Shown here piece by piece: positions 1 to 32,000 of a DNA stretch of 32,000 bases. The notes under the pieces were generated by a model. It ran no database searches. It worked only from the letters and a program-made list of their open reading frames with translations, and was not told the origin of the DNA. Positions within the stretch are counted from its first letter, which is position 1, and the number at the start of each line of letters is the position of its first letter. Position numbers and translations under genes: made by a program. Origin of the DNA: a cyanobacterium endosymbiont of Braarudosphaera bigelowii (GTDB lineage Bacteria > Cyanobacteriota > Cyanobacteriia > Cyanobacteriales > Microcystaceae); the NCBI RefSeq assembly GCF_020885515.1, contig NZ_AP024987.1, positions 1,230,001 through 1,262,000 on the forward strand, read 5' to 3'.

Positions 1-543
1 GATACCACCAAATTTGGCCTTACTTATATTTTGGCTCTGCAAATCTTGGGCAGTATAAGGATCTCTAGTAAATACAGTTAGACATCTGGAAGAATGTAAA
101 AAAGTTCCTAAAAAAGGACCTATATTTAATTTCCCTTCATAAAGAGCAGATAAACAAGATATAAAAGAAATATAAGGGCGACCAGTAGAATAAGCAAAAC
201 CTTGAGATATTGAATCTCCCGTAGCCATTATCAAATCACAGGTAGTGGAATATTCCCAAACTTTTTGCAATTGTCTCCAAGTTAAACTTAATAGTCCCGA
301 TTGTAGATCCTTTAAAAAATGCAATCGATTAGTATAAGAAAAGCCGCCGGATGGTATATTCTGTGTTGGACCAATAATAGGAATACCTAATCGACGATAA
401 GCATTACCTTCACCGACTATGGGCATTGCTGCTATCTCTATACTTGGGTGCATCTCTAGTAAAGTTTCAATAATATAAGATGAATGATTATCTTCTCCAT
501 GACCATTACTGATAAATAAAATTCGTTTTGATGATGATGACAT
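1..543 (-). CDS. lipid-A-disaccharide synthase-related (LpxB-like) protein, N-terminal 181 codons; the 3' end lies beyond the window start
   Basis: My translation of the minus strand from ATG (543-541) gives MSSSSKRILFISNGHGEDNHSSYIIETLLEMHPSIEIAAMPIVGEGNAYRRLGIPIIGPTQNIPSGGFSY...RDPYTAQDLQSQNISKAKFGGI. It stays open to position 1. The pattern matches the cyanobacterial LpxB-related family as I remember it. It is absent from the ORF track, probably because the window edge truncates it. Confidence 0.6.
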   Translation of the reverse strand, partial: MSSSSKRILFISNGHGEDNHSSYIIETLLEMHPSIEIAAMPIVGEGNAYRRLGIPIIGPTQNIPSGGFSYTNRLHFLKDLQSGLLSLTWRQLQKVWEYSTTCDLIMATGDSISQGFAYSTGRPYISFISCLSALYEGKLNIGPFLGTFLHSSRCLTVFTRDPYTAQDLQSQNISKAKFGGI

Positions 544-1220
544 AATGATTTTTTAGGCAATCTCTAATAATTATTATTTAAGCCCAAATTTTAGAATTTA
601 TTAATTATGTTTTTAAAAGATTATCTAAATACTATTGGCTAACTACTCTTTTCTGGACTCTGAAAATTTATTTAGCCTATTGAAATTTTATAGAATAAAA
701 ATAACATTGTCAGTTTTCTCATTAATATTTAGAAACTGAATTGATACATAATAAATAATCAATAGCTATTGTATTAGATTAATCTTCAAAATAATAATAG
801 TTTATTCTAATTATAATTATTAGTTCATATTAAATGTGTTAATTTAATTAGTTTATACTCATATACAATCTGAGACTTAAATTTTTTAAAATATTATATG
901 TGTTTATTCTTTATCGTTCCAAAATTATTAACAAAGATTTTTCTAAAGTAAATTTATAAATAGTGCATATTATTTTAGATAAAGAGCAAATTAAAAAAAA
1001 TTTATCTTAATTTTATACTCAAGATTATTTGTTGTTAGCCAAGTATAAACTAACTTTTAGCTTCTGAGAAAAATCAATATGAATTATTTAGTTAATCTAT
1101 ATTAAAAAGTTATACTCTGATTCGTGAATGTAATTTTCTGGTATATTATCCTAACTAAAATTCTAATAAGTTTCACTAAAGAATAAACGATATTCTTTCC
1201 ATAATCTAGACTGCCTTACA

Positions 1221-2465
1221 TTATTCGGTTATCTTTGTGAAAAAATCAATAGTTTCTTTTAAAGCCACAGTAAATTTATCTATTTCTTCAAAAGTATTAT
1301 AAAAGTATAAACTTGCTCTAGCACTTCCTGAAGCTTTTAATAAGTGATGTAAAGGTTGAGTACAATGATCTCCAGAACGAATAGCAATTCCTTCATTATC
1401 TAATAAAGTTGATAAATCACTTCCGTGTATTCCATCTACATTAAATGATGCCAAGGCAGCCTTTCCTATGCCATTTTTAATTTTCTTTACTCCATAAGCC
1501 CTGAGATTTGGAATTCTTTCTAATTGTTGAAATAAATAACTTGATAACTGTTCTTCATAAGAATGAATGGTATTCATTCCTATCTCCGTTAAGTAATCAA
1601 CAGCTCTTCCTAAAGCTATTGCTTCTGCTATTGCTGGAGTCCCTGCTTCAAATTTATGAGGTAATTCTCCATAAGTAAAATGATCGAGAAATACTTCATC
1701 AATCATTTCTCCTCCTCCCAAGAATGGAGGCATTGATTCTAAAATTTTACGTTTTCCGTATAAAAAACCAATACCAGTGGGACCACACATTTTATGACCA
1801 CTTGCTACCAACCAATCACAATCAATATTTTGTATATCAATTGGAGTATGTGGAACACTTTGACATGCATCAATTAATACTTTAGCTCCAAAACTATGAG
1901 ATAGTTTAGTTATTTCTTCAATTGGGTTTATACAACCCAGCATATTAGAGATATGAACGATAGAAACCAGTTTAGTCTTTTCAGATAACATTGATTTAAA
2001 GTGATCTAAATCAAGATCTTCATTATCCGTTAATTGAATATACCTTATAACAGCTCCTGTCTTCTGAGCAATCATTTGCCATGGAACTAAATTACTATGG
2101 TGCTCCATTACAGAAGTTAAGATTTCATCTCCTTGTTTAAGATGATTTAGCCCCCAGCTATAAGCAACTAAATTGATAGCTTCTGTAGCATTTCGCGTAA
2201 AAATTATTTCTTCTCGGCAATTTGCGTTAATGAATTTTGCCACTTTATCACGAGATGCTTCATAAGATTCTGTCGCTTTAACACTTAAGGTATGAACACC
2301 ACGATGAACATTAGCATTATCTTTTTCATAATAGTGGTGTAAAGTCTCGATAACAACTGATGGTTTTTGAGAGGTTGCAGCGCTATCTAGATAAATTAAA
2401 GGTTTACCTTGTATCGTTTGATTTAAGATTGGAAAATCATCTCGAATATTTTGAATTAAAGTCAT
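1221..2465 (-). CDS. sufS: cysteine desulfurase SufS (PLP-dependent, class V aminotransferase fold)
   Basis: The track ORF is 1221..2492. Motifs present include DFPIL, HHSN, SGHKMCGPTGIG and the RSGDHC active-site Cys loop. It is the last gene of a sufB-C-D-S row. The track start at 2492 is a TTG. I prefer the ATG at 2465-2463, giving MTLIQNIRDDFPILN. Confidence 0.9.
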   Translation of the reverse strand: MTLIQNIRDDFPILNQTIQGKPLIYLDSAATSQKPSVVIETLHHYYEKDNANVHRGVHTLSVKATESYEASRDKVAKFINANCREEIIFTRNATEAINLVAYSWGLNHLKQGDEILTSVMEHHSNLVPWQMIAQKTGAVIRYIQLTDNEDLDLDHFKSMLSEKTKLVSIVHISNMLGCINPIEEITKLSHSFGAKVLIDACQSVPHTPIDIQNIDCDWLVASGHKMCGPTGIGFLYGKRKILESMPPFLGGGEMIDEVFLDHFTYGELPHKFEAGTPAIAEAIALGRAVDYLTEIGMNTIHSYEEQLSSYLFQQLERIPNLRAYGVKKIKNGIGKAALASFNVDGIHGSDLSTLLDNEGIAIRSGDHCTQPLHHLLKASGSARASLYFYNTFEEIDKFTVALKETIDFFTKITE

Positions 2466-2514
2466 AATGAATTTGCTATAAGTATTTTGCAATTAAATAA
2501 TTTTTGCATAGAAA

Positions 2515-3852
2515 TTAATATTGTTTAGTATGAGAAACAATATATTTTATCAACTTTTGTTCGAGAGATTTATAAGGTATCTTCATTATTATTTCACGTA
2601 TGAAAGCATTAACCAACAAATGGCGTGCATTAGCTTCGCTTAAACCTCGGCTTTGCAAATAAAAAAGTTCATTAGATTCTAATTGGCTAATAGTTGCGCC
2701 ATGAGAGCATTTGACATTATCTGCTGTAATTTGAAGTTCTGGTTTAGTATTAATACGAGATTTTTTTGACAATAACAAATTGCGATTTAGTTGTTTGGCA
2801 TTAGTTATTTGAGCAAGCTTAGATACAATAATTTTTCCATCAAAAATTCCATGAGCTTTATCATCAACAACATATTTATGTAATTGATCAATCATTCCAT
2901 TAGGATGATTAAGATTAATAGAAGTTTTTGTACAAGAAATTTGATCATCATTAAGAATACTCAAACCATTTAAGCAACTTTCTGTTCGAGATCCATTCTG
3001 ACAAATTTGTATATTATTACAACAAACCCTTGAGCCCAAATCAATTTGATTTAATGCATAAAAGCTATCTTTATCTTGAGTAACATTACTTTTTCCAATA
3101 TGAAAACTTATATTTGACTCTAGTTGTATTCGATTATGAGTAACTCGCGCGTTATCTTTTAAAAAAATTTCTGTTACAGAATTAGTAAAATAGGGATTAA
3201 TCTGATCTTGATTTAAATGTGAGTTTTCTATGGTTGAATAGCACTCAATAAAAGATACATTAGCTCCTTTTTCTGCTACAAGTAATGTATGTGGCTGTAC
3301 TAATGAAGAACTACTTTGCTGAGTTGAAATAAATAATAACTGAACTGGTTCCTTGATAGTGGTATTTTCACTAACTATAATAACTGCAGGATCGATCAAC
3401 CCTATTGTATTTAGTCTACTAAATATATCTTTTTTGTTTAAGTTATTATTTAAAAGAGTATAAACTTCATCCTTCTTTATATCTGGCAAATTTTTTAACG
3501 TACCGATAAAGATATCATTGGGTGATAAGGTAATACTTGATAAAGATTCATCATATAGGCCATCTACGAATACTATACAATTTGCCTTAACTTCAGGAAT
3601 AATAAGATCTTCAATACTTTTCTTTGTAACTTTTGTAGCTTTTGCAATTTTAAATTGATGTTTGTATAGTTCCCTAAGGTCTATAAATCTCCATTCCTCA
3701 TCTTGGGAAGTAGGGAAAGATAACTTTCTAATTTGTTCAAGTGAATCCTGTTTTAAACTCTTGAAATTATCAATATTATTGATTTGGAATTGATTTAACA
3801 GGTTATCTAAATAAAATTCTTTACTTGTTGTTTCTAATATAGAGTTTTTCAT
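2515..3852 (-). CDS. sufD: Fe-S cluster assembly protein SufD
   Basis: This 445 aa ORF lies between sufC and sufS. Its C-terminal region is SufB/SufD-like (KCSHGATISQLESNELFYLQSRGLSEANARHLLVNAF). Confidence 0.9.
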   Translation of the reverse strand: MKNSILETTSKEFYLDNLLNQFQINNIDNFKSLKQDSLEQIRKLSFPTSQDEEWRFIDLRELYKHQFKIAKATKVTKKSIEDLIIPEVKANCIVFVDGLYDESLSSITLSPNDIFIGTLKNLPDIKKDEVYTLLNNNLNKKDIFSRLNTIGLIDPAVIIVSENTTIKEPVQLLFISTQQSSSSLVQPHTLLVAEKGANVSFIECYSTIENSHLNQDQINPYFTNSVTEIFLKDNARVTHNRIQLESNISFHIGKSNVTQDKDSFYALNQIDLGSRVCCNNIQICQNGSRTESCLNGLSILNDDQISCTKTSINLNHPNGMIDQLHKYVVDDKAHGIFDGKIIVSKLAQITNAKQLNRNLLLSKKSRINTKPELQITADNVKCSHGATISQLESNELFYLQSRGLSEANARHLLVNAFIREIIMKIPYKSLEQKLIKYIVSHTKQY

Positions 3853-3969
3853 GCATTTAAAATCAATAATTGCAAATACAGCGATAATCTTGAATTGTAG
3901 TTAAGGCTCAATAAATATTTAAAATGGCTAAAATTTTAATATTTATTAATGATTAAATATGTAAATAAT

Positions 3970-4740
3970 TTAAGTTGTTTTCAGTAATTTTTCTTCTATA
4001 AAATCATAGCCAGTTTCTTCTAGCTCTAAAGCTAATTCTTTACCACCACTAATAACAATTTTTCCATCATACATAACATGAATATGATGAGGTTGAATGT
4101 ATGTAAGTAGACGCTGGTAGTGAGTAATTAGTAGAAAAGCATTATTAGAATGAGCTAATTGATTAACTCCATCAGCAACAATTCTTAAAGCATCAATATC
4201 TAAACCGGAATCAATTTCATCTAAGATTGCTAAAGTTGGTTCTAAAAGTGCCATTTGAAGAATTTCGTTCCGTTTTTTCTCTCCACCAGAAAAGCCTTCA
4301 TTTAAGCTTCTATTAAGAAAAGCAGGGTCCATTTTAACAATATCTAATTTTTTTTCAACTAAATCTTCAAAATCAAAGGTATCTATCTCTTCTAGACCTA
4401 AATGTTTTCTGCGAATATTATACGCAACTCTGAGGAAATCAAGATTACTTACTCCAGGAATTTCTAGAGGATATTGAAAAGCTAGAAAGATTCCATCTAA
4501 TGCTCTTTCGTGGGGTTCTTTTTCTAAAATATTTTGTCCTTTATAAATTATTTCTCCTCCAGTAACTACATAGTCAGGATGCCCTGCAAGGATTTTTGAG
4601 AAAGTACTTTTCCCCGATCCATTTCTACCCATAATTGCATGAATTTCTCCTGCTTTAATTTCTAAGTTAACACCTTTTAAAATAGGTGTTCCACTAACAT
4701 TAGCAGTTAAATTTTTAACAGATAAGATAACATTGTCCAT
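3970..4740 (-). CDS. sufC: Fe-S cluster assembly ATPase SufC
   Basis: This 256 aa ORF has Walker [10 protein letters not shown], the ABC signature FSGGEKKR, Walker [13 protein letters not shown] and an H-loop ITHY. Confidence 0.95.
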
Positions 4741-4811
4741 AATTTTTTCTAAATACCTAATAACAAACTAACTATATTTCAATTAATGCTCACACTTTAT
4801 ATTTAATTATA

Positions 4812-6254
4812 TTAACCTACACTTCCTTCTAGTTTAAGGCTTAATAACTTATCTGCTTCAGAAGCAAATTCCATAGGTAGCTCACTTAGTACATCCTTGC
4901 AAAAACCACTAACTATAATTGAGACTGCATCTTCTTCAGGGATGCCTCTCTGGGCAAAGTAAAATAATTGATCCTCTCCTATTTTAGATGTAGAAGCCTC
5001 ATGTTCAACTTTTGTCGTATTGTTATCTGCTTGTATATAAGGAAAGGTATTAGCCTCTGCATTATCACCAATAAGCATTGAATCGCATTGAGAATAATTT
5101 CTAGCCCCTTGAGCCTTGGGACCCATTTTAACTAAGCCTCTATAACTATTTGTGGAGTTTCCTGCAGAAATTCCTTTCGAAATAATAGTACTGCGAGTAT
5201 TTTTTCCAATATGTACCATCTTAGTCCCAGTATCTGCCTGTTGTTTATTGTTAGTCAGCGCAATTGAATAAAATTCTCCAATAGAGTTATCTCCTACTAG
5301 TACACAACTTGGATATTTCCAAGTAATAGCTGAACCTGTCTCTACTTGAGTCCAAGATATTTTAGAATTAACTCCTTTACAAAGTCCCCTTTTAGTAACG
5401 AAATTATAAATTCCTCCTTTTCCTGTTTCATCGCCAGCATACCAGTTTTGAACGGTAGAGTATTTAATGCTAGCATTGTCTAGGACAACAAGCTCAACTA
5501 CAGCAGCATGCAATTGGTTAGTATCGAACATTGGAGCTGTACAACCTTCTAAGTAACTCACAGAGGCTCCTTCTTCTGCTACTATTAAAGTTCTTTCAAA
5601 TTGTCCTGCATCTCCACTATTAATACGAAAATATGTTGAAAGTTCCATAGGGCACTCCACACCTTTAGGGATGAAGGCAAAAGAACCATCACTAAACACG
5701 GCAGAATTTAATGCTGAAAAAAAGTTATCACTTATGGGTACTACGCTTCCAAGATACTTTTTAATTAACTCAGGATATTGTTCTAGTGCTTCAGATATAG
5801 AACAAAATATAACTCCAGATTCAGCTAATTTGTCTTTAAAGGTTGTTGTTATTGATACACTATCAAAGATGACATCAACAGCTACATTACTAAGACGTTT
5901 TTGCTCTGACAAAGGAATTCCAAGTTTATCAAAAGTTTCCAGTAGTGCAGGATCAACTTCATCTAGATTATTAAGTTTTTCTTTTTTTTGCTTTGGAGCA
6001 GAGTAGTAGATAATATTTTGATAGTCAATTTTTGGATATGTAATATGAGGCCAAGAAGGCTCAAACATTTTCTGCCATTGCTTGAAAGCCTTGAGACGAA
6101 AATCAAGCATGAAATCTGGTTCATTTTTCTTTGCTGAGATGAGGCGGACCACTTCTTCACTTAAACCACGAGGAATAGTATCAGCTTCAATGTCAGTAAC
6201 AAAGCCATATTTATAAGGTTGATTGACTAGGTTCTTGACGTTTGTTGCATTCAT
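4812..6254 (-). CDS. sufB: Fe-S cluster assembly scaffold SufB
   Basis: This 480 aa ORF is highly SufB-like throughout ([37 protein letters not shown]). A GGAGAA sequence lies about 8 nt upstream of the ATG. Confidence 0.95.
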
Positions 6255-6511
6255 TAGATTTTACGTTCTCCATTTCTCTTTAATGATTCTCCCCGGCAGT
6301 GAAGAATCAAGTAATTTCAGATGATTCAAAAGTGTTGATAGATTAGGGTATAAATTATAATAACCCTAGAATCTGCATTTTTTGAGCAGAAGTCAATAAA
6401 ACAACATTTGTATTTATTAATTATATCTCATAGTAAACTAATTAGTTGATAAAGTGTTACCTCTCCAAGCCATCTAAATCTTTATAAACTACATGTTTAA
6501 TAGTTGCGAAA

Positions 6512-7035
6512 ATGATAATTGTATAACTTCTTTTAATCAAAGAAGATATTTCGTAGCAGCTACTTAAACAAGATGAAATTACTATTAAAAAATTACAAAA
6601 GTTCTTAATACTAAGATTGAAAAAACTTATAGTTGTCTAATAAGTATAAAATATTAAATAATTTAAAAAAGAACACTATATGCTTACCTTCTTAATAAGT
6701 TGGGACATAATTATTTGTTAAAGCAGGATGAAAATTTATTAATATTTTTTATAGGTCTTGATAGAAGTAATAAAGAAATAATCTTGAAAAAGTAGTAAAA
6801 CCACAAGATATAACGAGCATATTAACTAATAGATACTTGAAGAAAGAATAGAAATCACTAATAAAATCTAAAATTTCTTGTTGAATATAAATATGTCGTT
6901 TCTATAATTGAAGAATTTGATGCAATAGCTTGTAATGATAAATTAGAATATTCAAATATTGTAGGGTGAAAAGAACATAACTGTGAATATTTAATCAACA
7001 TAAAAAATCATAAATTTAATGTTAAATTTTATTAA
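6512..7035 (+). pseudogene. sufR: probable decayed sufR (Fe-S sensing repressor of sufBCDS), broken by stops and frameshifts
   Basis: It sits divergent from sufB, which is the canonical cyanobacterial sufR position. Reading from ATG 6512 gives MIIV*LLLIKEDIS*QLLKQDEITIKKLQKFL. This resembles the SufR N-terminal winged-helix pattern (..KEDIL.YLLKQG.ATA.ELA..L). Another frame gives SNKYKILNNLKKN, which resembles SPQAIRRHLKDL. A third frame (6910-7035) gives EEFDAIACNDKLEYSNIVG*KEHNCEYLIN, which resembles the Cys-rich C-terminus (..GEH.CGYL..). My memory of SufR sequences is imperfect and AT-rich DNA yields K/I/L/N-rich peptides easily. Confidence 0.4.
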
Positions 7036-7047
7036 TTTACTAAATTC

Positions 7048-7088
7048 ATTATTTCAATTACATATAAGTTATATGTAATTGAAATAAT
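7048..7088. repeat. perfect 41-nt palindrome (20-nt arms around a single central G)
   Basis: The sequence is ATTATTTCAATTACATATAA-G-TTATATGTAATTGAAATAAT. I checked it by reverse-complementing. It lies 13 nt after the last stop of the putative sufR relic and about 100 nt upstream of tRNA-Thr. Confidence 0.9.
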
Positions 7089-7189
7089 ACACCACTATAT
7101 TTATTAACCTTTTTATTTATAAAAATAACAAAAATATGTTATAGTATTATGTACTTATACATAGAATACTTGTAAAGTTTCATTTTATT

Positions 7190-7262
7190 GCTTCCTTAGC
7201 TCAGTTGGTAGAGCAACTCACTTGTAATGAGTAGGTCGTCGGTTCAAGTCCGACAGGGAGCT
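7190..7262 (+). tRNA. tRNA-Thr (anticodon UGU)
   Basis: I folded the cloverleaf by hand. The acceptor stem is GCTTCCT/AGGGAGC, the D arm is GCTC-AGTTGGTA-GAGC, and the anticodon arm is ACTCA-CTTGTAA-TGAGT. The T arm is GTCGG-TTCAAGT-CCGAC and the discriminator is T. CCA is not encoded. Confidence 0.95.
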
Positions 7263-7268
7263 TTACAA

Positions 7269-7318
7269 AAAAAGATACTAACTAAAATTACTATTTTAAT
7301 TAGTATCTTTTTGTTTTG
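7269..7318 (+). terminator. intrinsic terminator-like hairpin after tRNA-Thr
   Basis: The hairpin is AAAAAGATACTAA-c-TAAAAT [tact] ATTTTA-a-TTAGTATCTTTTT. That is 13+6 bp with one mismatch and a 4-nt loop. It runs into TTTTTGTTTTG. Confidence 0.6.
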
Positions 7319-7456
7319 AGCAATAATGTCTTCATATATATACAATAATTTAGTAGTCTGTTCTATATTCAAATCAATAATTATAAATCTGGATCTCATA
7401 TTTAAGAAATATGAAAGAGCAGTTAGAAAGTAAAGTTAGTTTTAAAAAAATATCTT

Positions 7457-10255
7457 ATGTTTAAAGCTTTATTTGGTGATCCTAATACTAGAAAAATTAA
7501 AAAATTTCAGCCAATTGTTACAGAAATTAACTTGTTGGAAGCAGAGATCCATAAATTATCTGATCAACAACTTAAATATAAAACACATGAACTTAGAGAG
7601 GTACTAGGTACCGCTAGTAGTGATGAAGAGTTAAGAAATATTTTAGATGAGATTCTTCCAGAAGCTTTTGCTGTTGTGAGAGAAGCAAGTATACGTGTTT
7701 TGGGGATGCGTCACTTCGACGTGCAACTTATTGGTGGTATGGTTCTCCATAAAGGACAAATTGCAGAAATGAAAACTGGAGAAGGAAAAACTCTCGTTGC
7801 AACACTACCTGCTTATCTAAATGGACTAACAAAGAAAGGTGTTCATATTGTTACTGTAAATGATTATTTGGCTCGTAGAGATGCAGAATGGATGGGACAG
7901 GTTCATCGTTTTCTTGGATTAAGTGTTGGTCTTATTCAGTCAGGTATGAATCCTGAAGAGCGTAGAAAAAATTATTCTTGTGACATAACTTATACTACCA
8001 ACAGTGAGCTGGGATTTGATTATTTACGAGATAATATGGCTACATCTATGGCTGAAGTCGTACAGCGTCCTCCTTACTACTGTATCATTGACGAAGTTGA
8101 CTCAATATTAATAGATGAGGCCCGTACCCCGTTAATAATATCTGGACAAGTAGAAAGACCGACAGAAAAATATCTCAAAGCTACTGAAATTGCGAAACAT
8201 CTCGAAAGGCAAGAGTCTGAAAACGATCCGAAAGAATATGAAGTAGATGAAAAAGCGCGTAATGTCTTGATGACTGATCAAGGTTTTGAAAAAGCTGAAA
8301 AATTATTAGAAGTTCAAGATTTATACGATCAAGAGAATCCTTGGGCTCATTATATTTTCAATGCCATTAAGGCTAAAGAATTATTTATTAAAGATGTTAA
8401 CTATATAGTTAAAAACCAAGAAGTTGTTATCGTTGATGAATTTACTGGACGTGTTTTAGCTGGTAGGCGTTGGAGTGATGGTCTTCACCAAGCTATCGAA
8501 GCCAAAGAAGAAGTTCCCATTCAAAAAGAAACACAAACTTTAGCTACTATTACTTATCAGAACTTTTTCCTATTATACAATCAGCTTTCAGGAATGACTG
8601 GAACTGCTAAAACAGAAGAGACAGAGTTGGAAAAAGTCTACAATCTTCAAGTTACTATTATTCCTACGAATAGACCTTCTCAACGCTATGACAATCCAGA
8701 TGTAGTGTATAAAACTGAAATAGCTAAATGGAAAGCAGTAGCACAAGAAGTTGAAGAATTTTATAAAGTAGGACGTCCTATTCTAGTCGGGACAACTAGT
8801 GTTGAAAAATCAGATGTAATATCTTCTTTATTGCAAGAAAAAAATATTCCTCACAATATTCTTAATGCTAGACCAGAAAATGTAGAAAGAGAATCAGAAA
8901 TTGTTGCGCAAGCAGGCAGGAAAGGAGCAGTTACGATTGCTACTAATATGGCAGGAAGAGGAACAGATATTATCTTAGGTGGAAATTCAGATTATATGGC
9001 ACGTCTTAAAATTCGAGAATACTTAATGCCTCAGGTTGTTACACCTGAAGATAATAAGTTAATAAAAGAAGCAAAAATTAATAATTCTCATTCTCGAGGC
9101 TTTGGACAAGAGCATAATAGAAAAAAGTGGAAGCCATCAGCTGATATTTTTCCTACTCAGCTTTCACAAAAAGCACAAGAATTGATTAAAAGTGTAGTGA
9201 CATTTGCTGTTGACAAATATGGGTTGCAAAATATTTCAGAACTAGAAGCAGAAGAGAAAATAGCTATTGCTTCTGAAAATGCACCTACTGAGGATGTTGT
9301 TGTTCTTAAACTAAGAGAAGTTTATAAAATCATACGTCAAGAATATGACATATATACGAATGCAGAACACGACGAAGTGGTTGAACTAGGAGGATTGTAC
9401 GTAATGGCTACAGAGCGCCATGAATCTCGTCGAGTTGATAATCAATTAAGAGGAAGATCTGGGAGGCAAGGAGATCCCGGAACAACTAAATTCTTTTTAA
9501 GTTTGGAAGATAACCTATTAAGAATATTTGGTGGAGATCGTGTAGCAGGATTAATGAATGCTTTTCGAGTTGAAGAGGAAATGCCTATTGAATCAAAAAT
9601 GCTGACTCGTTCTCTAGAAGGGGCTCAAAAAAAAGTAGAAACCTTTTATTACGATACTCGAAAACAGGTCTTTGAATATGATGAGGTAATGAATAATCAA
9701 AGACGAGCTATTTATGCTGAACGTCGTCGTGTATTAGAAGGTTTAGATCTTAAGGAACAAGTTTTGCAATATGCAGAAAAAACCATGGATGAAATTGTTG
9801 ATGCTTATGTTAATCCAGAACTTCCACCTGAAGAATGGGACGTAAAAAATTTAGTAAATAAGATCAAAGAATTTGTTTATCTCTTAAAAGATATTGTTGC
9901 AGAAGATATGGAAGAAATGGATGCTGGAGATATGAAAATTTTTCTTCATGAAGAAGTCCGTAAAGCATACAGCATGAAAGAAGGTCAAGTAGATAAAACT
10001 CGACCTGGTTTAATGAGAGAAGCAGAAAGATTTTTTATATTACAACAAATAGATACATTATGGCGTGAGCACTTACAGTCTATGGATGCCTTAAGAGAAT
10101 CTGTTGGATTAAGGGGTTATGGACAAAAAGATCCTCTTATTGAATATAAGCAAGAAGGCTATGAAATGTTTTTAGAAATGATGATCGATATTCGAAGAAA
10201 TGTTGTTTATTCCTTATTTCAATTTCAGCCCCAAGAGCAACCTTCAACATTATAG
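7457..10255 (+). CDS. secA: preprotein translocase ATPase SecA
   Basis: This 932 aa ORF starts [17 protein letters not shown]. It has the DEAD-like motor motifs [10 protein letters not shown] and [21 protein letters not shown], plus [10 protein letters not shown]. Confidence 0.97.
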
Positions 10256-10281
10256 TTGAGATAACTCATGACTATAGGAAA

Positions 10282-10366
10282 CGGAGAGGGTGGGATTCGA
10301 ACCCACGTTGGCTTTCACCAAACCCGATTTCAAGTCGGGCGCATTCGACCACTCTGCCACCTCTCC
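10282..10366 (-). tRNA. tRNA-Ser (anticodon UGA), class II with a long variable arm
   Basis: The reverse complement is GGAGAGGTGGCAGAGTGGTCGAATGCGCCCGACTTGAAATCGGGTTTGGTGAAAGCCAACGTGGGTTCGAATCCCACCCTCTCCG. The anticodon arm is CCCGA-CTTGAAA-TCGGG and the T loop is GGTTCGAATCC. Confidence 0.95.
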
Positions 10367-10903
10367 ACACTCTCAGAAATAATATCCTAACATATAACTG
10401 CTACAGACCCCTAACATAACAATTAATCTTTGTAAAAAAATATACAAAAATTATCACTATTACTAATACTCGGAATCAACGCCAAGAAAGTTAGCTGAAA
10501 TAAAGAGAAAATATCTGTTTAGGCTAATTATTGTCACAACCTGTTTATTTATTTTGAGATATTTCTTCTATAACCTACTATTTTACAAATATCTAATAAT
10601 ATATCCTTTGTTATAAGGTGATTCACAAAGTCATTTTTTTTAAAACTATTTAAATAAAAAACTACTTTAGATTCTTGTTTATTGTTTGTGTTAGAGAATT
10701 TTTCGCAAAAACTCTTAAAATAATGATTTTATTCTTAATAAATGGTCCTTAAGAGTATTTTTATTGAAAAGAGAAATATATTTAGGTTATTAGTTAAGAA
10801 GTTACACATAGTAATGACTAAAATGTACAAACGCTGCCTATACTTGTGAATACTAAATATAAAACATAAGTATGCCGTTTATTAATAAATATTTATCTTA
10901 TAA

Positions 10904-12514
10904 ATGACCTTAAAAAAAGTAAAACCTAAAAAATTTGTTTTAACCACTCCTTTATATTACGCCAATGATTTACCACATGTTGGTAGTGCTTACACAACGA
11001 TGATAGCTGATGTTATTAGTCGTTATAAAAAACTTAAGGGTGAAGAAGTTCTTTTAATCACAGGAACTGATGAACATGGTCAAAAAATAGAAAGAAATGC
11101 TGAAGCAAATAACTTACCTGCACAAGAACATTGTGATCGCATCGTCAATAGTTTTAAACTCCTATGGGATAAGTTAGATATACAATATGATCGCTTTAGC
11201 CGGACAACAGATTACCAACATAAAAAGATTGTCTATGAATTTTTTCAACGTGTTTGGGACAATGATGATATTTATCTTTCTAGGCAACAAGGATGGTACT
11301 GTGTCGCTTGCGAAGAATTTAAGGAAGAAAGAGAATTACTAGAAGGTGGCTATTGCCCTGTGCATTTTAATAAAAAAGCAGAGTGGTATGATGAAGAAAA
11401 TTATTTCTTTAGATTGTCTAAATATCAATTACAACTAGAAGAGATATATAAAAATAATCCTGAATTTATTAAGCCGGTAAGTTGTCGTAATGAAATTCTA
11501 AAGTTTGTTGGTCAAGGACTTAGAGATTTTTCCATATCTAGGGTTAATGTAAAATGGGGCTTTACCGTTCCTAATAATCCAAAACACACTATTTATGTCT
11601 GGTTTGACGCTCTTCTAGGCTATATTACTGCTTTATTAGAACCAGAGTCAAAAGAAATAACACTCAATAGTGCTATTTCTCAAGGATGGCCTATTAACTT
11701 GCATTTGATTGGAAAAGATATTCTACGATTTCACGCAATTTATTGGCCAGCTATGCTTATGTCAGCAAAGCTACCTTTGCCTGAACATGTCTTTGGTCAT
11801 GGATTTTTGACAAAAGATGGCCAAAAAATGGGGAAGAGTTCAGGTAATACTTTAAATCCATTCGAATTAGTTGATAAATATGGTTCCGATCCAATACGCT
11901 ACTATTTTCTAAAAGAGATAGAATGTGGAAAAGATGGTGACTTTAATGAAACCCGCTTTATAAACACTGTTAATGCTGATCTTGCTGATGACTTAGGAAA
12001 CCTTCTAAATCGTACTTTAGGAATGGCTCAGAAATATTGCAAGGGATTACTACCTTCAATAACTGGGACAGATTTACCTCAAGAACATCCACTCAAAAAA
12101 ATAGGATTGGATCTAGGAGAAAATGTAATTAAAACTTACGATGACCTTAAATTTAATGAGGGATGCGAAGAAATTTTTACCTTAATTAGAGCAAGTAATA
12201 AATTTATTGACGAGCAAGCCCCTTGGACTTTGTTTAAGAAAGGAGAACATGAAGAAATGGAAAAGGTTTTATACGGAGTGTTAGAATCGGTGCGTCTTGC
12301 TGCTTATTTATTAGCTCCAATTATTCCGGGCCTTAGTAGCAAAATCTACAAACAACTTGGTTTTTCAGTTGATTTTAATCAAGTTGAGTATTTAAAGAAA
12401 ATTATTCCTTTTGAGAAACATAGCCAATGGGGAAAAATAGCTCACGACAAACTTTTATCTAAACCTCAACCTATTTTTGCTAAACTTGACGTCTCTTTAA
12501 ACAAAAACTTTTAG
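10904..12514 (+). CDS. metG: methionyl-tRNA synthetase
   Basis: This 536 aa ORF has a class I HIGH-type motif (LPHVGSAY) and KMSKS as KMGKS. A Cys-containing insertion is present (CVACEEF...CPVH). Confidence 0.95.
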   Translation: MTLKKVKPKKFVLTTPLYYANDLPHVGSAYTTMIADVISRYKKLKGEEVLLITGTDEHGQKIERNAEANNLPAQEHCDRIVNSFKLLWDKLDIQYDRFSRTTDYQHKKIVYEFFQRVWDNDDIYLSRQQGWYCVACEEFKEERELLEGGYCPVHFNKKAEWYDEENYFFRLSKYQLQLEEIYKNNPEFIKPVSCRNEILKFVGQGLRDFSISRVNVKWGFTVPNNPKHTIYVWFDALLGYITALLEPESKEITLNSAISQGWPINLHLIGKDILRFHAIYWPAMLMSAKLPLPEHVFGHGFLTKDGQKMGKSSGNTLNPFELVDKYGSDPIRYYFLKEIECGKDGDFNETRFINTVNADLADDLGNLLNRTLGMAQKYCKGLLPSITGTDLPQEHPLKKIGLDLGENVIKTYDDLKFNEGCEEIFTLIRASNKFIDEQAPWTLFKKGEHEEMEKVLYGVLESVRLAAYLLAPIIPGLSSKIYKQLGFSVDFNQVEYLKKIIPFEKHSQWGKIAHDKLLSKPQPIFAKLDVSLNKNF

Positions 12515-12567
12515 AAACTAAGAAAATCAAAATTTTTCTATTTTTTACTGAAAAAACCAACATAACG

Positions 12568-13248
12568 ATGAAATACAAAACTGAGCTTACAAACAACTTT
12601 CATAATTCAACCTTCTTTGATGATCAGAGAGGCATAACAACAATGTATGATGACTTTGAAGATGATTTGCTTTTTACTCCTGAACAGATGCTAGAAAATA
12701 GAGGAAGAGTCGCCATCTTTATTGATGGTTCTAACCTATTTTATGCGGCGTTGCAATTAGGTATTGAAATTGATTATACTAAGCTCCTTTATCGTTTAAC
12801 TGAAGGTTCGCGTCTTCTTAGAGCTTTTTTCTATACTGGTGTCGATAGAACTAACGAAAAACAGCAAGGTTTTTTATTATGGATGCGAAGAAATGGTTAC
12901 CGTGTTATTGCAAAAGATCTTGTTCAACTTCCAGATGGATCAAAGAAAGCAAATTTAGATGTAGAAATTGCCGTTGATCTTATGGCACTAGTCGGATCGT
13001 ACGATACAGCAATAATTGTAAGTGGAGATGGAGATTTGGCCTATGCTGCAAACTCTGTAAGTTATCGTGGAGCAAGAGTAGAAGTTGTTAGCTTACGATC
13101 TATGACTAGTGATAGCTTAATTAATGTTGCAGATCACTATATTGATCTTGATCAAATCAAAGAAGATATTCAGAAGACCCCTAGAACTAATCTAGCCTAT
13201 AATAGTTACTCTACTGTTGGAATACTTGAACAAAACAAACCACGCTAA
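12568..13248 (+). CDS. NYN/LabA-like (DUF88) PIN-like domain protein
   Basis: This 226 aa ORF has the core VAIFIDGSNLFY...ANLDVEIAVDLM...IIVSGDGDLAYA...GARVEVVS, typical of the NYN/LabA family conserved in cyanobacteria. I cannot assign it as LabA versus a LabA-like paralog from sequence alone. Confidence 0.75.
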   Translation: MKYKTELTNNFHNSTFFDDQRGITTMYDDFEDDLLFTPEQMLENRGRVAIFIDGSNLFYAALQLGIEIDYTKLLYRLTEGSRLLRAFFYTGVDRTNEKQQGFLLWMRRNGYRVIAKDLVQLPDGSKKANLDVEIAVDLMALVGSYDTAIIVSGDGDLAYAANSVSYRGARVEVVSLRSMTSDSLINVADHYIDLDQIKEDIQKTPRTNLAYNSYSTVGILEQNKPR

Positions 13249-13300
13249 TATTCACGTTAATATTAAAGTAGAAAAAATATTCGATTATCATTAAAGGGTA

Positions 13301-14476
13301 ATGGATCAAAAGTATAGAAATCGACAACAGCATTCTCTAAAGCTAAAATTAATTAGGAAGGGAATGCTGCTGCTATTATTAAGTCTACTTGCTTGTCAGG
13401 TAGAAGATAAAACTAACACAAATACAAAGACTTTAGAAAAAGTAAAAGAAGAAACTAATTTAAATCTTCAAAATGCTACTTTAGAACAGTCTGATGCTGA
13501 TGGTAAACTACTCTGGAAAATACAGGTAGATGAGGCTAAATATAGTCCAGATCGTGAAAAAGCAACTTTAACTGCTGTAAAAGGTAATATTTTTGAAAAT
13601 GGTACACTTGTTTTACAAATCAAAGCAGATTATGGAGAAATTCATGGTAATGGAACTAAGATTTTTTTAAGAAATAATGTTTTAGCAATTGATCCAAGAA
13701 ATCAAGCAGTTATTCGTAGTGAAGAAATAGAATGGCAGCCACGTGAATCACTTTTAACAATGCGTAAAAACCTACGAGGTTTTCATCCTCAGCTAGAAAT
13801 TTCTGCTAATGAGGGAAAATATTATACACACAAGCAAAAGTTAGAATTAAAAGGAAAAATTGAAGCCATATCAGAACATAAGAAAATAAAGATGAATACA
13901 GAACATTTGTTTTGGGAAATTGAAAAACAAATGGTAACCAGCAATAAGTTATCAAATATTGTTAGGTTCGAAGGTGATACTATAACTGCTAATCTAATAG
14001 CTCAAAAAATAGTTATACATTTAAACAAACATCATATCCTTGTTAGGGACAATATTGAATATAAATCTATTCAACCACCTCTTCAAGCATCAGCTAATGC
14101 AATTTTATGGAACTATCAAACTCGTCAAATATTTTCTGATCAACCAGTTCAATTAGTTCAATATGAAGAAAATATTACTCTTATTGGCAATAAAGCACAT
14201 GTTGATTTAAGCAATAATATTGCTTATCTTAAAGGCAAAGTTCAAGGAATAAATAACAATAATAAGAGTGTATTACAAGCTAATAATTTAACTTGGTATA
14301 TTATTGACCAAAATATTGAAGCTATAGGTAGTGTATTTTATCTTCAAGAAGAAAATCCTAAGTTTACTCTGGCTGGAGATAAAGCCGTTGGAAGTTTGAA
14401 AGAAAATACTATAGTTGTAACCAATAGTAATAGGGAAGAACGAGTCGTTACTGAGTTTTTTACAAATTCAAAGTAA
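13301..14476 (+). CDS. LptC/OstA-like periplasmic LPS-transport protein, possible lipoprotein
   Basis: This 391 aa ORF has an N-terminal hydrophobic segment ending LLAC, a lipobox-like sequence. Repeated beta-jellyroll-like LptC patterns follow (DADGKLLWKIQVDEAKY..., LELKGKIEA...). The family call comes from pattern memory. Confidence 0.55.
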   Translation: MDQKYRNRQQHSLKLKLIRKGMLLLLLSLLACQVEDKTNTNTKTLEKVKEETNLNLQNATLEQSDADGKLLWKIQVDEAKYSPDREKATLTAVKGNIFENGTLVLQIKADYGEIHGNGTKIFLRNNVLAIDPRNQAVIRSEEIEWQPRESLLTMRKNLRGFHPQLEISANEGKYYTHKQKLELKGKIEAISEHKKIKMNTEHLFWEIEKQMVTSNKLSNIVRFEGDTITANLIAQKIVIHLNKHHILVRDNIEYKSIQPPLQASANAILWNYQTRQIFSDQPVQLVQYEENITLIGNKAHVDLSNNIAYLKGKVQGINNNNKSVLQANNLTWYIIDQNIEAIGSVFYLQEENPKFTLAGDKAVGSLKENTIVVTNSNREERVVTEFFTNSK

Positions 14477-14996
14477 ACTAAATAATCAATATTATTTACT
14501 TGTCAAATATAATAATATCGTTTGTTAGTATGATGGACTTTTAATTAATCATTTACCGATATCAGAAAAAAACAAAATTATATATATTTAAATACAGTTT
14601 TAATTAAGAAAGGATTTTCTTTTATTTTAAAATATAAGATAAATAAACTATCAGTATTAATAATTTACAACACTTATGGCAAAAACAATTATATTAGAAC
14701 TACTAAAAGACTGGTAGTAAAAAAATGATAGGTTTCCTCCTACTTAAGTATAGTCACTATGTTTTTTGTTATCAAATAAAATTGCTTAAAAGTTAAATTT
14801 TTGAATATACTTTCTGAATATCGATAGTTTTATATGTATAGATAAAGTTAACATAATTAAAATTTTTAATATTAAGCTTTTAAAGTTAATTATTTTCTAT
14901 GTTAAGATGCATATTAAATAATGAGATCTCATATATTATTCTCGTTTATCTACAATATATCTCTATTTATGAAACGAATTGCTCTTATAGATAAAA

Positions 14997-16136
14997 ATGC
15001 AAGTAAATACTATTCCTCCCGTTGATTTAGTTCGTCAATACGAGTCTATTAATAAAGAAATCGATAATGCGATCCTTAAGGTGGTACGCTCCGGCCACTA
15101 TATTGGTGGTTCTGTTGTAAAAGATTTTGAACAGCAGTTATCTCAATATATAGGTACCTCCCAATGTTTAACCTGCAACTCAGGTACTGACGCCCTCTAT
15201 TTAGCCTTAAAAGCACTAAATATTGGTTTTGATGACGAAGTAATCACTACTCCTTTCAGCTTTATAGCTACTGCAGAAACGATTAGCTTAGTAGGAGCAA
15301 AACCAGTCTTTGCTGATATTGAGCGTGATACTTTTAATTTGGATTTGGAAAATATAGAGAAAACAATTAGTCCTAGAACTAAAGCAATTATCGTAGTTCA
15401 TCTTTTTGGACAACCTGTCAATATGACTCGCTTAATGGAAATTGCTAATAAACATAACTTATATGTTATCGAAGATTGTGCCCAAGCTACTGGGGCTAAA
15501 TGGGAAAAGAAAGTTGTTGGTAGTATTGGACATGTAGGCTGTTTTAGCTTTTTTCCCACAAAAAATTTAGGAGCGTGCGGAGATGGTGGAGCGATCACAA
15601 CTAATGATTCTAGAGTTGCTCAGACTATTAGAATCATTAAGGAGCACGGCTCTATGCAACGCTATCATCATGATGTAGTTGGTATTAATAGTCGTTTAGA
15701 CACTATACAGGCTGGCATTTTACAAGTAAAGCTATCTTATCTAGATACATGGAATGAACAAAGACGTAAAATAGCTGATTATTATGACAAGTTATTAAAT
15801 TCAGTTTCAATGATAAAACTTCCTAAGGAAATTATGGGAGGATATCATGTTTGGAATCAATATACAGTTTTAGTAGAAAACAAAATAAACAACAAAAAAT
15901 ATAATAGAGATATTTTAAAAAAAGGTTTAGAAGATCAAGGAATTATTTCTATGGTCTATTATCCTATTCCTATTCATTTGCAAAAGGTTTACGTAAATTT
16001 AGGGTATAAAGAAATGTCATTTCCAATTACTGAAAAGGTATCCCACGAAGTGCTTTCATTACCCATATTTCCTGGCATGTTACCACAGGAACAAGAACAA
16101 GTTGCTAATGCAATAAAAGCTAGTTTTAATACATAG
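14997..16136 (+). CDS. DegT/DnrJ/EryC1/StrS-family PLP-dependent sugar aminotransferase
   Basis: This 379 aa ORF has the family patterns CNSGTDALYLAL, ITTPFSFIAT and FSFFPTKNLGACGDGGAI, with the Lys in PTKNLG. Confidence 0.85.
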   Translation: MQVNTIPPVDLVRQYESINKEIDNAILKVVRSGHYIGGSVVKDFEQQLSQYIGTSQCLTCNSGTDALYLALKALNIGFDDEVITTPFSFIATAETISLVGAKPVFADIERDTFNLDLENIEKTISPRTKAIIVVHLFGQPVNMTRLMEIANKHNLYVIEDCAQATGAKWEKKVVGSIGHVGCFSFFPTKNLGACGDGGAITTNDSRVAQTIRIIKEHGSMQRYHHDVVGINSRLDTIQAGILQVKLSYLDTWNEQRRKIADYYDKLLNSVSMIKLPKEIMGGYHVWNQYTVLVENKINNKKYNRDILKKGLEDQGIISMVYYPIPIHLQKVYVNLGYKEMSFPITEKVSHEVLSLPIFPGMLPQEQEQVANAIKASFNT

Positions 16137-16312
16137 CTAATCATTCTGGTTTAACTTTAATTTTTATTCTAATATTATTTATTTAATTTTTATTACATAT
16201 TTTTAATATATGGTTTATTTTTACTAAATATTGAAGATAATTAAATTTGACTATAAATCAAAGTTATATAATTAACTTGAAAATATAATTTTTACAACTA
16301 TGATCATATGCC

Positions 16313-18322
16313 ATGTTAAATCACCACAAAGAAGATACTATAGAATCTATTCTTCAAGAAGAAAGAGTTGTTTCTCCTTCATCCAATTTTAGCATTAATG
16401 CACATATCAAAAGCTTTCAAGATTATGAGAAACTTTATAAGAAATCTATATTAGAGCCAGAAAGTTTTTGGGAAAACCTTGCAGCAAAAGAGTTGCACTG
16501 GTTTCATAAATGGGATAATGTTTTAGAGTGGAATCCACCTAATTCTAAGTGGTTTGTTAATGGAAAATTAAATATTACTTATAATTGTATTGATCGTCAC
16601 CTTACTCCCTCAAGACGAAACAAACCAGCTATTATATGGGAAGGAGAACCTGGCGATTCTCGAATTTTAACATATGAAAATCTATATGTGGAAGTTTGTA
16701 AATTTGCTAATATTCTGAAGCAATTAAAAGTAACCAAGGGTGATTGTGTAGCGATATATATGCCAATGATACCTGAGGCTATCATTGCTATGCTTGCTTG
16801 TGCTCGAATAGGTGCAGTTCATGCAGTTGTCTTTGGAGGTTTTAGTGCTGAATCTTTAAAAGGACGCTTAAAAGATTCACAAGCAAAAATTTTGGTTACT
16901 GCAGATGGTGGTTTTCGTAAAGATAAAATTGTTCCTCTTAAATCTCAAGTTGACATAGCTCTGGAAAATAATTCTTCAAGCATTGAGAAAGTAATAGTAG
17001 TTAGACGCACAGAAGAAAATATTACGATGAGAAATGGACGTGATTTTTGGCTGCATAATTTGCAGCAAAATATCTCTACTGATTGTCCTCCAGAAATTAT
17101 GGATAGTGAAGATACTTTGTTTATTCTTTACACCAGTGGAAGTACTGGAAAACCTAAAGGAGTAGTACATACTATTGGTGGATATAGTCTATATACTCAT
17201 ATAACAACTAAATGGGTCTTTGATCTAAAAGATACAGATATTTATTGGTGCACAGCTGATATAGGCTGGATTACAGGACATAGCTATAGCGTTTATGGCC
17301 CATTGTCAAACGGAGCCACCTCTTTAATTTATGAAGGTGTTCCTCGACCATCAAATCTTGGCTGTTTTTGGAATATTATTGAAAAATATGGTGTTAATAT
17401 TTTTTACACTGCACCAACTGCCATCCGTTCTTTTATGAAAATGGGGGAAGATATACCTCAAAAGTTTGATTTATCCTCTTTGCGACTTTTAGGAACTGTA
17501 GGAGAACCTATAAACCCTGAAGTTTGGATGTGGTATTACCGGATAATAGGTAATGAGAAATGTCCTATTGTAGATACTTGGTGGCAAACAGAAACAGGTG
17601 GAATCATCATAACGTCTTTACCTGGAGCAATATCTAGTAAACCAGGTTCGGCTTCTCTTCCTTTTCCTGGCATTATTGCGGATGTAGTAGATAAATGTGG
17701 CAACAGTGTGTCTAGAAATACTGGTGGATTGTTAGTAATTAAGAATCCATGGCCAAGTATGTTAAGAACCATTTATGGTGATCACCAACGTTTTGAAAAA
17801 AGTTATTGGAAATTTTTATCCGATAAATCGGATAAATGTATGTATTCTTCAGGAGATAGTGCACGTAGGGATACCGATGGCTATTTCTGGATTTTAGGGC
17901 GTACTGATGATGTTATGAATATTTCAGGTCATCGCCTAGGTTCTATGGAGTTAGAATCAGCATTAGTCTCACATCACACAGTCAATGAAGCAAGTGTAGT
18001 TAGCGTACCACACCAAATTAAAGGAGAGGATATTTATGCTTTTGTAACACTTAATAATAGTTTCAAGGCGAGCGATCAGCTATCTAATGAGCTAAAACAA
18101 CATGTTACTAGAGAAATCGGAGCCATTGCTCGTCCTGCAACTATTCAGTTTACACAAGAATTGCCTAAAACACGTTCTGGAAAAATTGTTAGGAGATTTT
18201 TAAGACAAATTGCAGCAGGACAAAGTATTGAAGGAGATAAATCTACGATAGTTAACCCTAATGTTTTGAATGAACTAGAAGAACAAGCTAAATGGCTACG
18301 TAATAATAATTTGTATTACTAG
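16313..18322 (+). CDS. acs: acetyl-CoA synthetase (AMP-forming)
   Basis: This 669 aa ORF has the AMP-binding motif [11 protein letters not shown], plus WWQTETGG and the C-terminal [12 protein letters not shown]. Confidence 0.95.
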
Positions 18323-18550
18323 TTACGATAGCTGAAAAACACACGTAAGAATTGATTTGGAGATTTATCAGTTATGTACAAATATTATTTATGTTATTAA
18401 TATATATGTAGCAATATTAGGACAAATTACTTAACAAAAAAAACATACATATCCATTTTGGATCTTAAAAGTTGAATAGAAAAGTTTAATTATAGATATT
18501 AGCCATAGCCTAAATACCTATTGTGCATTAAGAGAACTATTCTTAGTATA

Positions 18551-19315
18551 TTATTTACCACTTAATTTAACGATAAAAATACCACCAAAATATAATACTA
18601 GGACTGCTCCAGCTAATAAAGATTGAGTTAAAGGATCTGTAGATGGTGTTAAAATAGCTCCTAAAATGACTGCGCCTACTACCACTATACGCCACTCTCT
18701 CAACATTTTATGGGATGATATGATACCCAAGTAACCCAACATTAACTGAATTATAGGAATTTGGAATGCAATACCAGTACTAAACATTAATAGTAAAATA
18801 AATTCAAAATAACGATCAATTGACCAAGCTTGTTCAACTACATTAGAGCCGTAAGTTATAAAAAAGTTTAATGCAGCAGGTATTAAAATCCAATAGGAAA
18901 ATCCTATCCCTGCGAAAAAGAGAACACTAGAGATAAGAATAGTGGGACCTAATAGACGACGTTCCCTACGAGTTAATCCAGGTAAAATAAATCTTAAAAT
19001 TTGGTAAATGATAAAAGGGCTCGTAATCAGTAAACCACTATAACCAGCAACTTTTATAGAAACAAAAAAGAATTCTCCAGGTGCTAGTTGTAAAAGTTTT
19101 ACTCCTTGTGCAGGAACCTCCAACCATCTTACGAGGGGTTTTACTACTACAAAACATAAGATTATATTCAAACATACTGCTGCTAAAGCATAAAGAATAC
19201 GTGTTCTTAACTCTTCAATATGATCTAGTAATGGCATTTCTGCTTCATCTGGTATCTCATTGAGATATTCCTCTTTTCCCAGTTGATCACAAGTTTCACT
19301 TAAGGGTTGCTTCAT
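18551..19315 (-). CDS. tatC: twin-arginine translocase subunit TatC
   Basis: This 254 aa multi-pass membrane protein has [14 protein letters not shown] at the N-terminus and PGLTRRERR, as in the TatC family. Confidence 0.93.
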
Positions 19316-19585
19316 AAGATATAAAATACAGTTTTTTGTTTTTTAATTGTATAAAGTAAAGTTTAATATCTAGTATAATTTTTTATTTTATTGCTCAAGA
19401 TTCATAATTGATTTTACTATGTCTAGTATTCACAAGAAATAATAATGAATAATAAGTCTTTCTAAAGTCATAACAATATAATTTTACCTTCTAAAAAAGT
19501 ACTAATAGAATATGAAAATTAAGAATTTATTAGTTATTTGCAAAAACGATGCTTTGAGCAATTTATAATGACTTAATTAATTTTT

Positions 19586-19933
19586 TTAATTATCGTTTCT
19601 ATCTGGTAGGTAGATAATTCTTCTACGTTCAGGTTCTGTAAAATGACTCTGCTTATACATAACTCGATAAGTCATATTAGGAGAAAAACTATCTCCAAAT
19701 TCTCTTGCTAATTTGGAAACCCGTTGTCTAGTCTCTTGAAGTTCAGCTTGTAATTCTCTAAGATTAGTTTGTTGTAATTTTAAATAATTAACCGATCTAA
19801 TAATACTTAAAATTGCAATAGTTGATAGTAGCCCATTCATTATTAATTTAGTAACAACTTCTATAATCATCCACTTATATTCAAAATGATAGCTATTAGT
19901 ATCTTTTTTTTGATGAATATGTTTTCTAGACAT
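19586..19933 (-). CDS. hypothetical small membrane protein (one TM segment followed by a coiled-coil-like stretch)
   Basis: This 115 aa ORF has the hydrophobic segment LIMNGLLSTIAILSIIRSV followed by LKLQQTNLRELQAELQETRQRVSKL. I recognise no family. The topology is reminiscent of FtsB/DivIC-type proteins, but that is only an analogy. Confidence 0.5.
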   Translation of the reverse strand: MSRKHIHQKKDTNSYHFEYKWMIIEVVTKLIMNGLLSTIAILSIIRSVNYLKLQQTNLRELQAELQETRQRVSKLAREFGDSFSPNMTYRVMYKQSHFTEPERRRIIYLPDRNDN

Positions 19934-19966
19934 TAAATAATAAGTAAAGTTACATTAAATACTTAT

Positions 19967-19998
19967 GAAGTTCTCTAGCATCACTGCTAGAGAACTTC
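19967..19998 (-). terminator. perfect 14-bp hairpin downstream of psaM
   Basis: The hairpin is GAAGTTCTCTAGCA-tcac-TGCTAGAGAACTTC, about 35 nt after the psaM stop. No clear U-tract follows on the minus strand, so it could be a terminator or an RNA-stability hairpin. Confidence 0.5.
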
Positions 19999-20032
19999 AC
20001 AATATACCTGCTAGTCTTAGCAGACATATAAA

Positions 20033-20125
20033 TTATTTATAAAGTTCCGTAGATAAACGAAACGCTAGAATACCAGGAACTAAAGCAACAGCTAAGGCAA
20101 TGAAAATTTGTGCATTAGATAACAT
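20033..20125 (-). CDS. psaM: photosystem I reaction centre subunit XII (PsaM), 30 aa
   Basis: It is below the ORF-track size cutoff. My translation is MLSNAQIFIALAVALVPGILAFRLSTELYK*. It matches the PsaM pattern, including the C-terminal FRLSTELYK. GGGAG lies about 10 nt upstream of the ATG. Confidence 0.85.
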   Translation of the reverse strand: MLSNAQIFIALAVALVPGILAFRLSTELYK

Positions 20126-20338
20126 AAGCTATAAACTCCCTAAAGCTAATAAATATAATCACTTCTCTACTTTGCTTTATGATAAGATTTTATGAAATAT
20201 ATTGTTACAAAGATTTAACTTTACTATTTATCCTTTAAAAAAACTAAATTATGTTTTTCTCTGATTAATATTACGGTTTTCAACTTCTAGTTACTTAAAT
20301 TATAATATAGCAAAATAATAAATGAGAGAAGAGGTAAC

Positions 20339-20695
20339 ATGATAAGTTTACTAATTGTTTGGATCACTACATCAGCAAGTTTGTTACTTGTTAGTAAACT
20401 ACCTATTGGTGTTGATATAGATAGTTTCACTAAAGCTCTAAAAGCTTCCATTATTTTTGGAATTCTTAATACTTTACTTAAACCAATTTTGGTTTTTTTA
20501 ACAATCCCTTTAACTATAGTAACACTTGGACTATCTCTGCTAATTATAAATGCTATGATTTTCGGTATCACCTCTATATTTGTTGAAGGTTTTCGTTTAC
20601 GCTATGGTTTATGGAGTGCTGTTTTAGGTTCAGTTTTTCTAAGCCTTACTAACAATACTGTCTTGAAGATACTTACAGTTACAGGGTGGAACTGA
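20339..20695 (+). CDS. DUF360 / YvlD-like four-TM membrane protein (Pfam 'phage holin 4' superfamily)
   Basis: This 118 aa ORF has the patterns SFTKALKASIIFGILNTLLKPILVFLTIPLTIVTLGL and INAMIF, which align by eye with B. subtilis YvlD-type proteins. GAGAAGAGG lies upstream of the ATG. The overlapping minus-strand ORF 20287..20571 is taken as spurious. Confidence 0.75.
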   Translation: MISLLIVWITTSASLLLVSKLPIGVDIDSFTKALKASIIFGILNTLLKPILVFLTIPLTIVTLGLSLLIINAMIFGITSIFVEGFRLRYGLWSAVLGSVFLSLTNNTVLKILTVTGWN

Positions 20696-20758
20696 AAACC
20701 TTAACGTTAGCATAATTGGATATTCTAATTACTCTTGTTTTATTTGTGATTTATTGAA

Positions 20759-22420
20759 TTAAATTTTTTTGAATAGACGGCTATCTGGAAAGTTACTTAC
20801 TGCTCTTTGAAGTAAATTAATAGAACGGTTATATTCAATGATTGCTTGCAAAAAATCTCCTCGTGCCTTAGACAAATCTCGTTGAGCATCTATTACATCA
20901 GTTTGGACACCTATTCCTTCTTGGAATCTTAATCTAGCTAATCTTAGTCCTTCTTCTCTAGTAATAATGTTTTTGCGTGTACTTTCGATATTTCCTTTGT
21001 TGGCAATGAGATTGTAATAAGCCTCTTCGACTTCAAATCGAATCTGACTGCGTAAATCTGCAAATTGGATATTGGCTTGATCAATTCTACGTTCTGCAGC
21101 TCTAGCACCTGCAAAAGCCCTACCACCATCAAATAGTCTCCATCTTAAACGAGTCTCAAAACGATAATTAATTAATGCTCCTAAAGCATCTTCAAATTCA
21201 TCATTAAAGCCATACTGAGCAATAATATCTAGTTTAGGGATTATTTCTGCGATCGCAATACGACGATCTTGCTTTCCTATCTCTACTTGAATGAGTTGTT
21301 GTTCTAATTCTGCACGATTTTTATATGCTTGAACTATAGTTTCTTCTAACGAAAGTTTCCAATATCCTAGTTCAGAAATATTGTCAGCAGCTGATAGCTC
21401 AACTTTTTGACCTAAATTTAAGGTTTCTGTAAGTTTTTTCCTTGCTATTCGCTGTTTTGCAACAGTTCTTGCTAATTGTTCGTTAGCAGTCGCCAAATCT
21501 CCATCTGCACGTAATATATCAAACTTAGTTCCTAAACCAGCCCTTTCTAAAAGCTGTGCATCTCTTAAAGTTTGAGTGGCATTTTCAACATCTGCTTGAG
21601 CAATAGCCACCTCAGCATCAGCATTTTGTAAAAGGTAATAATTATCTGTTGCTTCAAAACGAATTTGTTCAGCAATTTGTTCAAGCTGTAGTTGTCGACC
21701 CCTAATTTCTCGTTCTGCTTTTCTAATACGACCGTCTCTCTCACCACCAGTATAAATATCATACCGGAGGGAAACATTGAAAATTCCTGTTGTTTCCCGA
21801 GAACTTGCTGCAACTTGTTTTCTGAAACCTTGGCTAAAGTCAATAGATTGTCTCTCAAAAAACTTATGATTTAAGCGTGAATCTATATCTAAACTAGGAT
21901 AAAGCTTTGCTTCCTGCTCAATTAGTCGTGCTTTAAACTCTTCTATGACAACACGAGCATTTTCTATTTCTTGATTATTTTGTAAAGCTACAGAAATAAC
22001 TTCTCTTAGAGTAAGAGATCTATTAAGTATTATCTTAATATTGTCCTTTTTTATAGAAGATACTAAAAATTTATTATCTATACTTGTACATTCGGAAAGT
22101 GATTTTATAGAGACAGTTTTTAAGTAATCAACATATCTAAAATTAAAGGGAAAATTTACTTGTTTACAGTTGATTTCAAAAGATGATTTTATTGTGTTTA
22201 TGTAATTGCTTTTTTCAAAACTAGATTTTATCAATAAATCCTGTTTTCCTTTAAAATCATCGATATAGTTTTTAACTTGTGATTTTTTATTAGATTTTGG
22301 GAAAAGCTTTGTAGTTTCATATTCTTCTTGCATGGGGGATAAAGCCTGTGCTATCAACGACAAATTAAATAGCAATACCATTAAATAACCAGCACATGCA
22401 TAGTAATTTAGAAGAAACAT
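20759..22420 (-). CDS. TolC-like outer-membrane efflux protein (OEP family)
   Basis: The track ORF is 20759..22432 with a TTG start. I prefer the ATG at 22420, giving MFLLNYYACAGYLMVLLFNLSLIAQA, which is signal-peptide-like. The ORF shows LTLREVISVALQNNQEIENA and two long helical repeats typical of TolC/HgdD-type proteins. Confidence 0.8.
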   Translation of the reverse strand: MFLLNYYACAGYLMVLLFNLSLIAQALSPMQEEYETTKLFPKSNKKSQVKNYIDDFKGKQDLLIKSSFEKSNYINTIKSSFEINCKQVNFPFNFRYVDYLKTVSIKSLSECTSIDNKFLVSSIKKDNIKIILNRSLTLREVISVALQNNQEIENARVVIEEFKARLIEQEAKLYPSLDIDSRLNHKFFERQSIDFSQGFRKQVAASSRETTGIFNVSLRYDIYTGGERDGRIRKAEREIRGRQLQLEQIAEQIRFEATDNYYLLQNADAEVAIAQADVENATQTLRDAQLLERAGLGTKFDILRADGDLATANEQLARTVAKQRIARKKLTETLNLGQKVELSAADNISELGYWKLSLEETIVQAYKNRAELEQQLIQVEIGKQDRRIAIAEIIPKLDIIAQYGFNDEFEDALGALINYRFETRLRWRLFDGGRAFAGARAAERRIDQANIQFADLRSQIRFEVEEAYYNLIANKGNIESTRKNIITREEGLRLARLRFQEGIGVQTDVIDAQRDLSKARGDFLQAIIEYNRSINLLQRAVSNFPDSRLFKKI

Positions 22421-22725
22421 GATTTTTTGCAAAAATTAAATTTGGATAACTATAGTATTAACTAGAAAAATAAAATAGAAATACTTATCAAGGTATCATA
22501 CAGTCTACAATATATTTCATTTAATTAAAAACAGGCTAAATTGATCACCTCTTATTACATTACTTGTCATAGTTATAGTTATATGATCTTTATAATTTAA
22601 GTAAGATTCTTTTAGTCTTGACCTTCATAATTTATCATAAAAAAAATCTATATCGCATGAAATATTACATGAATATTTTTATTATTTAATAATAGAAAGT
22701 TCGGGAACCCGTACACAATGAACAG

Positions 22726-22754
22726 TTGCCAGAACTCCTAATATTTCGTTAAAT
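22726..22754 (+). promoter_or_regulatory. candidate sigma70-type groESL promoter (-35 TTGCCA, 17-nt spacer, -10 TTAAAT)
   Basis: I read this directly from the sequence. The -10 element abuts the CIRCE operator, the usual arrangement for HrcA-controlled promoters. The call is by eye only. Confidence 0.3.
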
Positions 22755-22780
22755 TAGCACTCAAGGATTAAGAGTGCTAA
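22754..22780. promoter_or_regulatory. CIRCE operator (HrcA binding site)
   Basis: The sequence is TTAGCACTC-AAGGATTAA-GAGTGCTAA, a perfect match to the consensus TTAGCACTC-N9-GAGTGCTAA. It lies 64 nt upstream of the groES ATG. Confidence 0.9.
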
Positions 22781-22844
22781 CTCTATAAAAAGTTACCTTA
22801 AAGAACTCTTGATTTTTCAATAAATATTAAAGGAGGATTTATTC

Positions 22845-23156
22845 ATGGCAGCAATCAGTATTAATGTATCTACCGTTAAGCCCCTTGGAGATCGTATTTT
22901 TCTTAAGGTCAATCCTGCTGAAGAAAAAACTGCTGGCGGTATTTTATTGCCAGATAATGCTCAAGAAAAGCCTCAAATAGGTGAAGTTGTTTCTGTTGGG
23001 CCTGGCAAACGTAATGATGATGGTAGTCGTTCTGAACTGGATGTCAAGGTAGGTGATAAAGTCCTTTACTCTAAATATGCTGGAACTGATGTCAAGCTAT
23101 CTGGAGAAGACTATGTACTACTTTCTGAAAAAGATATCCTAGCAGCTGTTGCTTAA
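22845..23156 (+). CDS. groES: co-chaperonin GroES
   Basis: This 103 aa ORF has [12 protein letters not shown] and TAGGILLPD. The RBS AAAGGAGGA is present. Confidence 0.97.
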
Positions 23157-23213
23157 AATATACATAGCAAATTCTTATTAACTTTATTTAGAATTGACAT
23201 AAAAGAGGAATAA

Positions 23214-24845
<1,632 letters not shown>

Positions 24846-24852
24846 TAACTGC

Positions 24853-24925
24853 TTCTTAATTAAATAAATAAGGAATGCTCTGTCTTTTTATAAGACAGAG
24901 CATTCCTTATTTATTTAATTAAGAA
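24853..24925. terminator. 73-nt perfect hairpin (34-bp stem, 5-nt loop) between the convergent groEL and kaiC
   Basis: TTCTTAATTAAATAAATAAGGAATGCTCTGTCTT-tttat-AAGACAGAGCATTCCTTATTTATTTAATTAAGAA. I verified the arms by reverse-complementing. No U-tract is obvious on either side, so function as a bidirectional terminator is inferred from position. Confidence 0.65.
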
Positions 24926-24958
24926 TAAATTTAATCTATTTTGCCAGAAAATGTAACG

Positions 24959-26518
24959 CTATGATCCCGTTGCATCTCTAACACCATGAATAGTGTGCGA
25001 AAGTTCATTTGTCTCATTGAAAGCTACTCTAGTTTTAGAATTACTGACTATATCTTCACAGTTACGAAAAAAGTCTTGAATAATAGGGCCATTATGATTA
25101 ATAATATATTGTCTGATATTTTTATCATGCCAAGATCCCCTCATCTTAAAGACATTAATTGATTTAGACATTTTTCCATGATTTTCTACATATTTAAGCA
25201 TTAATATTGTATCTGTAATAGTAGAAATATGAGTCTCTGTAATAGAGTAATCCTCCATAAGCTGATCAGTTGTATTAGTAAAAAATCCTGTAATTTCTTC
25301 TTGTTTTACATATCCTGTGATTCCAGTTACAAATTGATGAAAAGCATTTTTTGTAACACCTCGAGCTAGAGCAGATAGAGAATCAATAGCAATACGAGAA
25401 GGTTTAAATCTGGAAATTTCTGACTTGATCATTTGTAAGTGATCTTCTAGACCAGCAGATTCTGGATAAGTACATAATAGTTTAAGAAGCCCTTTATGCT
25501 CCATTTCCTCAAAATTAATCCCCCAAGACATGGCATTACGAGACAACTGAGCCTTAGATTCTTCATAAGCAAATAAAATTACTCTTTCTTTTTGATGACA
25601 TCCTTCTTCTAAGAATTTACTTAAAAATAAAGTTTTTCCAGTTCCTGTAGTACCTGTTGCTAAAATAATAGAATCTTTGAAGAATCCCCCTCCACACATT
25701 TCATTAAGAGTTTGTACTCCAGAAGAAATACGTATGTTAGATGATCTTTGAGTTAATCTCATTGCTCCTAAAGGAAATATGTTAATTCCATCATTAATAA
25801 TAGTGAATGGATACTCTCCATTCATATGAGTTGTACCACGTAACTTGAGAATCTCAATTGTACGACGACGGCGCTCTCCTTCTAAAACATTACGTACAAC
25901 AATTACATTATCTGAGACAAATTCTTCAATACCAAATCTAGCAATTTGGCCATATTCTTCTATTCGTTCTGTAGTTAAGATAGAAGTAATTTCTAATTGT
26001 TTCAATCGAGATACAAGACGAAAAATTTCTCTTCTTATTACAGAAACAGCGTTATATTGTTGGAAAACTGTAGTTATAGAGTCAATAGAAACAAGTTTTG
26101 CTTTATATTTCTGAATGGCATATTGTATTCTTTCAATTAGTGCTGATAAATCAAAATTTTCAAATATTTCTTGTCCTTCAGGATCTGGGGACGCATCTAG
26201 AATAAATAAATAACCATCATCCACTAATTTTTGTAAGTCCCAGCCAAAACTATATGCGTTCTCAATAATATCATTTGGAGATTCTTCAAAAGTAACGAAA
26301 AGACCGGGATAGTCAAAATATTTAATCCCGTTATATAAAAATTGTATAGCAAGGAGTGTTTTTCCTGTTCCTGATGTTCCACTAACAAGTGTTGTTCTTC
26401 CTAAAGGTAGTCCTCCATGGGTTATTTCATCTAAACCATCTATCATAGTACGAATTTTACGAACACCGTTAAGAGCTAATTTTAATGGTATGTCTTTTCT
26501 TGAAAAAGGCTGATTCAT
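24959..26518 (-). CDS. kaiC: circadian clock protein KaiC (double RecA-like ATPase), apparently intact
   Basis: This 519 aa ORF has the CI Walker A GTSGTGKT with FEES, and the CII Walker A GTTGTGKT with YEES. The phospho-site segment ITETHISTITDT corresponds to T426/S431/T432 of S. elongatus KaiC. KMRGSWHDK and a C-terminal tail are present. Confidence 0.95.
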   Translation of the reverse strand: MNQPFSRKDIPLKLALNGVRKIRTMIDGLDEITHGGLPLGRTTLVSGTSGTGKTLLAIQFLYNGIKYFDYPGLFVTFEESPNDIIENAYSFGWDLQKLVDDGYLFILDASPDPEGQEIFENFDLSALIERIQYAIQKYKAKLVSIDSITTVFQQYNAVSVIRREIFRLVSRLKQLEITSILTTERIEEYGQIARFGIEEFVSDNVIVVRNVLEGERRRRTIEILKLRGTTHMNGEYPFTIINDGINIFPLGAMRLTQRSSNIRISSGVQTLNEMCGGGFFKDSIILATGTTGTGKTLFLSKFLEEGCHQKERVILFAYEESKAQLSRNAMSWGINFEEMEHKGLLKLLCTYPESAGLEDHLQMIKSEISRFKPSRIAIDSLSALARGVTKNAFHQFVTGITGYVKQEEITGFFTNTTDQLMEDYSITETHISTITDTILMLKYVENHGKMSKSINVFKMRGSWHDKNIRQYIINHNGPIIQDFFRNCEDIVSNSKTRVAFNETNELSHTIHGVRDATGS

Positions 26519-26608
26519 AACTTCTTAATTAATTATATTATATTGAAATTTTTAATGGAACAACAGAAGAAAGCTGAATCTTAAATATTTTTATAAGGAG
26601 AATCTAGC

Positions 26609-26792
26609 TTAATTTAAAAAATCTTTTTTGCTATAAAAAATTTTAGAATTGTAATCGCAGATTTGTATTAATAACCAATATATTATTTTTTATTGTAATT
26701 TCTTTAAAAAATCAATAATTTTTGTATACAAATTCTTTCAGCTTTATTTATTTATATCTATTTGGACTGTAGTAAATAATTAATTTATATAG
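26609..26792 (-). pseudogene. kaiB: decayed kaiB relic (multiple stops, at least one frameshift, internal deletions)
   Basis: It lies between the kaiA relic and kaiC. In one frame the minus strand reads LYKLIIYYSPNRYK*IKLKEFVY, compared with KaiB [32 protein letters not shown]. Shifted one frame it reads KIIDFLKKLQ*KIIYWLLIQICDYNSK, compared with KVIDVLKNPQ...DKILATPTL...RIIGDLSDRE. The motif order is collinear, but the peptides are short and AT-biased. Confidence 0.5.
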
Positions 26793-26833
26793 TTAGTTAC
26801 TGTACAGTCAGAATTCATTTTTAATCTTACAAT

Positions 26834-27200
26834 TTATTTTAAAGTAGAAAAACGATATATCTCTTCTAAATAGGCAAAGACATCAATAATAGTTAAATCA
26901 TAATCTAAAAATATTTTATATTTATCTCTTTTAACTTGATCTATTGTGGTGGTTCATCAATTAATTCCATACGAATTTTTAAAATCTGAGAAATTGATTT
27001 ATTGGTAGCAAGAGTTGTTTAATAAATTAATTAGTAAATTTACTGATTTTGACATAGTTTTAATAACTTTTTACTACTTCTCAGAAAAGTTGCAATAAGA
27101 ATATTGGTTATCTTTTCTATAATAGTTCTCCAAGTATTTAAGCTTTTAAACTAATCTGTATTTTTTTAGCAATAAAAATATTTCTCGTAATATGATTAGG
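26834..27200 (-). pseudogene. kaiA: decayed kaiA relic; the C-terminal KaiC-binding domain is recognisable and the gene may extend to about 27700
   Basis: Minus-strand fragments run in collinear order. SVNLLINLLNNSCYQ* compares with KaiA ..N.SIDNFVNMAFFAD. After a frameshift, SISQILKIRMELIDEPPQ*IKLKE compares with VTKVVEIHMELMDEFAKKLRVEG. After another frameshift, IFLDYDLTIIDVFAYLEEIYRFSTLK* compares with ILLDYRLTLIDVIAHLCEMYRRSIPRE, with about 15 of 23 residues identical by eye. A weaker match further upstream is SYYEKYFYC, compared with VYYKR...F.RNL. Confidence 0.7.
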
Positions 27201-27760
27201 CCCTAAGCATCAAGAAAAAGTGACATCATAGTTAATAAATGTTTTAATAATGAGCTTTAGCATTATATTAAAAATAATCTAGAAATTAACTATTATATTT
27301 AGTAAATCTTTCCTTTATATTAAAGTTTATTCAAAAAAGTGTAAGTGATGTTGGAATACTTTATTTACAAAGTTTGTGTAAGATATATATTACACTTAAT
27401 TTCTGCTATATTAATGGACTATTTATTAATAGTTAGTTTTCTCTAAAGAAACGTAATAGTTTTTTGACTCTAATTATGATATAGATATGATGATTTCAAT
27501 TCCTCAATTTATTATTTAGTTACTAAACAATAAGTTGATCACTAGTCTAAAGATAAATTAATGTCTCAGCATACAATGTTCTTCAAGAAAATAGGAAGAA
27601 TTCAAATGAAATCTTTCGCTAAAAATTTAACATAAATATTTATCTTTTGTTTTCACATTAGTTAAAAGTAAAGAAGACTGCATTTATTAATAAGTAAATG
27701 AAGATTAAAATAAATTATGTTCAACTTAATATTTTCATTAATAAAAGGTGATATTTAATA

Positions 27761-28237
27761 ATGATAAGATTAGCAACAAGAATTGAAGCAGTTTTATACC
27801 TTAAAGGTCAATCTCTGAGTCTGGTCGATATTGCTAAATATCTGAACTGTAAAACTGAAGTTGTACAAGATGCAATAATTGAATTAATGTCTGATTACGC
27901 ATATCGTGACAGTGCACTGGAAGTTATAGAAACAGAAAATGGTTATAGCTTACAACTCCGTCCAGTCTTTAACGATCTTACAGACAACATAATTCCTGCC
28001 GAATTAGGGAAAGCAGTGTTGAGAACTTTAGCGGCAATTGCTCTCAAGAATCCTATTGTTCAAACTGAATTAATTGAATTGAGAGGGAATAGTGCTTATC
28101 AACATGTACAAAAATTAGTAGAGCTAGATTTTATTCGTAAATATAGCAAGAAACCTGGACGTTCCTATCTTTTATCAATTACCCCTAAATTTCATCAGTA
28201 TTTCGAAATTGATCAGCTTCCAAAGTCAGTGAATTAG
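27761..28237 (+). CDS. scpB: segregation and condensation protein B (ScpB)
   Basis: This 158 aa ORF has two winged-helix modules with the ScpB pattern (IEAVLYLKGQSLSLVDIAKYL...; LGKAVLRTLAAIALKNPIVQTELIELRG). Confidence 0.8.
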   Translation: MIRLATRIEAVLYLKGQSLSLVDIAKYLNCKTEVVQDAIIELMSDYAYRDSALEVIETENGYSLQLRPVFNDLTDNIIPAELGKAVLRTLAAIALKNPIVQTELIELRGNSAYQHVQKLVELDFIRKYSKKPGRSYLLSITPKFHQYFEIDQLPKSVN

Positions 28238-28339
28238 ATTCTTAGCTATTTTTTCGAGTAAGGCTTATATTGTAATGGTATATGACAATAGCAGAACATA
28301 AATAAATTAAAATTAAACTCAAATTTGGAGTTCTAGAGA

Positions 28340-28696
28340 ATGGTATTCAACTTTGATTTTCTCTCAGAAGAACAAGATCCTAGCCCCCTCATACAATATC
28401 TTAAACAACAGCAACCTGAAACACTATCACGAATAGCACAATCTGTTAGTTTAGAAGTTGAGCAAATTATTACCAAAAATGTACAAGGACTAATGGGAAT
28501 ACTTTCTTCCGGAGACTTTAATATACGAATAGCTACTGATCGCGAAAGTCTAGATAACCTTCTTGCTTCTGCAATGATGACAGGATACTTTCTTAGTAAA
28601 ATAGAACAACGTAAAGATCTAGAAGTTAATTTTTCTAATACTGAATTTTCAAATTCAAGCTTATCTTCCAGCCAGACAGAGGAACAAAAAGAATAG
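28340..28696 (+). CDS. DUF760-family protein (conserved in cyanobacteria and plastid-bearing eukaryotes)
   Basis: This 118 aa ORF has LIQYLKQQQPETL, IITKNVQGLMGIL and LLASAMMTGYFLSKIEQR, as in DUF760. GGAG lies upstream of the ATG. Confidence 0.7.
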   Translation: MVFNFDFLSEEQDPSPLIQYLKQQQPETLSRIAQSVSLEVEQIITKNVQGLMGILSSGDFNIRIATDRESLDNLLASAMMTGYFLSKIEQRKDLEVNFSNTEFSNSSLSSSQTEEQKE

Positions 28697-28755
28697 TGAT
28701 AAGAGAAATCATAGAGAAAATTTACTTTTTTTCTATAATTTCTCTTAGTAAAAAT

Positions 28756-28851
28756 TTATCCGCCTCTAGAAAAGCTTCCCATTACAAAAGCAGATAGTAA
28801 TATTCCTGGACTTAGTAAAGCAATTAATAGCAACAATTGATCAACAGTCAT
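28756..28851 (-). CDS. candidate 31-aa single-TM peptide, unassigned
   Basis: My translation is MTVDQLLLLIALLSPGILLSAFVMGSFSRGG*. It lies 86 nt downstream of pxcA on the same strand. It has one hydrophobic helix and a polar C-terminus, like small photosynthetic or respiratory complex subunits, but I cannot match it to PetG/L/M/N or PsaI/J/M. There is no adjacent SD. Confidence 0.3.
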   Translation of the reverse strand: MTVDQLLLLIALLSPGILLSAFVMGSFSRGG

Positions 28852-28937
28852 AAATGTTATTTTAGATTGTAATATCTTCCACTTGTTAAATTAACGCAAT
28901 TCCTCCAAAATTTCGCTAAGTTAACTAAATTTTAATA

Positions 28938-30257
28938 TTATTCATTCATGTTTTTATAAGTAGCTACAGCCGAAGGAGAAATACGATTAAGATAGCGAAA
29001 TATCCAATATTTAAGTACTGTGTCCAAAATAACAGGGAATGTTGCAATAAAAAGGAAATTAAACTCTTGGTTTTCTGGTAATCCAAAATGATGGGAGATT
29101 CCTTCTAAAATAACTTCCCATCCATGTGGAGAATGAAATCCAACAAACATATCTGTAAATAGAATAATTAAAAATGCTTTGGCTGGATCACTTAATCCAT
29201 ATAAGATTTCGTCTAGAAAAGCTTTTAAAATTTCTATCTCTTTCCTACTAAAAATAACAACTATTACAAAAGCAGTGACAGAAAAAAGATCAGCAAAAAC
29301 ATTGCCAACTGAATTTATACCCTGTATCCGATATTGCTGTGTTATTTCTTGAGCTTTCTCTTTAACCTTTTCTTCAACTTTTTCTTCATTCAAAGGTTCT
29401 CTTAGTCCTATTAAGCCTTGAAATCTGAGAATTTCTTCATAATGACTCAACTCTTCAAAAGCTTCTTCTTCTAAATCTTTGTTAATAAATACTACTTGTC
29501 CATGATCTTGAAAATATTGACGAATTATTGGAGTTAATAAAAATGTTTTAGTTAACTGATGAGTCAGTAAAGGAATTATGATTAGTAGTAAAATAAATTT
29601 GATAGAAAGGGCAGTTCTTAATCGAGATTTACGATGTCTATTTAAAACCTTTTCTTCACTATCCTCTGATTTAGGATCTATTTCTTGTCTTAGTCTATTC
29701 AGTGTATCAACAAAAGATCGTGGTAAAACACCTATGTTTTGATTTATAGACTCTAGACGATGCCTATCTTTTGGAGATATATTTTCAATGTTATTAGTTT
29801 CTTCTTTTATTTTAAGTGCAGTCTGTGTTGAACTAGTAGAGTTATTTGAATTATTTTCATTTCTACTTAAGTTATATTTCAATATAATCTTGTCAATAAA
29901 TTTTAACTTTTCAAGAACAACTGTATTTTTTATAAAATTCTGTTGTTCTTCTTCATTTAGTATTTTTTCTTCATAAATATCTTGTGAGATATTTATAAAC
30001 TTTAAGAATAGTCGACTAGTTTTGAAAATATTTAGCTCTGAATTAATTTTTTTGAGATAGCTATCAATTTCTATCTTAAAATATGAAACAACACTGCTAC
30101 CATAACTAGTATGATCTTGAGATATTATTTGTCCACCAAAATATTTATCTTCAATTTCTTTTACTTTTAAAGCCATTTTATAGGCACGGTCTAAAGATCT
30201 CTCTGGAGTTGATGTCAGCCAATCAAAAGTTTTTTTAATCAAGAACTGAATTTTCAT
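28938..30257 (-). CDS. pxcA: proton-extrusion / envelope membrane protein PxcA (CemA/CotA homolog)
   Basis: This 439 aa ORF has the CemA signature at the C-terminus (FHSPHGWEVILEGI...FPVILDTVLKYWIFRYLNRISPSAVATYKNMNE). Confidence 0.9.
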   Translation of the reverse strand: MKIQFLIKKTFDWLTSTPERSLDRAYKMALKVKEIEDKYFGGQIISQDHTSYGSSVVSYFKIEIDSYLKKINSELNIFKTSRLFLKFINISQDIYEEKILNEEEQQNFIKNTVVLEKLKFIDKIILKYNLSRNENNSNNSTSSTQTALKIKEETNNIENISPKDRHRLESINQNIGVLPRSFVDTLNRLRQEIDPKSEDSEEKVLNRHRKSRLRTALSIKFILLLIIIPLLTHQLTKTFLLTPIIRQYFQDHGQVVFINKDLEEEAFEELSHYEEILRFQGLIGLREPLNEEKVEEKVKEKAQEITQQYRIQGINSVGNVFADLFSVTAFVIVVIFSRKEIEILKAFLDEILYGLSDPAKAFLIILFTDMFVGFHSPHGWEVILEGISHHFGLPENQEFNFLFIATFPVILDTVLKYWIFRYLNRISPSAVATYKNMNE

Positions 30258-30345
30258 AGTAACTAGTGCTTATTTACAATGAGTAAAAAATTAAAGAATA
30301 AAAATATTTTAGAAATGATTGTATGTTAACTAATTTAATTGAGGA

Positions 30346-32000
30346 ATGTTTGTGAAGTTAAACTCCTTATGGATTGAAGGAACTACTCGTACTGGCAAAA
30401 CAACCCAATTAGTTAAGAAGTTTTTTTACTTAATTCAAGAGAGGGGAAATGGCCAAAGTTTAACCCCTATACAATCAATTACTCATAACCTTGCTTCATC
30501 AGTATTAGTTTTATCTGCAAATGACGATAATCGTCGTAAATTGTTTGATAAACTTTCTTCTATAACTAAAGGTAAATATGCTATTCATTGTAAAACACCT
30601 TTAGGATTCATGAGAGATGAATTAAAGTTATTTTGGCCTCTTCTATTTAAAAAACTAAAGCTAAAGGAAGAATTCCCTTTATTTTTAAGAACCGAAACTG
30701 AACAAGCATTCGCCACTAAATTATGGAAACCATATTTAGAAAAGTATCAAATATTACTTACTAAGAATCATGAGTTTCGCTTTATTCGCCAAACTCTAGA
30801 CTTATTGCAATTAGCAAGTGCTAGTGGGGTAATGGTTGAAGACATATCCTTTATATTAGAGTATGGCTTAAAAGAAGAATACTACTTTTTAAAAGAATTC
30901 CATAGCTCTATCCATACTAAAAAAACTTTGCCAAAGTTACAGCAGAAATTAATTACACAATGGAAAGGATGGTGTTTTAGTCGTGGCATAATAACTTATG
31001 GACTTATCTATAACTTATATTGGCAGTATTTATTGCCTAACTCTCAATATAGAGATTTTTTAATTAACCGTTATCGTGGAATTTTTGCAGATGATATTGA
31101 TGACTATCCTGCTATAACTAAAGATTTATTTCAATTTTTTATAGATCATCAAAAATTTTGTGTTTTTACTTACAATCCATATGGACAAGTTAGATTAGGT
31201 CTAAGCGCTGACCCTAAGTACTTATGTCGTATAAAGCCTTATTGTAATACGATAATATTATCTACATATCCAAAACTTTTTGATATCAGCAATCAACTTA
31301 TCTTAGAACAAATAGATAATCCTTTATCTTCAAAAAAACTTCCTTACTTTTTCTCATCAATTAAAACTTCTTCAAGAGCCGAACTTCTTCAAAAAACAGC
31401 CAATTTTATAGTTAAGGCTATTGAAAATCATCAAGTTACTCCTAACGAAATTGCAATTATTGCACCTGGTTTAGATGAAATCGCACGTTACACTCTAATT
31501 GAGACCTTATCAACAGCTAATATTCCTGTTAGATTATTAAATGAACAACGTCCTCTGATAAGTTTCCCAATTATTCGTGCATTATTAACTCTTTTGGGAC
31601 TAGTTTTTCCTGGACTAGGACAATTTGTTGAAACACATGATATTGCGCAAATGCTCACTATATTAAGCTATGATTATGAAAATAATACAATGATAATTGA
31701 CCCTGTTAGATCAGGAATCTTAGCTGATAATTGTTTTTATATGGATAAACAACATCCTAAGCTATTACCGTTAGAGCAATATTCTAGGTGGGATAGGATG
31801 GGATACAATGCTGCTAAGGCTTATAAAAGGTTATATTCTTGGGTAAAAGAAACAAGATATGAAATAGAACAAAAACAACCTGCTAACCCTATAGAAGTTA
31901 TCGATTCAGCAATTAAAAAATTTATAGAATCTAGGTATCAATTACCTCATGAACAACTATTAGCTCTGAAAGAACTTACAGAAACTGCCCAACATTTTTG
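30346..32000 (+). CDS. P-loop UvrD/AddB-like helicase-nuclease family protein, N-terminal 551 codons; continues beyond the window end
   Basis: I translated the whole stretch and it is open from ATG 30346 to 32000. An alternative start is GTG 30352, 7 nt after GAGGA. It has Walker A GTTRTGKT, a Walker B-like IFADDIDDY and NEIAIIAPG. The family call comes from pattern memory. It is absent from the ORF track, probably because the window edge truncates it. Confidence 0.55.
   Translation, partial: MFVKLNSLWIEGTTRTGKTTQLVKKFFYLIQERGNGQSLTPIQSITHNLASSVLVLSANDDNRRKLFDKLSSITKGKYAIHCKTPLGFMRDELKLFWPLLFKKLKLKEEFPLFLRTETEQAFATKLWKPYLEKYQILLTKNHEFRFIRQTLDLLQLASASGVMVEDISFILEYGLKEEYYFLKEFHSSIHTKKTLPKLQQKLITQWKGWCFSRGIITYGLIYNLYWQYLLPNSQYRDFLINRYRGIFADDIDDYPAITKDLFQFFIDHQKFCVFTYNPYGQVRLGLSADPKYLCRIKPYCNTIILSTYPKLFDISNQLILEQIDNPLSSKKLPYFFSSIKTSSRAELLQKTANFIVKAIENHQVTPNEIAIIAPGLDEIARYTLIETLSTANIPVRLLNEQRPLISFPIIRALLTLLGLVFPGLGQFVETHDIAQMLTILSYDYENNTMIIDPVRSGILADNCFYMDKQHPKLLPLEQYSRWDRMGYNAAKAYKRLYSWVKETRYEIEQKQPANPIEVIDSAIKKFIESRYQLPHEQLLALKELTETAQHF

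Follow-up and report, generated by a model that had tools for sequence, protein, structure and literature searches.

In the algal symbiont UCYN-A, a cyanobacterium that is today viewed as a nitrogen-fixing organelle at an early stage, KaiC has been kept without KaiA or KaiB, which is uncommon for a cyanobacterium. This raises the question of how the two partner genes were lost and what has become of the DNA that they occupied. Surveys of UCYN-A genomes found neither kaiA nor kaiB (PMC6315102, PMC5520375, PMC11065991), and their absence is likewise described by Schmelling et al., 2017 (PMC5520375), in PMC13468521 and, as cited in PMC6315102, by Axmann et al., 2014. The original prediction for this locus had pointed to reports of the same, in keeping with PMC6315102 and PMC5520375. 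We reach the published conclusion that only kaiC is intact, relying for the absence of other kaiA or kaiB copies on this literature and on a search of the window, that is, the whole stretch of 32,000 nucleotides analyzed here. In the searchable literature, we found no report of a kaiA relic, of shared or independent lesions, or of the route of loss; the papers describe absence only.

The scpB-kaiC spacer and the intact kaiC

The window derives from UCYN-A2 (Candidatus Atelocyanobacterium thalassa), its KaiC being 100% identical to that of isolate SIO64986. The spacer between scpB and kaiC (26519-27760, 1242 bp) is free of ORFs of at least 60 aa on either strand, as predicted; the longest comprises 33 aa and lies on the strand opposite to the KaiA relic described below. 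The GC content of the spacer is 0.18-0.24, compared to 0.30-0.42 in the flanking genes. The scpB-kaiC synteny is the same in all UCYN-A sublineages examined; the other sublineages (A4, A1-type) were gathered via KaiC homologues and their contigs, and the conserved kaiC-proximal sequence, used as an exact pattern, had no match in JGI metagenome contigs. For comparison, 80 loci were fetched, in 69 of which kaiA and kaiB were both called immediately upstream of kaiC (e.g. Synechocystis, Microcystis, Chroococcus and the Rhopalodia endosymbiont), and the expectation that free-living relatives carry kaiA-kaiB-kaiC at this position thus held. In these 69 relatives, the distance from the kaiA start to the kaiC start is 1287-2057 nt (median 1477). 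The argument that the spacer has the length of an ancestral kaiA plus kaiB is therefore only roughly right, as 1242 nt is below the value of every relative. Rfam and tRNA scans of the spacer gave no match, and a consensus scan revealed fewer promoter-like sites than in shuffled sequences and no terminators. Spacer variation within A2 populations is about fourfold that of kaiC, and the A2 and A4 spacers differ by 16 gap events (273 nt in total).

Table 1. Features of the kaiC locus in UCYN-A2 (window coordinates)
Feature	Position	Strand	Remark
Intact kaiC (519 aa)	24959..26518	-	100% identical to SIO64986 KaiC
Conserved 61-nt block directly upstream of kaiC	26519..26579	-	Putative kaiC promoter, leader, ribosome-binding site
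AT-rich DNA at expected position of kaiB and flanking spacers	26580..26833	-	KaiB similarity not above chance
KaiA C-terminal domain pseudogene relic	26834..27187	-	About KaiA residues 146-287; ends at TAA 26834-26836
In-frame stop TAG at reference Q252	26941..26943	-	A2-specific
In-frame stop TAA at KaiA reference E223	27027..27029	-	TAG at same codon in UCYN-A4; region deleted in A1-type
In-frame stop TAA at KaiA reference E163	27146..27148	-	Same stop in UCYN-A4; A1-type has GAG (Glu)
AT-rich DNA between relic and scpB	27188..27760	.	Without detectable similarity
scpB (158 aa)	27761..28237	+	PF04079 SMC_ScpB; divergent neighbour

UCYN-A2 KaiC matches solved KaiC structures (E ~1e-258) and retains the P-loops GTSGTGKT and GTTGTGKT as well as the FEES, YEES and HISTITDT motifs. 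Among the sublineages, kaiC dN/dS is 0.10-0.12, reflecting purifying selection. Judged from its sequence, with two RecA-like domains, P-loops, catalytic glutamates, Ser/Thr phosphorylation sites and selective constraint, the protein is predicted to be a functional KaiC; transcription of kaiC was reported as not detectable in UCYN-A (PMC6315102). The A-loop and the C-terminal tail are strongly degenerate, deviating at 44-81% of conserved columns as compared to 7% in CI, the tail is truncated in A1, and all three lineages have IFE in place of VVG at positions 118-120. KaiC thereby shows lost partner constraints, in the KaiA-binding A-loop and tail and at residues 118-120. The decay of the KaiA-binding tail, combined with strong purifying selection on the rest of the protein, points to a KaiA/KaiB-independent role of KaiC.

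Directly upstream of kaiC, A2 and A4 share a 61-nt block with 93% identity, compared to 68-73% in the rest of the spacer, and this block is recognisably kept in the A1-type lineage, where it adjoins the KaiA relic. In the A1-type spacer, whose 3' end was wrongly placed in a four-way MAFFT alignment, inspection identified the last ~60 nt as the conserved block. We infer that the block comprises the promoter, leader and ribosome-binding site of kaiC; it was not among the sites flagged by the consensus promoter scan. For comparison with ancestral intergenic DNA, a profile was built from the sequences between kaiB and kaiC in 57 relatives; this spacer is not conserved among them and carries no information on the ancestry of the block. 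By eye, the block resembles the loci L094 and L098, a likeness that we did not count as evidence.

Remains of kaiA upstream of kaiC

On the kaiC strand directly upstream of kaiC, the place that kaiA occupies in the 69 relatives, the spacer carries a KaiA-like stretch. Using the KaiA proteins of these relatives as queries, tblastn matched 26846-27187 with 28-33% identity over ~135 aa, reading through stops. A frameshift-aware KaiA profile alignment scored 123 for A2, 158 for A4 and 92 for the A1-type, against a null of 27±3. For A2, none of 200 dinucleotide shuffles (mean 27.3, sd 3.1, max 39.2) reached the observed score (z≈31), and the reversed profile (26) and the reverse-complement strand (28) remained at noise level. 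Pfam PF07688, the KaiA C-terminal domain, was detected in the stitched A2 translation (E=7.2e-15, 55.7 bits vs a cut-off of 22.2) and in the A4 relic (E=1.5e-22, 80.5 bits), and an nhmmer DNA profile of the kaiA C-terminal region identified all three lineages (E=1.4e-13 for A2, 1e-23 for A4, 4e-4 for the A1-type). The KaiA motifs that had been followed by eye across stops and frameshifts, SISQILKIRMELIDE and IFLDYDLTIIDVFAYLEEIYRFS, both lie inside the alignment and thus far above chance (z≈31), and the relic ends at the predicted stop, 26834-26836. Extending to ~27187, it reaches further 5' than originally seen.

In a spacer of ~21% GC, such a stretch could be a chance resemblance arising from an AT-rich, Lys/Ile/Asn/Leu-rich translation, because K/I/L/N/F/Y-rich strings are common at this composition, exactly as happens for KaiB (see below). 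The shuffle controls (z=31-40), the reversed profile and the opposite strand, both at noise, the Pfam matches (E=7e-15 and 1.5e-22) and the DNA-level HMM (1e-13 and 1e-23) refute a chance origin, and the same relic is present in three lineages, leaving this explanation practically no credibility. Region 26834-27187 is a genuine remnant of the KaiA C-terminal domain, now a pseudogene. With profile, Pfam and nhmmer in agreement and kaiC at a dN/dS of ~0.11, the predicted decayed kaiA upstream of an intact kaiC was borne out, the shuffled controls proposed for this purpose (123 vs 27.3±3.1, 0/200) included.

Further upstream, a KaiA N-domain profile scored 19.2 in 27188-27760, compared to 18.1±2.2 for shuffles, 52 of 200 of which reached the observed value. 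Across all three lineages, the N-domain search retrieved just chance-level, non-collinear matches of 6-15 residues, such as ENFDCL in A4 and FLDCF in A1. The N-terminal pseudo-receiver domain (PF21714) expected of a functional KaiA is not detected above shuffles in this region, in which A2 and A4 are 0.684 identical with 8 gap events; some functional KaiA proteins lack this domain. In our decay simulation, the less-conserved N-domain fades to near noise even if it decays in place, and 27188-27760 is where this domain and the divergent promoters would have been.

The A2 relic contains 3 in-frame stops, 4 frameshifts and 3 multi-codon deletions, with 21 reference residues deleted; the A4 relic has 6 stops and 1 frameshift, and the A1 relic 4 stops and 6 frameshifts. 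None of the three retains the uninterrupted reading frame of a functional KaiA. Four lesions occur in both A2 and A4, two of them stops (E163, E223), one a deletion of 4 codons and one a frameshift (reference residues 260/261). None of the four is found in A1, and all other lesions are lineage-specific, so the independent lesions that had been suggested as a check are present in A2, A4 and A1. Between A2 and A4, the relic is 0.70 identical and the other parts of the spacer 0.68-0.73, and the flanking genes differ by 0.22-0.31 at four-fold sites (pS 0.35-0.46). Divergence of the relic is neutral, at the level of the remaining spacer and of synonymous sites, without the signature of purifying selection.

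These data also bear on whether the region might still function, as a short KaiA-derived peptide or as a structured RNA leader regulating kaiC. Short KaiA proteins have precedents in the truncated KaiA of Prochlorococcus and the short KaiA of Nostocales, the relic persists in three sublineages of a strongly reduced genome, and the kaiC-proximal 61 nt are conserved. However, the longest ORF of 33 aa is on the other strand, stops, frameshifts and deletions differ in every lineage, divergence equals that of the remaining spacer and the synonymous level, Rfam and tRNA matches are lacking, and A1 has lost large parts of the region. We thus consider a retained function highly improbable. As part of the overall explanation given below, the only task now left to the spacer is likely to carry the short conserved stretch upstream of kaiC.

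The route of kaiB loss

For kaiB, the original prediction had listed four motifs between the relic and kaiC and concluded that point decay, and not excision, had dismantled the operon. The four strings do exist in the predicted frames, but their scores are not above chance. In 26519-26845, the best local score of the KaiB profile was 27.8, compared to 25.0±3.6 for shuffles, and 100 of 500 shuffles reached it (p=0.2). Pfam KaiB (PF07689) had no match at E<=10, nhmmer with a kaiB DNA profile gave none in the expected region, and tblastn with KaiB likewise found none. Relaxing gap and frameshift costs moved KaiB to the high side of the null, at p=0.066 for A2 and 0.077 for A4. The KaiB-like DNA is therefore no better than AT-matched shuffles or the reversed profile, an outcome that the prediction itself had named as speaking against it. 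Of note, the best local match, KIIDFLKKLQ vs KVIDVLKNPQ, is in a plausible position. The segment 26580..26833 is absent from the A1-type lineage, and its A2-A4 identity of 0.725 is neutral.

The decay of kaiB was modelled by a simple substitution-and-indel simulation, with L094 as stand-in ancestor and calibration on the KaiA relic score. Under in-situ decay, simulated KaiB scores average 100-150, with a 5% quantile of 47-77, as compared to the observed 25-28. Given the limits of this simulation, up to 30% of kaiB may be retained as scattered fragments. The interval from the kaiA stop to the kaiC start is ~316 nt in A2, ~300 in A4 and ~80 in A1, compared to 397-1150 nt (median 522) in the 69 relatives, and is too short to hold kaiB and its spacers. 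Because the KaiB tests were negative, the simulation predicts a detectable relic and the interval is shorter than in all 69 relatives, kaiB appears to have gone mostly by deletion.

The model in which kaiA and kaiB are both in-situ relics, eroded by point mutations and small frameshifts without excision, is correct for its kaiA half, and it could draw on the four KaiB-like strings, which follow in the right order between relic and kaiC, and on the relaxed-penalty chain (45.7 vs 36.3±6.1 for shuffles, p=0.066). However, the reversed profile attains 41.8 and other spacer tiles up to 44.9, and an ambiguous-ancestor test on A2 and A4 gave p=0.06-0.3 with the reversed profile equal or higher. Moreover, homologous DNA of A2 and A4 maps to different KaiB residues, Pfam and nhmmer signals are missing, decay of the whole gene in situ should leave a score of 100-150, and every relative has an interval longer by at least 80 nt. 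Point decay without excision is also at odds with the ~80 nt left in the A1-type and the indel-rich spacer. A full-length kaiB relic is close to refuted, and the model as a whole is unlikely.

Alternatively, kaiB could have been lost much earlier than kaiA, or decayed faster, in place and beyond recognition, with no large deletion. Non-detection alone cannot separate deletion from very old decay, and ~250 nt of unassigned DNA are left in A2 and A4. Against this, the interval is too short for the spacers and a 315-nt kaiB, and KaiB, being far more conserved than the KaiA C-domain (intact scores of 463 for 315 nt vs 543 for 462 nt), should remain recognisable for longer. It would also be improbable that the two losses lay far apart in time, as KaiA should be useless without KaiB. 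Early decay of kaiB in place is therefore very unlikely.

We conclude that the spacer is probably the wreck of a canonical kaiA-kaiB-kaiC locus in which kaiA decayed in place and kaiB was mostly deleted. According to this explanation, the symbiont would no longer need a self-sustained KaiABC oscillator, placing kaiA and kaiB under no selection. AT-biased substitutions creating stops, 1-nt indels and deletions of 12-50 nt would then have eroded kaiA in place, such that the C-terminal KaiC-binding domain, the part that is conserved best, can still be read at 26834-27187 and the N-terminal half has become unrecognisable. Most or all of kaiB would have been removed by one or more larger deletions rather than by base-by-base erosion; at its place, A2 and A4 have ~250 nt of unrecognisable DNA, and the A1-type has none.

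Timing of the loss and comparison with known systems

The idea that traceable relics date the loss as relatively recent is not supported, as the relic is found in three sublineages with a synonymous divergence of 0.46-0.8. Inactivation of kaiA seems to have occurred at about the base of the sublineage radiation. Using the free-living consensus as outgroup, parsimony restored 64% of 129 KaiA positions, including 54 of 72 highly conserved ones, compared to 38-47% retained in single relics. Because the A1-type and A2/A4 share no disabling lesion in the 135-codon C-domain, with four shared by A2/A4, and because parsimony restores a largely intact domain at the crown node, kaiA might, at the split of the UCYN-A sublineages, still have been intact or have lost its function only shortly before. 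We consider such a late abandonment of the oscillator possible but doubtful; if true, KaiABC was given up well after the symbiosis began, possibly in parallel in the sublineages.

The losses of kaiA and kaiB themselves being already published, the gain is incremental. A legible kaiA pseudogene at the ancestral locus indicates that a normal kaiABC cluster once stood here and that its genes disappeared in situ. It also reveals the route, decay by point mutations and small indels for kaiA and, presumably, larger deletion for kaiB, and offers a way to order the loss of the clock relative to the sublineage split.

Compared to the canonical kaiA-kaiB-kaiC cluster of the Synechococcus elongatus PCC 7942 type, the UCYN-A2 locus has the same order and strand, with KaiA-derived sequence directly upstream of kaiC, and its KaiC is 77-81% identical to KaiC of canonical clusters, the catalytic and phosphorylation motifs being kept. 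In contrast, kaiA is a dead C-terminal-domain fragment, kaiB is undetectable, and the upstream neighbour is scpB, where the closest relatives have a histidine kinase gene. An apparent parallel truncation of kaiA in the Rhopalodia fuxianensis endosymbiont (L097) was ruled out: the gap is a run of masked N, and in L098, an identical locus, both kaiA (294 aa) and kaiB (104 aa) are intact. A truncated or remnant kaiA has been described for Prochlorococcus (Holtzendorff et al., 2008, as cited in PMC8874327 and PMC11065991). Going by that description, both systems underwent a secondary loss of KaiA in the course of genome streamlining, leaving a non-functional remnant beside the remaining kai genes. 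Prochlorococcus, as described there, keeps kaiB and runs a KaiBC hourglass, whereas UCYN-A has also lost kaiB and is left with KaiC alone. In reduced endosymbiont genomes in general, pseudogenes diverge neutrally, accumulating AT-biased substitutions, stops and frameshifts together with many small and some large deletions. The UCYN-A kai locus follows this pattern and is unusual only in that its relic is still legible after a dS of ~0.5-0.8.

The spacer upstream of kaiC and its counterpart in relatives

The longest open reading frame on either strand of the 1242-nt spacer between scpB and kaiC (26519–27760) is 33 aa, in line with the original prediction that none reaches 60 aa, and the spacer matches no Rfam family or tRNA model. 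Its GC content is ~0.18–0.24, vs 0.30–0.42 in the flanking genes, and many marine metagenome contigs carry the identical KaiC together with the 1242-nt spacer. We sampled relatives by a KaiC scan, retaining one genome per species, which gave 80 loci. In 69 of these, kaiA (~300 aa) and kaiB (~104 aa) were both called immediately 5′ of kaiC and in the same orientation, confirming that kaiA-kaiB occupies the homologous position in relatives. Across these 69 loci, the kaiA start lies 1287–2057 nt (median 1477) and the kaiA stop 397–1150 nt (median 522) from the kaiC start. The view that the spacer is about as long as an ancestral kaiA plus kaiB holds only as a rough approximation, as 1242 nt is below the kaiA-to-kaiC cluster length of every relative.

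Other gaps were seen in the window. A stretch of ~935 nt without an open reading frame of at least 80 aa (6255–7189) adjoins a tRNA gene (7190–7262) and could be another gene relic, and an AT-rich gap of 412 nt (22433–22844, GC ~0.22–0.29) separates a 557-aa open reading frame from groES.

A pseudogene of the KaiA C-terminal domain

A relic of the kaiA C-terminal domain is solidly present in the spacer and is informative on the order of events. Using 69 KaiA queries, tblastn gave matches at 26846–27187 on the kaiC strand, with 28–33% identity over ~135 residues when stops were read through. We also aligned an average-score BLOSUM62 profile of KaiA locally to the DNA, allowing frameshifts and scoring stops at −4. 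The score of 123.0 was far above those of 200 dinucleotide-preserving shuffles (mean 27.3, sd 3.1, maximum 39.2); reversing the profile gave 26.3, and the opposite strand 27.9. Both KaiA strings quoted in the original prediction fall within the aligned region, and the terminal TAA lies where it had been placed, at 26834–26836. The stitched conceptual translation matched the KaiA C-terminal domain of Pfam (PF07688) at E=7.2e-15 (55.7 bits, cut-off 22.2), and a DNA profile built from the final 450 nt of the relatives' kaiA matched the relic at E=1.4e-13. The KaiA relic is thus real.

The same relic occurs in the A4 sublineage (KaiC 89% identical, spacer 1314 nt; profile score 157.6, z≈40; Pfam 1.5e-22; nhmmer 1e-23) and in A1-type loci (KaiC 88% identical and clustering at 90% with ADB95448.1 of UCYN-A1, spacer length 846 nt; profile score 91.8; nhmmer 4e-4). 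The lesion sets differ between the sublineages. A2 and A4 have four lesions in common, namely the stops at E163 and E223, the loss of 4 codons and a frameshift at 260/261, and no lesion was clearly common to A2, A4 and A1-type. When ancestral residues were reconstructed by parsimony with the free-living consensus as outgroup, 82 of 129 positions returned to the consensus, including 54 of the 72 highly conserved ones; single relics keep 44–50 consensus positions, and intact KaiA proteins a median of 81%. Together, these patterns indicate that kaiA was already dead in the ancestor of A2 and A4, and much closer to intact at the crown node.

Features of the kaiC locus and lesions of the KaiA relics
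Feature	Position	Strand	Details
kaiC	24959–26518	minus	Encoded KaiC 100% identical to KaiC of Candidatus Atelocyanobacterium thalassa isolate SIO64986 (UCYN-A2)
KaiA C-terminal domain relic	26834–27187	minus	
scpB	27761–28237		Neighbour divergent from kaiC
A2 in-frame stop	27146–27148		E163
A2 in-frame stop	27027–27029		E223
A2 in-frame stop	26941–26943		Q252
A2 lesions			3 stops; 4 frameshifts; deletions of 4, 13 and 4 codons (21 residues)
A4 lesions			6 stops (E163, E223, 181, 189, 210, 219); 1 frameshift; 4-codon deletion
A1-type lesions			4 stops (reference residues 178, 188, 198 and one within an inserted codon); 6 frameshifts
A1-type relic, other			Two larger deletions; GAG (Glu) kept at E163

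The A2 and A4 relics have an identity of 0.70, and the remaining spacer 0.68–0.73; four-fold sites of kaiC, scpB and groEL differ at 0.22–0.31 (pS 0.35–0.46). Within A2 populations, 1.0–1.3% of spacer sites and 0.3% of kaiC sites differ. By these rates, the relic evolves neutrally. The sole conserved part of the spacer, 61 nt adjoining kaiC (26519–26579), has 93% A2-A4 identity, is recognisable in the A1-type lineage too and represents a putative kaiC promoter or leader. Among the A2-type loci L081–L088, contigs from several oceans have in common a fixed set of ~13 spacer differences from the window, and one Logan assembly (DRR256276, L087) matches the window without any difference over scpB, spacer and kaiC, which suggests two closely related A2 populations.

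Loss of kaiB

A KaiB relic had been proposed to follow that of KaiA, and the quoted KaiB-like strings do occur in the window. The best KaiB profile score in 26519–26845 was, however, only 27.8, vs 25.0±3.6 for shuffles, and was reached by 100 of 500; the homologous A4 region scored 25.2 (reached by 165 of 500). Gap and frameshift costs relaxed to permit the proposed four-piece KaiB chain raised the scores to 45.7 in A2 (p=0.066) and 41.4 in A4 (p=0.077), vs 41.8 and 42.4 for the reversed profile and up to 44.9 in other spacer tiles, and homologous A2 and A4 DNA was then aligned to different KaiB residues. When each column could take the base of A2 or that of A4, as in an ambiguous ancestor, three penalty sets gave p=0.31, 0.06 and 0.09, with the reversed profile scoring equal or higher. 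Pfam returned no match at E≤10 for the stitched KaiB string, and no kaiB was found by nhmmer in the expected region or by tblastn. With all tests negative or marginal, a KaiB relic is not supported.

We simulated decay of the real genes of the closest relative under AT-biased substitutions and indels. A hit fraction of ~0.3–0.4 lowered the KaiA C-domain to the observed 123–158; at this level, a KaiB relic would still score 100–150 on average (5% quantile 47–77), and the less-conserved KaiA N-domain falls near noise. With large deletions added, the data fit poorly with kaiB retention of at least 60%, and retention of at most 30% may be compatible with them. Moreover, the interval from the kaiA stop to kaiC is ~316 nt in A2, ~300 nt in A4 and ~80 nt in A1-type, all less than the relatives' minimum of 397 nt. 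Because the simulated relic would score well above what was found and the interval is this short, kaiB was probably lost mostly through deletion; 26580–26833 may contain leftover intergenic DNA and possibly minor fragments of kaiB. The original prediction was thus half right: the kaiA relic stands, whereas the kaiB relic and the route originally put forward, point decay rather than excision, are not supported.

KaiC without its partners

UCYN-A KaiC retains both P-loops, the catalytic glutamates and the HISTITDT phosphorylation segment, and is under purifying selection (dN/dS 0.10–0.12). Scored at columns with ≥90% conservation across 82 relatives, deviations amount to 7% in CI, 13–16% in CII and 44–81% in the A-loop and C-terminal tail. 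This degenerate segment (residues ~487–519, window 24959–25060) is found in all UCYN-A sublineages compared, and A1-type KaiC lacks the last ~15 residues. In addition, the otherwise invariant VVG at residues 118–120 (26161–26169) is replaced by IFE in all three lineages. The C-terminal tail is the KaiA-binding region and residues ~116–123 form the KaiB-binding loop; both changes are consistent with loss of the KaiA and KaiB partners. For the neighbouring groES-groEL (22845–24845), compared with the A4 and A1-type loci L001 and L091, GroES is 100% identical in A1, A2 and A4 and GroEL 96.5–97.6%, vs only 87–89% for KaiC. Given this lower identity and a dN/dS within UCYN-A of 0.11, vs 0.01–0.03 for these housekeeping genes, KaiC evolves several-fold faster than GroES and GroEL.

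Loss of kaiA and kaiB in UCYN-A, mentioned in the original prediction, is indeed published (PMC6315102; PMC5520375; PMC11065991; PMC13468521), and kaiC transcripts were undetected (PMC6315102). In the searchable literature, no publication was found in which Atelocyanobacterium, kaiA and pseudogene occur together. The relic adds a new case to an ordinary process, the decay of pseudogenes in reduced genomes, and gives detail to an already known gene loss; the organism itself attracts much interest at present. Prochlorococcus is described as keeping a truncated, non-functional KaiA (PMC8874327). A locus of the endosymbiont of the diatom Rhopalodia fuxianensis (L097:2207–3495, CP191495.1) appeared to carry a truncated kaiA and to miss kaiB, but the gap consists of masked N positions. 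Since the otherwise identical locus L098 has both genes intact, this endosymbiont keeps the full kaiABC cluster, whereas UCYN-A does not.
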